Assembly: GCA_963833575.1 (NCBI GenBank)
Contig: CAWHXY010000004.1
Location: 672,001-736,000, forward strand
Length of the DNA stretch: 64,000 nucleotides
Direction: 5' to 3'
Source of the DNA: Candidatus Bathyarchaeota archaeon
Lineage (GTDB): Archaea; Thermoproteota; Bathyarchaeia; Bathyarchaeales; Bathycorpusculaceae
Positions 1 through 64,000 of the stretch are shown here, piece after piece (position 1 is the first letter of the stretch; the number at the start of each line of letters is the position of its first letter). A program made the position numbers and the translations under genes. A model generated the notes under the pieces. That model made no database searches, was not told the origin of the DNA, and saw only the letters and a list, made by a program, of their open reading frames with translations.

Positions 1-1181
1 ACAACAATCCCCTAATCTATTTTGACAATGCAGCAACTACCCAGAAACCCCGCCAAGTAATCAACGCCATAAGCAACTTTTACGAAAACTCCAACGCCAA
101 CGTACACAGAGCAGTACACACGCTATCCCTAGAAGCAACAGATCTTTATGAAAATTCTAGACAAAAAATAGCAGAATTCATCAAAGCAAAAGACTGGTCA
201 GAAGTAGTATTCGTCAGAGGCACAACAGAAGCCATCAACCTCGTTGCATACTCTTGGGGACTAAACAACATGAGCAAAGGCGACGAAGTACTAGTTTCAT
301 TAATGGAGCACCACAGCAACATTGTCCCTTGGGAAATTACAGCTAAACAAAAAGGCTTCACAATCAAATACGCCAAAGTAAACACGGACGGCACATTAGA
401 CTATGACGATTTCGAAAACCAATTTTCCAGCAAAACAAAAATCGCGTGCCTAAGCCAAGTTTCAAACGTAACAGGCATAACAAACGACGTAAAACGAATA
501 ACAAAAGCTGCACATGATAATGGTAGTTTAATGCTTGTTGATGGAGCACAATCGGTACCTCATATGGCAGTTGATGTCCAAGATTTGGACATGGATTTCT
601 TGGCTTTTTCAGGCCATAAAATGCTTGGACCCACAGGCATCGGAGTGCTCTACGGCAAAAAAGAAGTTCTCCAAAAGATGAAACCCTTCCAGGGCGGAGG
701 CGAAATGATAAGAGAAGTAGAATATAACCAAGGCAAAGGCTGCACTTTATCATGGAATGAGCTGCCGTGGAAGTTTGAAGCAGGTACACCTAACATTTCT
801 GGCGCCATCGGCTTAGCTGAAGCCGTTAAATATCTTCAAGCAATTGGCATGGATAATGTGCTGAATCATGAGAAGGAACTGACAAAATACGCAGTTGAAA
901 AGATGCAACAATGCGACAAGATAATAATTCATGGTTCAAAGGATCTTTCAAGCAATTGCGGAATCATATCCTTCAGCGTCAAAGACATGTCATCACATGA
1001 TGTTGCACTTATTTGTGATAATTATGGGATTATGATAAGAAGTGGATATCATTGTGCTCAGCCTCTTCATCAAGAGGTTCTTAAACTTCAATCCTCGGAT
1101 CGCGCAAGCTTTTACGTTTACAATACTAAAGAAGAAATTGACCGATTTGTTGAAGTTCTAAAGGAGATTGCGCAACTCTAA
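1..1181 (+). CDS. sufS: Cysteine desulfurase, SufS/group II type (5'-partial; the frame is open from position 3)
   Basis: Reading in frame from nt 3 gives NNPLIYFDNAATTQKP. PLP lysine motif SGHK, FEAGTPN and catalytic RSGYHCA are present. Confidence 0.95.
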   Translation, partial: NNPLIYFDNAATTQKPRQVINAISNFYENSNANVHRAVHTLSLEATDLYENSRQKIAEFIKAKDWSEVVFVRGTTEAINLVAYSWGLNNMSKGDEVLVSLMEHHSNIVPWEITAKQKGFTIKYAKVNTDGTLDYDDFENQFSSKTKIACLSQVSNVTGITNDVKRITKAAHDNGSLMLVDGAQSVPHMAVDVQDLDMDFLAFSGHKMLGPTGIGVLYGKKEVLQKMKPFQGGGEMIREVEYNQGKGCTLSWNELPWKFEAGTPNISGAIGLAEAVKYLQAIGMDNVLNHEKELTKYAVEKMQQCDKIIIHGSKDLSSNCGIISFSVKDMSSHDVALICDNYGIMIRSGYHCAQPLHQEVLKLQSSDRASFYVYNTKEEIDRFVEVLKEIAQL

Positions 1182-1450
1182 TGACAACTATTGACGATTA
1201 TGTGTCGAGAATTGAAGGAACATGTGGGGCAGAAAAAGACGTTATTGTTGTCTTCAAATATGAAAAGAAAGACGAAGCCATCGCTAACATTTTGAAAAAA
1301 GCCCAAGTTAAAAACAAAATAGCTGGAATAATTTTTGAATTAACTTTTCAAGACACATCTTTCCGGCTCTATACTAGTGGAAAAGCTATTTTTAGAAGTA
1401 TCAAGAATAGGCAAGATCTGAATAGTCTCCTTGCCAGCCTGCTACTTTAG
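1181..1450 (+). CDS. Small hypothetical protein translationally coupled to sufS
   Basis: TAATG stop/start overlap with sufS; 89 aa with a single Cys (GTCG). Confidence 0.75.
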   Translation: MTTIDDYVSRIEGTCGAEKDVIVVFKYEKKDEAIANILKKAQVKNKIAGIIFELTFQDTSFRLYTSGKAIFRSIKNRQDLNSLLASLLL

Positions 1451-1470
1451 GTAGCTATATATCAAAAACA

Positions 1471-2631
1471 TTACATGTATTTTTTGTAAATCGCTGCAAG
1501 TTTTTCTGCGATCATATTGGCCTCAAATGACTTTAAAACCCATTTTCGCCCATTATCGCCTAATATTTTCCTTTCATGTTCGTTAAGGATTAGCTCTTCC
1601 AAGGCAGTCTCAAGCTCACGGGGGTTGTTAGGTTTGACCAAAATTCCAGTAACTCGATCTTTAACAATTTCAGGTATTGAACCTGAAGAAGTGGAAATAA
1701 CAGGTTTTCCGCATGCCATAGCTTCAACCATTGAATAACCGAACTGCTCAGCCCAAATCTTGGTTGGAATGCTCGGTAAACAGAAAACATCTGCCAGATT
1801 ATGTATTTGAGACATACAAGAGTATTCGATACTTCCTAAAAACTTGACTTTGCCTGTAATTTTGAGGTTAGCTACAAGGTGTCTGATTTGAAATAAATTG
1901 GAAGGAGAACCTGAACCTACAATCAAAAGCTCGACATTTTCGACTTTTTTAAGCAGTGCAGAAAAGGCAGTTAACAGGTCAAATATGCCCTTTTCAGGAA
2001 CTAGCCGTCCAACAAACAGAATTTTGGTTGAAAACTCATTAATTTCCAGTTTTTTGGCAAGTTGCACATTCTTTTCGTCTGGTCTAAATTTTTCGCAGTC
2101 TAATCCAGCAGGAACAACGGAAATCCGATCAGCTCTTAAACCCTCCATAATAAGGGCTTCTTTTGCTTTCTGTGTTATAGCAACGAAATGAGTTGCGTGC
2201 TCACGATTGAATTTTTTGATTTTTAAATAAGGGATGCCTTCGGGGTAGAATGGTATGTTTTCCCATTCCATTACTATCGTTGGAACGCCTGTTTTTATTG
2301 CTTGGTAAGTGTAAGGATACCATTCATCAGCAGAATAAATTAGGTCTAAGTCTTTGGTTAATTTTTTCAGATCAAATATTTGAAAATTCAAAGAGTTAAA
2401 ATCATACGTTGTAATTTTTCTTGCCAGGCTTATTAATCGTCTAAACTTCCCTTTAGTGACGGTGTTTAAGTTATGCCCTACTCTTGCGGGATAGTGAATT
2501 TCTGAGAGATCAAATGCGTTGTTGTAGGTAGTTATGCCTACTGGCTGAAAGCCATACTTGGGTAGTTTCTCAAAGTACTGCCCTTCATAAGGGTTTAATC
2601 CGGGACCTCTCAAGATGCCCACTTTGTTCAA
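1471..2631 (-). CDS. GT4-family glycosyltransferase
   Basis: ILFVGRLVPEKG and EQFGYSMVEAMACGKPVI (EX7E) motifs. Confidence 0.93.
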   Translation of the reverse strand: MNKVGILRGPGLNPYEGQYFEKLPKYGFQPVGITTYNNAFDLSEIHYPARVGHNLNTVTKGKFRRLISLARKITTYDFNSLNFQIFDLKKLTKDLDLIYSADEWYPYTYQAIKTGVPTIVMEWENIPFYPEGIPYLKIKKFNREHATHFVAITQKAKEALIMEGLRADRISVVPAGLDCEKFRPDEKNVQLAKKLEINEFSTKILFVGRLVPEKGIFDLLTAFSALLKKVENVELLIVGSGSPSNLFQIRHLVANLKITGKVKFLGSIEYSCMSQIHNLADVFCLPSIPTKIWAEQFGYSMVEAMACGKPVISTSSGSIPEIVKDRVTGILVKPNNPRELETALEELILNEHERKILGDNGRKWVLKSFEANMIAEKLAAIYKKYM

Positions 2632-2846
2632 AGCTGTTCACCCTATCATATTCATTCTCTTTCCAACAATATGCCGATCCAACATAATAGTTTATCAAAA
2701 AGAAAAGCTCCTTCTCTAAATATTTTCTTTCGTTTCAACATCTTGACAATTAACGAATGATTAAGATCTCTTTGCGCCAAAGTTTAAATTAGAAATGAAT
2801 AGCTTTTGATCATAAACAATCAAAAAGGACAACAAGGAAAAATATC

Positions 2847-3782
2847 ATGACAAAGCTAAGCGTAATATGGAAAACGCTGACTTTAACAAAGAACCCTTTT
2901 ATCGTTTTATCTATGAAACGTGACAAAAGCAGAAAAGCAATAACATTTAGAAATGGTCTAACTTACAATCTTAATTGGCCACAGTTCAGAACGTTTCGAG
3001 ATACTTACTCACTTTTTGCTAATTGTGGCGTCACTCAAATTGATGAGGACATTTTCAAGATCAAAGATCAAAGAAGCGAAGTAGTCTGCAATTCTCAACT
3101 GATGCCAGTAATCTGCAATCTTATGGAAGACTTTACTATTAATCAAATGGATGAAGACACATTTCACATTAAAAAAGAGAACTTTCAAGTCGTCGGATCG
3201 AAAGAAATGCTAATTTGTGTTCAGGAACTGAAAACAGGAGAATACGAATGTGACTACCAAAATAAAGTAGTACTAGACATTGGTGGTTTTGAAGGTGAAT
3301 CCGCTGTCTATTTCTGGAGTAAGAAAGCCAAAAAAATAATCATTTATGAGCCAGTTGCTGAGCATGTTCGATTCATTGAAAAGAACATAGAATTAAACAA
3401 AATCAACGCAGAACTTCACCCAATAGGCATTGGAAACCAAAATGGCACACATTTGATTCAGTACAATGTGACTGACCCGGGATTTGGATTTCATAGCAAA
3501 GGAACAAAAAATATGGAGATTAAAATTCGAAATGTCTCAGAAGTTATCCAAGAAAGCGGAGCAGAGATAGCGAAATTTGATTGCGAAGGGGCAGAAGAAA
3601 GCCTCGTTGATGTTCCAGAAGATATTCTCAGAAAAATTGAATATTACATAATTGAAACACATTCTCTTAAAATTAAAGGTGCAATCCTTGAAAAGTTTCA
3701 GAAAGCAGGTTTCAAACTAAAAAAAGAAGCCGATAAGACTCAGAATTTCTCTGTATTAACGTTTAGAATTAACGAGAAATAA
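2847..3782 (+). CDS. FkbM-family SAM-dependent methyltransferase
   Basis: VLDIGGFEG motif I, YEP, and KFDCEGAE. Confidence 0.88.
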   Translation: MTKLSVIWKTLTLTKNPFIVLSMKRDKSRKAITFRNGLTYNLNWPQFRTFRDTYSLFANCGVTQIDEDIFKIKDQRSEVVCNSQLMPVICNLMEDFTINQMDEDTFHIKKENFQVVGSKEMLICVQELKTGEYECDYQNKVVLDIGGFEGESAVYFWSKKAKKIIIYEPVAEHVRFIEKNIELNKINAELHPIGIGNQNGTHLIQYNVTDPGFGFHSKGTKNMEIKIRNVSEVIQESGAEIAKFDCEGAEESLVDVPEDILRKIEYYIIETHSLKIKGAILEKFQKAGFKLKKEADKTQNFSVLTFRINEK

Positions 3783-3908
3783 TGAAATTTTCCTCTCTTT
3801 AAAAACCTGGACTCATTCTTCTAAAAAGTAATTTCTGAAAAATTCTTTTTGGATTTTTTCTAAATCCAGCATTCAAAGGCTTACGTGTTATTGAAAGGCA
3901 ATAACAAG

Positions 3909-5435
3909 TTATAAGTTTTGAGGACTATCATAGATGGCGTATAAAGCGGCGTCTAAAATCAAGCCGTTTGTATTCAGACCGACACCTGGAAAAAGAGTTC
4001 CCGCTTCATCGAGACCTTCGCAATATCCGTCTATTGGATTGGGGATTGCATCCTCAACGTAAACGCTAAGGTTTTTTGCAAAACTTGAATTATAAATTGC
4101 AAGAAAACTGAACGCTACTTTTGTATAAATCATTGGACTTATGTTAACTTGCGAATCATCCATCATAACAACCCAAGTACCTTTGCCTGGATAAACCACC
4201 CATTCATATTGCCAATCACCTGAAAGTGACGGACCTTCACTGAAAGCTCGATACAGACCTGTAGCATTATAATATGCCTGGTGAGCAAGATAAAACTGGT
4301 TTGCTAAAGCCATCAATTTAGAATCGTTATTGTTAAGCTCAAAAACTGAACAAAGCAATGGGTCACCCGTTAATTCAGCATCAGGCAACGAAACACCGTT
4401 CAAAGTAACATTCCCAGCTGAAAAAATATTGTTCATAATTGTAATAGGAACATCACCAAGACTATCAGGCCAAAAACTTGCAAACCCGCTTTCAATGTAG
4501 TAAGCATAAATGCTGGTTGAAGTAAGGCTATCCGTCTTGATACTAGGCACTAAAGCGGCATAATTGGATCTGTTAAAATATTGCCCGTACATAACTATGT
4601 TGTTTATACGCGAAACTAAACTACTATTAAAATCTCGGAGATTGTTAAGAGCAACAAATAATCGCCCAGTATCAACCACATCTACTGGTGATGTAGCTAA
4701 ATCTGAAGTTTGTTGCCAATCTTGTCCATCTGCCGTTTGATAGAACCAAAATGGATAATGCGTTGTATTGTTAAGCGGTCGAGTTTCTAGGAATGTTAAA
4801 ACCTTTTCTATTCTTGCGCTAGAGCCCCAATCACCGTCAGTTGTAGTCAGATTTAAGTTTTGGGCATCAATTATAGCCTGAATATAAACACCTAGATCCC
4901 AATCAGTAAAGGCGGGGGCAGCATAACCAGAATAGGGAAGCCCGGTTGTAGAATTTACACCTACATCAGGCTGGAAATATGCCCAAGCATTTTTTGCTAC
5001 CGCCAACCACATTGTACTGTTAACTGTTTGGGCCGATTTTATCACGCCAGGAGATTTAGTAAAAGTGTTGGAAGTAGAACTAGGCATTTTTGGGTCTTGC
5101 CAAATCACTGCAATAGGCTTGGGTGTAGGTGCACTAGTAGGTTGGGGAGTGCTAGTGGGTTTTACAGTGCTTGACGGAGAATCTGTTGGTGTAGCAGTAT
5201 TTTGAGGAAGGGGTTTGGATTCGCTTTGTTTTGGCAAAAACGCTAAAGCAGAAATTAACATTACAAGTATAATTGCAAAAACAATCAAACTCTTTGCTTT
5301 CCTGCTAAATCGCCAACGATTGTGTCCAGAAAAGATCTTTTTATTTTCAACTGCAAGAAAAGCATTTAAGAAAACAAATTTGAAACAGAGAAGAATGTGA
5401 ATTTTTTTGAAACTGACTAACTTTTGCACCGCCAT
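3909..5435 (-). CDS. Membrane-anchored DUF3131-like putative glycoside hydrolase (start uncertain)
   Basis: N-terminal TM helix, Pro/Thr linker, then AKNAWAYF...TGLP...TDWDLGVYIQA...DTGRL. Confidence 0.7.
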   Translation of the reverse strand: MAVQKLVSFKKIHILLCFKFVFLNAFLAVENKKIFSGHNRWRFSRKAKSLIVFAIILVMLISALAFLPKQSESKPLPQNTATPTDSPSSTVKPTSTPQPTSAPTPKPIAVIWQDPKMPSSTSNTFTKSPGVIKSAQTVNSTMWLAVAKNAWAYFQPDVGVNSTTGLPYSGYAAPAFTDWDLGVYIQAIIDAQNLNLTTTDGDWGSSARIEKVLTFLETRPLNNTTHYPFWFYQTADGQDWQQTSDLATSPVDVVDTGRLFVALNNLRDFNSSLVSRINNIVMYGQYFNRSNYAALVPSIKTDSLTSTSIYAYYIESGFASFWPDSLGDVPITIMNNIFSAGNVTLNGVSLPDAELTGDPLLCSVFELNNNDSKLMALANQFYLAHQAYYNATGLYRAFSEGPSLSGDWQYEWVVYPGKGTWVVMMDDSQVNISPMIYTKVAFSFLAIYNSSFAKNLSVYVEDAIPNPIDGYCEGLDEAGTLFPGVGLNTNGLILDAALYAIYDSPQNL

Positions 5436-5865
5436 AACACACGGTTGTTTTCCATAAGCGGTAATTCTATTTTCATTAAAGATAAACTTCTCCCTTTGGA
5501 ACTAATTATTAACTCTTATTTAGCTGTAGCTGATTTAAGACTATAGCAAAAAACATTCAGCGAAAATAATGAATCCCTTTAGAAGCATGATAGGTTTAAA
5601 CTGTAATCCGCGTTCTCTGAAAGCAATAATGTTTGATAAGAAATTTTCACCCTAAAACTTCTATTTTAGTTTCAGATTCAAGAATACCGATTAAGATCTC
5701 AAACCATTCTCCCTAAGCAATTTCGACATTAATTGTTAATAACAAACATTTTTTCGTCACTTGTAAGTGCATCTCGAATTCCGTGATTATTTGCGAATTC
5801 TTTTAGTATTTCTAATTGACAACTTTGAGCTATATGAACAAGCCAAAAAAGCTTGAAAAAAGTGT

Positions 5866-7353
5866 TTACCGTTTTGCTAATCCAAGTTTTATTCGCACCT
5901 TGTTTCTACTTACCCAATTATTAACTGGAACAAGAATACTCTTAACCGGCTGAGGCAACGAATCTTTAAAATCCCTGTGAAAACCCAAACGTACTAAAAT
6001 CCTCCCTCTTCCAGTTATGGGAATATAATAACGTGCAATCGGAAACTTCACAAACCCATTACTTTGCTTGAATCGGTCAAGTGAAGGGTGGTTTCCTATT
6101 CTTCCATACATAAGCCATTGCTCACCTTTCGATGCGCAGACTTCAACCGCTTTGGCAATGAGCACATTATTTACCGCTTTATCCCAATGCTTCTGCATGG
6201 AAAGAATCTGTGAGATAATAGCTATGTTGTCGCCATGGATTATTTGGATGAATCCAACGAGCTCTTCCTTCAGGTAGGCGCCAACAAAGGTGGAGTTTGG
6301 TTCGGCATGAATGTTCCAATCGACTGATTGAAGAGACTGCCCAAAATGCGAAAATGCCCTCTCTTGCCGAATCGGAGTTTCGTTATAAATTTTCCAGACC
6401 CCCTCAACAAACTTTTCATCTGGTTCACCGATTCTTACCTCTACATTGTTTTTCTCAGCCCGCCTGACCATGTTGCGCGTTTTTTTTCCAACACTGCTCC
6501 ACCAAACAGCATATTCTTTTATCTCGAGCAACCCAACGTTGTCTTCCGTTTTTATCCAAGTGCTCGGAGGATCAAGAATTGGACAACACCATTTTCTCTC
6601 AAGAAAGGTAAAAACATCTACGCCTCTTTCACCTAATTTACTGAGATATTGATTCGTTACAGCAATGTTTTTTTCATATTCCTTGCTATCATGGGCTACT
6701 TTGACCGAAAGTCTCTTAGTAATCCTTAAAGTTTCAAGTTCACTATCCACTTCTAAAATACTTTTTAAAACATCATAGTAGGCTCCCCTTCGGTTTCTCT
6801 TGCCTGTTCGAAATAGCCAATCAGGATGAATAGAGAGCACATTATTCTGTTGAATCCATTCTTCAGCTTCTTTTTTGGCTTGCTCAAAGTTGTGGCAATA
6901 ACGAATAGTGTCTAGACTGGCAGTAGGATAATCATGAAAAGACTTTAGCGGAAAATCTTTCGGGATTTTCGCTTGTTTTTGTCCGATCTTCCTTCGCCAC
7001 AATAACTGGGCAATAAATCGTGAGGTTCCATGAATGCTGTAATAGTTTACTTTTCTTTGAGTTTCAGTCTCTAAGATTTTCAAGTTGCGGAAGGGATCAG
7101 TCGTAACATGCAGAGCTACCTCATGTTTATCAGTTTTCAGTAAGTCAAGCATTTTCTTGTCCGGTATCGTGTAGGGTGTAAAGAACCAGTAAGCCATAAC
7201 TTGTTTTGGCGACTCATTAATCATTCTAGCAATAACTTTAGCGTTTCTTAGGTAATCTACGCTTTTTCTTTTTTTGATTCCAAGAGCTATGTATAGAAAA
7301 CTCTTGTATCGGGATGGATAAGGGTAATCCACATCAATTCTTAGCTTTATCAT
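5866..7353 (-). CDS. Fusion of a polysaccharide-deacetylase-like domain with a GNAT/FemAB-like acyltransferase domain
   Basis: N-terminal LRIDVD...HEVALH...SIHG...SIHP; C-terminal KKTRNMVRRAEK...LDRFKQSNGF. Confidence 0.7.
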   Translation of the reverse strand: MIKLRIDVDYPYPSRYKSFLYIALGIKKRKSVDYLRNAKVIARMINESPKQVMAYWFFTPYTIPDKKMLDLLKTDKHEVALHVTTDPFRNLKILETETQRKVNYYSIHGTSRFIAQLLWRRKIGQKQAKIPKDFPLKSFHDYPTASLDTIRYCHNFEQAKKEAEEWIQQNNVLSIHPDWLFRTGKRNRRGAYYDVLKSILEVDSELETLRITKRLSVKVAHDSKEYEKNIAVTNQYLSKLGERGVDVFTFLERKWCCPILDPPSTWIKTEDNVGLLEIKEYAVWWSSVGKKTRNMVRRAEKNNVEVRIGEPDEKFVEGVWKIYNETPIRQERAFSHFGQSLQSVDWNIHAEPNSTFVGAYLKEELVGFIQIIHGDNIAIISQILSMQKHWDKAVNNVLIAKAVEVCASKGEQWLMYGRIGNHPSLDRFKQSNGFVKFPIARYYIPITGRGRILVRLGFHRDFKDSLPQPVKSILVPVNNWVSRNKVRIKLGLAKR

Positions 7354-7689
7354 TGCTCGTTCAATTGCCAGTTAGGGAATATTATTTTGTTTATAAACCC
7401 TCTGTCATAGAGCAGTTATAGATTGCCGATGTCACCTTGTTTTTTCTCAATTTTGTATTAATATCTGCACACTTTTTGTATAGTTGTGACTTTCAACACT
7501 TCAGTTTGAATACTTTCAACTTCATTGTTAGCGTTGGAAAATAAAAATTGATTAAACCGTTGAAGGATTTCTCGAAATTGTCAAGCTAACTGAATAAATT
7601 GCCAATACTGAAAGTAGGCTAACTGGACTATTTTATATACGATTTAATCAAAAAGTTATGTGTAGAAGCAGGAATAATATTTTAAAGTC

Positions 7690-8487
7690 TTATTCTTTCG
7701 TTGCAATTATCGGAAAGCCAATTACAAATGGTTGGTGTTCACTTAAACGTATCAGCCGATGTCGTACAATCCATTTGTATCCAAAATCATCAAGAACGCT
7801 TTTGATTCTTTTTAGCTCTTCTTCATAGGTTTCCGCAGCTTTACCTGTCGCTTTATGAACTTCAATGATTATTCGAGGTTTATCTTTTTGAATCGTCTTT
7901 CTAGCCCCTTGCAATATCGGAATTTCATAACCTTCTGTGTCTATTTTAATTACACCAACTGTTGGCAATTGTAGAGTATCCAATTTATGCACCGGAACGT
8001 CTATTGTCCCTCCACCAGGAAGATCGTTGATTTCTAAATCCATTGTACCGCTTAAAGTGAAAGCCGATAAACCTAATCTTCCAACAACGTCTTTATCCCC
8101 CAACGCATACTTGTATGATTTGACGTTAGAATAATTCTGGGCTTTCTTCCTTAATATGCCATAAGCCTTAGGGCTAGGCTCAAATGCGTAAACTTCATTG
8201 CCTTCTTTGGCGACGAAAAACGTCCAGTCTCCGATGCTCGCTCCAACATCAACAAAGCACTTATCAGATTCGGGTATTATATATTCAGCAAGGAACTTTT
8301 CGTTCCCAAGATCCGCAGCGTCATCTTCACAAGGTTCAGTGAAAAATTGGTAGATTGCCGAAGGCAACGGTATTCTTCTACGATTAACCACACACAAAAC
8401 AATTTGCGCTCTTGCCCGCAAACTTTTTTGACTTACAACATCTTCGATTTGCACTCTTACTTTGTTAATGTATTTTTGGGTCATCAT
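7690..8487 (-). CDS. FkbM-family methyltransferase
   Basis: FVDVGASIG, AFEP, IKIDTEGYE, IIIEVH. Confidence 0.92.
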   Translation of the reverse strand: MMTQKYINKVRVQIEDVVSQKSLRARAQIVLCVVNRRRIPLPSAIYQFFTEPCEDDAADLGNEKFLAEYIIPESDKCFVDVGASIGDWTFFVAKEGNEVYAFEPSPKAYGILRKKAQNYSNVKSYKYALGDKDVVGRLGLSAFTLSGTMDLEINDLPGGGTIDVPVHKLDTLQLPTVGVIKIDTEGYEIPILQGARKTIQKDKPRIIIEVHKATGKAAETYEEELKRIKSVLDDFGYKWIVRHRLIRLSEHQPFVIGFPIIATKE

Positions 8488-8782
8488 GTAGGAATTGAAT
8501 AGCTGTTAATATTTACCTTGTGCAATTCGAGTCAACCTCGTATATTCTTAGTTCCAAAATTTTGATCATATCTTTAAAAGGCCAATCGACTTTCAAAAAC
8601 ATACAATTGAAATTTATTTAATAATCTTAAATTGAATTTGTGGTAGATTTTTATTGGTTTTGTGCATGACGAAGTATGCTTTCTGACTGCCATTCTGCAG
8701 GCCCCATTTCTGTAAGGTTCATTCTTCCCACTTCGGAAGAATTTTGTAAGAAAAAAATCATCATTTGAGAAGAAAGATCAAG

Positions 8783-9910
8783 TTAAGAGATGATATCTTT
8801 TAGATTTGACCAGATACCACTTTGAAAAGCTTCTGCATTTAACCCAGAGATTTTTGTCCATAGGTCTTTGCGATTTTGCTCCCAACGATCGTCTGATAAT
8901 TCCATATAGCGAACAAATTTTTCTTTTAAATCTTCATAACTTGTCCATCTAAATTCTTCAGGAATGAATTCTCTCATTCCTCCACTATCATGAACTATCG
9001 TAACGCAGCCACTTGCTAAGGCTTCTATTGGTGCTATGCCGAAGTGTTCACCTTCCATTAAATGAACGTAAACTCGTGAGTTTTGAAGTGTCATTATTAA
9101 TTCTGAGCTGGGCAAATTAGTCTTTAAGATGTAGTTCTGTGGCAAGTTTTCTGAGAATTTAGCGAACCAATTTTTTTCAGCTCCAATTAATCCGCCAATA
9201 CTCTGAAATTCATATGAAGGCAAATCAATAGCCAATTTTTTCAATATTTCGTGTCTTTTTATCGGGATAAAACGAGCCACGTAAACTACTCGTTTGGTTC
9301 TCTCCGAAAGCGGTTTATCTGACCAGAAATTGTTCAAGTTTACTGGTGGGTAGGCAACAATTGGTTCTTTTACACTGTGTAGTTTCCAGTAGCGTTCAAT
9401 CATTCCTTTTGTATAGACGCTATTGCAGAAAACTAGATCGAGTTTACTTACTCCTTGTTCAACCCACTTCTTAAAAGGCCAAAGGTAAGCCTTCCGTTTT
9501 AGGTTGCTTCTATCATAATCATATTCTATTTCTGGAAAGTGAACGTATGCAATGTTCTTTTTGGCTTTAGTAAGAAATACAGGTTCGAATGGGGCGGAGG
9601 ATTGTGTGGAAAACAAATAGTCATATTGCAAATTGTCTCTGTATTTTTTTAGTAAGTTTACAAAATTACCTCGTCTTTTGTAAATCGTGAATGGTGGTTC
9701 AACTTCAATTCTTTTGCCCAATGAGTGAATGACAACAGTTTTAGGAAATTCTTCTCCCACAATCTCCTGATATCTATGAGCGTCAAAATCAAAGGTAAGT
9801 AATTCCACATTTTGACCATGAGCAACTAAAGCTTTGATTACATTGTGGCAAACTCTTTCGCCCCCTCCATAAATGTCTAAGTATGGATGCACTACAAGGA
9901 ATTTTGCCAA
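8783..9910 (-). CDS. GT4 glycosyltransferase (ALG11-like motifs)
   Basis: HPYLDIYGGGERV, YVHFP, YPPV, EHFGIAPIEALASG. Confidence 0.9.
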   Translation of the reverse strand: MAKFLVVHPYLDIYGGGERVCHNVIKALVAHGQNVELLTFDFDAHRYQEIVGEEFPKTVVIHSLGKRIEVEPPFTIYKRRGNFVNLLKKYRDNLQYDYLFSTQSSAPFEPVFLTKAKKNIAYVHFPEIEYDYDRSNLKRKAYLWPFKKWVEQGVSKLDLVFCNSVYTKGMIERYWKLHSVKEPIVAYPPVNLNNFWSDKPLSERTKRVVYVARFIPIKRHEILKKLAIDLPSYEFQSIGGLIGAEKNWFAKFSENLPQNYILKTNLPSSELIMTLQNSRVYVHLMEGEHFGIAPIEALASGCVTIVHDSGGMREFIPEEFRWTSYEDLKEKFVRYMELSDDRWEQNRKDLWTKISGLNAEAFQSGIWSNLKDIIS

Positions 9911-10084
9911 TTAACTTGCTCCCAGTTTACTTTCTTCATTTTTTGATTTGCGCTATTTCAGTAAACCTAATGAAGTTTTACTTATAAGCTTGCCTTAACC
10001 AGCGATTACGTAACTTCCAAAATTTAGACACATCATGGAAACTACAGAACATTAATAAAGCCACATCTTTGATTTTTCTGTAAT

Positions 10085-10957
10085 ATGTTATTTGGAGGAC
10101 AAGGATTGAAAGTTGACTTGGTAATGTGGACCTTTAATGGCGAAAAAACACTGGCACTTGTCCTTAATCGTATTAACAAAATTATTCCTAAAGAAATTGT
10201 CAATAATAAAATCATTGTTGACGACGGCAGCAAAGATCAATCAGTTACAATAGCAAAGAATTGCGGATGGACTGTCATCAAGAATGAAGGCAAAGGAATA
10301 AGTGACGGCGCAAATACCGCCCTCAAACACGTCAAAACCGATTATTTTTGCAGCTTTGAACAAGACGTCTTTTTATCTAGCAATTGGTGGAAAGAAATTT
10401 CTAACCTAATAATAAACAAAAAAAGTGTTGCAGCCGCCTGCGGATTGCGTTTCCTACCGCGCAATAATTTTTGTTTCAGTATTGAACCATATCAACTAAC
10501 CAGAAAAAATATTGATTTTTACGGTGGATATGGAAAAACATTAGACAATACAATTTGGAACACAGACGCATTAAGGTCCGTAGGAGGATTTCCAAAAGTC
10601 AATTATGCAGGCATTGACACATTACTTTTCCATTCACTCGACTTAAAAGGTTACAGATGGCTAGTAAATTATGAAGTAACAAGTTTACATTTGCATCAAG
10701 GCGGTCTTTTGAACGAGTTCAAACACTATTATTTTTATGGCTTAAGCTTACCTGAGATTTACAATAGACTCAAGAAGTATAATTTTTATTCAAACGAGAC
10801 TGTGATGCGTTTGTTTCTCAGATTTGCCAAATCACCAATATCTAGCTTTAAGATGGCTTTAAAAATGCATGATTCAAGATTAATGTTCAGTTATCCAATC
10901 ATCAGGTTATGTTGGCTCATAGGATACATTCGCGGAACAAGTTTGAACAGCCCTTGA
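10085..10957 (+). CDS. GT2-family glycosyltransferase
   Basis: IIVDDGSKD, GISDGANTAL, VGGF; the DXD position reads EQD. Confidence 0.88.
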   Translation: MLFGGQGLKVDLVMWTFNGEKTLALVLNRINKIIPKEIVNNKIIVDDGSKDQSVTIAKNCGWTVIKNEGKGISDGANTALKHVKTDYFCSFEQDVFLSSNWWKEISNLIINKKSVAAACGLRFLPRNNFCFSIEPYQLTRKNIDFYGGYGKTLDNTIWNTDALRSVGGFPKVNYAGIDTLLFHSLDLKGYRWLVNYEVTSLHLHQGGLLNEFKHYYFYGLSLPEIYNRLKKYNFYSNETVMRLFLRFAKSPISSFKMALKMHDSRLMFSYPIIRLCWLIGYIRGTSLNSP

Positions 10958-11053
10958 CAATTGAACATCAAAAATCTAATTCAAATATACAAAATATTTT
11001 CTAATTATCAAAGGCGAGAAACTATTTATCGATCGAAAAAACATTAGTGCACT

Positions 11054-11794
11054 ATGCCAACGTGCTCCGAGGCGAATTTTAAGCTTGATCTTGTTATTCC
11101 TACAAGAGAGAAACCAAACGATACATTGCTCCATATTGTAGAACGAATGCCTTGCGCAGGACAAATAATAATCACGACAGAACGACCGCTTAGTATTGCA
11201 CGAAAAAACGCTGTTTTACGAGCTGAAACCGAATGGGTAGCAATGATTGATGATGACATGCTCTTACCAGATAATTGGCTGCAACAAGTTACCGCAAATA
11301 TTGCTCCCAGCGTTGGTGCAATAGGAACAGTCGCAGTTCACAAGAACAAGCATGTTGCAGCTTATGACCGAGTAGTTGGAACCGTAGTTAAGCTAAACAA
11401 GATAGATACTTCGCCTCATATCAATAACGTAATTATTCGACGAAAAATCATGGAAAATTATAATCCACCTTCTTTGTTTTTCGGCGAAGACCAGCAACTT
11501 AAAAGATATGTTGAAAAAACTGGGTACACTTGGAAAGTGCTACCGTTTCTCGGGGCAACACACCTTGGCTCCTCTAAAAACTACGTTTTGATTGGCATAT
11601 CATACAGACGGTATGGTCACTTTTCTGTTTTCCAGCTCGTAAGAAGAATGGTAGCTAGATTTATTTTTACACCATTTGCAGCGATTAATAATCTAAGCTT
11701 TAAGACATTTTGGTACTTGTCTAAACTAAATGTCGAGTTCATAGCTGGTTGGGCAAAGGAGCTTGTTGCTGAAAAATTAAGAGACAGTAAATGA
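11054..11794 (+). CDS. GT2-family glycosyltransferase
   Basis: LVIPT, SIARK, MIDDD (DXD) and GED motifs. Confidence 0.85.
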   Translation: MPTCSEANFKLDLVIPTREKPNDTLLHIVERMPCAGQIIITTERPLSIARKNAVLRAETEWVAMIDDDMLLPDNWLQQVTANIAPSVGAIGTVAVHKNKHVAAYDRVVGTVVKLNKIDTSPHINNVIIRRKIMENYNPPSLFFGEDQQLKRYVEKTGYTWKVLPFLGATHLGSSKNYVLIGISYRRYGHFSVFQLVRRMVARFIFTPFAAINNLSFKTFWYLSKLNVEFIAGWAKELVAEKLRDSK

Positions 11795-11800
11795 AGAAAA

Positions 11801-12676
11801 TTATTGGCACTCTTCAGATTTGCTAGTCTGATGCGTAATTTCGGTCTCTAATGCTTCAGCTCGTGCTTTAACTTTCTCGGCTTCTGCCTGAATGCTTTTG
11901 TCTTTAATTTCTTGCTTACGTTTTTCATTCGATTCCAGAATTAATTGCAAAAACTTCGAGTCATAAACTTCTGACAGTAGTTCAGTGTTAGGTATCAAAC
12001 AGTGCCCACCTATGACTCCTGGAAACATTACAGGTCTATCAAAACGTACACGATGGGTGTCCTCAAGAAAATCAACTGTCTCGTCAAAATCGGCACCGAA
12101 AGCCTTTGAAATTCGATGCATCTCCTGAAAACAAGCTATCATCCACGCACGGTAGGTTGTTTCAAAAAGCTTTGCTAACTCGGTTTCCTTGCAGCTTTTG
12201 AGAACTGTGACTTTTAAGCCCAGTTTCTTAAAGTGGGTACTAGCTTCTTTTGCGGCTTCGGCATTTGCGCCACCGATATATTTTGTCCATCGCTTCATTT
12301 CCCATATCATATGACTATCGTTTATGTGTACGCCGCGTGAGGGTGAATGAGCAACCAGGCACTTGCATTGCTCAGCAATTTTCATTGTTGTACCTGGAGG
12401 AACGGTGCTGTTGATAATTGTGAGGTTTGGCTTGAACTCTTCGATGTAGCCAATTGTTACGTCAGCGAATTTTTGTTCACTACTGCATGGCAAACAAATG
12501 TGCATTGTGTCGATTTTGCTTGGTATGTTTTTTCTTTCTTGTCCAAGTTGCTTCATTTTTGTTTGATCAAGATCCAAGCCGTAAACATCAAAACTTTCTT
12601 TTGCATCTTTCAATAAGGCAAATAGCGTGTGGCCTATCTCACCTATGCCTAATATCAAAACTATTTCTTTATCCAA
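11801..12676 (-). CDS. NDP-sugar (UDP-glucose/GDP-mannose family) dehydrogenase, short form
   Basis: GIGEIG Rossmann motif, NSTVPPGTT, ELAKLFETTYR, catalytic GGHC. Confidence 0.87.
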   Translation of the reverse strand: MDKEIVLILGIGEIGHTLFALLKDAKESFDVYGLDLDQTKMKQLGQERKNIPSKIDTMHICLPCSSEQKFADVTIGYIEEFKPNLTIINSTVPPGTTMKIAEQCKCLVAHSPSRGVHINDSHMIWEMKRWTKYIGGANAEAAKEASTHFKKLGLKVTVLKSCKETELAKLFETTYRAWMIACFQEMHRISKAFGADFDETVDFLEDTHRVRFDRPVMFPGVIGGHCLIPNTELLSEVYDSKFLQLILESNEKRKQEIKDKSIQAEAEKVKARAEALETEITHQTSKSEECQ

Positions 12677-12748
12677 GTGCCCATTCCAGCCTTTGAAAAG
12701 TCAAGTTGATGTTAAACTATTTAAATCTGGAGCTTAACAGGAGAGCTT

Positions 12749-13261
12749 ATGCTAAACCCAAAGAAAGGAATAGGCATCGTTACAGGAGCCAACGTGAAAA
12801 TAGGAATTAACGTCGCCATCTGGAATTACGTTGTAATAGGTGACAACACAAAAATCGGCGACGGAACCCTCATCGGAAGCTTCTGCGACATAGGCAAAGA
12901 TGTGGTTTTAGGCAAAAACTGCAACATACAGGCACATGTAACCATCTCAAACGGTTGCATATTAGGTGATAACGTGTTTATTGCGCCCAACAGCTCGCTT
13001 CTAAACGATAAGTACCCAAAAAGCCCATTCCTGACACCCCCAATCGTTAAGGATAACGCAGTAATTGGCGGAGGTGTCACCATACTACCAGATGTAACAA
13101 TAGGTGAGAAAGCAGTGATCGGAGGGGGAAGCGTGGTCACTAAAAACGTTCCTCCCAGAACTGTATCAGCCGGTGATCCCGCAAAGATTGTTATGACGCT
13201 TGAAGATTATGAAGCCAAACGCGACGCCTTCATTAAAGCAAAATCTAAGGTGAAGAAATGA
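12749..13261 (+). CDS. Hexapeptide-repeat N-acetyltransferase (WbpD-like)
   Basis: Left-handed beta-helix IG repeats; NDKYP; GGGSVVTKNVPP...GDPAK. Confidence 0.9.
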   Translation: MLNPKKGIGIVTGANVKIGINVAIWNYVVIGDNTKIGDGTLIGSFCDIGKDVVLGKNCNIQAHVTISNGCILGDNVFIAPNSSLLNDKYPKSPFLTPPIVKDNAVIGGGVTILPDVTIGEKAVIGGGSVVTKNVPPRTVSAGDPAKIVMTLEDYEAKRDAFIKAKSKVKK

Positions 13262-14241
13262 AAATATGGTATGACGCCTGCACTGGCAAACACGTCAGGT
13301 ATGGTTCAGCTATTGGGCAGCGTCTTAGAAAATCAGGGCATGATTTTATTTTTACAACCCGCGAGCATCCAGACACCATACCGTTAGCCAAAATCCTCGG
13401 AGAAAAACCCATTGTGGTTGGCAAGTACAATCCATCAACGCTTTTCTCTAGACTTGAGGAGAGTGCTGAACGCGTAATGCTGTTTTCCAAGCTCTTCAAA
13501 GATAACCCCCCAGACATTGCCATAGCTCACCAATCTGTCGAGTTATGCCGCACTGCCTACGGTTTAAAAATTCCAATAATCTTGACCGCAGACACGCCTT
13601 ACGCCACTTCAGTTAACAAGTTAACAATTCCCTTCGCACACACAGTCGTAGTTTGCGAAGCCTTGCCCCGTCGTTTCACCGCCGAGAACTGCGCCAAAAA
13701 CGTTGTTCCCTTCAAAGGCGTAGACGAGGTCGCATGGATTAAAGGGTTTAAACCAACAAAAATCCCCAATCTAAAGAAACCTCTGATAGTTATCCGGCAA
13801 GTTGAAACAAAAGCAGCTTACGCAAGCGGCAAAAAAGACAGCGCACAAAGTATCGCTGACAAGCTTTCTGCCTATGGCAATGTGCATTTTATTGAAAGGT
13901 ACAACAATGAGGGAAAATCATTCGGCGTCAAAGATGGTTTTGTTGATTCAGCAAGTTTAGTTTCAAACGCTGACTTGGTGGTCAGCTATGGGGGAACGAT
14001 TGCAAGGGAAGCAGCTCTTCAAGGAGTACCCAGCATAGCTATCTCTGACATGGCTAAAACCTACGTTAACACATATCTCACCAAGAAAGGGTTCCCTCTG
14101 TTTGCCACAACAGAACGCAGTGTGTTGGCGTATGCAAAAAAGTATTTAGGCAAAAGATTCGACATGCAAGCTAATCTTGATGAATTGGAGAGCCCTGTTG
14201 ACGTAATAGAAAAAGTCGTTGAAAGCTTCAAACAGAAGTAA
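13258..14241 (+). CDS. DUF354-family GT-B-fold protein
   Basis: MKIWYD...KHV N-terminus and GGTIAREAALQGVPSI; ATGA overlap with the upstream gene. Confidence 0.85.
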   Translation: MKIWYDACTGKHVRYGSAIGQRLRKSGHDFIFTTREHPDTIPLAKILGEKPIVVGKYNPSTLFSRLEESAERVMLFSKLFKDNPPDIAIAHQSVELCRTAYGLKIPIILTADTPYATSVNKLTIPFAHTVVVCEALPRRFTAENCAKNVVPFKGVDEVAWIKGFKPTKIPNLKKPLIVIRQVETKAAYASGKKDSAQSIADKLSAYGNVHFIERYNNEGKSFGVKDGFVDSASLVSNADLVVSYGGTIAREAALQGVPSIAISDMAKTYVNTYLTKKGFPLFATTERSVLAYAKKYLGKRFDMQANLDELESPVDVIEKVVESFKQK

Positions 14242-15001
14242 CTGTGATTTTATCGCCTACTTTCAAATTAAACTTGCCCGCTGCGCTTCCCTGGTTTATT
14301 GCTATTTCGACAAACCCAGAGCTTCCAATCAAAACAATGGGCTTATTTGGATCTGCGTCCGAATAGGCTTTTCCGCGTTTGACCTTTATTGAAACCTCGG
14401 GAAACCGTACATTGATAATTTTAGAATCCAGCATTTTTTCTTCTTTTATGTTAGTCACAATGTTGCCGAAGCCATCGACGTATATTATTTCACTGGTCAA
14501 AACGCTGCTAATTTGTTGGGGTTCAGAGAAGTTGAGTGCAACTGGATTTTTTATTTCTTGTCCAAACTCGCTTATTTTAACGCCTTTGTCTACGTAGGCT
14601 GCAGTTGGTGCAAAAATGTCTCTTCCATGAAAAGTGTTAGAAGAGTGAGGAAGCATCAAATTGGGGTTTGAAAGTTCACAGATGTTTTCTATTCCTTGGG
14701 TTTTGGCTGCTAACATTAAAATTCCGTTGTCAGGTCCTACAAAATAAGCTCTCTTGGTTTGGATGATTATGGCGCGTCTTTCCGTTCCCACCCCAGGGTC
14801 TACCACAGCTAAATGAACAGTGTCTTTGGGAAAGTACGGAACCGCTGAAGCCAACGTGAAAGCCGCCATTTTAATGTTGAACTTTTCAATATCATGAGTT
14901 ATGTCGATTATTGTGGCTTTTGGATTTAGTGTCAGGATGGCGCCTTTCATTTCCCCAACGTATGGATCTTTTAATCCAAAGTCACTAATCAGAGTTATCA
15001 T
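14228..15001 (-). CDS. SAM hydroxide adenosyltransferase / chlorinase-like (DUF62)
   Basis: ITLISDFG..D.YV..MKG, VVDPGVGTER, GPDNG, TFHGRDIF, DGFGN. Confidence 0.93.
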   Translation of the reverse strand: MITLISDFGLKDPYVGEMKGAILTLNPKATIIDITHDIEKFNIKMAAFTLASAVPYFPKDTVHLAVVDPGVGTERRAIIIQTKRAYFVGPDNGILMLAAKTQGIENICELSNPNLMLPHSSNTFHGRDIFAPTAAYVDKGVKISEFGQEIKNPVALNFSEPQQISSVLTSEIIYVDGFGNIVTNIKEEKMLDSKIINVRFPEVSIKVKRGKAYSDADPNKPIVLIGSSGFVEIAINQGSAAGKFNLKVGDKITVTSV

Positions 15002-15006
15002 AAACG

Positions 15007-15291
15007 TTAACCGCCGTGTACAACAGGAACGAAAACGATTTCGTCACCGTCGTCTAATTTGGTTTCTAAACCATTCAGAACGCTGATTTCCCGACCATTT
15101 ACAAGTATTAAAGAATTTGATCTTGAATCGTTGAGTTGCTGGTCACTGAAGGTTTTTTTCAGCGCGGGCAATTCTTGACTAAGTTTGACTAGTAAGTCTT
15201 TTAGCGATATGCCTTCTTGATAATTAAGGGTTAACTGTGTTTTACTTGAGATGTGGCGTAATGCACCGATGAATTTTATGGTCAGAGTCAT
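15007..15291 (-). CDS. Ubiquitin-like sulfur carrier (MoaD/SAMP family)
   Basis: ILVNG...LETKLDDGDEI and C-terminal PVVHGG. Confidence 0.92.
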   Translation of the reverse strand: MTLTIKFIGALRHISSKTQLTLNYQEGISLKDLLVKLSQELPALKKTFSDQQLNDSRSNSLILVNGREISVLNGLETKLDDGDEIVFVPVVHGG

Positions 15292-15359
15292 TTAGTCGCT
15301 TCACTTCAATCTATAGAATCAGATTATGTTAAATTATTTTTGCAGTTCTAAGAGTTACT

Positions 15360-15737
15360 TTAAAAGTTCTGGAATCTTTCTTCAGTTAAAGTTTCCACAA
15401 TGTCAGTTGCAATGCCAACGATTGAGTCAGCTTGCTTCATCATTGCATCGCCGTTCACTTCTTCTAACTGTGAAATTTGCTGTATAATACTTTCAATTTC
15501 AATTAGAAAACGTAGAATTGAATCGTTTGTATTTGGATTTTTAGTTACCTCTTCCCGAATAAGTATTTCTATGAAAGCTGGTTCACCAAGGCTATAGTAA
15601 ATAGCGTTTCTTGCTTTCCTTATGGCTTCCAAAACTAAGCCAGGCGCCATATAAGGTATTTTTCGCGCTGCTTCCAATTCAGCCTTTGCTTCGCGCAGAT
15701 ATCTTAGCGCCCAACCTTTTCTATACTCATCCATCAT
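15360..15737 (-). CDS. Hypothetical all-helical protein, HEPN-like N-terminus
   Basis: ALRYLREAKAELEAA resembles HEPN helix 1; no adjacent nucleotidyltransferase. Confidence 0.55.
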   Translation of the reverse strand: MMDEYRKGWALRYLREAKAELEAARKIPYMAPGLVLEAIRKARNAIYYSLGEPAFIEILIREEVTKNPNTNDSILRFLIEIESIIQQISQLEEVNGDAMMKQADSIVGIATDIVETLTEERFQNF

Positions 15738-15763
15738 AGAAGTTACTTTTCCAAAATTGCTAG

Positions 15764-16003
15764 TTAATCCGATTCTTCTTCGTCGTCTCCATCATCAGAG
15801 TCAATTGCATTGTCTGTTTGAGCTAATGCTTTGGTACGGGTTATGTATCCAGCTATCTGGTTTCTTACTCGCGTGGTTGTGCCTTTCGTCAAATTATCAA
15901 CTGAACGTTTGTTTTCATCAAAGCTGATGGTAAATGTGGTTGGAAATCGACGCATGAGTTCTTTGCCTGCTCGTTTAACTTGATCAGTCTTTACTTTTCC
16001 CAA
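15764..16003 (-). CDS. rps17e: 30S ribosomal protein S17e
   Basis: MGKVKT..VKR...F..NK...VRNQIAGYIT; TTG start. Confidence 0.95.
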   Translation of the reverse strand: MGKVKTDQVKRAGKELMRRFPTTFTISFDENKRSVDNLTKGTTTRVRNQIAGYITRTKALAQTDNAIDSDDGDDEEESD

Positions 16004-16463
16004 ATTTCAATTCCTCGGAATTATCAATATTTTAAGTTGTCCGTCGCTTAAAAGCGTAGGAGCAATTCTCAATAGATAACAGGCTTAATTTAAGCTTACG
16101 GCTTACATTGCCAGATTAACTGAGCGATTAAAGACAGATACACTATTATTTAGAGAAACATGCCGTGGAAATCCTACCAGTAAGCTAGTTAGTCATTTGC
16201 AGTTTTTAGTCTGAGATTTTTGTTTGTGTTTTTGATTGCTTTTTTAATTTAGGGCTTGAATTGTTTGCAGGTTGCGTCTAGAAGTGTCCCGAATTGTCCC
16301 TAGAAATTCTACAACCAAGAGATATTCTCAGTTTTGAAGCTGCTTAATTTGAACAGCTTGAATTCAATTCTTTTTAGCTTCAGCGATTAGAATTTTTATA
16401 GGTTAAATGGAAAAAGTTAGTTGTGGCTAGATTTAGGATCTGCAAATTTTCTGAGATGCTTGG

Positions 16464-17237
16464 TTAGTTTAGCTTTATGTTAAAGAAAGTCTCAAAGTTT
16501 TTGGCGATTTGTTCTGAAACAGCCTCAATCTGCATTTTCTTGATCTCAGCCACAGCTTCTACGACGTTGTGTATGAAAGAAGGCTTGGTTAATTGTCCGT
16601 TGTATGGGCGTTTCCAATAGGTTACGGGGCCGTCTGTTTCTGTTAAAAAGTTTGTCAGAGGCACTTTCTCTACGACTTCTCGGATGCCGTTGGAGTAAGT
16701 CACTGGCGGACCTTCAGTGATAAAGTATCCTTCGTCCATGGCTTTGTCTAAGGCGCTCATTGGATGACTAAACCAGTGTAACAGCACCTGTTTCAGACGG
16801 TAAGATGGAAGTATTTCAACAACTTTGTCGGTTGTACCTCTTGAATGAATAACTACGGGAAGCTCAAGTGTTTCAGCAAGCTTTAGCATTCTGTCAAAGA
16901 CCATAGTTTGTTTTTCCCAAATTGTTTCGTACTTATAGTCTAAACCGATTTCACCAATTGCTTTTATGTTGTTTTTTTGTTTTTGGATAAAATCGATTGT
17001 TTCTTCAAGCTCGTTCTCTTTAAGGACGTTAACGTTCCATGGATGAATACCTAAAGCGGGGTAAACTAGGTTTGGGTATTTCTCTGCAAGAAGAATATCA
17101 TTTTGGCAGGTCTTGAAATCCATCGAATTTGTAACTAATGCCATTACACCTGCAGTTTTTGCATCTGCTATGAGCTCATCAATATGACCAATATATTCTG
17201 CATCTGAAAGGTGAACATGCGCATCTATTAGCTTCAT
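16464..17237 (-). CDS. tatD: TatD-family DNase (start trimmed to MKLIDAHVH)
   Basis: DAHVH, GIHP, AIGEIGLDY, IHSR, ETDGP. Confidence 0.93.
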   Translation of the reverse strand: MKLIDAHVHLSDAEYIGHIDELIADAKTAGVMALVTNSMDFKTCQNDILLAEKYPNLVYPALGIHPWNVNVLKENELEETIDFIQKQKNNIKAIGEIGLDYKYETIWEKQTMVFDRMLKLAETLELPVVIHSRGTTDKVVEILPSYRLKQVLLHWFSHPMSALDKAMDEGYFITEGPPVTYSNGIREVVEKVPLTNFLTETDGPVTYWKRPYNGQLTKPSFIHNVVEAVAEIKKMQIEAVSEQIAKNFETFFNIKLN

Positions 17238-17384
17238 TTTTCTCAGCGCTAATATAATCTTAGCATTTTTATAATTTTCTTCTCTCATCAACCAAGTTTT
17301 ATGTCAAGGATAATTTAAAGAAAAAAGCGACAACAAAGGTTAAATATTGCTTTAAAATGAAAAAGAAGCAACGGAGATGTCTTT

Positions 17385-17606
17385 ATGACCGATTTAGAAA
17401 TAGCTGTAGCGCCCATGCACAGATTATGCAAAAAAGCCGGCGCCGATAGAGTAAGTGAAGCAGCAGCAAAAGAACTTGCAAAAGCACTTGAAGAAATTGG
17501 TGTCAAGATTGCTAAAGAAGCATTGGATTTTGCGATGCACGCTGGCAGAAAAACCATAAAATCTGAAGATATAGAGATTGCAGCAAAAAAAGTCATGGGA
17601 AAATAA
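17385..17606 (+). CDS. Archaeal histone (HMf-like)
   Basis: [14 protein letters not shown]...[12 protein letters not shown] histone fold; GGAG ribosome-binding site upstream. Confidence 0.95.
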
Positions 17607-17619
17607 TAATCTAATAATA

Positions 17620-17645
17620 GTTTTTCTCCCTTTCTTCTTTTTTGT
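17620..17645 (+). terminator. Pyrimidine/oligo-T tract downstream of the histone gene
   Basis: gtttttctccctttcttctttttttg follows the stop codon. Confidence 0.5.
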
Positions 17646-17699
17646 AGTCGTTAACTCATTTATGACGTTTTCAAAAGAATAAATATAAAACTTAGCTTT

Positions 17700-18452
17700 T
17701 CAAGCAGTTGCTGAAGAATCCCAAAGGAACTGGAAATATTCACGGGCGAAACCAACCAAACCTACATGATTACTCCATATGACCAGTGTAGGTTTGTCTT
17801 CACCCAGAAAAAGCATAGCTTCTTTGCCATCAGCAATTACACCACCTCCAAACATGTGATCTCTTATACGTAGCTCTTTCAAACCAGTGTATTTTCTCAA
17901 GAAAAGCCAGTCTTCTTTTTTCCCAGCAGCCATGAGTTTAACGCTAACAGTTTTTTTTAAGCCGTTACCCAGCAATGGTTCAGCTAAAGCAATTACTGGT
18001 TTAGCAAACTCTGGTGCTGCAATTACAACTTCTTTGGTAGCTTTGGTTAAGACTTCTTCAAGTTTTCCGAGAACGGCTTGTTGACCACGCAGTATAAGCA
18101 TGTCTGGTCGCTCGATGAGTTCTCGTTTTTCATATAACGGTTGAAGCGTTTCAGTGACAGTATTTTCCCAACTCAAGTATTTATCCTCAAGCCGCATCTT
18201 CGTGGATCTTGTCGCTTCGAGAGGCGGAACGGGGTAATATTTGAAGGGGCGACTCTCGTTGCTCTTTATCCAACCCTTTTCTTTAAGGGAGTTAAGAACT
18301 TCATAGATTTTACTATAGGGCACTTTGGCTTCTTGACTTATCTCCATAGCGGTCATTTGACCGCCGCCTAACAATATTATGTAAGCGTCAATTTCGTAGG
18401 CGTTTAAGCCCATTTCTCTCAAAGCGGCTCGAGTGTTCTCGTTAATTGCCAT
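17700..18452 (-). CDS. TrmB-family transcriptional regulator
   Basis: LREMGLNAYE.DAY..LL...TAMEISQEAKVPYSKIYEVLNSL.EKG winged HTH, followed by an effector domain. Confidence 0.92.
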   Translation of the reverse strand: MAINENTRAALREMGLNAYEIDAYIILLGGGQMTAMEISQEAKVPYSKIYEVLNSLKEKGWIKSNESRPFKYYPVPPLEATRSTKMRLEDKYLSWENTVTETLQPLYEKRELIERPDMLILRGQQAVLGKLEEVLTKATKEVVIAAPEFAKPVIALAEPLLGNGLKKTVSVKLMAAGKKEDWLFLRKYTGLKELRIRDHMFGGGVIADGKEAMLFLGEDKPTLVIWSNHVGLVGFAREYFQFLWDSSATA

Positions 18453-18534
18453 ATTCTCCCCTCAATCACCTTATGAAACGTCTGGAAACCTTATTATCAT
18501 TACGTTTGCACTTAAGCCCTTCTAAAGCGCTTAG

Positions 18535-20040
18535 ATGTTAGAAGGCAAAAAAATGAAAGATATCAAACCTACAAGAAGCATTTGTCCTGAATGCCTAAAG
18601 GCTATAGATGCAACAATTTACGAAGACGACGGTAAAGTCTTTATCAAAAAAGAATGCCCCGAACATGGGCCTTTTCAAGAACTCTACTGGTCAGACTATG
18701 ACCAATATGTGCGGGCAGAAAAGTTCCGCTTTGACGGTGACGGAATAAGTAATCCGCGAACCGAGAAAAAAAATAGTTGCCCAAACGACTGCGGCATATG
18801 TCCCGAGCACAAATCGCATACTGCACTAGCAATAATCGATGTCACAAACAGGTGCAATCTTACTTGCCCAGTTTGTTTTGCGAATGCGGCTGCTGCGGGA
18901 TACGTTTACGAACCAACGAAAGAACAGATTACTGGAATGCTGGAGAACCTTCGAGCCAACAAACCCGTGGCAGCCACAGCGCTTCAGTTCTCTGGCGGAG
19001 AACCGACAATACGCAAAGAACTCCCTGATTTCGTTCGAAAAGCAAAAGAGCTTGGTTTCAGCCATGTGGAGGTTAATACCAATGGGCTTCGACTTTCACA
19101 AAGCGTAGAATACTGCAAAGAACTCAAAGAGGCTGGCGTAAGCACTATTTACCTCCAATTTGACGGGTTAACTTCAGATGTTTTCAAGTTTATCCGTGGA
19201 GTTGATTTGCTTGACATTAAAATGAAGGCTATTGAGAACCTTCGTGCGGCAGGATTCAACAGCGTCGTGTTAGTTGTCACGTTAGTAAAGGGTGTAAACG
19301 ATCATCAACTTGGAGACATTGTGAACTTCGCAGTCAAAAACTTTGATGTTGTAAGATGCATCAATGTTCAACCTGTAAGCTTATGCGGGCGTTTGCCGCA
19401 AAAAGATCGGGAAAAGATGCGTATCACAATCCCAGACTTCATGAAAAAAGTTGAAGAGCAAACCAGTGGCATGATTAAAACCTCAGACTTCTACCCAGTA
19501 CCTTCAGTGGCGATAGTGTCTAAAGCTGTTGGCGCATTAAAAAATAGACGATACCTCGAGTTCACTGCTCACCCGCACTGCGGCATGGCAACATATCTCA
19601 TGATTGACAAAGGCAAAGTGAAAACCATCGGTGAAATGGCAAATGTTGACGCTTTCTTTGCTGGAATGAGAGATGTTTACGAAAAAGCATCCAGTGGACA
19701 TAAAACAAGAGCATATTTATCTTTGCTTGGCACCGTTCGCCATCTAAAGTTCAGCACCCTACGAAAAGTGTTCCCCGTAGTTACGAAAGGCGATTACAAA
19801 TCTCTTGGCGACCTACAAAGGCAATCAATTTTGCTCTCAGCGATGCATTTCATGGATCCATATAACTTTGACCTTGAAAGAGTGCAACGCTGCCTAATCC
19901 ACTATGCCGTACCAGATGGGCGCATAATTCCGTTCTGCACCATGAACTCCATTCATAGAACTGAAGTTGAAAAGAAACTTGGTGTCCCAATCAAAGAATG
20001 GAAGGCACAACATAAAGTTGAAATAAGCCAACCATTCTAG
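18535..20040 (+). CDS. tes: Radical SAM enzyme, tetraether lipid synthase (Tes/GDGT-MAS, MJ0619 family)
   Basis: N-terminal CPEC...CPEHG and CPNDCGICPEH, CNLTCPVC radical SAM motif, HPHCG, MHFMDPYNFDLERVQRC, IIPFC. Confidence 0.85.
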   Translation: MLEGKKMKDIKPTRSICPECLKAIDATIYEDDGKVFIKKECPEHGPFQELYWSDYDQYVRAEKFRFDGDGISNPRTEKKNSCPNDCGICPEHKSHTALAIIDVTNRCNLTCPVCFANAAAAGYVYEPTKEQITGMLENLRANKPVAATALQFSGGEPTIRKELPDFVRKAKELGFSHVEVNTNGLRLSQSVEYCKELKEAGVSTIYLQFDGLTSDVFKFIRGVDLLDIKMKAIENLRAAGFNSVVLVVTLVKGVNDHQLGDIVNFAVKNFDVVRCINVQPVSLCGRLPQKDREKMRITIPDFMKKVEEQTSGMIKTSDFYPVPSVAIVSKAVGALKNRRYLEFTAHPHCGMATYLMIDKGKVKTIGEMANVDAFFAGMRDVYEKASSGHKTRAYLSLLGTVRHLKFSTLRKVFPVVTKGDYKSLGDLQRQSILLSAMHFMDPYNFDLERVQRCLIHYAVPDGRIIPFCTMNSIHRTEVEKKLGVPIKEWKAQHKVEISQPF

Positions 20041-20074
20041 ATGTTGAGAACATAAAATATCAAAGTGAAAATTT

Positions 20075-20401
20075 ATGGGTGGAAAAAAGAAGCTTGGCAT
20101 AAAGCAGATGGAAAAGCAGCAAGTTACTCAAGACGAAGCTAAGCAAGAGAAGAAAAAAGAGAAAGCCGGACCGCCAAAAGAAAGAAAAACTATAGGGATC
20201 ATGGCTCCAGATGCAAAAGATGGCAAAATCGTTGCTGAAGTCAAAAAAATGGGCGTTCTAACACCTTATTCTGTTTCAGCAAGGTATGGCATACGAGTAA
20301 GCGCAGCCAAAGACTTTCTTAGACAATTAGAAGCCAATGGCGCAGTGCAGCTTGTTTCCGGAAGCCACAACATCAAAATCTACAAAGCCAACGCAAGTTA
20401 A
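20075..20401 (+). CDS. rps25e: 30S ribosomal protein S25e
   Basis: MGGKKK N-terminus and TPYSVSARYGIRVSAAKDFLRQLE. Confidence 0.9.
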   Translation: MGGKKKLGIKQMEKQQVTQDEAKQEKKKEKAGPPKERKTIGIMAPDAKDGKIVAEVKKMGVLTPYSVSARYGIRVSAAKDFLRQLEANGAVQLVSGSHNIKIYKANAS

Positions 20402-20460
20402 TATTCTTCAGTCTAACATCATATTTTATTATTTTTTGTTGTAATGGAGTCTAGTTTTCG

Positions 20461-20943
20461 TTGAAAGATTTTCCTGAAAGAGTTTACACTTCAGAAGAAG
20501 TAAAAACTGCTAAAGAACTAGCTAGTGAAGGCTACAAACACAACCTAACGGTTGAGGGCTCACCGGATTTCAAAGCAAAAGTCAATCGGGCTCTTGAACT
20601 TATCAAAACCGCAAATTACTTTGATTTTCTAAGTACTTACATAAGAAGAATTATAGAAATTGACGGAATAACACAGTTGCGTGAAACAGAAGTTGCTATC
20701 TGGGCAAACAAATTCGCCGTAGAAAATCCCGTTGACGCTTCGAGCCTTTTCATTCAAAAAGCTTACCATATGAAAGAGTACGTAGAAGGCGATCTTTACT
20801 ATGGGGGCAACGCAGAAAAGCGTTCGGTCGCAAAACGCGTCGAGTTCTTGCAGGCTCTCAGTGACAGAAGCGTTGACAAAGAAGTGAAAGAAGAATGCAA
20901 CCGACTGTTGCAAATGTGGAAAGAAAGCTCATTAGCTTTTTAA
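20461..20943 (+). CDS. Hypothetical protein, possibly a degenerate zincin fold
   Basis: 160-aa ORF with GGAG upstream of a TTG start; see findings. Confidence 0.7.
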   Translation: MKDFPERVYTSEEVKTAKELASEGYKHNLTVEGSPDFKAKVNRALELIKTANYFDFLSTYIRRIIEIDGITQLRETEVAIWANKFAVENPVDASSLFIQKAYHMKEYVEGDLYYGGNAEKRSVAKRVEFLQALSDRSVDKEVKEECNRLLQMWKESSLAF

Positions 20944-21350
20944 GCGGTCAATAGTTCAACCTTAATTGCCGTTCCACTTTTGACTTGTTTAAAAATTTCC
21001 AAATTATTTGTTATTTTACCAAGTATACTTACGGGGCTGTAGGGTTGTGACTTCCCGTAGAAAACGCATAAAGCACCACCCATAGGCCAAAAAGCAATAG
21101 TGCCAGTTTCTACCGTGGGCTTTGCTTTTTCTTCACCCATTTTTATTGGGATTTCAAAATAAACTTCTTCTTTCCATAAAGCAGCTCTGCCTTCTACTGG
21201 AAGCTTTCGAACGATATAGTCGATTGTTCGTGGCGCTAAGAACCTGACTAATTCACCTTCAGCTTCACCTAGGCCTTCGATGATAAACTTGACTTTTATA
21301 TGGGAAACGTCTGCTTGAACGCCTGATTGAACGTCTGGTTCATTACTCAC
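20940..21350 (-). CDS. Cyclophilin-like fold protein (TM1367/DUF369 type)
   Basis: APRT...LP...WKEEVYF...GTIAFWPMGGALCVFYG. Confidence 0.88.
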   Translation of the reverse strand: MSNEPDVQSGVQADVSHIKVKFIIEGLGEAEGELVRFLAPRTIDYIVRKLPVEGRAALWKEEVYFEIPIKMGEEKAKPTVETGTIAFWPMGGALCVFYGKSQPYSPVSILGKITNNLEIFKQVKSGTAIKVELLTA

Positions 21351-21475
21351 TGTTTCATGCTCCTTTAATGAAAATCCAAAATCTCTTAGGATAGGCTATT
21401 CAATGGTCGAAGTTCAATTTAACTCTTACAGTCAACCATTATCGGCAATGACAAATCAGGGCATCGTTAATTTGG

Positions 21476-22579
21476 TCACAGGAGACTTAAAACTGTTTTT
21501 CCTATGAAATCAATCTGCTCAGCGGTGACTCCAGGGTGAATCGGCAGTGAGAAAACCTGTTTTGATGCCCTGTCGGTTTCAGGCAGTTTAGAAGTTTCAA
21601 AGTTTTCTCGGTAGAACGGCATTTGATGCACTGGATTAACATAGTAAGCTTCCGATCCAATCCCCTCTTTTCTCAGCTTATCCATTAAGGTGTTACGTTG
21701 TGTCTCGGTGCCGTCTTTCAGTCTCGCAGTATACAGGTACCAACTGTGTTGTCGGTCTTTTGATTCCCAAGGCAAAATAAGGCTATTGCTTTCCTTAAGA
21801 ATTTTTGTTAATTGCTGTGCATTTTGTCTGCGTTTAGACAAAAAAGATGGCAACTTTTCCATTTGCGCATTGCCTATTGCCGCCTGCATTTCTGACATGC
21901 GGTAGTTTGTTCCAAGCATAAGTGATGAATACTTTGCTTTTTCCCCATGGGTCCTAATCATCCGCAAAGTCTCATCCATTTCATCTTCGTTTGTTGTTGC
22001 TAGTCCACCTTCACCTGTGGTCATGTTTTTGCTTGCGTATAAGCTCCAGCAGGCAGCATCTGCAAAGGTGCCAGCGGGTTTCCCAGCGTATGTTGTTCCA
22101 TGCGCTTGTGCAGCGTCTTCAATTAAAGCTAAGCCGTGTTTCTGGGCGATTTCCCGTAAAGGTTCCATATCAGCTGAAAAACCGTAGAGGTCGACAGGAA
22201 GAATAGCCTTTGTGCGTTTTGTTATTGATTTTTCAACTGCAATAGGTGATAAATTGTAAGTTTCTGCGTTGATATCGACGAAAACTGGTTTCCCACCTGC
22301 TAAAACGACGGCTTCTGCAGTGGCTACAAAAGTGAAGCTTGGCAAAATAACTTCATCACCCTGTTTTACACCGCAAGCCATAACTGCTGAGTGCAAGGCG
22401 GCAGTACCCGTGTTAACTGCAACTGCATGTTTTACACCCGCAAAGTGTGCGAAGTTTTTCTCAAATTCCGTCACCATTAGGCCAGCGCCAAGCCCGCTTG
22501 TTAACATGCCACTTCTGAGAACTTTTACTACTGCTTGGACTTCTTCTTCGCCAATCTTTGGTAGGTTAATGGGTATCAT
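21476..22579 (-). CDS. DegT/DnrJ/EryC1/StrS sugar aminotransferase
   Basis: TGTAALH, IEDAAQAHG, SLYASKNMTTGEGG, GTNYRMSE. Confidence 0.95.
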   Translation of the reverse strand: MIPINLPKIGEEEVQAVVKVLRSGMLTSGLGAGLMVTEFEKNFAHFAGVKHAVAVNTGTAALHSAVMACGVKQGDEVILPSFTFVATAEAVVLAGGKPVFVDINAETYNLSPIAVEKSITKRTKAILPVDLYGFSADMEPLREIAQKHGLALIEDAAQAHGTTYAGKPAGTFADAACWSLYASKNMTTGEGGLATTNEDEMDETLRMIRTHGEKAKYSSLMLGTNYRMSEMQAAIGNAQMEKLPSFLSKRRQNAQQLTKILKESNSLILPWESKDRQHSWYLYTARLKDGTETQRNTLMDKLRKEGIGSEAYYVNPVHQMPFYRENFETSKLPETDRASKQVFSLPIHPGVTAEQIDFIGKTVLSLL

Positions 22580-22683
22580 CGTTTAGCCTCATTCTGTTAG
22601 ATACTGCGTCAAGCAATATTTTAATTTGCTCAAAACAAAGCAACCTTTCATTGACACTTGAACTTGAAGAAATAGATAAAAAA

Positions 22684-23817
22684 TTATTCGATATTCATTT
22701 TTTGGGTAATTTTATAATCAATCACAACGCTAATTCCACGAGTACTAAGCTCTTTATCCAACGCCAAATCGCCAGTATCAACCCTTAAACTCTTCAACCT
22801 ATCCAACTTGCTTTTAGTAGCAACCACACCAATGTTGTCCAAGCCTATTTGACGGATAACTCGAGAACTTATCTGCTGATTTCCTCTGCCAAAAATGAAG
22901 CCTTGCCCCCCAATCGGAGTCACAATTATTTGAGCTGCCTTACCCTTTGTGGCTTCCAATATTTCTTTTTCGTTTACATCGCTTGAGATTATTTTTTTGT
23001 CTAAAAACAAATCTACGCCAAGTAACGTTTTTTTCTGGTCTAAAAGGTCACTGATTGTACGGGTTGTTGTTCCAGGACCCATAACGTAAATTGTGTTAGG
23101 CGTCATTTCTTCAATAATTTGAATGGCTACTGCAACTTGATTGCGGACTTCATTCTCGGTCATTGGGCTTTCAAGTTTGTTGCCTTGAATCAGATGCGGC
23201 TCAAACGGGCTAAGCATGTAACCATAAAGCTCTGCAGAAAGGTGGCCTTCACGGAAGGCTTGCTCGTCTATGTCCATAACTTCTGCTTCCCTCAAAGGCA
23301 GCAAACCCCACAGATACCCAAGGGCGACTCTGGCTGCAGCCTGCGCTGTCACCGCAAACAGGGCACTGTGCATTTTAACTCCAGTGGGCACACCCAACAC
23401 TGGAACCTTCAAGCCGGCTGTTTTGAGTATGTCACGAGCGGTTCCATCGCCGCCACAGAAAACAAGCAAATCCACCCGCGCCACAAGCATCGACTTTGCC
23501 ATATCGCCGGTATCTTCTGAAGTGGTCTGAACTTTGCTCTCACCAACAGCCTCAAAAGCCAACCCGCATTTCTTAGCCTCTTCTGCCCCCATGCTACCAG
23601 CACCAACCACCAAACGCAAATCATTAGCCTCAACTAGAGCGGCAAGAAAAGTCTCAGCCCTCCGTGCAGCGATAGGCTTAGCACCCAACGAAATAGCTTT
23701 TTCAAGGATAGCTTTGCCGTCGGTTCCTTTCAACCCAACTGCGCCGCCCATACCTGCCACTGGGTTGACGATAAAACCGAGGGTTTTGGTTGGCAGAGAC
23801 TTTTTGAGAGAGGTCAA
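22684..23817 (-). CDS. ATP-NAD/AcoX kinase family protein
   Basis: NPVAGMGGAVGLKGTDG, GGDGTARD, GVKMHS, GRGNQQ. Confidence 0.88.
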   Translation of the reverse strand: MTSLKKSLPTKTLGFIVNPVAGMGGAVGLKGTDGKAILEKAISLGAKPIAARRAETFLAALVEANDLRLVVGAGSMGAEEAKKCGLAFEAVGESKVQTTSEDTGDMAKSMLVARVDLLVFCGGDGTARDILKTAGLKVPVLGVPTGVKMHSALFAVTAQAAARVALGYLWGLLPLREAEVMDIDEQAFREGHLSAELYGYMLSPFEPHLIQGNKLESPMTENEVRNQVAVAIQIIEEMTPNTIYVMGPGTTTRTISDLLDQKKTLLGVDLFLDKKIISSDVNEKEILEATKGKAAQIIVTPIGGQGFIFGRGNQQISSRVIRQIGLDNIGVVATKSKLDRLKSLRVDTGDLALDKELSTRGISVVIDYKITQKMNIE

Positions 23818-24177
23818 TTTGGGTGTGCCTAAGTTGGTATTAGGTTACTATCATAAAACCCCTTTGTATCACATTTAAAAAACGAATTCGTTTGAAAAAG
23901 TCTTAACTACCTTTGGAACAAAATAGCTTGTTACAAATGTCATCATGATCCACATCACTCGAGCGGTGCTGCCATGGCAGGTACTCAAAACAATGGCAAA
24001 CGAACACCGACAAGAACTTCAACATGCGTCTCATGGCAAGTCGCACAGTAATTATCTTTTCTCGAAAGTAGGAAAAAGAATTAAAAAAGAGCACTGATGC
24101 AGACCAATAGGGATACCTGCTATTTGTGGACAAAAAACAACAACAAAAAGAACAAAAAAGAAAAGAAAAAGTTTTGT

Positions 24178-25599
24178 TTAGTATGTTTCGCAGCCGATGT
24201 ATTGTTTTGAGACTTCATTTAGCCATGGATAGAGGTTGCGCAGCTTATCCATCGACTCTGCAACTTTAGCTGCTGGGTACTCGTAGGGTTGGAGGCGTCC
24301 ATTGAAGTATTCGTCGTAAGCTGACATATCAAAGAAACCATGTCCTGTTAATGCGAACAGCAGCGTTTTGGATTCATTGGTTTTTGCGCATTGGCGCGCG
24401 TCGTCGATTACCACTTTGATGGCATGAGTCGATTCTGGTGAGGGGATTATTCCTTCTGAACGTATGAATATTTTAGCAGCGTCGAAAGCGTCAACTTGGT
24501 TAACCGCTAGGGTGCTTATTTGTTTCTCTTTGGCTAGTACGCTGATGGTTGGTGCGATACCGTGGTAACGTAGTCCACCTGCGTGGATTGGGGCCGGCAT
24601 AAAGTCGTGTCCCAGCGTGTGCATAGGTACGAGCGGCGTCAATTTCGCAGTGTCACCGTGATCATAGGTATAATAGCCCCTTGTGACTTTGGGGCACGCT
24701 GATGGTTCAACCGCGATATACTTGGTTTGCTTTGGTGCCTTCTTGGAAACTTTATCGTAGTAGAAAGGCCAGAAGAGACCCGAAAAGCTGCTTCCACCGC
24801 CGATGCATCCATAAATCGCATCAGGATAGTCCTCCACCATTTCCACCTGTTTTTTAGCTTCTATTCCTGCCACGGTTTGATGCATGCAGACGTGGTTGAA
24901 CACGCTTCCGATGGTGTAATTTGCTTTCTTGCCTGTTTTTTCGCTTTCCAGTGAGTCTTCTACTGCTTCACTTATTGCGATGCCCAGTGACCCTTGGTTT
25001 TCTGGGTCTTCAGCGAGGATTTTTCGTCCGGACTCCGTTTTGTTGCTTGGGCTGGCATAGACTGTGGCGCCAAAAGCGTTCATCATTGCTTTGCGGTATG
25101 GCTTTTGATTAAAGCTTGCGCGGACCATGTAAACAGTTGCTTCTAAACCGAACATGCCAGCTGCAAACGATAGTGCTGAACCCCATTGGCCTGCGCCTGT
25201 TTCGGTTGTTACTCTTGTTATGCCTTCTTTCATGTTATAGTAGGCTTGTGGGACTGCGCTGTTAGTTTTGTGGCTGCCTGAGGGGCTAACACCTTCATAT
25301 TTGTAGTAGATTTTGGCGGGTGTTTTGAGCACTTTTTCTAGTCCTAAGGCTCGAAACAGCGGGGAGGGTCTCCAGATCTTGTATATTTCTCGTACTTCAT
25401 CTGGGATGTTTATCCATCGTTCTTGGCTTATTTCTTGGCCGATTATTTCTTTTGGGAATATTCTCGGAACTATGCCAACGCCTGGTTGCCCTGTTGCCGC
25501 ATCTATGAATGGCGGAAGCGGGTGGGGTAGGTCGGGCACTATGTTGTACCATTGTTTTGGTATGTCGTTTTCTTTTAGTAGGATTTTTTTGTCGGGCAT
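24178..25599 (-). CDS. trpB2: TrpB2-type (TrpB-like) PLP enzyme
   Basis: IPKQWYNI, GSHKTN, TETGAGQWGSAL, PIHAGGLRYHG, GHGFFD. Confidence 0.93.
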   Translation of the reverse strand: MPDKKILLKENDIPKQWYNIVPDLPHPLPPFIDAATGQPGVGIVPRIFPKEIIGQEISQERWINIPDEVREIYKIWRPSPLFRALGLEKVLKTPAKIYYKYEGVSPSGSHKTNSAVPQAYYNMKEGITRVTTETGAGQWGSALSFAAGMFGLEATVYMVRASFNQKPYRKAMMNAFGATVYASPSNKTESGRKILAEDPENQGSLGIAISEAVEDSLESEKTGKKANYTIGSVFNHVCMHQTVAGIEAKKQVEMVEDYPDAIYGCIGGGSSFSGLFWPFYYDKVSKKAPKQTKYIAVEPSACPKVTRGYYTYDHGDTAKLTPLVPMHTLGHDFMPAPIHAGGLRYHGIAPTISVLAKEKQISTLAVNQVDAFDAAKIFIRSEGIIPSPESTHAIKVVIDDARQCAKTNESKTLLFALTGHGFFDMSAYDEYFNGRLQPYEYPAAKVAESMDKLRNLYPWLNEVSKQYIGCETY

Positions 25600-25632
25600 T
25601 TTTTTCGCCTTTTAACGTTTAAAGCGATGAAA

Positions 25633-25678
25633 TGTACTTTCAAGTTTTATTTAAGGCTTTTGTGTACACTTTTGTTCA
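25633..25678. promoter_or_regulatory. TRP boxes (TrpY-type operator) around the trpB2 TATA box
   Basis: TGTACT 25633-38, TGTACA 25663-68, 4-bp spacer, TGTTCA 25673-78; minus-strand TTAAATAAAA at 25645-54. Confidence 0.7.
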
Positions 25679-25749
25679 TTTAAAACCTTGAAACACATAA
25701 ACAACACATTTATACCCAAACGAACAGAAACACGCATAAGCGAAACAAA

Positions 25750-26253
25750 ATGTGGAACCAAATAAAAAATCAACTCCAAGAATACCCTGAACGACTCAAA
25801 GTCGCACGCGTACTCGTAGAAAACGGGTTAAGCGTCCAAAACAACAAAATATACCTAAACCAAATCGAAATCCCACCAGTACGTATTGCAAGAGTAGCTG
25901 GAGTCGACAGACGAACAGTGAACGAGACGATAAACACCATAAAAAACAGCCCTGATCTCAAATTAATTTTTGAAGAAATACGCCCCGCAGGTCACTCGCT
26001 AAAAGAAATCGCTAAACACATTAACCTCGGAGTGTTGGAAATAACTCCTATAAACGCAAAATCGCTGGGAATATTATCCAATGCAGCCACCGTTCTCAAC
26101 AAGGCAGGATTAAGCATCAGACAAGCAATCGTAGATGACCCAGAGCTCTCACCTGAACCAAAACTTACTCTGATTGTTGAGAAAAAAATCCCTGGGGAAA
26201 TTATCCCAGAGATTCTAAAAATACCTGGAATAGCCAAAGTTTCAGTCTATTAA
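25750..26253 (+). CDS. trpY: HTH plus ACT amino-acid-sensing regulator (COG2150, TrpY-like)
   Basis: IARVAGVDRRTV HTH and C-terminal ACT (GILSNAATVL...SIRQAIVDDPE); divergent from trpB2 across TRP boxes. Confidence 0.78.
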   Translation: MWNQIKNQLQEYPERLKVARVLVENGLSVQNNKIYLNQIEIPPVRIARVAGVDRRTVNETINTIKNSPDLKLIFEEIRPAGHSLKEIAKHINLGVLEITPINAKSLGILSNAATVLNKAGLSIRQAIVDDPELSPEPKLTLIVEKKIPGEIIPEILKIPGIAKVSVY

Positions 26254-26405
26254 CCGTGGCAAAATTGACACAAAGAAAACCTCAAAAGTAGGCTAAATGA
26301 TGCAAAAATCGCTTGCGTAGGCTTTATTAATTACGCCCTGCCTAGAAAAACTTATATTGATAGTAACATTTTGTTGTTGTTCTCGATTAAAGGAGATTAC
26401 TTGAT

Positions 26406-28082
26406 TTGTCATCATTCCCAACCCAAGCGGGCGGAACCCCTATTCTTGTTTTAAGGGAAGGCTCAAACAGGTCCCGTGGAAGAGAAGCTCAACACGGAAA
26501 TATAACTGCCGCGAAGGTTATAGCAGAAAGCGTCCGAAGCTCTTTAGGACCAAAAGGCATGGATAAAATGCTAGTTGACAGCTTTGGCGATGTCACAATA
26601 ACAAGCGATGGGCGAACCATCTTAGATGAAATGGATATTCAGCATCCAACAGCAAAAATGCTTGTTGAAGTTGCCAAAACACAAGACAACGAAGCTGGCG
26701 ACGGAACAACATCAGTAGTAATTATTGCGGGAGAACTTTTAAGCAGAGCCGAAGAACTAATAGACAAAAACATTCACCCTACAATTATTATTGATGGTTA
26801 TCAAAAGGCAGCGGCAAAGGCGTTAGAAACACTTGAGAAAATATCCATACCGGTAGACTTGAAATCTCAGGAATACCTGAAAAAAGCTGCAACTACCTCA
26901 ATGGGTAGCAAAATCGTTGCCGAATACAAAGAATACTTGGCTGATTTGGCAGTTAAAGCAATGATGGCCGTAGCCGAAAAACAAAATGGTGCCTATAAGG
27001 CGGATGTCGACGACGTCAAAGTTGAAAAAAAAACAGGCGAGTCCCTCAAGGATACCAGCCTGATAAATGGCATTGTTTTAGATAAAGAAATTGTTCATTC
27101 AGGAATGCTCAAGCGAGTAGAAAAAGCAAAGATTGCATTAATTGACGCATCGTTAGAGAACGAGAAAACCGAGCTAGATGCAAAAATAAGTATTGAAAGT
27201 CCCGACCAGATTGAAGCATTCCTCAAACAAGAAGAAACAATGCTACAAGAAATGACTGACAAAATTTTAGCTTCAGGTGCCAACGTGGTCATCTGCCAAA
27301 AAGGCATAGACGATTTGGCTCAGAGTTTTCTTGCAAGAAAAGGGGCAATTGCAATTAGAAGAGCCAAAAAATCAGACATGGAAAAACTTGCAAGAGCAAC
27401 GGGTGGAAAAATAGTAAGCAGTATTGATGATATTTCAAAATCAGATCTCGGGTATGCCGCTTTGGTTGAGGAACGCAAAATTGGCGACGACAAAATGACG
27501 TTCGTCGAAGGCTGTAAGAACCCCAAATCTGTAACCATCTTAATCAGAGCCGGATCGCAACGTATGACCGCAGAGGCGGAACGCTCAATTCACGATGCAC
27601 TATGCGTTATTAGAGACCTACTACAAGAACCAAAAATTGTTGCTGGAGGAAGTGCTCCAGAGCTTGAAATGGCAAGTGTTCTTAGAAAATTTGCTGAGAC
27701 AGTGCCGGGAAGAGAGCAACTTGCAGTTAGAGTATTCGCAGAAGCCCTCGAATCTATTGCAGTTACACTTGCTGAGAATGCTGGCGTAGACCCAATTGAT
27801 ATACTTGTAGAATTACGATCAAGGCATGAAAAAGGAGAAACATGGGCCGGCATTGAAGTTAATGAAGGAAAAGTTCAAGATATGTCAAAGGCAAACATTT
27901 TTGAACCCCTTTCAGTTAAAAAACAAATAATCAAATCCGCAAACGAAGCTGCTTCTATGATTCTCAGAATCGATGACCTAATTTCCGCCACCAAAATGAA
28001 AGCACCTCCAATGCCACCAGGAGGAATGGGCGGAATGGGAGGTATGGGTGGCATGGGCGGATATCCAGGCGCAGGAGAGTAA
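26406..28082 (+). CDS. ths: Thermosome (group II chaperonin) subunit
   Basis: [21 protein letters not shown]; GGM-rich tail; GGAG upstream of a TTG start. Confidence 0.97.
28020..28062 (+). repeat. GGM-encoding low-complexity repeat in the chaperonin tail
   Basis: (GGN GGN ATG)x4 encodes [14 protein letters not shown]. Confidence 0.8.
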
Positions 28083-28088
28083 TAAAAT

Positions 28089-28331
28089 ACGTCAAAACAA
28101 GAAATAATTGTTGGACCACCAAAAATTACTCGTTTCGAGAAAGCTAGAATAGTTGGAGCTAGAGCACTTCAGATCTCGATGGGAGCACCAATTTTGGTGG
28201 ATGCAGCTGAAAATACAAACCCTATTGATATCGCTCTAAAAGAACTTGAGGCTGGAATACTCCCGATAACCATCAGAAGAACGCTACCAGACGGAACCTT
28301 CCAAGATATTCCTCTAAAATGGCTATCTTGA
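28089..28331 (+). CDS. rpoK: DNA-directed RNA polymerase subunit K (Rpo6); absent from the ORF track, apparent ACG start
   Basis: Manual translation: (T/M)[36 protein letters not shown]...[25 protein letters not shown]...KWLS*. Confidence 0.95.
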
Positions 28332-28334
28332 GCT

Positions 28335-28820
28335 TCATTTTTCTTTTAATTTTCCCATTTTCGCTTGAGCTTCATTTAGCATATTAATGATTTGTTTCCA
28401 GTGTGTTCCTTGCCAATAGATTTGCCCACAATTTGGGCACTTCCAAAACTTTTCGTAATAAGTTGAAGTGTTTTTCTCTAGTTTCTCTAAAAGTTGTTGT
28501 TTAGGTGTAGCTTTAAGTTTCGTGTTGCATATGGGGCAATTTGACTTTTCCATATCTACTACTAAAGGTATTAGGTATCGCTGAGCAAGCTCGGCCAGCC
28601 TTTCAGATTCCGTTTTACCCTCGACATAGTAAGCATCAACGTTCCTTGCGATGGCTCGTTTGTAGAGCTCTAAATCTTTTGTTAATAAAACGCGGTTCTC
28701 CTTCTTAGCTGTTTCAAGAAGTACAGAATCGTTTAGTTGGGTATCATATATGACATCGTGTCCTAACATGCGTAGCCAGCGTGCCAGTTTTCCCAGCATG
28801 CTATCCGCAAGGAACTTCAA
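28335..28820 (-). CDS. Mut7-C RNase (PIN plus Zn ribbon) domain protein
   Basis: FLADSMLGKLARWLRMLGHD, LLTKD, CPICN, CPNCGQIYWQGTH. Confidence 0.92.
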   Translation of the reverse strand: MKFLADSMLGKLARWLRMLGHDVIYDTQLNDSVLLETAKKENRVLLTKDLELYKRAIARNVDAYYVEGKTESERLAELAQRYLIPLVVDMEKSNCPICNTKLKATPKQQLLEKLEKNTSTYYEKFWKCPNCGQIYWQGTHWKQIINMLNEAQAKMGKLKEK

Positions 28821-30163
28821 ACATTTTCTCTCCGAACAATCGAAGCACTACCCGTTTTAGTAACTATATCCCCTTCATCAAATACTAACGACCCATCAAC
28901 AAAGGTTTTTACTGGCTTTCCTACAACATCCCATCCATTAAAGGGTGAGTATTTTGCTTTAGACTTTAATTTTGATGCATCAATTTTGAATTTTTGGTTA
29001 AAATCAACCACCGCTAAATCTGCATTCAGTCCCTGCTCCAAATAACCCCTATCCTTCAAACCATAAATTTCAGCAGGCTTCTCCGCGAGAAGTTGAACGA
29101 TTTGACCTAAAGATAACCGATTCTTCCTAACCTGCGTCAAAATCAGAGGTAAAGTTGTTTCTAAACCAGGTACTCCGACTTTAACATCCCACACGCTGCT
29201 TGCCGACTTCTCGCTTAAAGTGTGTGGCGCATGATCCGAGCCTAAAGTATCAATCCAACCTTTTACCAAACACTTCCATAACGCTTCAACATTGCTTTTG
29301 CTGCGGAGAGGCGGTGCCATAATCAGCATTTGACCGTAATGAACAAAATCAGCATCAGACAACAACAGGTGATTAGGAGTCACTTCGCAAGTTACTTTTC
29401 TTCCTGATTTTTTAGCTTCCCAGATAGTGTTTAAACCCTTTTCAGTTGAAACATGACAAAAATGGAGTCGCACACCACTTGATTCATTAATTTTTAGTAG
29501 TCGTGCAATCGCTTTAAGCTCAACAGTTTCTGAATGCGCCTGCTGAAAAGCAGCATTACTGGTCTTTTTCGCTTGCTTAAGTTTTTCTTCATTTGATGTA
29601 AGCAACGTTTTGTCTTCAGCATGAACCGCCACTGGCACATTCAACTCAGCGACTTCTTTAAACGCAGCTTCTAAGGCTTGATCATCATCAATATCTAATC
29701 CGCCGATTTGACAACCCATAAAAAGCTTGAACGCTACTGCTCCTTGCTCAACTATGTCTTTAATTTCTGAGATTCGTTTTGGAAATTCAGAGTAAAACCC
29801 AACATGAACAAGAATTTTTCTTGAAGCAATGCCCATGCGATCTTTCAGAGTTTGGACGCTCATAGTAACTGGTTCGTTATTTGGCATATCCAAAACCGTG
29901 GTGAAGCCCCCAGCGGCGGCAGCGGCAGTTCCCGTTTGGAAATCTTCTTTGTATGCTCTTCCTTCATCCCTCAAATGAACGTGTTCATCTATCAAACCGG
30001 GCAGGACTAAGAGGTTTTTTAGGTTAGTTTTTTGGTCAGCACTCGGCATTTGAGTTTCTTTACCAATTTTGAAAATTTTGCCCTCTTCAATGGCTAAACT
30101 ACAATCAACGATTTGCCCGTTGAGGTAAGCTTTCGCATTTGTAAGGACAGAATCAACAATCAC
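28817..30163 (-). CDS. pyrC: Dihydroorotase (type I)
   Basis: PGLIDEHVHLR, GGFTTVLDMPN, VHAED, CHVST, GSDHAPH, KYSPF. Confidence 0.9.
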   Translation of the reverse strand: MIVDSVLTNAKAYLNGQIVDCSLAIEEGKIFKIGKETQMPSADQKTNLKNLLVLPGLIDEHVHLRDEGRAYKEDFQTGTAAAAAGGFTTVLDMPNNEPVTMSVQTLKDRMGIASRKILVHVGFYSEFPKRISEIKDIVEQGAVAFKLFMGCQIGGLDIDDDQALEAAFKEVAELNVPVAVHAEDKTLLTSNEEKLKQAKKTSNAAFQQAHSETVELKAIARLLKINESSGVRLHFCHVSTEKGLNTIWEAKKSGRKVTCEVTPNHLLLSDADFVHYGQMLIMAPPLRSKSNVEALWKCLVKGWIDTLGSDHAPHTLSEKSASSVWDVKVGVPGLETTLPLILTQVRKNRLSLGQIVQLLAEKPAEIYGLKDRGYLEQGLNADLAVVDFNQKFKIDASKLKSKAKYSPFNGWDVVGKPVKTFVDGSLVFDEGDIVTKTGSASIVRRENV

Positions 30164-30255
30164 ATCAGTTCACGTTCACATTGAATAGCGAGTAATTTGC
30201 TAATTAAAGTTTATTTATCGTTCAAACAATCGCTTAATATAAGAAAAAACATGGT

Positions 30256-30834
30256 TTATTTTTCTTGGTCGAGTTCTATCCTGCATTCATCGCAAATGTT
30301 TTGTCCGTTTCGTTCTTTGAGACTTTCCGAGTATACATTGCATCGATCGCAGTATCCAGACATTGGAACCTCTTCGGTTTCTTCAGTTCTAGCGTTGCCT
30401 TCGATCCTTGATCTTTCGAGAATCGTCTCTATTAGTTCAGGCATTACGCCTAGTACATCTTTACTTGAGATTATTCCAACAAGGTTACCCTTGTAAATTA
30501 CGCCTAGACGTCTGATATCTAGTCGATTCATTCTTCTGGCTGCTTCAGTGATTGTTGCTTCTGGTTCAATTGTTACCAATGGGGTTGTCATAATTTCTTT
30601 AGCCTTAACTGTGTCTGGTTTGAGGTTTTTAGCTAGGACTCTAATCACTAGGTCCCGTTCGGTAATAATTCCGATTGACTTACCCACCTGATTTGTTACT
30701 ATTACTGCACCTAAGGCCTCGTGATCCATAGCGATTGCAGCTTTGTTTGAACATTCATTCTCATCCATAGTCACAACTGGACTACTCATAACATCTCTTA
30801 CCAACATTTTTGTTCCTAACCCAAGTTCAGACAC
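30256..30834 (-). CDS. Tandem CBS-domain protein with C-terminal Zn finger (GTG start inferred)
   Basis: VRDVMSSPVVT, GIITERD, GIISSKD; C-terminal GYCDRC...ICDEC. Confidence 0.88.
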   Translation of the reverse strand: MSELGLGTKMLVRDVMSSPVVTMDENECSNKAAIAMDHEALGAVIVTNQVGKSIGIITERDLVIRVLAKNLKPDTVKAKEIMTTPLVTIEPEATITEAARRMNRLDIRRLGVIYKGNLVGIISSKDVLGVMPELIETILERSRIEGNARTEETEEVPMSGYCDRCNVYSESLKERNGQNICDECRIELDQEK

Positions 30835-30964
30835 AATTTCACTTCCTACACAATTATGTAAGCTCAGCTTCACTTCAACAATAAAGAGATCCATAATTTA
30901 AGACTTACTTAACAGGGAATTTTGCCCTGTGAAGTTTTATTAGACTCATAACCGATAGGACACA

Positions 30965-31873
30965 ATGCAAATCGAGGAAACAATTATGCTTCGAACAAAT
31001 ACTGAGAAACTCATTAAAATGTCAGTCATGGGCGAAATAGCTAGCCCGACAATCCGATCAGTATATAATGTTTCGGCAACTGGGAAGCCGATGGTGTTGC
31101 CTGGAGTAGGTGGCATAACTTACAATTTGAGAATTGGAGATTTAGCGTGCGGTTGGGAAGCGGATCATGTAGAGCCTGGCGTTAGTGTTGAAAACAAAGA
31201 AAACGATACTCGCTCAGGACAAGCAGCTAACACTGCCTTTAACGTGCTATCCTGCATTGGAAACAAAGCAATAGTTGTTAATGGCGATGCCAAGGGCGCT
31301 GAGGGAACAGTTACAGGTAAACATGGTGGAATCGAACATGTGCTAGTTGATTTTCCAATAGAGATTCTGCATAAGCTCATACCTGGAGATAGAATTCTAG
31401 TAAAATCTTTTGGCATCGGGTTAAAACTCATCGACTTACCAGAAATCAAAGTTCTAAATATGGACCCGTCATTGCTTGAGGCATGGAACCCACAGCCGAA
31501 GGACGACAAGCTTGAGGTACAAGTTACTCATATTATTCCAGCCGCCATCATGGGTTCAGGCTTGGGAGCTAATCAAGTTAACTCAGGAGACTATGACATC
31601 CAATTATTCGATGAAACAATCGTTAAGCAGTATGATCTTGAAAGCTTACGGCTTGGTGACTTGGTAGCTATTATAGATGCAGATCATTCATTTGGAAGAA
31701 TTTACCGTCAGGGCGCTGTCACAGTGGGTGTAGTAATTCATTCAAATTGTGTCACTGCCGGGCATGGTCCAGGAGTCACAACTTTAATGACTTCATCTGT
31801 TGGAAAAATTATCCCGGAAATAAGTGCCAAAGCTAATATTGCTTCTCTACTAAACTTAAGAGCATATATATAA
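30965..31873 (+). CDS. DUF4438-family protein
   Basis: LPGVGGITYN, DHVEPGVS, GKHGGIEH, GDYDI, GHGPGVT. Confidence 0.8.
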   Translation: MQIEETIMLRTNTEKLIKMSVMGEIASPTIRSVYNVSATGKPMVLPGVGGITYNLRIGDLACGWEADHVEPGVSVENKENDTRSGQAANTAFNVLSCIGNKAIVVNGDAKGAEGTVTGKHGGIEHVLVDFPIEILHKLIPGDRILVKSFGIGLKLIDLPEIKVLNMDPSLLEAWNPQPKDDKLEVQVTHIIPAAIMGSGLGANQVNSGDYDIQLFDETIVKQYDLESLRLGDLVAIIDADHSFGRIYRQGAVTVGVVIHSNCVTAGHGPGVTTLMTSSVGKIIPEISAKANIASLLNLRAYI

Positions 31874-31924
31874 GATAGTTTAATCCATAATTGGAAAAAT
31901 AGAGAGAATAAGAGGTTAAAATAA

Positions 31925-32215
31925 TTGCCATCTAAGCGAAAAAGCCGAGGAAGAGCCAAAGGAAGCAAAGGAAGCAGCAGCCTTGTTCAATGCGCTAATT
32001 GCGGGGCAATGGTACCACGCGATAAGGCAAAGAGAAATACCCGACGTGTTTCGTTTGTTGAGCCTCAATTAGCTAAGGAGCTTAGGCAAAAAGGCACGTT
32101 TCTAGCTTCGTGGGTGGACACGAAATACTATTGTATATCTTGTGCTGTTCACCGTGGAATTGTTAACGTTAGAGCAGAAGCCGAACGCCATTCACGGGCA
32201 AAAAGAAGATACTAA
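31925..32215 (+). CDS. rps26e: 30S ribosomal protein S26e
   Basis: MPSKRKSRGR..G, VQCANCG..VPRDKA, YCISCAVH. Confidence 0.95.
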   Translation: MPSKRKSRGRAKGSKGSSSLVQCANCGAMVPRDKAKRNTRRVSFVEPQLAKELRQKGTFLASWVDTKYYCISCAVHRGIVNVRAEAERHSRAKRRY

Positions 32216-32856
32216 ATCGCTACAGCTTTTTTCTTTAATTCCGTGTAAACATGAAATGCTCTTTGTACAACGGTAAAGTTTGAAAGTACAGCCAACAGGA
32301 ATATGCCGTAGCCTAAGGCGGGTAACCAGAAAAATGCGATTATGCTTACAGCAGCCAAAATAAGCATACGTTCTGCCCTTTCAGCCAAACCCACTGACTC
32401 CATTTTTATACCTGCCGCTTCCGCCCTTGCACGACTGTAACTTACCAGCAAAGAGCCTGCTAAAGCGGCTAAGCCCCAAATTGGCCCCCAAGTTGATCCC
32501 CAAACTGTATTGCACAATCCCGCGATAATTATAGCGGCGTAGACTGCTGCATCCGCGTACCTGTCAAGAATTGAATCAAAAAAGCCGCCGAAGACGGTTG
32601 TTTGTTTGAAAGTTCTTGCGACAATACCATCAAGAGTGTCGCAGAAGCCCGAAGCTAAAAGAAGTACTGTTGCGAATAGAAGAAGCCACAATTGATTTTG
32701 AGCTAAAGTGTATGCACCAGCTGATGCTAAGGCGAGGATAAATCCTACAATGCTTATTTTGTTTGGAGTCAAACCTATTTTGTGAGCTGCTATTGCTTGG
32801 GAACTTAGCATTTGCTGAATTCTTTTCTTCAATTTAGTAAGCAAGTTAACTCTCAA
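32212..32856 (-). CDS. CDP-alcohol phosphatidyltransferase (archaetidylinositol phosphate synthase-like)
   Basis: TPN, DTLDGIVAR..GGFFDSILDRYAD, SYSRARAE, GLAERAER. Confidence 0.9.
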   Translation of the reverse strand: MRVNLLTKLKKRIQQMLSSQAIAAHKIGLTPNKISIVGFILALASAGAYTLAQNQLWLLLFATVLLLASGFCDTLDGIVARTFKQTTVFGGFFDSILDRYADAAVYAAIIIAGLCNTVWGSTWGPIWGLAALAGSLLVSYSRARAEAAGIKMESVGLAERAERMLILAAVSIIAFFWLPALGYGIFLLAVLSNFTVVQRAFHVYTELKKKAVAI

Positions 32857-33073
32857 CCAGCTTAAATGTTAAAAGCTCATTATAAGTTGGCTGTAGAAAA
32901 GGCTTTCCAGCGAATATAGAGCTTACATGCTTAACAATTCTGGCTACGAACTGCTTCTTTCAATGAAACTTATTAGGAAGAACAATTATTATTTTGAATT
33001 AACGTTTCCGTTGCAAGCCAAGTGCATGTAACAGCAACGTTATACAAAGCAAACAAAAAGGAGCATAAACAAA

Positions 33074-33361
33074 ATGACTGAAAATGCAGATGTTATCTTC
33101 GTGGGAAACAAACCTCCAATGAGCTATGTTCTGGCAATCATAACAAGCCTATCAGCAAGTAACCTAAAAGAAATCACTTTGAAAGCGCGAGGTCAGGCTA
33201 TTACTACTGCTGTTGACGTAGCTGAGATCACAAGAAACCGGTTCATTAAAGACCTCAAAGTAAGCAAGATTGCTATAGGGACAGCCGAGATGCCACCACG
33301 TGAGGGAGAAAGCAAGTCCAGAATGGTTTCCACGATGGAGATAACCCTAAGCAAAAAGTAA
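33074..33361 (+). CDS. albA: DNA/RNA-binding protein Alba
   Basis: VGNKPPMSYVLA, KARGQAITTAVDVAE, VSTMEITL. Confidence 0.95.
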   Translation: MTENADVIFVGNKPPMSYVLAIITSLSASNLKEITLKARGQAITTAVDVAEITRNRFIKDLKVSKIAIGTAEMPPREGESKSRMVSTMEITLSKK

Positions 33362-33584
33362 AAACTGGATACAGTAAACCAACAGAAATCAATTCCAAAA
33401 CTTTTCTTATTTTTTAATCCACCCTTAGCAATATTTCACATCAACTAAACGTTTTACCACTCATCAGGTTCTAACTTGATCATCCAAAGTGAAGCCCTTT
33501 ACAAAACTCTGAATCAAGACAATCCTACATCGCAAAGTTAAATAGCTGATTTTGTTAGTTAGAGAATTATTCCGTGTGAGTCCA

Positions 33585-34874
33585 ATGTTAGATATCAAGC
33601 TTATTCGTGAAAATCCAGACCTTATAAAGGATAACTTGGCTAAGCGAGGCAACCCTGAATGCGTTCAAATGTTAGCAGACTTAATCGCAATAGACAAAGA
33701 ATGGCGGATGAACCTAACAAAACTAAACGAATTTCGCCACGAAAGAAAACAAGTAACTATAGAAATTGCTAAACTAAAAAAGGCCCGCAAAGAAGCTGAC
33801 GACGAAGTTCGAAGCGCTCAAGACATTGACGAAAAAATAACAAGCCTTGAGAAATTAGTTGTTTCGCAAGAACAAAAAGAACATGATTACCTCATGCAAC
33901 TTCCAAATTTGCTGGATGATTCTGTTCCGCTTGGAAAAGACTCTAATGATAACGTCCAAATTAAAACGTGGGGAGTAATCCCGAAATTTAGTTTTCAAAT
34001 AAAAAATCACATTGACTTAGCCCTGGAGCTGGACCAAATTGATATGGAAAGGGCTGGGAAAATTTCAGGCGCCAGATTTTTCTATCTTAAAAACCAAGTT
34101 GCCCAGTTAGATATGGCTTTAATGTGTCTTGCGATTGAGGAGCTAGCAAAAAAAGGGTACACCCCAATTATTCCTCCGTATTTAATGACACGAAAAGCAT
34201 ACGAGGGAGTAACAGCTCTAGACGACTTCGCTGATGTGCTCTACAAAGTTGAAAACGAAGACCTGTACCTCATTGCCACTTCTGAGCATCCTATGGCTGC
34301 AATGTACATGAACGAAGTGTTAAAAGAACAAGAAATGCCTGTGAAGCTTGCTGGAATAAGCACCTGTTTTAGGAAAGAAGCAGGGGCTCATGGCAAAGAC
34401 ACAAGAGGAATATTTCGCACTCACCAATTCAACAAAATAGAACAATTCATCTTTTGTAAGCCAGAAGACTCGACTAAGCTACATGAAGAACTACTTCAGA
34501 ACGCAGAAGAGTTTCTTCAAAAACTTGAATTACCATACCGAGTTGTCAATGTTTGTACGGGCGACATTGGAACTGTAGCGGCTAAAAAATATGACATTGA
34601 AGCTTGGATGCCTGCCCAAAACGGTTACCGTGAAGTGGTCTCATGTAGCAACTGTACCGATTATCAAGGAAGACGGTTAGGTATTCGTTATAGAGAAAAA
34701 GAAGGCGCACCGACAAAAGGATTTGTTCATACTTTAAACTCTACGGCTGTTGCTACTGGGAGAACCATAGTAGCTCTATTGGAAAACAATCAGCAAGAGG
34801 ATGGTACAATAAAAGTACCTGAAGCTTTGAGGAAATACATGGGGAATACAGATAAAATCGTGAGAAAACTCTAA
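33585..34874 (+). CDS. serS: Seryl-tRNA synthetase (start trimmed to MLDIKLIREN)
   Basis: LIATSEHP, FRKEAGAHGKDTRGIFRTHQF, SCSNCTDYQ, HTLN. Confidence 0.97.
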   Translation: MLDIKLIRENPDLIKDNLAKRGNPECVQMLADLIAIDKEWRMNLTKLNEFRHERKQVTIEIAKLKKARKEADDEVRSAQDIDEKITSLEKLVVSQEQKEHDYLMQLPNLLDDSVPLGKDSNDNVQIKTWGVIPKFSFQIKNHIDLALELDQIDMERAGKISGARFFYLKNQVAQLDMALMCLAIEELAKKGYTPIIPPYLMTRKAYEGVTALDDFADVLYKVENEDLYLIATSEHPMAAMYMNEVLKEQEMPVKLAGISTCFRKEAGAHGKDTRGIFRTHQFNKIEQFIFCKPEDSTKLHEELLQNAEEFLQKLELPYRVVNVCTGDIGTVAAKKYDIEAWMPAQNGYREVVSCSNCTDYQGRRLGIRYREKEGAPTKGFVHTLNSTAVATGRTIVALLENNQQEDGTIKVPEALRKYMGNTDKIVRKL

Positions 34875-34924
34875 ACCTTTTAATATTTCTATGAGATTGT
34901 TGATGCACGTTTGGAGAAATTAAT

Positions 34925-35560
34925 TTGTCTTCAAAATCAAAACACATTAGAGATAAATGGCGTGGAAAAGGATGGTACATGGTTGTTGCCCCATCCTTCT
35001 TTGGGAACATTGAGTTAGGTGCAATACCGGCTCAAGAGCCAGAACAGCTTATCGGAAGAGTTGTTGAAGCGACTTTATATGATATAACAAGCGACTTTTC
35101 ACATCACTATTTGAAAATGTTCTTTCAAGTTAATGAGGTTGACCAAAAAAATGCCAAGACACTGTTTAAAGGTCATGAATACTCACGAGATTATCTTAGA
35201 AGCCTAGTTCGAAGAAGAACCACAAAAGTTGATTCACTGATTAATCTAACCACTAAAGATGGATACAAGCTCAGGATTGCAGTTTCCGCGTTGACACTAT
35301 CCAGGATAAAGACCTCTCAGGAGAAAATAATCCGCAAAATAATGGATGCCACAATCCATCAAAAAGCCGCCGCTTTATCGCTCGACCAGTTTGTTCAAGA
35401 GATGGTTCTTGGCAAAATCGCTTCAGACATCTATAATCAAGCAAAAGAAGTTGCTCCATTAAGACATGTAGGTATAAGAAAATCTAAGCTCTTAGCAGCA
35501 CCACAGATTGCACCAGTGAAAGAAGCCCAAGTTCTTCAAGCTCCCGAAGCTCAAGCATAA
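34925..35560 (+). CDS. rps3ae: 30S ribosomal protein S3Ae (eS1)
   Basis: RDKW..K.WY..AP.FFG, DYLRSLVRR, PLRHVGIRKSK. Confidence 0.96.
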   Translation: MSSKSKHIRDKWRGKGWYMVVAPSFFGNIELGAIPAQEPEQLIGRVVEATLYDITSDFSHHYLKMFFQVNEVDQKNAKTLFKGHEYSRDYLRSLVRRRTTKVDSLINLTTKDGYKLRIAVSALTLSRIKTSQEKIIRKIMDATIHQKAAALSLDQFVQEMVLGKIASDIYNQAKEVAPLRHVGIRKSKLLAAPQIAPVKEAQVLQAPEAQA

Positions 35561-35657
35561 CCTAACTCTTTTTTATTTCTTGGTTTCTTAGAGCAAAATA
35601 CTTTAGAAACGACAGTCTAGACTAAAACGCTTCGGGTTGGAGCGGGAAGTGTGATAC

Positions 35658-36116
35658 TTGTCGGCAAATGCGGGAGTACATGAAAAAGGAACTTTCACGG
35701 TTCAAGATACAATTGATAACATTAAGAAAGACCCCAACTATCCTAAAGCTGGAGCGATAGGACTTTTTATCGGAGTAGTGAGGGGCGAAACTCTAAAAGG
35801 AGAAAAAGTCGAAAAGCTGGAGCTCGAAGCCTATGAAGAAAAAGCTAACCAAGTTTTGGCTAAAATCTGTGATGATTTAACCTTAAAACCAGGAATAACC
35901 AATGTTCAAATCCATCATTTGCTAGGCGAATTTAACGTTGGGGATGACTTAGTTTATGTCGCTGTTGCTGGTTCTCATCGAACAGATATCTTTCCAGTTC
36001 TTCGAGAAGCAGTAGAGAGATACAAAAGTGAGGCACCAGTTTTCAAAAAAGAACAAATAGTTGACACAGAAGGTTCAACATCTAAATATTGGGTTTCAGA
36101 AAAACACGAACACTAA
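35658..36116 (+). CDS. moaE: Molybdopterin synthase catalytic subunit
   Basis: GAIGLFIGVVR, LELEAYE, HR, APVFKKE. Confidence 0.92.
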   Translation: MSANAGVHEKGTFTVQDTIDNIKKDPNYPKAGAIGLFIGVVRGETLKGEKVEKLELEAYEEKANQVLAKICDDLTLKPGITNVQIHHLLGEFNVGDDLVYVAVAGSHRTDIFPVLREAVERYKSEAPVFKKEQIVDTEGSTSKYWVSEKHEH

Positions 36117-36143
36117 CCCCAAATTACCTACGAGGTAAATGCT

Positions 36144-37061
36144 ATGATTACAGCTTTAGCAGGCGGAGTTGGCGCAGCAAGATTTCTCACTGGTTTATTG
36201 AAGATTGTTAAAGAAGAAGACCTTTCTGTGATCGTAAATACCGGTGACGACATAGAAATGTTCGGCCTACATATTTCGCCTGACATCGACATCGTAGCTT
36301 ACACTTTAGCAGGAATTGTCGACGAAGAAAGAGGGTGGGGAATAAAAGGCGATACCTTTCAAGGTCTGGAAATGCTGAAAAAACTTGGCCTAGAAACATG
36401 GTTTGCATTAGGCGATAAGGATTTTGCTACACATATTTTTCGAACTGAATTGTTAAAAGCAGGTTTTACTCTTTCACAGGCAACTGACAAAATCTGTCAC
36501 GCCTTAGGCATTAGCGTTAAACTTTTGCCTATGACGAATGACAAGTTTGAGACGAGGATAAAAGTTGAGGATGGGTCAATTCATTTTGAAGAATATTTTG
36601 TCAAAAGGGGATCAAAAGAAAAAGTTTTAGGAGTAGAGTTCGCTGGCGCTCCCAGCGCGAAGCCTTCGCCTAAAGTGATAGACTCAATTATGGATGCAGA
36701 TACAGTCATCATTTGCCCTAGCAACCCGATAGTTAGCATTGGCACTATTTTATCAATAGATGGTATAAGAGACGCGTTAAGGAAAACAAGCGGTACAGTT
36801 ATTGGGATTAGCCCTATTGTTGCCGGTGCCCCGATTAAGGGTCCTGCAGATAAACTGTTGCGCGGTTTAGGGTTTGAAGTATCAGCTTTTGGTGTCGCTA
36901 AGCTTTACGCCGATTTTATAGATACTTTTGTCATCGATAATATTGATGAAGCTGAGAAGAATCGTATAGAGAGCCTTGGCATTCGAGTGAAAGTTACGAA
37001 CACAATTATGAAGAGTTTGGAAAATAAGAGTCAATTGGCCAAAGTTGTTTTAGAAGAATAA
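36144..37061 (+). CDS. cofD: 2-phospho-L-lactate transferase (F420 biosynthesis)
   Basis: GGVGAARFL, VNTGDD, ISPDID, LGDKD, HFEEYFV, PSNPIVSI, GPADK. Confidence 0.95.
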   Translation: MITALAGGVGAARFLTGLLKIVKEEDLSVIVNTGDDIEMFGLHISPDIDIVAYTLAGIVDEERGWGIKGDTFQGLEMLKKLGLETWFALGDKDFATHIFRTELLKAGFTLSQATDKICHALGISVKLLPMTNDKFETRIKVEDGSIHFEEYFVKRGSKEKVLGVEFAGAPSAKPSPKVIDSIMDADTVIICPSNPIVSIGTILSIDGIRDALRKTSGTVIGISPIVAGAPIKGPADKLLRGLGFEVSAFGVAKLYADFIDTFVIDNIDEAEKNRIESLGIRVKVTNTIMKSLENKSQLAKVVLEE

Positions 37062-37470
37062 AGAAAAAAGCAAATATATAGACTAAATAAGTGACTATAT
37101 ACTATCTGGACTGACTAAATAAGCTAGAAGAATGCTTTCTAAAGCAAGAGCGCCATGCAAAAGAAGAAAACCAAAAACCAATGTGCAAAAAACGAAACAC
37201 CATGGTACTTCAACCATGTCTAATGCATTGAAACATCAGTTTTAGAGAAGGGGGAAATTCTGAAGGGAAATAGTGGTGAAAAAAGAAAATAGAAGACGAA
37301 AAAGCCGATCTCTTGGACTGGCTATTAGCAATTGATGCATCATTAAAGTAATGTATGATTAAATGGTCCGCTGAGAGGAAGAGATAATGTGTCTAACACT
37401 AAATGGTATTGTGTTTTTTAGAAGAAGGGTTATATTTCAAATTAAGTCAATAGTAAGGCAGTGATGAGAA

Positions 37471-38139
37471 TTGGAAAGAAAAAGTTACGATTGGTTTGAG
37501 CAACGACGCAAAACTAGAGGATTAGAGCTAGCCCATGATCAGATAGCCAAAGCTTTCGACACCGTAACTTGGCTTCATAAAGCAACCAAAAGCTTTGCGG
37601 AGAAAAATTTTCAAGAAACTCAAAAATACATCGACAATTTGTACAAGACTGAAGAAGGTGTAGATTCACTTCGAACGGATGTATTCATGGAGTTATCCAA
37701 AGGCGCAGCTCTTGTGGCAGATTACCGAGAAGATCTCTTGCACCTCGTTAAACGGCTAGATACGTTAGCTGACCACACTAAAGACGCAGCAAGATGCCTT
37801 GAAATGCTCTCTGGAGCAGATATTCCACAGGAACTTAGCGACAAAACAGTTTTTATGACAGGAAAACTTGTCGATACAGCTCAAACATTACGAAGCAGTA
37901 TAGAAAAAATCTCCTCTAACCCAACGGAAGCAATTAAAGAAGCGAAACAAGTCGGCGACATAGAACACGCAATTGATGTCGAATACTTGAAAACTAAAAG
38001 CTTATTCGTGAAATATGGCGCAAACATAAACTGCGGAGCCATGGTGATTTTTGATGACCTCATAGAATTCATTGAGCAAGCAGCAGACATGTGCGCAGAC
38101 ACAGCAGACTACATCTTGATACTCTCAAGCAGAGAATAA
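37471..38139 (+). CDS. DUF47/PhoU-like phosphate transport regulator
   Basis: Duplicated helical motifs EEGVD..R...REDL...D.LAD and EHAID...EQAADMCAD. Confidence 0.85.
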   Translation: MERKSYDWFEQRRKTRGLELAHDQIAKAFDTVTWLHKATKSFAEKNFQETQKYIDNLYKTEEGVDSLRTDVFMELSKGAALVADYREDLLHLVKRLDTLADHTKDAARCLEMLSGADIPQELSDKTVFMTGKLVDTAQTLRSSIEKISSNPTEAIKEAKQVGDIEHAIDVEYLKTKSLFVKYGANINCGAMVIFDDLIEFIEQAADMCADTADYILILSSRE

Positions 38140-38286
38140 AACACTTAACATTTCTTTAATATTTCTTAATTATTAATTCCAGGTTGTAATTCATACATTT
38201 TTAATAGCTCTTTTTGGCCTATTCGTATTTGTAGGTTTGAAGGATTCCGTCTCTGATTTCAATTAATTTAATATACATAATTTTTA

Positions 38287-40698
38287 ATGTGGCTTCTTGT
38301 AAGGAAAACAATGAAAAAGTGTAAGCTCATTCTAATTTTCCTAATTTTTATCCTAGTCCAATCATATTGGCTATCAAAAGCTTCTTGTTCCATCAATTCT
38401 AGCACCGACGACTGGACGACGTTCCGCCATGATTCAGACCATAGTGGATGCCTAAATAGTAACAGTTCAATGGACTCCGCCAAACTATTGTGGACGTATG
38501 CTACAGGCAGAATGGTACAATCTTCGCCTGCAGTAGCTAACGGCTGCGTTTTTGGAGGTTGCAGGGATGGCCAAGTTTACTGCCTTAACGCCTCCAGCGG
38601 AGGAAGTATATGGAAATTTCAAATTGGAAGTGAAGTATGGTCGTCACCAACAATCTATAATGGGTGTATCTACATAGGCGTAGACGATGGCTGGATTTGC
38701 ACTCTAAACGTTACCACAGGAATGCCTATTTGGGCATCAAAAATAGGGGGCGCAGTGCGTTCTTCTCCTGTAATTGCTAATGGTAACGTCTACATAGGTT
38801 CAGGTGATCATGGAGTGTTCTGTCTTAATGCGTCCGACGGAACAACAATATGGGGTTGTCTTAATTCTTACCGAGTGCAATCGTCGCCTGCTGTCTCAAA
38901 TGGCGTAGTTTTCGTCACTGCTGACAACTATTGTACTTATGCTCTTAATGCAACTACTGGAAATGAAATATGGAGCTGCCACACTGGAAGCACTATCTCT
39001 TCGCCTAGCGTTTACAACGGTTATGTCTACCTAGGTGCATCATACGACGGTAATGTTTTTTGTTTAAATGCCTCTACTGGCGCTCAGATATGGAAATATC
39101 AAACGGATGGCGTTGTAACCTCTTCTCCCGCCGTTGGTTATGGATGCGTTTACATAGGATCTGATGACAATTACGTTTATTGTCTAAATGCTTCCAACGG
39201 CCAGAAAATATGGCGGAGCCCAACTAGTTACTCGGTTACTTCTTCACCCGCAGTTGCATACGGCAACGTGTACGTGGGTTCTAAAGATTACAATATTTAT
39301 TGTTTCAACGCCTTTACAGGATCAAAGGAATGGAGTTATCCTACTGGAAATTTTGTGGAATCTTCGCCAGCTGTTTCGAACGATACCCTCTATGTTGGTT
39401 CCGATGACAAAAATGTTTACGCTTTTTCGTTATACAATGCGACCGCTGAATCCTTGCCTTTGCAATCTAAAAACAATCTTGCGTGGACCACGATTGCTTT
39501 TGATGCAATTGCAGGTACTTTGGCGGCCATTTTTGTTTTTTCAATAGCCCGCTTTGTTCGCTCGAATAAACGAACCAAACCAAACGCACAACCAACGAAC
39601 ATTTCTAGCCAGAATGTCTCTTGGTTTTCAGCACACACCGATTTAGTTTGTATTTTAGCAATCTTAGCTTTTTCAACTATTTTCTTCATCAACTTGGGAA
39701 AAGGAGTTCTTTGGGTTGCCGACGAACAAACATATTCTCAATGGGCGTTCCACATGGTTAAAAATGGAGACTACCTTACTCCTTGGGCTTTTGGTGATGT
39801 AACATTATACATAGCTAAGCCACCACTCAATATGTGGCTAATGTCTCTCGCTTACCAAGTTTTCGGCGTAAGCAATTTTTCAACAAGAATTTGGAGTCCC
39901 ATATTTGGGTCTTTATCTCTGGTTCTAGTCTTCTACTTAGGAAAAAAACTATACAACCGATATGTAGGGTTTTTGTCGGCGTTAGTTTTAGGCACATTTA
40001 CAACCTTTTGCTCTTTTGCAAGACATGCTATGACCGACGTTCCTTTCGTCTTTTTCATAGTTGCCAGCTTATACTTTTTTATTCTGAGCGAGAAAAAAGA
40101 AAAAACCAGAAAATATGCGGCTCTAAGCGGCTTATTCTTTGGTTTGGCGTTAATGACAAAGCAAACCGAGGCCTTACTAATTCCATTAATCATTTTCATT
40201 TATCTCATCGCTACAAAGAGAAACATAAAGTTTCTTTTCACAAAACAGCTTAGTTATCTCTTAGGTGTTGGACTTCTGCTTTTTTCTCCTTGGTTAATCT
40301 TTATGAGCGTCCGTTTTGGATCAGATTTTTGGCAGAACTATTTTGTGTACAGCACCGTGACGCGTACAATTAGTCCTATTGAAGGTCATGCCGGGAGCTA
40401 CCTTTTCTATTTTAGCTACTTAGCCAATAATGAAATGTGGTGGGCGATTTTGCTACCTTTTGCGGTTGGGCTTTGTGTATTCAATTCGCTTATTAGGCGT
40501 TTAAAGGAGGATACCTTGATTCTTACTTGGATGCTTATTGTACTTGCAATTTTTACCTTCGCCCAAACAAAACTTTTCTGGTATATCCTGCCTGCGTTTC
40601 CAGCGTTCGCCATTGCCATCGCAAATTTACTATATCAACTATCAAAGACAATATTCCAACGCTACCCAAACCTAAACCATAAAAGGCGCTTGAAGTAG
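38287..40698 (+). CDS. PQQ-type beta-propeller fused to an ArnT/PMT-like (GT-C) membrane glycosyltransferase
   Basis: Signal peptide, 8 SSP repeats, then a multi-TM domain with ADE..Y, KPPL and WYILPAFP. Confidence 0.85.
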   Translation: MWLLVRKTMKKCKLILIFLIFILVQSYWLSKASCSINSSTDDWTTFRHDSDHSGCLNSNSSMDSAKLLWTYATGRMVQSSPAVANGCVFGGCRDGQVYCLNASSGGSIWKFQIGSEVWSSPTIYNGCIYIGVDDGWICTLNVTTGMPIWASKIGGAVRSSPVIANGNVYIGSGDHGVFCLNASDGTTIWGCLNSYRVQSSPAVSNGVVFVTADNYCTYALNATTGNEIWSCHTGSTISSPSVYNGYVYLGASYDGNVFCLNASTGAQIWKYQTDGVVTSSPAVGYGCVYIGSDDNYVYCLNASNGQKIWRSPTSYSVTSSPAVAYGNVYVGSKDYNIYCFNAFTGSKEWSYPTGNFVESSPAVSNDTLYVGSDDKNVYAFSLYNATAESLPLQSKNNLAWTTIAFDAIAGTLAAIFVFSIARFVRSNKRTKPNAQPTNISSQNVSWFSAHTDLVCILAILAFSTIFFINLGKGVLWVADEQTYSQWAFHMVKNGDYLTPWAFGDVTLYIAKPPLNMWLMSLAYQVFGVSNFSTRIWSPIFGSLSLVLVFYLGKKLYNRYVGFLSALVLGTFTTFCSFARHAMTDVPFVFFIVASLYFFILSEKKEKTRKYAALSGLFFGLALMTKQTEALLIPLIIFIYLIATKRNIKFLFTKQLSYLLGVGLLLFSPWLIFMSVRFGSDFWQNYFVYSTVTRTISPIEGHAGSYLFYFSYLANNEMWWAILLPFAVGLCVFNSLIRRLKEDTLILTWMLIVLAIFTFAQTKLFWYILPAFPAFAIAIANLLYQLSKTIFQRYPNLNHKRRLK
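38470..39430 (+). repeat. Eight ~120-bp coding repeats (propeller blades)
   Basis: SSP codons at 38521, 38641, 38761, 38881, 38998, 39121, 39241 and 39361. Confidence 0.85.
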
Positions 40699-40717
40699 CC
40701 TGAGCCTTAAATACAAT

Positions 40718-40796
40718 TGGCACGTCTACTGGGATTTGACCCCAGAACCTCCGGCTCCGCAGGCTGGTGTCATAATCCATACTAGACGACCGACAC
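40718..40796 (-). pseudogene. Degenerate tRNA-Arg(GCG)
   Basis: GTGTCGG TC GTCTAGTATGGATTATGAC A CCAGC CTGCGGA GCCGG AGGTT CTGGG GTCAAAT CCCAG TAGACGT GCCA; mismatches in the acceptor and anticodon stems and G at position 54. Confidence 0.85.
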
Positions 40797-40873
40797 AAAA
40801 CTTCAACCCGTTTGAAGGAGGCGAGGGCTTTATAGCTGCTTTTAAAATATCTGTGCTACCCAATAGATAGCGT

Positions 40874-41437
40874 ATGTTAGAGTACTTGGTATTGGTTGCC
40901 GCCGCTGCGTCGTTGCTTGCCGTCTGTATTTATATACGTTCCATGTTTGAGGGTCAAACCAAACCCAACAGGATTACCTGGTTTATGTGGTCAGTTGCTC
41001 CTTCTATAGCGACCGCCGCTGCCCTGTCCAAAGGCGTAGGTTGGGCAGTCATACCAGTATTCATGTCCGGATTTTGTCCTTTTCTGGTGTTTACTTCTTC
41101 ATTTTTCAACAAAAAAGCATACTGGAAACTGTCATCCTTTGACTATCTCTGCGGAGCACTATCCGGTTTAGCCCTTGTTCTTTGGTTTACAACTAATGAT
41201 GCGAATTTAGCGATCATCTTTGCGATTGTTAGCGATGCATTCGCCGCAGTGCCAACTCTAACGAAGGCATGGCATAACCCAGAGACTGAATCTGCTTGGC
41301 CCTTCATTATTGGCGTATTTAGTCCATTGACAAGTTTTTTGGCAGCGACAACTTGGGCATTTTCTGAGTTGGCTTTCCCAACCTATCTCATAGCGATTAA
41401 TATTCTGCTTGTTTTTTCAATGTCAAGAAAAAGATAA
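40874..41437 (+). CDS. Hypothetical multi-pass membrane protein
   Basis: About 6 hydrophobic helices; P.RITWFMW and PT..KAW..P.TE motifs are loosely PQ-loop-like. Confidence 0.8.
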   Translation: MLEYLVLVAAAASLLAVCIYIRSMFEGQTKPNRITWFMWSVAPSIATAAALSKGVGWAVIPVFMSGFCPFLVFTSSFFNKKAYWKLSSFDYLCGALSGLALVLWFTTNDANLAIIFAIVSDAFAAVPTLTKAWHNPETESAWPFIIGVFSPLTSFLAATTWAFSELAFPTYLIAINILLVFSMSRKR

Positions 41438-41482
41438 CAACATAAATTTCCTTGCTGTGGTGATAAAACCGTAGAAGATAAG

Positions 41483-41560
41483 TGGCGGGCCCGCTGGGAT
41501 TTGAACCCAGGATTCCCGGCTCCGCAGGCCGATGCCTTGTCCGTACTAGACTACGAGCCC
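41483..41560 (-). tRNA. tRNA-Arg(GCG), CCA encoded, no intron
   Basis: GGGCTCG/CGGGCCC acceptor stem, TCGGC-CTGCGGA-GCCGG anticodon arm, CTGGG-TTCAAAT-CCCAG T arm. Confidence 0.96.
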
Positions 41561-41654
41561 TAAAGATTTACCCAGAAAGAAAAAGGGCAGAAGAGTAAAT
41601 ACTTTGCTTAAACTTAAAAATAGTGGTTGAGAATAGAGATGAAAAGCTTGTCCG

Positions 41655-43259
41655 CTAACTTTTGTTTATAGACCTTTTTAGAGCGGCAATGACGTTTTGT
41701 TTCCCCATTGCAAGTACATATGGACCTAAACGTGGACCTTGTGGTGCACCCATCAGAATCCGGTACAGAGTTTTGAAAAAGCCGCTGGGTTGTATATTGT
41801 TGCTTTTTGCAGCGTTGAAAATGGCGTTTTGGATTTGGTCAGGTTCGTTTTCAGTTTCCAATTTGATAATGAGTTCAGTTATTGCTTTTTTCTCGACATC
41901 TATCAAGGGTACTTCTGTTTCTTTGATTTCCTCAAAGTCTCTAGTCCAATTCGAGGCATATTCGATGCGCTGCTTCAAGTTAATGTCTAAGGCTTGATTT
42001 TTTTGCAGGTACCCGTAGCTCTGGAGTTTTTCTATTATATAGTCCTCTTGGCAATCTTTTGGAGCCATTTTAACCAGAAATGCCATCAAATTATAAGGCA
42101 CATGAGCATTGGGCTTCGCTGGTGGCTTCATAACGTAGCAGTACTCAAACAAACCCCTGAGTTTGGTGGCTTCTTTCTCGCCTGCCTGTTTCTTGCCAAA
42201 ATAAAGGTCCTCAAGATAATCCAGTTCATTCATGTAAGCTGGAATATCTGATACATCTAGGCTTCTCGTGCCAACAAACCGTTTGAGCATCAACAAAAGA
42301 AGCGATTGTGGAGAACCATACTGGAACCACACCTGCGGAGTGAAAACGTTGCCTGCGGACTTGGAAATTTTCTTTCCTCCTTTATCAAGAAACATCTCGT
42401 ATTTTGCGTGGGATGGAGGCTCGAAACATAGAACTTCCCGGCATATTCGGTCGTTGATTTTTACTGAGTCAGCAATGTCTTTTCCGTAAGCTTCAAATCG
42501 GATGTCAAGCGCTTTCCAGCGGGCGGCGAATTCACCTTTCCAAGTTAATTTTCCTTCACCTTTTTTGATGTCTGCTTGGCCTTCATGTCCACATCCTTGT
42601 ATCAGTTTGCCGCGGATTTCTAGCCCTTCACATTTATAGTGAACTTTATCGGTTTTTGGGTCAAACGAGTAAGCGCGTGTGGTGTAAATGCGTCCGCAAT
42701 TTTCGCAAACTGCAAAATAGGGCAAAACTTCAGTGTAAGTGTCTTGTCCAACTTCTTCTTTTACTATTTGGCCGACTTGTTTGGCGTTAGTGAGAATAGT
42801 TCTAACTTCGTTTAGTATGATTCCTTTTTCGTAGACTTCTTTGGCGGAATAATAACGGTATTCTATGCCGCATTTATCTAAAGACTCAAGTAAAAGTGAG
42901 CTCATGTGTTTGCCGTAGCTTTCATGGCAACCGAACGGGTCAGGAATACTAGAAACTGGAAATCCAAGGTATTTTTCTAAGCCCTCGTTTGAAAGACCTA
43001 CAGGGACTTTGCGTAAGCCATCTTTGTCATCACAGTAGGCAATTAGTTCCGAGTTGATTTTTTGATCGCGGAGGGCAAGGGTAACTGTGTATGAGCGCGC
43101 AGCATCGCCGAGGCTGCCGATATGTGGGAATCCTGAGGCGCCAAGACCCATTTCGGTTCTGATTTTATCTGTGGTTCTACCAAGTGATTGTTCTCTTTCA
43201 ATGACTTTTTTGGCCATCATGTCGTACCATGTGCCGCGTCCGATCGTTTCTTCACTCAT
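41655..43259 (-). CDS. lysS: Class I lysyl-tRNA synthetase
   Basis: SGFPHIGS (HIGH), GKLTWK, GKD, KISKS (KMSKS), GPRLG. Confidence 0.95.
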   Translation of the reverse strand: MSEETIGRGTWYDMMAKKVIEREQSLGRTTDKIRTEMGLGASGFPHIGSLGDAARSYTVTLALRDQKINSELIAYCDDKDGLRKVPVGLSNEGLEKYLGFPVSSIPDPFGCHESYGKHMSSLLLESLDKCGIEYRYYSAKEVYEKGIILNEVRTILTNAKQVGQIVKEEVGQDTYTEVLPYFAVCENCGRIYTTRAYSFDPKTDKVHYKCEGLEIRGKLIQGCGHEGQADIKKGEGKLTWKGEFAARWKALDIRFEAYGKDIADSVKINDRICREVLCFEPPSHAKYEMFLDKGGKKISKSAGNVFTPQVWFQYGSPQSLLLLMLKRFVGTRSLDVSDIPAYMNELDYLEDLYFGKKQAGEKEATKLRGLFEYCYVMKPPAKPNAHVPYNLMAFLVKMAPKDCQEDYIIEKLQSYGYLQKNQALDINLKQRIEYASNWTRDFEEIKETEVPLIDVEKKAITELIIKLETENEPDQIQNAIFNAAKSNNIQPSGFFKTLYRILMGAPQGPRLGPYVLAMGKQNVIAALKRSINKS

Positions 43260-43324
43260 AGCTTTGAGCCTTCAGCCAATTGACTATACATTGGAATAGA
43301 AAAATGTTTAGAGCCAAAAAAAGC

Positions 43325-43669
43325 TCATGGTTTCTTTCTTAGGGCTGAAACGATGGCTATGATGCCAAGAGCAAGCAACAATAAGGCTAACGAGTAAATC
43401 CAGCTGTAGCCAAACAAGAACCATGCAGCACCTAAAGCCATGAGAAGCACCCCCATTTGAACGGTGCTGTATGGCGAGCGTTCGTTCTTATTAGGACCCG
43501 AAGCTCTGATGCCTGCAAGAACTATCATCCACACTCCGAACAGCACAATGATTAACTGTAGAATGTTCCACCAGTTATGAGTTACATTGGCTGGATAGAG
43601 CAGTATTGCTGCTACAATAATGATAAAGAAGACGCCAATAGTTAGCAGTTGTCGTCTACTTTCAGACAT
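43325..43669 (-). CDS. 4-TM membrane protein, LiaI/LiaF-TM-like
   Basis: Two TM hairpins of the form G-hydrophobic...W..hydrophobic-G (WWNILQLIIVLFGVW; WIYSLALLLLALGI). Confidence 0.7.
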   Translation of the reverse strand: MSESRRQLLTIGVFFIIIVAAILLYPANVTHNWWNILQLIIVLFGVWMIVLAGIRASGPNKNERSPYSTVQMGVLLMALGAAWFLFGYSWIYSLALLLLALGIIAIVSALRKKP

Positions 43670-43681
43670 TATTATGTCAAC

Positions 43682-44668
43682 CTACGATATAGTTGCACCG
43701 CATTCAGGGCAGAACTTGGAACCGGCGGGGATTGAGTGTCCGCATTTGGGGCAGTTAATCGTTGCTTGTGAGGGAGGTGTTAGATTGGTTCCGCATTCAG
43801 GGCAGAACTTTGATGTGGCTGGAACGTGCGCGCCGCATTTGGGGCATATTACCAGGGCTGCTGTTGGGGCTTGTGCCTGAACTTGACCAGCTGAATTCAT
43901 AATTTGAGGTATGAGTACCATGCCTGTGCCTAAGCCTGCTCCGCCGCCACCGCCGCCCTGACCTAGAGATGCTGCTGCACTCTTCACCGTTTCCATGCGC
44001 AAGACTGTATCCGCGGGGGTGCTTCCGGTTTTAAGCCAAAATAGCCGTTCACGATACTCAGGCGTGGTGTCGATTCCTTCGAAACGTAAGTCTGTCAACT
44101 CGATACCTAATCGTTTGAAGTAGTCTAAGACTGAGTTTTTAACAATAATAGATGTCTCTTGGAGCCTAGTAAAGACAGTCACCAAGTCATAGTGGGAAAG
44201 TTCCGAAATTATTTTCTCATTCAGGAAACCACGTAGGAAATTGTTAACGTCTTCAGTCGTGTAAGCGTTTTGTCCACCGACGACTTCGTTCACGAACAGC
44301 GAAGCATCTTCGATTTTAAATAAGAATTGCCCAAACACTTTAAGTGGAGCCAACTCGGTGGTTTGTGCACTTGTTCCCCATTTTCCGTTGAAAACTTTAG
44401 TGGCTATGTATAGTACCATCGTTTTAAACGGTTTATTGCTGCCGAACCCTGCTATGCGAGTAAGCAAACTTGTGAGTAAAGGCAGATTCAATGTTGTCAA
44501 TGTGTGTCTGCCGGGACCAAAAACATCGTAGGCTTTGCCGTCCCTGAAGAAAACGGCCATTTCATACTCGTGCACGACGAGTTGGGCGCCCCATGTGATA
44601 TCTTCGTTTGGGTATTTGTAAATTATCGCGTCTGGACCCGCATTTACCCATTCTATTACTTGTGGCAT
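43682..44668 (-). CDS. SPFH/Band-7 domain protein with C-terminal double zinc ribbons (YdjI-like)
   Basis: QLVVHEYEMAVFFRDGK.YDVFGPGRHTL.T.NLP, KWGT; Gly-rich linker; CPKCG...KFCPECG twice. Confidence 0.9.
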   Translation of the reverse strand: MPQVIEWVNAGPDAIIYKYPNEDITWGAQLVVHEYEMAVFFRDGKAYDVFGPGRHTLTTLNLPLLTSLLTRIAGFGSNKPFKTMVLYIATKVFNGKWGTSAQTTELAPLKVFGQFLFKIEDASLFVNEVVGGQNAYTTEDVNNFLRGFLNEKIISELSHYDLVTVFTRLQETSIIVKNSVLDYFKRLGIELTDLRFEGIDTTPEYRERLFWLKTGSTPADTVLRMETVKSAAASLGQGGGGGGAGLGTGMVLIPQIMNSAGQVQAQAPTAALVICPKCGAHVPATSKFCPECGTNLTPPSQATINCPKCGHSIPAGSKFCPECGATIS

Positions 44669-44669
44669 C

Positions 44670-45206
44670 TTAACTCACTCCCATGATAACTTCATTACGT
44701 TGATCAAATGTGTTTTCTAAACTTTCAAGCTTGTCCGTTACATTCTGAACTCTAGTCTTCAAATTTGCAGTTGCTCCGCTGGCTAAATCTGCTTTAAAAG
44801 CGTCAATTTCCGTAGTCAAGGCGTTGATGCCGTCTAAAAGCTTGTTATCGAAAGCAATCATGTTGTCAAGATTTTCCTCTCTGACCTTGACAGCGTCAAA
44901 GAACCCGCTGTACCCATAAGAGGCATGATTAATTTTTTCAACGACACGGTCTATCTTGGCTAACAGGCGATCCATATCTGTCAGAAGATCGAAGTAGCGG
45001 CGGTCAGCTAGCTTCTGCTCAATTTCCCGTAGATCTGTTTTTTCAATTGAAAGCTTGAGATATAGGTGATTCCTGATTAGTCTGTCGCTTTCGCGACGTA
45101 TTTCCTTTTCTTTGTAGCCGCGGAAACCTGGAATGAACGCGGCTATGCGCTCAGAAAGGCGCATTTGACCTTGAACGTTTGGAGTTACATCGTTTTTATC
45201 GCTCAT
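44670..45206 (-). CDS. Conserved-looking alpha-helical/coiled-coil hypothetical protein
   Basis: ERIAAFIPGFRGYKEKEIRRESDRLIR and ASYGYSGFFDAVKV motifs; stop codon 1 nt from the SPFH start. Confidence 0.85.
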   Translation of the reverse strand: MSDKNDVTPNVQGQMRLSERIAAFIPGFRGYKEKEIRRESDRLIRNHLYLKLSIEKTDLREIEQKLADRRYFDLLTDMDRLLAKIDRVVEKINHASYGYSGFFDAVKVREENLDNMIAFDNKLLDGINALTTEIDAFKADLASGATANLKTRVQNVTDKLESLENTFDQRNEVIMGVS

Positions 45207-45282
45207 TTTATCCTATCCGCCTATTTTTATTATCCGTTGATAATAAGAAGTCGCTTTTAAAGTTTGTTCAGGTAAATGAAGC

Positions 45283-46029
45283 TTAGAATCTTGTAGACGG
45301 TATGTCGCCTTTTAAGGCTGTTCCAGCAGTTCCTTCAATTATCAACTGGTATACTTTACCTTTGTATTCGTATTTTATAAACCAAATGGGCGCATGCAAA
45401 TAGACAATCTGCTTTTGGATTACTTCCGTTTTTATCTCGACTATTTTATCCACATCTTGCTGAAGGAGAAACCTATGATGATCTTCAATTTGTTGCTTAG
45501 CCATTTCTAAGGCAGCATCTCGATCGATTTCACTGTTTAAAAGTTTGGCAAACCCTTCAATTTTGCGAAAATCGAATGGAATTTTTCCTTCTAGTGGAAC
45601 GTCGTATTCATGTGTAGGGAACTCTGATGCTTCCCGTGCCAAAACTATCCAGTCATATTCCTTCGAGATTGTGCCCTCTTTAACTAGGGCAGGTGATATG
45701 CGTTCGAATATGCCCTTGTAAGTACTTTTAGCTTCAACGGAAACCACCCAAAACGGCAAATAAACCAATTCTTTTGAATTAACTTTTGACTTTTTAGCAA
45801 GGTCACCTGGTTTTAGAAAACCGCCACTCATCCAGCCATGAATTTGCTTATCGATGCTTGTTAAATCAAATGCGTTCAGGATTAGTGAGTGCTCAAATGT
45901 GAATGCTTGCCCAGTTTCGATTACGGTTGTGAAACCGCAGTATTTGCAGGTGGCAATAAGTTCTCCGGGTTTAAACTCTACTGGAGCGCCGCAATGGCTA
46001 CAACGGATTTCTTGGGCAACCGTGGTCAT
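45283..46029 (-). CDS. Zn-ribbon protein (YdjG-like)
   Basis: CSHCGA...CKYCG N-terminus; VYLPFW and LHAPIWFIKYEYKGK.Y motifs. Confidence 0.8.
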   Translation of the reverse strand: MTTVAQEIRCSHCGAPVEFKPGELIATCKYCGFTTVIETGQAFTFEHSLILNAFDLTSIDKQIHGWMSGGFLKPGDLAKKSKVNSKELVYLPFWVVSVEAKSTYKGIFERISPALVKEGTISKEYDWIVLAREASEFPTHEYDVPLEGKIPFDFRKIEGFAKLLNSEIDRDAALEMAKQQIEDHHRFLLQQDVDKIVEIKTEVIQKQIVYLHAPIWFIKYEYKGKVYQLIIEGTAGTALKGDIPSTRF

Positions 46030-46032
46030 AGT

Positions 46033-47415
46033 TTACTGCACCAAACGTTCACGCTTCAAAATTTCTCGAGCAACGATTACACCCGAAGCTGACGCTTGAA
46101 TCAAACCACGTGTAACACCTGCGCCGTCACCGATGGTGAACATGTTTTGGATTTTTGTCTCTAACGAGTTGGTTAGCTGCAAGTGTGAAGAATAAAATTT
46201 GACTTCAATACCATAAAGCAGGGTATCTCTTGAGTGGACTCCTGGCGCTATCACGTCTAAAGCTTGAAGCATTTCACGGATGTCAGCTAAATAGCGATAG
46301 GGCAAAACGAAACTTAAGTCGCCAGGCGTAGCATTCTTTAGAGTTGGTACAACTACGCTTCTTGCTATACGTTCAGGTGTTGAACGTCGTCCAGAAACCA
46401 AATCCCCTAATCTCTGAACCATTACTCCTCCACTTAAAAGGTTTGAAAGTCTGGCGACGTACTTACCGTAAGCAATAGGCTCTTTGAAAGGCTCTGTAAA
46501 GGAGGTGCTGACTAAAATGGCGAAGTTTGTGTTATCGGTTTTTGTTTCAGCATGACTTCCACCGTTAACTGTTAAAACTCCATCATAAGATTCCGTCGTG
46601 ACTTCCCCATAGGGCGACACACAGAAAGTACGAACTTGATCATCGAACAGACGTGAGAAATAGACAAGTTTTGGTTCATAAAGAACTTTCGTTAGGTTCT
46701 CCATCACTGAAGCTAAAACTTCAACCCTTACACCAATGTCAACCGGGTTGTTTATGGTTTTTAGTCCGCGAACTTGAGCTTCTGTTTGAAGCCATTCTGC
46801 TCCACTTCTGCCAGGTGCAATAATTACATATTTCCCCAGAAATTTTTCGCCGTTAACAGTCTCAATGCCTTGAACGGTATGATTTTCGGTGATAAGCCCT
46901 TTGACATCAGTTTTAGGCATAAATGTGATTTTGCCATTGAGTTCTTTGCGCATTCTTTGGAGAGTTTCTAGGCATTTGTCTGTACCCATATGGCGAACTT
47001 CTTGTTTGATTAGTTTTAAACCAGCAAGTGAAGCTTGACGTTCTATTTCATCTACTTGTTCGTTTTCTCCACCGTAAACCTTGTCGCTAGCCCCGAATTT
47101 GATATAGATGCCATCCACATATTTTACTAGGGCTTGGAGTTCTTTGGTTGAAACGTACTGGTTTAGCCAACCGCCAACTTCAGTTGAAAGGGTTAGTTTT
47201 CCGTCACTGTAAGCGCCTGCTCCACCCCAGCCTGAAAGAACCGAGCATGGTTCACAATGAACGCATTCGAATCCTCTGCTTGATGGGCATTTGCGTTTAT
47301 CAATATCTGGTCCTCTGTCTACAATGAGGACATTGAGGTTTGTTTTTTCTGTTAATTCTAACGCTGAGAAGATGCCTGCTGGACCTGCACCCACGATTAT
47401 GACGTCGTATTTCAT
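46033..47415 (-). CDS. FAD-dependent oxidoreductase (COG2509-type)
   Basis: YDVIIVGAGPAG, Cys cluster C..ECVHCEPC, GWGGAGAYSDGKL, RTFC, EVKFYS, GDGAGVTRG. Confidence 0.9.
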   Translation of the reverse strand: MKYDVIIVGAGPAGIFSALELTEKTNLNVLIVDRGPDIDKRKCPSSRGFECVHCEPCSVLSGWGGAGAYSDGKLTLSTEVGGWLNQYVSTKELQALVKYVDGIYIKFGASDKVYGGENEQVDEIERQASLAGLKLIKQEVRHMGTDKCLETLQRMRKELNGKITFMPKTDVKGLITENHTVQGIETVNGEKFLGKYVIIAPGRSGAEWLQTEAQVRGLKTINNPVDIGVRVEVLASVMENLTKVLYEPKLVYFSRLFDDQVRTFCVSPYGEVTTESYDGVLTVNGGSHAETKTDNTNFAILVSTSFTEPFKEPIAYGKYVARLSNLLSGGVMVQRLGDLVSGRRSTPERIARSVVVPTLKNATPGDLSFVLPYRYLADIREMLQALDVIAPGVHSRDTLLYGIEVKFYSSHLQLTNSLETKIQNMFTIGDGAGVTRGLIQASASGVIVAREILKRERLVQ

Positions 47416-47514
47416 AGGTACTGCCTTCTTTGGAACCCAGAGTTAGATGCATCAGGTAACATATATTTGTTGGTGCAGGGAAGAAAATTCTGGTTTTCAG
47501 CATTAGCATATGTA

Positions 47515-47536
47515 TTCTTAGGATATATCTAAAGAA
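47515..47536. promoter_or_regulatory. Imperfect palindrome, candidate PadR operator
   Basis: TTCTT-AG-GATATATC-TA-AAGAA directly upstream of TTTATAAT (about 47539-46). Confidence 0.5.
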
Positions 47537-47577
47537 CATTTATAATCGTAAATTTGTAGATAGGAACGAAGAAGAGC

Positions 47578-48057
47578 ATGTCGAAAAAAGAACCTGAAAA
47601 CATTGATGAATTTATTTCGGATTTTTCACGGTTTTACATACTTACCATACTTTATGAAGGACCAACGCATGGTTACAGCATTATTAGCAGGTTCAAAAAA
47701 AGAGTCAAAAAAGAAGTGAGCCCAAGCTTAGTTTATCCGTTCCTGCAGCAACTGGAGGAAAAAGGCTTAGTTACACATACCGAGGAGCCGGTGGGCGAAA
47801 AAGAAAGAAAAGTTTTTGAATTAACGCTTCCTGGAAGAGAATTATGCACTGATCTGTTCAAACGCTTCGCTGAACTGGTGTCAATCGCTATTGAACCAAG
47901 CCTCTACATCTGTGCCCATTGTGGATGTAAAGTCTTTGAAGGCGCTTACAGAGAAACCATCGACGGTAAAGAGACAGCCTTCTGCTGCATACATTGTGCT
48001 AACTCTTACAAGGAATCAAAGAAGACAACAAAAAAACTAAGCGACACGACAAAATAA
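47578..48057 (+). CDS. PadR-family regulator with a C-terminal TRASH-like Cys-rich domain
   Basis: HGYSI...SPSLVYPFLQQLEEKGLV...ERKVFELT..G; CAHCGC...AFCCIHCA. Confidence 0.9.
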   Translation: MSKKEPENIDEFISDFSRFYILTILYEGPTHGYSIISRFKKRVKKEVSPSLVYPFLQQLEEKGLVTHTEEPVGEKERKVFELTLPGRELCTDLFKRFAELVSIAIEPSLYICAHCGCKVFEGAYRETIDGKETAFCCIHCANSYKESKKTTKKLSDTTK

Positions 48058-48116
48058 GGTGAATGAGCTAATATTTTCAAAAAGTAAGTGAAAACAAAAA
48101 GTTTGTTAGATATTAA

Positions 48117-48395
48117 CTAGTCTTTTATGGCTTCTATAAAACTCATGACATTCCAAAGTTTAACTCGCGTGTAAGCGGGCATATTTGGGTCTTGAAGAAT
48201 TTCGTCAAGAAGCGAAACTGCGTTTGAGGCACGTACTGCTGGCGTGAACTCGCCGCTTTGTAGAGTATTCATGGCGTCTTTTGCAGAGCGTCTAATATTT
48301 CGTGGTGTTGTACTGTCCTCAGAAACCTCTGCAAGCACCACTAACGCTTGCTGAATTTTGGCTTCATATTCTTCAGCTTTTTTCTTTCGAACCAT
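48117..48395 (-). CDS. UPF0147-family protein
   Basis: D.TTPRNIRR...VRASNA...DPNMP.YTR..LW. Confidence 0.9.
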   Translation of the reverse strand: MVRKKKAEEYEAKIQQALVVLAEVSEDSTTPRNIRRSAKDAMNTLQSGEFTPAVRASNAVSLLDEILQDPNMPAYTRVKLWNVMSFIEAIKD

Positions 48396-48459
48396 AAATT
48401 CACAACCTCACTGCCTTCACGCAGTAACCAAGTTATATAAGTATTGATACGTATTTACT

Positions 48460-48837
48460 TTGGGGTTCTTATTGCAGCAAAAAAAAGATAACACATCAAT
48501 TAAGCGAATGGCTGATTTGCTAATGCAAGGCGCCACTTTAACCGACATATCATGCCCAGCGTGCAATTCGCCGCTTTTCAGACTGCAAGATGGCACGTTG
48601 TGGTGTGCAAATGATGAAAAGAAAGTTGTGATAGTTAAAGAAGGGGAAGAACCAATTAAACCCTCAGCCACCGGCTCAGCATATGATAAACTTGAAGCAA
48701 CTTTGATGAATAAAGTTCAAGATTTGCAAGATAAAATCGAAAAAACAGAAAATGTGGATGAGTTACAAAAGCTTACCAATGCACTTTCGGAATTGCTGAA
48801 TAGTCTTGACAAAATACAGAAAATGAAAAAGTCCTGA
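48460..48837 (+). CDS. UPF0148 / Sjogren autoantigen-1-like Zn-finger protein
   Basis: MADLLMQGATL...CPACNSPLF...C, followed by a coiled coil. Confidence 0.88.
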   Translation: MGFLLQQKKDNTSIKRMADLLMQGATLTDISCPACNSPLFRLQDGTLWCANDEKKVVIVKEGEEPIKPSATGSAYDKLEATLMNKVQDLQDKIEKTENVDELQKLTNALSELLNSLDKIQKMKKS

Positions 48838-48848
48838 GCAGAAATAGT

Positions 48849-49358
48849 TTGCCTTTTGGATTTTACGAAAATTTTCCTTCGCACATTCACAGAGTTGAGA
48901 GTTTCGCTTCAGGTTTTTCTAACGTGCAACTTCAACAAAAACTAATTCAAATTTTTTATGAAATAAATCGAAAAGAATTCAGTTTTGAAGAAGTCACTAA
49001 CCCAACAATTCCAGAATGCAAAGTAATCTTTGAGTTTGGATTGGCTGACGCTGAAGGTTTCAATTATATTGACGATGAAGAAGCAAAAATAGCACTTAAT
49101 TCAATAGTAAACGAACATTTGCATATTATCGATTTCTTCTGCGGAATACGATATTATAAAGTCAATACGGAAAAGAAAACAGCGTTAAAGTTTGATTATT
49201 ATCTTCTTCGATTCGTGTTCAGCAGAGGAACCATTCAAATTCAAATTCATCACGAAAGAGGCCCAAGATACATTTCCCCAGAAGATCTAACACAGTTCAT
49301 TTTTACCCAAACAAACCAAGGATCAAACAAAAAAGCCTTAAGAAAAACAAACCCTTAG
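48849..49358 (+). CDS. Hypothetical protein
   Basis: 169-aa ORF co-oriented with and 11 nt downstream of UPF0148. Confidence 0.7.
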   Translation: MPFGFYENFPSHIHRVESFASGFSNVQLQQKLIQIFYEINRKEFSFEEVTNPTIPECKVIFEFGLADAEGFNYIDDEEAKIALNSIVNEHLHIIDFFCGIRYYKVNTEKKTALKFDYYLLRFVFSRGTIQIQIHHERGPRYISPEDLTQFIFTQTNQGSNKKALRKTNP

Positions 49359-49478
49359 TTAAGAGAACTAAATAGAAGAGGATAATGCTATAGCCGAAAG
49401 TTATATTTTCAACAAGCGATAATCCGTAAAGATAATTAAAAAGAAAGATTCCTAAAATAGCCAGAAAGCAGGAGTAAA

Positions 49479-50441
49479 ATGCAATTGATTCCAATCGAAG
49501 TTTCTAATCTCAAAAAGTGCTATGGTAGTTTAAAAGCTGTGGATGACGTGTCATTCCAAGTTAATAATGGTGAAGTCTTTGGTCTTTTAGGTCCAAACGG
49601 GGCAGGCAAAACTACAACCATAGAAATTCTAGAAGGTTTGCGGGAGAGAGACGGAGGAGACGTTAAAGTTTTAGGTTTTGACCCGTGGAAAAATGGTTAT
49701 GAAGTTCACAAGAAAATCGGAGTCATACCTCAAGAATTCACTTTTTTTGAAAAAACAACTCCACGAGAAGCGATAATCTATTATGCTGATCTCTTCAATG
49801 TCAAAGTTAACCCAGACGAAATATTAAAAGAAGTCTTACTTCAAGAATCGGCTAAAGTAAATTTCGATAGCCTTTCGGGTGGACAAAAACAGAAAACAGG
49901 ACTTGCATTATCGCTTGTTAATTCGCCTGAACTGCTCTTTCTTGACGAGCCTACTACAGGATTGGATCCTAACGCTCGAAGGGCAATCTGGGAAGTCATA
50001 AGGGGATTGAAGTCCAAGGGTAAAACAATCATTTTAACAACTCATTACTTAGACGAAGCTCAGCAATTATGCGACAGAGTTGCGATTATGGATCATGGAC
50101 ACATAGTTGCTATGGGAACGTCTGAAGAAATCATCAAGGAACATGGGTCAGGTGAAAGGTTGGAAATCCATGGAAGCCAAAAGGTGGCTGACTACATTAA
50201 AGCAAATACTGACTTAGAAGTAGTTTACGATACAGCGAAGGGGGAAATCTTCATACCGCTAAGAAAGAAAATTGATGCATTGGCGGCTTTGGCTGCTGCA
50301 GAACAGTCAGGCATGGAATGGGGAGAAATTCAAACACGCCAGGATAGTTTAGACGATGTTTTCATTAAGTTAGTCAACGAGCAAGGTGAAATCTCACCTG
50401 AAGAAGTCGACACTACGACCAGCAAAAAGAAGGGGCGCTAA
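49479..50441 (+). CDS. ABC-2-type exporter ATP-binding subunit
   Basis: GPNGAGKTT, LSGGQKQ, FLDEPTTGLD, TTHY. Confidence 0.96.
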   Translation: MQLIPIEVSNLKKCYGSLKAVDDVSFQVNNGEVFGLLGPNGAGKTTTIEILEGLRERDGGDVKVLGFDPWKNGYEVHKKIGVIPQEFTFFEKTTPREAIIYYADLFNVKVNPDEILKEVLLQESAKVNFDSLSGGQKQKTGLALSLVNSPELLFLDEPTTGLDPNARRAIWEVIRGLKSKGKTIILTTHYLDEAQQLCDRVAIMDHGHIVAMGTSEEIIKEHGSGERLEIHGSQKVADYIKANTDLEVVYDTAKGEIFIPLRKKIDALAALAAAEQSGMEWGEIQTRQDSLDDVFIKLVNEQGEISPEEVDTTTSKKKGR

Positions 50442-50445
50442 GAAA

Positions 50446-51561
50446 ATGGTAAGTGGAAAAAGAATCCTGTCAGACTTCAAAGTTTTCAGTCGTGGCTACC
50501 TAAGAAATAAATTTGGCTTATTTTTTGGGTTAATTTTCCCAGTAATTTTGATCTTGATTTTCGGCGCCATCTTTTCAGCAGGATCGTCTGGAACCCTGAA
50601 TATTTATGTGCAAAACCAAGATACTAACGCTCCTCCACAAGCAGATATTGCTTCACAGTTTCTAACTGCGCTCAACAGTTCCACCATAATAAGAGTAATA
50701 ACGGTGAATGCAACCGAGGACTTTTCAAAGTATCTAGCAGCGCATTCAGCTTCGGACGGAATAGTAATTCCAGAAAACTTTTCAGCGAATTATTTGGCAG
50801 GTCACCAGGTGAATGTAACAGTCTACGGTAATCCTTCCTCAGCTTCAAGCGGCATCGTTAGTGGAACCGTTAATGGCTATGCAAACTATTTTAACCTTAA
50901 TTATTATAAACAAAATGCCAGTTCAATCATAGGCATAAAATCAGCAACAGTAAATACGCAGCAAACAAAATATATAGACTTCCTAATACCAGGCCTAATC
51001 GGGTTCTCAATACTCACAAGCCCAATGTTCTCATTAGTCAACATTTCTTCAGAATACAAAAAGACAAAGCTCTTCAAGCAACTATCACTTACGCCACTAA
51101 CAAAAATGGAGTGGTTAACCTCTAAAGTACTATGGTACATCGTTTTAACAATCGCCGGCTTCCTGCTTATGGTTGGAGTCGGAATCTTCGCTTTCGGCGC
51201 ACATGTTACATTAACTTTTGGGCTAATTCCATTCCTGGTCTTAGGTCCAATGCTCTTCGCAGCACTAGGGATGCTTGTCGGCACCGTAACAAAGAGTCCT
51301 GAAACTGCAGGCGTAATAGGCAACATAGTAACGTTCCCAATGATGTTTCTCTCAGGCACGTTCTTCCCCATCAGCACCATGCCACAATATTTACAAACAC
51401 TTGCTCACGTACTACCACTATTCTACGTAATTGAAGGCTTAAACAATGTCATGGTTTATGGAAACTTAACAGGAGCACTGATTGACTTTGCAGTCATCGC
51501 GGTCATAACAGCCGTAATTTTTGGGTTGGCAGTAAAGCTGTTTAAATGGAGAGAAGACTAA
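50446..51561 (+). CDS. ABC-2-type exporter permease (start trimmed to MVSGK)
   Basis: TM, extracellular domain, YIDFLIPG and FLSGTFFP...LPL.Y. Confidence 0.93.
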   Translation: MVSGKRILSDFKVFSRGYLRNKFGLFFGLIFPVILILIFGAIFSAGSSGTLNIYVQNQDTNAPPQADIASQFLTALNSSTIIRVITVNATEDFSKYLAAHSASDGIVIPENFSANYLAGHQVNVTVYGNPSSASSGIVSGTVNGYANYFNLNYYKQNASSIIGIKSATVNTQQTKYIDFLIPGLIGFSILTSPMFSLVNISSEYKKTKLFKQLSLTPLTKMEWLTSKVLWYIVLTIAGFLLMVGVGIFAFGAHVTLTFGLIPFLVLGPMLFAALGMLVGTVTKSPETAGVIGNIVTFPMMFLSGTFFPISTMPQYLQTLAHVLPLFYVIEGLNNVMVYGNLTGALIDFAVIAVITAVIFGLAVKLFKWRED

Positions 51562-51588
51562 CCCAAATCTTTTCTTTTTTATTGATAA

Positions 51589-52185
51589 CTATTTTTTTTT
51601 CAGTAACCTTAAAACCTCAGAATACAACGTGTAGGCAACGTCATCTTTTGGTTTATCGCCATCTATTAGAATAAGCTCGCCTTTCTCAACAAATTTAAGG
51701 TAGACTTCCCGAACTTTCTGCTGTGTTTCTAACGTTTCCATAACCGACTTCTTCCTCTGCAAACGCGCAAGCACTTGTTCTGGAGACACGTCAATAAAAA
51801 TGCTGAAATCCGGTTGCAAAGCACGAGCATTAATAGTTTTAATCCAATCTAAGCTGAGACCAGTGCTACCTTGGTAGGCTAAAGATGAGCAAATGTAGCG
51901 ATCACAGATTACTATTTTGTCTTCGGCTAAAGCTGGAGCTATTTCATTTTGCATATGCTCAATTCGGTCTGCCGCAAACAGTAGTGCTTCAGCTTCTTTT
52001 GGAAGACGTTTTTCTTCATAAAGACAGCCATTTCGTATAAAACTGCCTATTTTACCTTGACTAGGTTCAGCTGTACAAAACACTTTGTAGTTTTCTGAGA
52101 GTTTTTTTGACAGAATGTCTGCTTGTGTGGTTTTCCCACTTCCATCTAAGCCTTCGATGACAATGAAAATGCCTTTTTTGACCAT
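51589..52185 (-). CDS. tmk: Thymidylate kinase
   Basis: EGLDGSGKTTQ, LLFAADR, DRY..SSLAYQG. Confidence 0.96.
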   Translation of the reverse strand: MVKKGIFIVIEGLDGSGKTTQADILSKKLSENYKVFCTAEPSQGKIGSFIRNGCLYEEKRLPKEAEALLFAADRIEHMQNEIAPALAEDKIVICDRYICSSLAYQGSTGLSLDWIKTINARALQPDFSIFIDVSPEQVLARLQRKKSVMETLETQQKVREVYLKFVEKGELILIDGDKPKDDVAYTLYSEVLRLLKKK

Positions 52186-52261
52186 TTTTTCAACTCAGCA
52201 AATTAGCGTTACACATTATAGGGAGACGTATAAATATAACTTACAATTGCGAGGGTTGCTT

Positions 52262-53542
52262 TTGCCCAAGACATACTGGGGAGAAATAAAGGATCCAGTA
52301 CACGGATACGTGTACATTACCGAGCCAGAAAAAAACATCATCGACTCTTACCCAATGCAGCGTCTAAGACGCCTGCGTCAGCTTGCAGGATCAGAATACG
52401 TTTACCCAGGCGCCAACCATACACGTTTTGAACATTGTTTAGGCGTGATGTTTCTATCAGGCGAAGTCTTAGAAAACCCCAACGTTTCTCGATGCGTAAT
52501 TGATGAAGAAGTTGATATGTGCCGAATTTCAGCTCTGCTCCATGATGCAGGACATGGACCTTTCTCTCATGTGTTTGAACATTTACTCATAAAAGATTTG
52601 GAAAAGACACATGAAGATATGACTTCGTGGATTATTGAAAAAAGTGAAGTTTCGGATAAACTATCAAAGATGGGTTTTAATCCTAAAGATGTGTCACAGC
52701 TTGCCGTTGGAAAACTTCATAAGCCTAACAAAGCGTTTCTTGACCAAATAATAAGCAGCGCCGTTGACGTTGACAAGCAAGATTTCATCGTACGAGACAC
52801 CTACCACACTGGGGCTGAATACGGCTTCATCGATGTTTACCGTTTGATCCATGCACTTGATGTTTTAGGAGAAAATCTAGCTGTGGAACTTGGTGCTCTT
52901 TCAGCTTTGGAAGCATTTATGATTGCGAGGATTGAATCGTTCAAAAGCATCTATTTCCACCGCGTTGGTCGGGCAGCCCAAATCATGCTCGCTTCTGCCA
53001 TGGAAAAAGCAAACAGCGAGTTAGGCTTAACAGCATTTAAGACTCCTGAAGAATACCTAGCGCTTGACGACTACACCGTCTGGTCAGCCCTCAAAAAATG
53101 CAAAGCATCCAAAGGAATCATCAACGACCTAGAAACCCGCAAAATGCTAAAGTGCGCTTATGAACGAACTTTTTATGAGAAAGACACAATGATCTCGAAC
53201 ATTTTTGGTCGGGAATCATACAGGCGCCAGATGCAAAGTGAAATAGCCAAAGAAGCTGGTGTGGATCTCGAATCGGTAATAATTGATGTTCCTACTGTGC
53301 CGTCGGTACCTTATCATCATGCAGTATTAATGGAATCCATGGAAATCCCAGTCTTCACAAGAAATCAGGCAGGAGACAGGAAGCTACAGCGACTAAGCGA
53401 AAGCTCAAAAATCTTTGAAACGCTTAAGGGTTTTATGAACATACTTCGGGTTTATACGGTAGCAGCTGATCGTGAGAAAGTGGAGAAAGCCACAGCTAAA
53501 ATCTTAGGCAAGGTGCCATCCGCCGCTAAAATCTCGTTTTAG
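52262..53542 (+). CDS. HD-domain phosphohydrolase (SAMHD1/dNTPase-like); TTG start inferred
   Basis: DPVHG, QRLRRLRQL, HTRFEH, LLHDAGHGPFSH, DVDKQDF..RD, YFH; GAGGGT upstream of TTG. Confidence 0.9.
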   Translation: MPKTYWGEIKDPVHGYVYITEPEKNIIDSYPMQRLRRLRQLAGSEYVYPGANHTRFEHCLGVMFLSGEVLENPNVSRCVIDEEVDMCRISALLHDAGHGPFSHVFEHLLIKDLEKTHEDMTSWIIEKSEVSDKLSKMGFNPKDVSQLAVGKLHKPNKAFLDQIISSAVDVDKQDFIVRDTYHTGAEYGFIDVYRLIHALDVLGENLAVELGALSALEAFMIARIESFKSIYFHRVGRAAQIMLASAMEKANSELGLTAFKTPEEYLALDDYTVWSALKKCKASKGIINDLETRKMLKCAYERTFYEKDTMISNIFGRESYRRQMQSEIAKEAGVDLESVIIDVPTVPSVPYHHAVLMESMEIPVFTRNQAGDRKLQRLSESSKIFETLKGFMNILRVYTVAADREKVEKATAKILGKVPSAAKISF

Positions 53543-53615
53543 CGGTTTTTTCTTAAATACTAGTCCTGCTTAAGAAGAAAAGTGGAGCACCTGAAAGTCT
53601 GCGGAGGAAAATGCT

Positions 53616-54131
53616 ATGGAGAATGACTCAGATGACAAGAAAATCATCAGTGTAAGAATCAAAAAGAAAACTGAAACAAAAACAGAACCTACGGTACTTT
53701 TTAATCAAAGCGACATACGAAAATTCGTGTCCGAATTTATCTCATCATGGATAAGAGGAGACCTCATAATCCGATTTCCAACAGCAGCCGAACTAGCCAA
53801 AAAAACACCTCTAAGCATTGCTTTTCCAACCGACCCATCGGTAAACGCAGAACTGAAAATTAAAGAACATTATGTAGACTTGTTATCTGTAATAACAGGA
53901 ATAAAATCAGGATCCATCGACGAGCAAGAGAAGGCTATTTCCGAAGTTTTCAAAATGCTGATGATGTTTCGATCCGCAAACCGAATCGAAGGAAAACTCC
54001 TCTCAAATGACCTAGAAAAAAGAGTTGAAGAACTAGAAAAAACAGTAAAAGACCAAAGTAAACTTGTTGATCAGATAACTGGATTTTTATTTAAACCAAA
54101 AAACTCAACTAAGAAAGCTCAAGCTAGCTAA
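53616..54131 (+). CDS. Hypothetical protein with C-terminal coiled coil
   Basis: GGAGG upstream; LEKRVEELEKTVK heptads. Confidence 0.7.
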   Translation: MENDSDDKKIISVRIKKKTETKTEPTVLFNQSDIRKFVSEFISSWIRGDLIIRFPTAAELAKKTPLSIAFPTDPSVNAELKIKEHYVDLLSVITGIKSGSIDEQEKAISEVFKMLMMFRSANRIEGKLLSNDLEKRVEELEKTVKDQSKLVDQITGFLFKPKNSTKKAQAS

Positions 54132-54201
54132 AAGCTTGATTCTTTAAGGGTAAGGTTTATTCGAAAGAAAAAGCATTCTGCTTGATGCTTTTGTCAAAAG
54201 C

Positions 54202-54276
54202 GCTCCGGTAGTATAGTCCGGTCAAGTATGCCGGCCTTTCGAGTCGGCGACCCGGGTCCAAATCCCGGCCGGAGCA
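54202..54276 (+). tRNA. tRNA-Glu(TTC), CCA not encoded
   Basis: GCTCCGG/CCGGAGC acceptor stem, CCGGC-CTTTCGA-GTCGG anticodon arm, CCGGG-TCCAAAT-CCCGG T arm. Confidence 0.93.
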
Positions 54277-54514
54277 CTAACTTGCTTACAAATTTGGCTT
54301 TATTTATACCAGTCCATTTTTGAATTATCTCGGTATGCATGGTCTTAATTTGCTTAAAGGATTGTTTAATGGTCTGATTTTTTCGCTATAGCAGAGAGGT
54401 AAAAGTCGAAAACGGATACGTCATCAATACTACTTCGAAAACAGAAAGAATAGGATTGTCATCGAGATTTCAAAAGAAAAGATCAAATGAATTAGACGGT
54501 TTACGATCTACATA

Positions 54515-54736
54515 CTAATCATGCATAGTATGTGGTTTGATATGTGTTTTTTCTGGATTTCCATGTTCGTTTTCCATATGTCTGTCAAGTTGGGTGTGAG
54601 TCTTGAAAGTTTTTCCACATATTTTGCATACTTCTTTTTCTGAATGCAGCCCTTGTATGGGTTCTTCATGCAATGCAGTGGCTTTGGGAAGAGTAGTGGG
54701 CATCTTGTTTGGTTTACCACTCGGTTTTTTGCTCAT
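54515..54736 (-). CDS. Small C2H2 zinc-finger protein
   Basis: CKICGKTFKTHTQLDRHMENEH matches C-x2-C-x3-F-x5-L-x2-H-x4-H. Confidence 0.8.
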   Translation of the reverse strand: MSKKPSGKPNKMPTTLPKATALHEEPIQGLHSEKEVCKICGKTFKTHTQLDRHMENEHGNPEKTHIKPHTMHD

Positions 54737-54806
54737 AAAAACAGCACTCGGTTATAATAATTATTCATTGTTTCACTTTAAGTTTAGTCTAAATCATAAA
54801 GTTCAA

Positions 54807-55409
54807 TTAAATATTAGATTGTTTTGAAGCTATTCCTAAAATAAGTACCATTGATTTGATCCATTGATCGCGCACAACTTCATTGGGGAACCCCATCACG
54901 AGTTTAGCCAGCGTTCCAACATAGAGAGATGTGAAAAGTTCTGCCAAAACCCTAGCATTCACATCCATGCGAATTACGCCTTGTTTCTTTTTTTCATTGA
55001 CAAAAGCTTCTATTGCATCTATGTCTTTTTGATAATCCTTAAACACGATTTTTCTGATGTTGGCGTCATGTGATGCAAGTGCGACTATTTCAAAGTGGGT
55101 ATGTAAGTTAGTTTTGTATTTCCCAGTAATGGTTGCATAAACCTGTTCTAGTGCAACTTCAAGATTTTTGCATGCGCCTGTTTCGCCGAGGATGGTTCGC
55201 AATGTTTGGTGACCTTGATGGCTGATTTCTTTGAGGAGGTCCTCTTTGCTCTTAAAGTATGAGTAGAGAGCTCCTTTGCTTACTCCTACTTCTTTAGCGA
55301 CATCATCCATGGTGGCGTCATGGTAGCCTTTTTTGCCGAAAACTACACGGGCAGCTTCTACAATTTTGGATTTAGCTGCTTCTTTATATTCTGGAACTAC
55401 TTTGGGCAT
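54807..55409 (-). CDS. TetR/AcrR-family regulator (start trimmed to MPKVVPEY)
   Basis: GYHDATMDDVAKEVGVSKGALYSYFKSKEDL. Confidence 0.95.
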   Translation of the reverse strand: MPKVVPEYKEAAKSKIVEAARVVFGKKGYHDATMDDVAKEVGVSKGALYSYFKSKEDLLKEISHQGHQTLRTILGETGACKNLEVALEQVYATITGKYKTNLHTHFEIVALASHDANIRKIVFKDYQKDIDAIEAFVNEKKKQGVIRMDVNARVLAELFTSLYVGTLAKLVMGFPNEVVRDQWIKSMVLILGIASKQSNI

Positions 55410-55479
55410 TTCTAACCGCGTAATATTGATGTGTATTACTTTAAAACTATTGCTATTGACGACGATAAGTATATTAATT

Positions 55480-55490
55480 GACTGATAGTC
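55480..55490. promoter_or_regulatory. Candidate TetR operator
   Basis: GACT-GAT-AGTC inverted repeat just downstream of a TATATTAA box, upstream of the MFS gene. Confidence 0.4.
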
Positions 55491-55519
55491 GCTATTTTGA
55501 ATCACGAAGTGAAAACATC

Positions 55520-57001
55520 ATGGGCGCAAGCAATCCAGCTAAAGCAAACGCGGCTACTCTAAAAGGTGGCTCCGGCTCAAGTTACGCAACCAGAGTTCTC
55601 TTAACAGTAACAGCAGTCTCGCTACTGATGAATTATGTTGAAACAATGGTTATTCCCGGCATATACAATATCCAAAAGGACTTATCAACTACATCCACAA
55701 TCGCATCATGGATTACCTCAGCCTTCTTAATTGTTGGAGCTGCGGTCTCACCACTATTTGGAAAACTCGGGGATATTTACGGAAAAAAAAGGGTCTTTCT
55801 TACTGTACTGCTTTTCTATATTGCTGGAGTAGGTTTAGCCGGATTTGCCACAAACATATATATGCTTATAGGCGCCAGAGCTGTCCAAGGCATCGGCTTC
55901 GCCATAGTTCCATTGGGATTAGCTATAATTACAGATGTCTTCCCAAGGGAGCGAGTAGCCACCGCCCAGGGTATAATCAGCGGAACCTTCGCCATCGGAG
56001 CCGCCGCAGGCCTAATCATAGGTGCGTACATAGTACAAGATTTAAGCTGGCAATGGGCTTTCCACACAGCCTTCATACTAAGCATAGTTCTATTCTTTGT
56101 AGCTTTAGTTGCACTTAAGAAAGACGTGCCTGGCGAAAAGAGTAAAGTAGACGTCACGGGGGCAGCTATGTTAATGTCAGGTATAGTTCTTGTATTGTTG
56201 TACTTGACGGAAGGCCCAACTTTAGGTTGGTTATCGCTTGAAAACATCGCGCTCCTAATACCAGGAATAATCTTAACGGTTGGCTTCTTTGCTTTCGAAA
56301 ACAAACAAACCAGCCCACTTATCCACTTGAGTTTGCTTAGAATCAGAAATGTCCTGATTTCAAACTTAGTTGGCATACTGTCCAGCATGTCCATGTTTTT
56401 AGTGTTCTTTGCAGTCATTTACTACGCTCAATACCCTACATTTGGACATTATGGACTGGGTCTAAGCGTCATCAATACTGGATTGACACTAGCACCTGCA
56501 ACCATAGTTATGCTTATCGTTGGACCATTGATGGGCAGGCTTGTAACCAGGATAGGGCCAAAACCCATACTCACTTTGGGGGCATCAATCAGTATTGTAG
56601 GTTTGTTACTGTTTATCTTCTCAAGAGGAAACACAACGGAACTAACTATAGACGTAGCTGTAGCACTAGTGGGAGTCGTATCCCTGATTATACCAATAGT
56701 GAACATGATTTCTGTGTCGGTGCCTAAAGAAAACACAGCAGTAGGCTTAGGGATGAACACTATGTTGCGAAACCTCGGAGGCGCAGTAGGTCCAGTCCTA
56801 GCTACAACCATAATTTCTACATATTACGACAAAGTTGGACCGCCAATATTGCCAACGGTCATGGAGTTCGGGAACAAAACTGCCTTTAACACAATATTCG
56901 CAATAGGCATCGGCTTAATGATAATGATAATCGCACTGAGTTTAACAGCCAAAAACTACACCTTCACCAAAAACAACGCAAAAAAACAAGAAAAACAATA
57001 G
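55520..57001 (+). CDS. MFS drug/H+ antiporter (DHA2-like, about 14 TM)
   Basis: GKLGDIYGKKR motif A, ARAVQGIG, WQWAF, RNLGGAVG. Confidence 0.92.
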   Translation: MGASNPAKANAATLKGGSGSSYATRVLLTVTAVSLLMNYVETMVIPGIYNIQKDLSTTSTIASWITSAFLIVGAAVSPLFGKLGDIYGKKRVFLTVLLFYIAGVGLAGFATNIYMLIGARAVQGIGFAIVPLGLAIITDVFPRERVATAQGIISGTFAIGAAAGLIIGAYIVQDLSWQWAFHTAFILSIVLFFVALVALKKDVPGEKSKVDVTGAAMLMSGIVLVLLYLTEGPTLGWLSLENIALLIPGIILTVGFFAFENKQTSPLIHLSLLRIRNVLISNLVGILSSMSMFLVFFAVIYYAQYPTFGHYGLGLSVINTGLTLAPATIVMLIVGPLMGRLVTRIGPKPILTLGASISIVGLLLFIFSRGNTTELTIDVAVALVGVVSLIIPIVNMISVSVPKENTAVGLGMNTMLRNLGGAVGPVLATTIISTYYDKVGPPILPTVMEFGNKTAFNTIFAIGIGLMIMIIALSLTAKNYTFTKNNAKKQEKQ

Positions 57002-57130
57002 CAAACGTCGGGAAGCAGCCTTTCTTTATCCCAGTCCATGCTACAGATTCCAACCATATTAGCGCTTGATAAATTCAAACGCAACAGATTTAAAAGGAGT
57101 TAACCTAGAAAAGAGAAAGAGGAATAGGAT

Positions 57131-58663
57131 TTGACCACAAACATTCGTTCAGCTTACAACGAGCTCCTTTCAAAAAACAAAGATTCAACTGTGCTTGCCA
57201 CAGCTGGAGGAATAATTCATTGGGATATGGAAACTATGATGCCTCCCGGAGCTGTGGAGCAACGCAGTGAACAACTTGCTTTGTTGAGCCTCATTCAACA
57301 CAAGCTAGCCACTGATCCAGAAAAAGAGAAACTCTTAAACACCATACAAAAAAGCCCAGAATACGAAGCGCTTGGTCAAGTGGAAAAACGAAATCTTTAC
57401 CTGATCAGAAAAAGCTACTTAGAACAAACCAGCCTGCCAGAAAAACTGGTAGCTGACCTTGCCAAACAGGAGGCTTTGACTGTAAATGTTTGGAAAAAAG
57501 CCAAAGCCCAAAAGAACTTTAGCCTCTTCAAAACCGACTTGCAGAAACTCTTAGACTTAAGCAAACAAGCGGCAGAAATCCTCATGAAAGTTAAGGAAAC
57601 CAAAACACCGTACGAAGCGCTGATTGATAATTTTGAACCTAAAATGACTGCGGCTCAGATTACTGCGACTTTTAATGAACTCCAAAAGGGCTTAAAGAAG
57701 CTAATAAAAAGTATTCAAGCCAATGCAGAAAAGCCAGATATGACGATGCTTGATCTGCCTGTTCCAATTGAGAGCCAACGTCAAATTGCCCAGCTTCTAA
57801 CTCAAACATTAGGTTACGATACTTCTTCGTCCGAAGCTCGCGGCAGAATTGATGAGACGGAACATCCATTTACCACTGGCTATTATGACGATGTACGCAT
57901 AACCACCCATTATCACCTAAACAATTTTGCAAGTTCAATCTTTTCGGTGCTTCATGAGACTGGCCATGCAATTTATGAGCAAAACCTGAACCCAAAATGG
58001 AAGTACCAACCCGTAGGTTCAACCTGCTCTTACGGAATACATGAATCACAATCCCGCTTCTACGAAAACGTAATTGGCCGCTCACAAGAGTTCTGGACAT
58101 ACTTTATGCCAAAACTAAAGAAAGCCGCTCCCAACCTCGCCAACATTGAATTAAGCAAATTTATCAAAGCCATCAACAAAGTTGAGCAATCAAAAATCCG
58201 GATAGAAGCCGACGAAGTAACATACAACCTACATATAATCATACGCTTTGAAATTGAAAGAGATCTATTCGCCGACAAAATTACAATCAACGAACTTCCC
58301 CAAATATGGAATGAGAAGTATGAAGAATACCTAGGAGTGAAAGTCGAAAATGACTCTGAAGGAGTAATGCAAGATACACATTGGGCAAGCGGATTATACG
58401 GTTATTTCCCAAGCTACGCACTTGGCAACATTTACAGTGGACAAATAACTGCCGCAATCACTAAGGACATTCCAGACTGGCGCAAACAGTTGACAGAGGG
58501 AAAAATAAATCATCTTAACGATTGGCTGAAAAGAAACATTCACAGTCAAGGTGACCTGTATTACCCTGAAGAGCTAATAAAGAAGGCAACGGAAAAAAAA
58601 TTGGATATTCAATTTTACTTGCAATATCTAAATGAAAAATACGGTAATCTTTATGGTTTTTGA
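57131..58663 (+). CDS. Carboxypeptidase, M32 family
   Basis: HPF, DVRITT, HETGH (HEXXH), HESQS, IRIEADE, QDTHW, YFPSY. Confidence 0.96.
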   Translation: MTTNIRSAYNELLSKNKDSTVLATAGGIIHWDMETMMPPGAVEQRSEQLALLSLIQHKLATDPEKEKLLNTIQKSPEYEALGQVEKRNLYLIRKSYLEQTSLPEKLVADLAKQEALTVNVWKKAKAQKNFSLFKTDLQKLLDLSKQAAEILMKVKETKTPYEALIDNFEPKMTAAQITATFNELQKGLKKLIKSIQANAEKPDMTMLDLPVPIESQRQIAQLLTQTLGYDTSSSEARGRIDETEHPFTTGYYDDVRITTHYHLNNFASSIFSVLHETGHAIYEQNLNPKWKYQPVGSTCSYGIHESQSRFYENVIGRSQEFWTYFMPKLKKAAPNLANIELSKFIKAINKVEQSKIRIEADEVTYNLHIIIRFEIERDLFADKITINELPQIWNEKYEEYLGVKVENDSEGVMQDTHWASGLYGYFPSYALGNIYSGQITAAITKDIPDWRKQLTEGKINHLNDWLKRNIHSQGDLYYPEELIKKATEKKLDIQFYLQYLNEKYGNLYGF

Positions 58664-58842
58664 GTGGACGGAGTCTTGTTCAATTCTTTGTACACATATA
58701 TAATTAGATAAGCAGCAATTGCACCGATGAAAAGGTAAATGCCTGAGTAACCAACCACTGCATTATAAATGTTAGCGCTAACTAAGAAGAGCAAAAAACC
58801 CAATATGAATATGCCCAAGCAAGCCCAGTCAGTCCAAGACAC
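58651..58842 (-). CDS. Small 2-TM membrane protein
   Basis: Two hydrophobic segments; GAGG upstream of a GTG start. Confidence 0.6.
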   Translation of the reverse strand: MSWTDWACLGIFILGFLLFLVSANIYNAVVGYSGIYLFIGAIAAYLIIYVYKELNKTPSTQKP

Positions 58843-59045
58843 TGCATTTCCTCACGATGACAAAACAATAAAACTTCAGGATATATAGATTTACCCATAG
58901 CTTTTTCATAAAAACCGCCAACCCAATAGTAAAATATTATATCTCAATTGTCTGCTAAATTTATCATAAACTTCCTAAATATTTTTCAATGGTTCCGACA
59001 TTTTTATATATGTGAAAAACTAAGAGAGCGCTGAGGCTAAAACAG

Positions 59046-60485
59046 ATGTCGGGATCAGAAGTTAAAAAGCCAGAAACAAAAGAAGAATTCATCAAAATGC
59101 TCACAGAAGCATCAAAAAAGGAAATAGATGTTAAGAATAAGCCATCAAAACCGACAGTTATTGGAACTGCAAAAGAAATGGAAATACATAGAGACACACT
59201 TTACACTTGGTTGAAGGAGTTCAATGTCGATTTCAAAGATATTGCTGACAGGGTACCGACAGTAGCTAACGACGTTGAAGAAGATTCAGGACCTACATAC
59301 CTAATCGGTGAATCCTTATTGGGAGAGGGTAACGAGGTTGCACACATTGATCTGATGATCGGTGACAAAAACGGCCCTATTGGACAAGCCTTCGCAAATG
59401 GAATGACACAACTATCAGCCGGACACACACCAGTACTAGCAGTCATCAGACCCAACCTGCCACCAAAACCACACACCCTAATCGTGCCAAAAGTCACCAT
59501 AAAAAACATGGAAGACACAGGCAAGATTTTTGGTCCAGCACAAGCAGCAGTCGCAAAAGCCATCGCTGACTCAGCTGAAGAAGGAATCATCCCAGCAAAC
59601 AAGCTAGATGAATGGGTTATCATCTGCAGCGTGTTCATTCATCCAAAAGCAACAGATTACCGCAAAATATACCAATACAACTATGGCGCAACAAAAATGG
59701 CGTTACAACGAGCCTTAAAGAAGTATCCATCGTTAGAGAAAATAATCTACGACAAAGATCGCGCAAAACACCCAATCATGGGTTTCAAAGTAGCACGTTT
59801 GTGGAGACCACCATATCTACAAATTTCGCTCGATGCACCCTCGATTGAAAATGCCAAGAAAATCATTTCTCAACTTCCAGGAAGCGACAGAATCATCATT
59901 GAAGTAGGTACACCCTTAATCAAACGCTACGGAACAAGAGTAATTAGCGAACTTAGACAATCAGCCAAAGAAGTTTTCATGGTTGCGGACCTAAAAACAC
60001 TTGATGTTGGAAAAGTCGAAGCAGACATAGCATATGAAGACACAGCTGACGCAGTAGTTGCAGCTGGATTAGCGCCGCCAGAAACACTCGACGCATTCGT
60101 ACATGAAGCAAAACGACTTGGAATCTACGGGGTCATCGACATGTTAAACGTTGAAGATGTACTTGGAAAACTTAAATCACTTAAGGAATTCCCAGACATT
60201 GTCATATTGCACAGAGGTATCGATCAAGAAAGCGGCAGAACTTGCGGACTAGAACGTATAAAAATCATACGCCAAACATTCGCAGGTAAAAAGTTCCTAA
60301 TCGCAGTTGCAGGTGGAATCGTGCCAGAGACAGCCAAAGAAGCTTTAGAACAAGGTGCTGATATCCTAATTGTTGGAAGATATGTCACACAGTCAAAAGA
60401 CATTGAACGTGCAGTTAGAGACTTCCTTGAACTTACCCCAGCCATGCGCGAAGACATAGACTTATTCAGAGTACATACAGAATAA
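59046..60485 (+). CDS. fae-hps: Bifunctional formaldehyde-activating enzyme / 3-hexulose-6-phosphate synthase with extra N-terminal HTH
   Basis: Fae: [20 protein letters not shown]...[11 protein letters not shown]...FIHP...YNY. HPS: [27 protein letters not shown]. Confidence 0.92.
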
Positions 60486-60533
60486 TTTGAACTTGAGCCC
60501 AAAAGGCTCGCTCAATTTTTTTTCTTTTTAGTT

Positions 60534-61748
60534 TTAATGAAATAATTTTAGAGTTAAGAATGCAACCAAGAAGAGGACAGCTGCAATTAAGAAAGTTGGC
60601 AGATAGTTCAAGTTGGTGGCTAGGAAAGGTCCGAGAAAAGCACCTATTGCTGCGCCTAAGCCGACCATTCCGTCGAATAGACCAGCTTTTCCTTCAGGTA
60701 TGAGTTCCATTGAGAGAGATATCATCATAATGTAATACATTGCATATGTGAAGCCTAGGCAAACGAGAATAAGGCAAGTTATAAAAGTAGGTGCAAAAGC
60801 AAGCGAAATCAAAGCGACTAGTATAAAAACAAGAATACTTCGCGAAAAAACAAAGCGAGGCATTTGTTTTTTAATATTAATTGAATCTGCGCGTCCACGT
60901 ATTAGGAAGTAACCTGCAGTTGCGCCTATGGAATTCAGGATATACGCTAGATAAACGTACTGTTGTTGTTCCCCAAATATGTATTTGAGATAAATCGGTA
61001 GAGGCGTGAAAAAGATGCTTGTTGCAAGAGAAAACAAGACTATTGCCAAAGCGAAACCTCGAAAACTGTCTTTTTTCATCGAGCCGTGCCAGGGTAATCC
61101 ATCCATTAGCCTTGATGAGGCTTCAATTCCACGATTAGTATAATCGAGTTTTCTTTCTATGTTTACTAAGCGTCTTTCAAAAATCATCATTGGGTCAGCA
61201 ATTAGCGCTAATGCCAAAATTAATGAAACCAAGCTTAAACCACTACAGAAATACAAAGCATATATTGACAAAACAGAAAAGCTCAGAGTAGAAACAAAAA
61301 TGAACATTCCAACAGCTAAGCCAATAATAAATCCAATTTCAGTGATAGCTTCATAAAAACCGAAGGATTTCTCCCAATCTTTGCGACTGTAATGCTCGGT
61401 AATAAGCACATTTTTTGGTGATTCATGTGCAACATGAAGCATCTGCATGAAAACGTATAAGATAACAAAAACGATCAAAGTCTTGGCGAATGGAAGCGTC
61501 ATTACGAAAAGAATTACAGCGATCGAAGAGAAAGAAAGAAGAATAAATGCTTTGTAATGTCGCGTTTTGTCACAGAGGTATCCCCAGAGAAATGAAGCAG
61601 GTATCGAGGAGAAAATAGCTATTGAAGTCATTACGCCAAGAGCAATCAGCGTTCCATGCAGGAAAACTACTACATACAGGGGTATGAAAACCGTAAGTAA
61701 CCCAAACGCCATGTCATGGAAGAAGAACCCCAACCGCCACATAGCCAA
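60534..61748 (-). CDS. MFS transporter
   Basis: WGYLCDKT..YK motif-A variant; about 12 TM. Confidence 0.85.
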   Translation of the reverse strand: MAMWRLGFFFHDMAFGLLTVFIPLYVVVFLHGTLIALGVMTSIAIFSSIPASFLWGYLCDKTRHYKAFILLSFSSIAVILFVMTLPFAKTLIVFVILYVFMQMLHVAHESPKNVLITEHYSRKDWEKSFGFYEAITEIGFIIGLAVGMFIFVSTLSFSVLSIYALYFCSGLSLVSLILALALIADPMMIFERRLVNIERKLDYTNRGIEASSRLMDGLPWHGSMKKDSFRGFALAIVLFSLATSIFFTPLPIYLKYIFGEQQQYVYLAYILNSIGATAGYFLIRGRADSINIKKQMPRFVFSRSILVFILVALISLAFAPTFITCLILVCLGFTYAMYYIMMISLSMELIPEGKAGLFDGMVGLGAAIGAFLGPFLATNLNYLPTFLIAAVLFLVAFLTLKLFH

Positions 61749-61888
61749 AAGACGACATGAAAGTTAAATTAAAACATTTACCTAAATAAATTTTAATTCG
61801 TCTAAAAGTAGAGAATAGCCAATATTTTTTCATAAATCCTTAATAGAGAGTTGCCCAACTTCATACTCCGCTGGAGATAATCAGCAAA

Positions 61889-62281
61889 ATGACAAAGTTT
61901 AAGATAATAGTATCGGATCCTGAGACAGGAACTTCAAAAGTTGTAGAGCTTGAAGAAGCACGCGCAGCTTCATTCATCGGTAGAAGACTGGGAGAAATAA
62001 TCGACGGCGCAGTAGTAGACCTGCCAGCGCATAAAATACAAATAATGGGCGGATCCGACAAAGACGGCTTTCCTATGATAGGAAACGTTCACGGTGGTGT
62101 TCGCCGAAAAATTGTGCTCAGCGGTGGAGCAGGATTTAAAGCCAAGAAAAGCGGCGAAAGAAAACGCAAAACTGTTCGAGGAAGCACAATAACAGATGAA
62201 ATTGCGCAAATCAACATGAAAATCATTGAAAAACCAGTCGCAAAAGCCACCGAAGCGAAACTTCAACAAGTCACAAAATAA
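61889..62281 (+). CDS. rps6e: 30S ribosomal protein S6e
   Basis: FKIIVSDP, GGSDKDGFPM, GERKRKTVRG. Confidence 0.96.
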   Translation: MTKFKIIVSDPETGTSKVVELEEARAASFIGRRLGEIIDGAVVDLPAHKIQIMGGSDKDGFPMIGNVHGGVRRKIVLSGGAGFKAKKSGERKRKTVRGSTITDEIAQINMKIIEKPVAKATEAKLQQVTK

Positions 62282-62370
62282 GCAAAGTTTGACAAAATAA
62301 AATCCTTAAAACTTATAAACAGCCAATAATTTATTCATAATTCACCAGACTTATCTAAGAAGAGAATAAA

Positions 62371-63624
62371 ATGAGCAACAATAGTAAAGCCTTACCCAAA
62401 CAACCCGAAGCCAACGTTGGTACTATTGGTCACGTCGATCATGGAAAAACAACCTTAGTACAAGCTTTAACTGGTGTATGGGCGTCTAGGCACAGTGAAG
62501 AATTAAAAAGAGGCATTACCATAAAATTGGGCTATGCTGACATGCCAATTTACAAATGTCCAAAATGTGAGCCACCAAGAAACTATACAATCAAACCTTA
62601 TTGTGAAGCTTGCAAGTCTGAAGCAGAGTTTGTTCGAGCAATAAGTTTTGTTGATGCACCCGGACATGAAGCTTTAATGGCCACGATGCTTTCCGGCGCA
62701 GCCATTATGGATGGCGCGATTCTTGTCATTGCAGCTGATGAACCATGTCCTCAACCGCAAACACGGGAACATCTTGCAGCTGCAGAAGTATCCGGCATAA
62801 AGAATCTGATAATTGTTCAAAACAAGATTGATATTGTAGATGAGAAAAGAGCGCTGGAAAGTTATAAAGAAATCAAGAACTTTGTAAAAGGCACAGTTGC
62901 TGAGAAAGCACCAATCATTCCAATTTCCGCACAGCGCGGAATAAACATTGATGTGCTACTTAACGCTATTGAAACAATTATTCCAACTCCAAAAAGAGAT
63001 GAAACTAAACCTCCGCTAATGTATATTATTCGTTCTTTCGACATAAACAAGCCAGGAACCACCATCGAATGTCTAGAAGGGGGAATCATCGGAGGAACCA
63101 TAGCCCAAGGAAAATTCGTTGTTGGAGAAGAAATTGAAATTCGTCCAGGAATCAGCGTTGAAAGAGAAGGAAAAACAATTTACGATCCCTTAATGAGCGA
63201 AATAGTGACGCTAAACGCTGGTGAAAAAAGCGTTAAAGAAGCAGCCAGTGGTGGATTAGTTGCTGTAGGAACTTGTCTTGATCCATCTTATTCAAAAGCA
63301 GACGGTTTAACAGGCAGCATCGCTGGAAAAGTTGGAGGACTTCCCCCGACCTTAACGGAGCTTACGTTGGAAACTCACGTTTTAGAGCGAGCCGTAGGGA
63401 CAAAAGAATTATTGAAAGTTGAAAAATTTAATCCTGACGAAGTTCTGTTACTTCACATTGGAGCCGCAGTAAATGTTGGTAAAATTCTCTCAATAAAGCA
63501 AAACATCATTAAAGTAAAGTTAACTAGACCAATTTGTGCTCTGCCGGGCTCCAGAGTCGCCATCAGCAGAAAAATTACTGCCCGCTGGAGATTAATTGGA
63601 TACGGACTCATAATAACAAAGTAA
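62371..63624 (+). CDS. eif2g: Translation initiation factor 2 gamma subunit
   Basis: GHVDHGKTT, HSEELKRGITIKLGYA, DAPGHE, QPQTREH, NKID, WRLIGYG. Confidence 0.97.
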   Translation: MSNNSKALPKQPEANVGTIGHVDHGKTTLVQALTGVWASRHSEELKRGITIKLGYADMPIYKCPKCEPPRNYTIKPYCEACKSEAEFVRAISFVDAPGHEALMATMLSGAAIMDGAILVIAADEPCPQPQTREHLAAAEVSGIKNLIIVQNKIDIVDEKRALESYKEIKNFVKGTVAEKAPIIPISAQRGINIDVLLNAIETIIPTPKRDETKPPLMYIIRSFDINKPGTTIECLEGGIIGGTIAQGKFVVGEEIEIRPGISVEREGKTIYDPLMSEIVTLNAGEKSVKEAASGGLVAVGTCLDPSYSKADGLTGSIAGKVGGLPPTLTELTLETHVLERAVGTKELLKVEKFNPDEVLLLHIGAAVNVGKILSIKQNIIKVKLTRPICALPGSRVAISRKITARWRLIGYGLIITK

Positions 63625-63636
63625 ATAGTTAATTAC

Positions 63637-64000
63637 TTATTCAATAGGCTTTATTAAACCGTTTTTCTTCAAAAAATCATGAGCTTTTTGCAATACGTCT
63701 TTGGAGTTTTTGAAAGTTAATTTTTCCATCGCATGCTGATAATCCAACCAAGAGTAGCCCACATGCTCGAAAGACAACTGCACCTTGTCGGTGTACGCTT
63801 CCATCACAAAAAAAACTACTTCTTTATGAACTGTTAAGCCTTGTCTTCTGTAAAAATAAACAATTGGTTCTCTAAAGTCTTCTATGAATTGGGCGTTGGT
63901 AATGCTCGTTTCCTCTTGCAGTTCGCGGACAACGGTTTGTTTTTCGTTTTCATTTGGTTCAACATTGCCCTTAACAAAATCCCAGTGGCCTGCGGCGTAA
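63637..64000 (-). CDS. NUDIX hydrolase, Ap4A-hydrolase-like (5'-partial; not in the ORF track)
   Basis: Manual translation: YAAGHWDFVKGNVEPNENEKQTVVRELQEETSI (Nudix box)...LSFEH...LTFKN...KPIE*. Confidence 0.9.
   Translation of the reverse strand, partial: YAAGHWDFVKGNVEPNENEKQTVVRELQEETSITNAQFIEDFREPIVYFYRRQGLTVHKEVVFFVMEAYTDKVQLSFEHVGYSWLDYQHAMEKLTFKNSKDVLQKAHDFLKKNGLIKPIE

Follow-up and report, generated by a model that had tools for sequence, protein, structure and literature searches.

Conservation of the HEL and SPFH Gene Pair

The analysis revealed a conserved core of two genes, HEL followed by SPFH, which are adjacent, co-oriented and co-distributed in Thermoproteota and in one bacterial phylum. 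We read the locus, with a probability of roughly 60%, as a variant, lacking PspA, of the SPFH membrane-scaffold module of the YdjI/SamI type, with HEL and the SPFH protein as its core and often with tethers. The window, meaning the whole stretch of DNA analysed, comprises 64,000 nt of a Candidatus Bathyarchaeota archaeon (contig CAWHXY010000004.1), and the features of the locus are shown in Table 1.

Table 1. Features of the locus, with positions counted from the first nucleotide of the window.
Feature	Position	Strand	Basis or status
TM4, small 4-TM membrane protein, 114 aa	43325-43669	-	frequent archaeal accessory
SPFH protein, YdjI/SamI-type, 328 aa	43682-44668	-	module core
HEL, four-helix-bundle protein of an uncharacterised family, 178 aa	44670-45206	-	module core
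Spacer between ZNR and HEL, 76 nt	45207-45282	-	sequence read by eye
ZNR, Zn-ribbon protein, 248 aa	45283-46029	-	frequent accessory
FAD-dependent oxidoreductase, 460 aa	46033-47415	-	ORF and Pfam
PadR-family regulator, divergent, 159 aa	47578-48057	+	ORF and Pfam
Two oligo-T runs, candidate terminator	43300-43322	-	sequence read by eye

A total of 60 archaeal loci were fetched out of 154 other HEL-positive genomes, picked for family spread and long contigs, and an SPFH ORF was found near HEL in all 60, all of them from Thermoproteota. In 51 loci it lies directly downstream on the same strand at an intergenic distance between -53 and +55 nt, a range that is approximate because the ORF calls start at the first start codon; in eight further loci it lies 0.3 to 4.4 kb away, and one locus holds a 54-aa fragment only. 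Among the 42 bacterial loci, SPFH was directly adjacent to HEL in 36 and located at 0.5 to 3.8 kb in six. At the genome level, 144 of the 301 Thermoproteota genomes carry both genes, 11 carry HEL only, one carries Band_7_1 only and sits at a contig edge, and 145 carry neither, related genomes in the survey not being independent samples. Band_7_1 was also detected in 76 of 77 genomes having a strong HEL match in the bacterial phylum of genome G301; the bacterial tallies take in the unpublished genomes G428, G533 and G513. Patristic distances of the HEL and SPFH trees, computed for 87 adjacent pairs, are correlated (r = 0.82 overall, 0.80 in archaea and 0.71 in bacteria), and each tree separates archaea from bacteria cleanly. 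Such adjacency and co-distribution indicate that the two genes are functionally linked, but do not speak to physical binding or its direction.

A complex prediction for the SPFH and helical proteins, as proposed in the first-pass annotation, passed weakly, with a score of 0.46 (three runs at 0.00, 0.46 and 0.48) against 0.00 for the best of three controls. Among 157 solved complexes, 116 attained the mark, as did two of 215 mismatched pairs, and scores of 0.60 or below that reach it belong to just 18 of the 157 solved complexes and to both passing mismatches, counts that hold only roughly because our own alignments were used. Contact agreement across the runs was at least 0% and partner pLDDT at least 79, with no interface reported. 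The prediction thus lends weak support to a physical HEL-SPFH complex.

Gene Order and Neighbouring Genes

The ORF list confirmed the coordinates and strands of all six genes in the first-pass annotation, as well as the gaps of 3, 76, 1 and 12 nt computed among the five minus-strand ORFs. The annotation had treated the co-oriented set as a unit and the divergent PadR gene as its regulator; co-orientation exceeds chance for only a part of that set, namely HEL, SPFH, ZNR and TM4, which recur together elsewhere, whereas the FAD and PadR genes are mostly missing from such loci, being present in eight and two of the 60 archaeal loci, respectively, and seen in none of the 42 bacterial loci. The FAD protein matched Pyr_redox_2 (7.1e-12), FAD-depend_C (4.5e-9) and the C-terminal part of GIDA (2.5e-10), with 3nlc_A, 'Uncharacterized protein VP0956', as its best PDB sequence match (2.2e-26), and we take it to be COG2509-like. 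The PadR protein contains the expected domain (8.6e-17) and a Cys-rich tail, as had been noted, with sub-threshold matches to the TRASH-like models Ta0938 (6.5e-4) and TRASH_HVO_1752_C (2.1e-3).

These genes could be read as a single stress system, in which PadR would sense redox state or metal and the FAD enzyme would work in the membrane response. The common orientation and the gaps are in keeping with it, as are the same-genus locus L035, which keeps the gene order including PadR, and the FAD-ZNR linkage in the six loci (L035-L040) that represent further genomes of the family to which the window belongs. However, the low counts above make it quite improbable, as does the TRASH likeness of the PadR tail, which stays below the cut-offs. 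The 76-nt spacer, read by eye, also contains a TATA-like A/T-rich stretch, CTTTAAAAG, some 50 nt ahead of the HEL start, which suggests independent transcription of HEL-SPFH-TM4 and marks a possible internal promoter for these three genes. Two oligo-T runs directly past the TM4 stop codon likely form a putative archaeal terminator closing the operon, and the 162-nt spacer between PadR and the operon contains A/T-rich TATA-like boxes. The FAD gene is a co-transcribed neighbour within this Bathyarchaeia family only, outside the conserved module, and the PadR link to the operon holds at the genus level only, with L035 as the sole case among the gene orders listed. We therefore place both the FAD oxidoreductase and the PadR/TRASH-like regulator outside the module, as neighbours confined to particular lineages.

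The SPFH Protein and HEL

The SPFH protein was matched by Band_7_1 (PF13421) above the cut-off at 5.5e-31, by Band_7 at 6.5e-16, by DZR at 1.7e-12 and by Zn_Ribbon_1 in two stretches. Band_7_1 spans residues 17-206 and is followed by a Gly-rich low-complexity linker and two C-terminal CxxC...CxxC zinc ribbons, with no TM segment in the hydropathy scan, which bears out the YdjI (SamI) type assigned to it earlier. The Introduction of PMC13713150 and passages of PMC8581546 describe SamI/YdjI with the same architecture. Profile comparison with the PDB returned stomatin (1.5e-8) and also flotillin and QmcA.

No Pfam family was matched by HEL in the profile search. NCBIfam NF047596 (LIMLP_15305 family protein, Leptospira) aligned with residues 38-174 of 178 at an E-value of 1e-19 and is a homologue; the score of 71 bits falls far below the 210-bit cut-off, and HEL is therefore a distant relative and not an equivalog member. 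This narrow Leptospira-based model gave no match in any of 14 control genomes, among them that of B. subtilis. The family has no more than a name, and the one paper found, PMC7567364, mentions LIMLP_15305 in a single passage, only as one of the genes on either side of a small RNA. Our search found no experimental work on any member. The family includes 1170 representatives of 50% clusters (E ≤ 1e-3).

The AF2 model of HEL (pLDDT 87.4, pTM 0.82) is all-helical, with four main helices at residues 34-68, 72-93, 110-143 and 149-175, 22 to 35 residues each, in a compact up-down bundle, plus one short N-terminal helix. Conservation is concentrated at a single pole, where 25 of 72 columns are at least 70% conserved compared with one of 52 at the opposite pole. 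Tyr, Phe, Gly and Arg are abundant at this conserved pole, which carries the motifs PG..GY..KE.RR..D...R and A.YGY.GFFD together with D120 and R170.

Relation to PspA and ESCRT-III

The absence of PspA was upheld by a genome-wide search, in which PF04012 had no match above the cut-off in this genome (94% complete), with the qualifier that PspA is rare across the phylum (above the cut-off in only two of 301 sampled Thermoproteota genomes, whether HEL is present or not) and that four CdvB-type ESCRT-III paralogues lie on other contigs. TPM-domain YdjH/SamH is likewise not encoded here, as had been recognised.

The first-pass annotation had proposed that the helical protein is a divergent or non-orthologous PspA/ESCRT-III-like membrane polymeriser, taking the place of PspA in the Bacillus pspA-ydjGHI operon. 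HEL does accompany YdjI-type SPFH and YdjG-like proteins, a position held by PspA in Bacillus, and this in a genome without a PF04012 match. The segment MRLSERIAAFI, noted earlier as amphipathic, is moderately so (Eisenberg muH 0.63 over 11 residues), yet its length amounts to only about three helical turns, and three of 15 long family members examined have DUF4178 fused to the HEL C-terminus, a domain that occurs in CesT/Tir-PspA operons according to passages of PMC11237479. Against this, hhalign of 87 HEL with 25 PspA sequences gave a probability of 0.64% (E 0.089), no PspA_IM30 or Snf7 match was found in Pfam at E ≤ 0.1, and neither PspA nor ESCRT-III was present among the 50 structure matches listed for the model. 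The compact bundle without a long hairpin and the clustering of conserved columns at one pole, not along the helices, also argue against a polymeriser, as do the phylum being nearly PspA-free with or without HEL and the CdvB genes of this genome. In the bacterial sample, HEL was present in 19 of 35 PspA-positive genomes, with PspA on other contigs, so that PspA and HEL are not alternatives. We consider the PspA-like reading very improbable.

Accessory Proteins and Membrane Attachment

For ZNR, Pfam gave only weak Zn-ribbon matches (1.8e-3), and PF08271 was matched by seven of 36 family members, while C10, C13, C28 and C31 are invariant in all 36. The AF2 model (pLDDT 89.7, pTM 0.78) places two PepSY-like helix-plus-beta-sheet repeats after the Zn ribbon, and the best fold match was the YpeB C-terminal domain 5boi_A (Z 6.2, rmsd 2.6, 67 aligned), followed by 4exr_A (Z 6.1) and YpmB 2gu3_A (Z 5.4) in the fold comparison (VIA), values below 8 that can reflect a common arrangement. 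These matches agree with the YpeB-like domain described after the Zn ribbon of YdjG in passages of PMC11237479. ZNR thus resembles YdjG/SamG, as the annotation had held, judging from its architecture and weak fold matches. The family was found in 34 of the 60 archaeal loci; homologues of 310-340 aa in other Thermoproteota carry one or two C-terminal TM segments and often occur as tandem pairs. The window harbors the TM-less 248-aa form, so an anchor role is doubtful here.

TM4 has hydropathy segments at residues 4, 32, 68 and 87, whereas ZNR, HEL and the SPFH protein have none. The family was found in 32 of 60 archaeal and none of 42 bacterial loci. A LiaI/LiaF-like anchor had been suggested, but none of 30 family members matched such a Pfam family or any other consistently, leaving TM4 as a candidate membrane anchor of no known family. 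ZNR is also missing from the 42 bacterial loci, and membrane tethering there must therefore be solved differently.

HEL might itself be mainly a membrane tether, its pole (YGY.GFF with R37, R38 and R45) entering the lipid head-groups and holding the TM-less SPFH protein, so that bacterial loci would need no ZNR or TM4 anchor. This would fit the lack of both anchors in bacteria, the composition of the pole and the lack of TM segments in HEL and SPFH, which holds for all but one of the 42 bacterial SPFH ORFs. We regard it as unlikely: it is a purely sequence-based idea, the structure matches of the model revealed no lipid-binding fold, and membrane binding could instead come from the SPFH domain itself or from the zinc ribbons. 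Moreover, in 19 of 42 bacterial loci the gene directly upstream of HEL, in the same orientation, encodes a protein of about 630-760 aa with 6-10 TM segments (PF18949 DUF5693 in all nine scanned), which could be the anchor.

In the preferred reading, the PspA-free SPFH scaffold module, HEL and the SPFH protein would work as one complex, HEL probably docking via its single conserved pole and serving as an adaptor or regulator of an SPFH oligomer beneath the membrane rather than as a polymer of the PspA kind. Zn-ribbon/PepSY-like proteins, usually with two C-terminal TM helices, often accompany the pair in Thermoproteota, and so does TM4. Such companions most likely hold the soluble pair at the membrane, comparable to SamG and SamH for SamI in Bacillus subtilis.

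Comparison with Known Systems

The B. subtilis operon pspA-ydjGHI (renamed pspA-samGHI), whose features are taken from passages of PMC8581546, PMC9239133, PMC11237479 and PMC13713150, shares with the window a soluble SPFH protein of family PF13421 that has a low-complexity linker and a C-terminal zinc finger (YdjI/SamI), and a partner with an N-terminal cytoplasmic Zn ribbon and a YpeB-like domain (YdjG/SamG). The TM helices of that partner are present in most Thermoproteota homologues but absent from the ZNR of the window. In both systems, the TM-less SPFH protein would be expected to rely on separate membrane proteins. Unlike the B. subtilis operon, the window has no PspA and no TPM-domain YdjH/SamH, and has an extra invariant HEL gene and a 4-TM protein. 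The Psp/Lia-like reading of the first-pass annotation is partly supported, in its YdjI and YdjG likeness and the absence of PspA; its helical effector, LiaI/LiaF anchor and PadR/FAD membership were not supported.

SPFH proteins with zinc ribbons also occur in archaeal ESCRT ('Meth_adaptin') loci, and passages of PMC10936438 propose an ancient SPFH-ESCRT-III link and tie the archaeal SPFH/Zn-ribbon protein to YdjI-PspA. However, those loci have ESCRT and adaptin-like genes beside SPFH, whereas the neighbour here is HEL. The likeness to CesT/Tir-PspA operons (DUF4178, DUF350, spermine-synthase-like) is indirect, through the DUF4178 fused to some HEL relatives and named as a PSP-associated domain in passages of PMC11237479; the Pfam scan detected none of these operon genes in the window. 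HEL is an unstudied, constant companion of the YdjI-type SPFH protein in archaea and bacteria.

Organization of the Locus

The five minus-strand ORFs and the divergent regulator gene read in the first-pass annotation were recovered with coordinates and gaps matching exactly, and that observation is confirmed. The gaps separating the genes of the FAD-dependent oxidoreductase (FAD), the Zn-ribbon protein (ZNR), the helical protein (HEL), the Band_7_1 and zinc-ribbon protein (SPFH) and the four-TM protein (TM4) are 3, 76, 1 and 12 nt, respectively, and hydropathy analysis placed four TM segments in TM4 and none in ZNR, HEL or SPFH. Putative signals seen by eye include TATA-like A/T-rich boxes preceding both genes in the 162-nt divergent spacer, CTTTAAAAG in the ZNR-HEL spacer about 50 nt before the HEL start, and two oligo-T runs after the TM4 stop codon.

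Features of the locus and its flanks (positions in the window), with CdvB-type genes found elsewhere in the same genome (positions in the fetched locus named)
Feature	Position	Strand	Evidence
FAD, FAD-dependent oxidoreductase, 460 aa	46033-47415	-	ORF; Pfam FAD/NAD(P) Rossmann and FAD-depend_C
ZNR, 248 aa	45283-46029	-	ORF; weak Zn-ribbon Pfam matches
HEL, 178 aa	44670-45206	-	ORF; no Pfam match
SPFH, 328 aa	43682-44668	-	ORF; Band_7_1 5.5e-31, then double zinc ribbon DZR 1.7e-12
TM4, 114 aa	43325-43669	-	ORF; no Pfam match; four TM segments by hydropathy
PadR, 159 aa, divergent to operon	47578-48057	+	PadR domain 8.6e-17
Class I lysyl-tRNA synthetase, flank	41655-43259		Pfam
UPF0147 protein, flank	48117-48395		Pfam
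125-aa protein	48460-48837	+	Auto_anti-p27 zinc-ribbon domain 3.1e-12; C-terminal half coiled
169-aa ORF after Auto_anti-p27 protein	48849-49358	+	No Pfam family
CdvB-type ESCRT-III paralogue, outside window	L144:1246-1929	-	
CdvB-type ESCRT-III paralogue, outside window	L145:1252-1911	-	
CdvB-type ESCRT-III paralogue, outside window	L146:1267-1920	-	
CdvB-type ESCRT-III paralogue, outside window	L147:961-1854	-	

A defence or phage reading of the locus found no support, as PADLOC matched none of the six locus proteins and PHROGs matches were limited to the Zn-ribbon part. None of the sequencing runs contains at least half of the words of the stretch, and the best DNA run holds 0.21 of them. 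In a wetland metatranscriptome (run X19), contigs were found over 28 of 30 bins of window positions 43300-48100, mostly less than 95% alike; these represent relatives of the window organism in an RNA library that may also contain DNA and are not proof of transcription, and uncovered parts of the locus carry no meaning in this run.

Conservation of the HEL-SPFH Gene Pair

The conserved unit of the locus is the HEL gene together with the SPFH gene. HEL profile matches were obtained in 155 of 301 Thermoproteota genomes, spread over 67 of 122 genera, and regions of about 14.5 kb were fetched from 60 of the 154 other HEL-positive genomes, chosen for family spread and long contigs. A simple caller that takes the first start predicted the ORFs of these loci, against which we ran iterated profiles that began from the proteins of the window. 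The SPFH family was found in 60/60 archaeal loci, ZNR in 34, TM4 in 32, FAD in eight and PadR in two. In 51 of the 60, HEL is immediately followed, in the same orientation and with a gap of -53 to +55 nt, by an SPFH ORF of 250 aa or more; in eight others such an ORF lies 0.3-4.4 kb away. One locus (L079, genome G139) has an intact HEL gene, with SPFH present only as a 54-aa fragment and Zn-ribbon genes as 62- and 74-aa fragments; the module may be decaying here, or the fragments may be artefacts of ORF calling.

Some archaeal loci carry further variations. A second, short SPFH-like ORF of 199-222 aa was seen on the opposite strand beside HEL-SPFH in six Thermoproteota loci (L041, L046, L052, L053, L066 and L083). 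Three single-contig genomes of 1.8-2.1 Mb (L054, L055 and L080; families f27/f29) have a HEL of 157-158 aa that matches profile positions 7-137 only. Next come an SPFH ORF that is also shorter (291-311 aa) and a conserved gene encoding about 140 aa. This short-HEL sub-type is divergent and may be the Sulfolobales one.

The same arrangement was observed in bacteria. The bacterial HEL member P0142 led to a locus in a Bacillota MAG, and the phylum of that genome was then searched, yielding HEL in 93 of 301 genomes. Across 42 bacterial loci, the SPFH gene is directly downstream of HEL in 36 and 0.5-3.8 kb away in six. In the 20 loci scanned with Pfam, Band_7_1 was confirmed in all 20 SPFH ORFs, as were zinc ribbons except in L114 and L126, where a SHOCT domain takes their place. 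The other bacterial neighbours of HEL vary and include DUF5693, threonyl-tRNA synthetase, AI-2E transporter, Dus and THUMP methyltransferase genes; no PspA, TPM protein, or member of the archaeal Zn-ribbon or 4-TM families was found among the neighbours in the 42 profile-searched and 20 Pfam-scanned loci. A protein of about 630-760 aa with 6-10 TM segments is encoded by the gene immediately before HEL, in the same orientation, in 19 of the 42 loci (e.g., L095, L098, L099, L103, L106, L119 and L123); it belongs to PF18949 (DUF5693) in 9/9 scanned and is often preceded by threonyl-tRNA synthetase. In loci with this type of neighbour, the SPFH gene is followed by a single-TM protein of about 350-400 aa without a Pfam family and by an AI-2E transporter.

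The two genes are also distributed together. Among the 301 Thermoproteota genomes, 144 match both HEL and PF13421 (Band_7_1), 11 match HEL only, one matches PF13421 only (at a contig edge) and 145 match neither. Thresholds explain part of the mismatch, since three of the 11 HEL-only genomes show an SPFH ORF by iterated profile (L055, L081 and L091). In the bacterial sample, PF13421 was found in 76 of 77 genomes with a strong HEL match (E < 1e-8), the exception having HEL at a contig edge. Strong HEL is missing from 17 genomes with PF13421, and all but one of these have weak scores (E 3.1e-30 or weaker). These tallies include the unpublished genomes G428, G533 and G513; without them (n = 298), PF13421 occurs in 74 of 75 strong-HEL genomes.

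Trees of HEL and SPFH built from 87 adjacent pairs both separate archaea from bacteria, and patristic distances are correlated between the two (r 0.82 over all pairs, 0.80 in archaea, 0.71 in bacteria), which fits inheritance as a pair, though any two vertically inherited genes would correlate too. For complex prediction, SPFH residues 1-260 and HEL were used, each with its own alignment. The prediction was graded as weak support, with a score of 0.46 (runs 0.00, 0.46 and 0.48), and the best of three controls scored 0.00; across the runs, contact agreement was at least 0% and partner pLDDT at least 79, and no interface was reported. Of 157 solved complexes 116 reach the mark, as do 2 of 215 mismatched pairs; with scores of 0.60 or less it is reached by only 18 of the 157 and by both of the mismatches that pass, counts that hold only roughly here because our own alignments were used. 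Given the high prior from adjacency and co-distribution, the prediction mildly supports HEL-SPFH binding and is not proof of it.

Class of the SPFH Protein

The claim of a YdjI-type SPFH protein was borne out. The SPFH protein matches Pfam Band_7_1 (PF13421) with 108.3 bits over a cut-off of 24 (E 5.5e-31), a model that also matches in the Bacillus subtilis control genome, and its TM-less chain continues into a Gly-rich stretch and two CPKC/CPEC repeats, with a DZR match at 1.7e-12. YdjI, since renamed SamI, is described in PMC13713150 as having no intrinsic membrane anchor, and as carrying its zinc finger(s) at the C-terminus behind a low-complexity region. The two proteins thus share Band_7_1, the lack of a TM segment, the low-complexity region and the C-terminal zinc ribbons; however, YdjI/SamI is encoded with PspA, whereas the window's genome has no PF04012 match over the cut-off. 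The TPM_phosphatase domain of YdjH/SamH had no match among 11 window proteins scanned at E ≤ 0.1.

Family, Conservation and Predicted Structure of HEL

HEL matches the NCBIfam model NF047596 (Leptospira LIMLP_15305 family) at E 1e-19 with 71.1 bits, not reaching the cut-off of 210 bits, so by sequence it is a homologue of the LIMLP_15305 family and not a member of the equivalog. In the literature found, LIMLP_15305 appears merely as a flanking gene (accessible part of PMC7567364). By exhaustive HMMER search, the family counts 1170 cluster representatives (50% clusters) at E ≤ 1e-3, or 570 at E ≤ 1e-10, and almost all of them measure 165-185 aa. Near-identical homologues (85-93% identity) carry the source name "Candidatus Bathyarchaeia archaeon", which makes a Bathyarchaeia member of the Thermoproteota the most likely organism of the window; other source-named members include Bacillota and Chloroflexota MAGs. 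Look-alike clusters in the ESM Atlas come from Ignavibacteriota, Chloroflexota and Methanobacteriota, and all are labelled "hypothetical protein" without a Pfam family.

Longer, fused forms of HEL were not found at E ≤ 1e-5 in a dedicated search, which is weak evidence. Among the family members collected, DUF4178 is fused at the C-terminus in P0210, P0223 and P0231, P0178 has an N-terminal Zn ribbon and a low-complexity linker ahead of HEL, and variants of 316-435 aa (P0166, P0186, P0232 from Chloroflexota, and others) have long Pro/Gly/Ser-rich tails.

In an alignment of 87 members, seven residues are invariant (P26, Y31, R38, D41, R45, D120 and R170), with the motifs PG..GY..KE.RR..D...R and A.YGY.GFFD. 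The AlphaFold2 model built on this alignment (pLDDT 87.4, pTM 0.82) has a short helix (17-24) followed by four helices (34-68, 72-93, 110-143 and 149-175). Columns conserved at 70% or more make up 25 of 72 at one pole and 1 of 52 at the opposite pole. The conserved pole would be formed by the starts of helices 1 and 3, the helix 2-3 loop and the end of helix 4, an assignment we infer from the up-down bundle topology and not from model coordinates.

A PDB sequence search with HEL gave chance-level rows alone (E ≥ 0.35), and Foldseek against the PDB with the model gave nothing at E ≤ 1e-3. The best rows of an exhaustive VIA structure search were generic helical bundles, led by 4u5a_A (Z 10.6, rmsd 4.1, 141 aligned), 4m70_A (Z 10.5) and 6e6a_B (Z 10.1), all of which fall below the Z of about 13 under which VIA is uninformative for helical proteins.

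Relationship to PspA and ESCRT-III

The first-pass annotation had proposed HEL as a possible PspA/ESCRT-III-like effector, a reading that proved wrong or unsupported. HEL has no PspA_IM30 or Snf7 Pfam match at E ≤ 0.1, and hhalign of its alignment against an alignment of 25 PspA genes, found by PF04012 in the genomes searched, gave a probability of 0.64% (E 0.089). PspA and ESCRT-III have a long alpha1-alpha2 hairpin that polymerises. The HEL model is a compact four-helix bundle with all VIA rows below the informative Z, and no PspA or ESCRT-III chain appears in the best 50 of these rows, a listing that does not rule such chains out; the fold evidence thus speaks for neither side. Evidence against a PspA-like polymer comes from the sequence profiles and from the concentration of conserved columns at one pole.

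The absence of PspA from the window's genome was upheld: in this 94% complete assembly nothing passes the PF04012 cut-off, the best match having E 0.007. Because PF04012 passes in only two of 301 Thermoproteota genomes, this absence is a trait of the phylum sample and not of HEL carriers. Of the 301 genomes in the bacterial sample, 35 have PspA, and HEL is present in 19 of these 35, on contigs other than those with PspA; the two are not alternatives. HEL is absent from the 16 PspA loci fetched out of bacterial PspA genomes. SPFH genes adjoin PspA in three of these 16, and the idea of HEL and PspA as alternative SPFH partners was dropped, those three genomes not being among the PF13421 matches at E ≤ 1e-10.

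Four CdvB-type ESCRT-III proteins are encoded on two other contigs (C6 and C7) of the window's genome. They match the NCBIfam CdvB1/B2 or CdvB models at E 8.1e-34 to 1.6e-58, below the equivalog cut-offs, and one matches solved CdvB2 at 1.1e-36. Two of the genes lie about 1.4 kb apart on C6, and the 297-aa protein is extended at its C-terminus by a part that faintly matches a winged-helix-like domain (Csa3 HTH, E 0.006).

Accessory Proteins

ZNR had been read as a YdjG-like partner, which is plausible. The family has four invariant Cys, and PF08271 (TF_Zn_Ribbon) matches seven of 36 members (best 2.7e-7), the window protein itself matching only other Zn-ribbon models, weakly. According to PMC11237479, YdjG (renamed SamG) consists of zinc ribbons, then a domain related to YpeB (NTF2-like/PepSY-like), then a TM segment; PMC9239133 gives the ribbon as Pfam TF_Zn_Ribbon. 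The N-terminal zinc ribbon, cytoplasmic in YdjG, is thus common to YdjG and the ZNR family, but the TM segment of YdjG is missing in the window protein. ZNR measures 247-250 aa and is without TM by hydropathy in the window's family of Bathyarchaeia. Most other Thermoproteota have a longer form of 310-340 aa with 1-2 C-terminal TM helices, often as a tandem pair, and some forms reach about 490 aa.

The AlphaFold2 model of ZNR (pLDDT 89.7, pTM 0.78) shows the ribbon followed by two helix-plus-long-beta-hairpin repeats. The exhaustive VIA search returned only seven chains at Z ≥ 5, the first being the YpeB C-terminal domain (5boi_A, Z 6.2, rmsd 2.6, 67 aligned), followed by a PepSY-like lipoprotein (4exr_A, Z 6.1) and YpmB (2gu3_A, Z 5.4), all at Z < 8, a range in which the similarity may reflect a common arrangement. 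At E ≤ 1e-3 the PDB yielded no Foldseek match, the PDB sequence search gave chance-level rows alone (E ≥ 0.35), and no YdjG-named protein was among the best 120 matches listed in the profile search. The predicted architecture of ZNR plausibly agrees with that of YdjG, known here from paper descriptions.

The suggested LiaI/LiaF likeness of TM4 was not recovered, neither in the window protein at E ≤ 0.1 nor in 30 family members at E ≤ 0.01. The family is poorly conserved (27% mean column identity), and no consistent Pfam match was obtained in the 30 members.

Membership of PadR and FAD in the system likewise lacks support, considering their frequency in the archaeal loci. FAD precedes the ZNR gene in all six loci from other genomes of the window's family, with one more FAD in L059, and the solved structure that it matches best is 3nlc_A, from an uncharacterised protein of Vibrio (2.2e-26). 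Among the printed gene orders, PadR occurs only in the same-genus locus L035. Its winged-helix domain scores 61.3 bits over a cut-off of 27, and its Cys-rich tail (CxxC ... CCxxC in translation) gives 20.5 bits with Ta0938 and 18.6 bits with TRASH_HVO_1752_C, both below the 27-bit cut-off.

Discussion

The locus represents a variant form of the SamI-type SPFH module that lacks PspA and whose constant partner is an unstudied four-helix protein common to archaea and bacteria. From the earlier picture of a Psp/Lia-like membrane-stress system, the YdjI-type SPFH protein and, plausibly, a YdjG-like ZNR are retained, and the PspA-like effector, the LiaI/LiaF-like anchor and the PadR and FAD components are not. 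The HEL-SPFH pair is not described in the literature found, in which Tables S2-S4 and the web app of PMC11237479, lying beyond the part available, may list the family or its neighbourhood.

A more far-reaching reading, to which we give roughly one chance in eight, is that HEL would be the founding member of an unrecognised, near-universal co-factor of YdjI-type SPFH proteins. Its conserved pole would couple SPFH assembly to membrane-remodelling machinery, which here could be a CdvB ESCRT-III paralogue from the set of four, paralleling how YdjI recruits PspA; or HEL would itself act as the effector where tetraether membranes are damaged. On this reading, the HEL-SPFH module common to archaea and bacteria would be much the older one, with the Bacillus PspA-SamGHI system as a derived branch of it.

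To our knowledge, YdjI/SamI is the only Band_7_1 SPFH protein studied, and the partners we know of (PspA, SamG and SamH) all come from one Bacillus operon. The usual partner in the sampled genomes is, unlike these, HEL, which is present in about half of the sampled Thermoproteota and about a quarter of one bacterial phylum, almost never without an SPFH gene. Band_7_1 also matches by Pfam in the Sulfolobus acidocaldarius control genome, and a genetically tractable archaeon may therefore carry the module. The HEL-SPFH pair offers a testable handle on the assembly and control of TM-less SPFH scaffolds, and bears on membrane organisation and repair in archaea that lack PspA.
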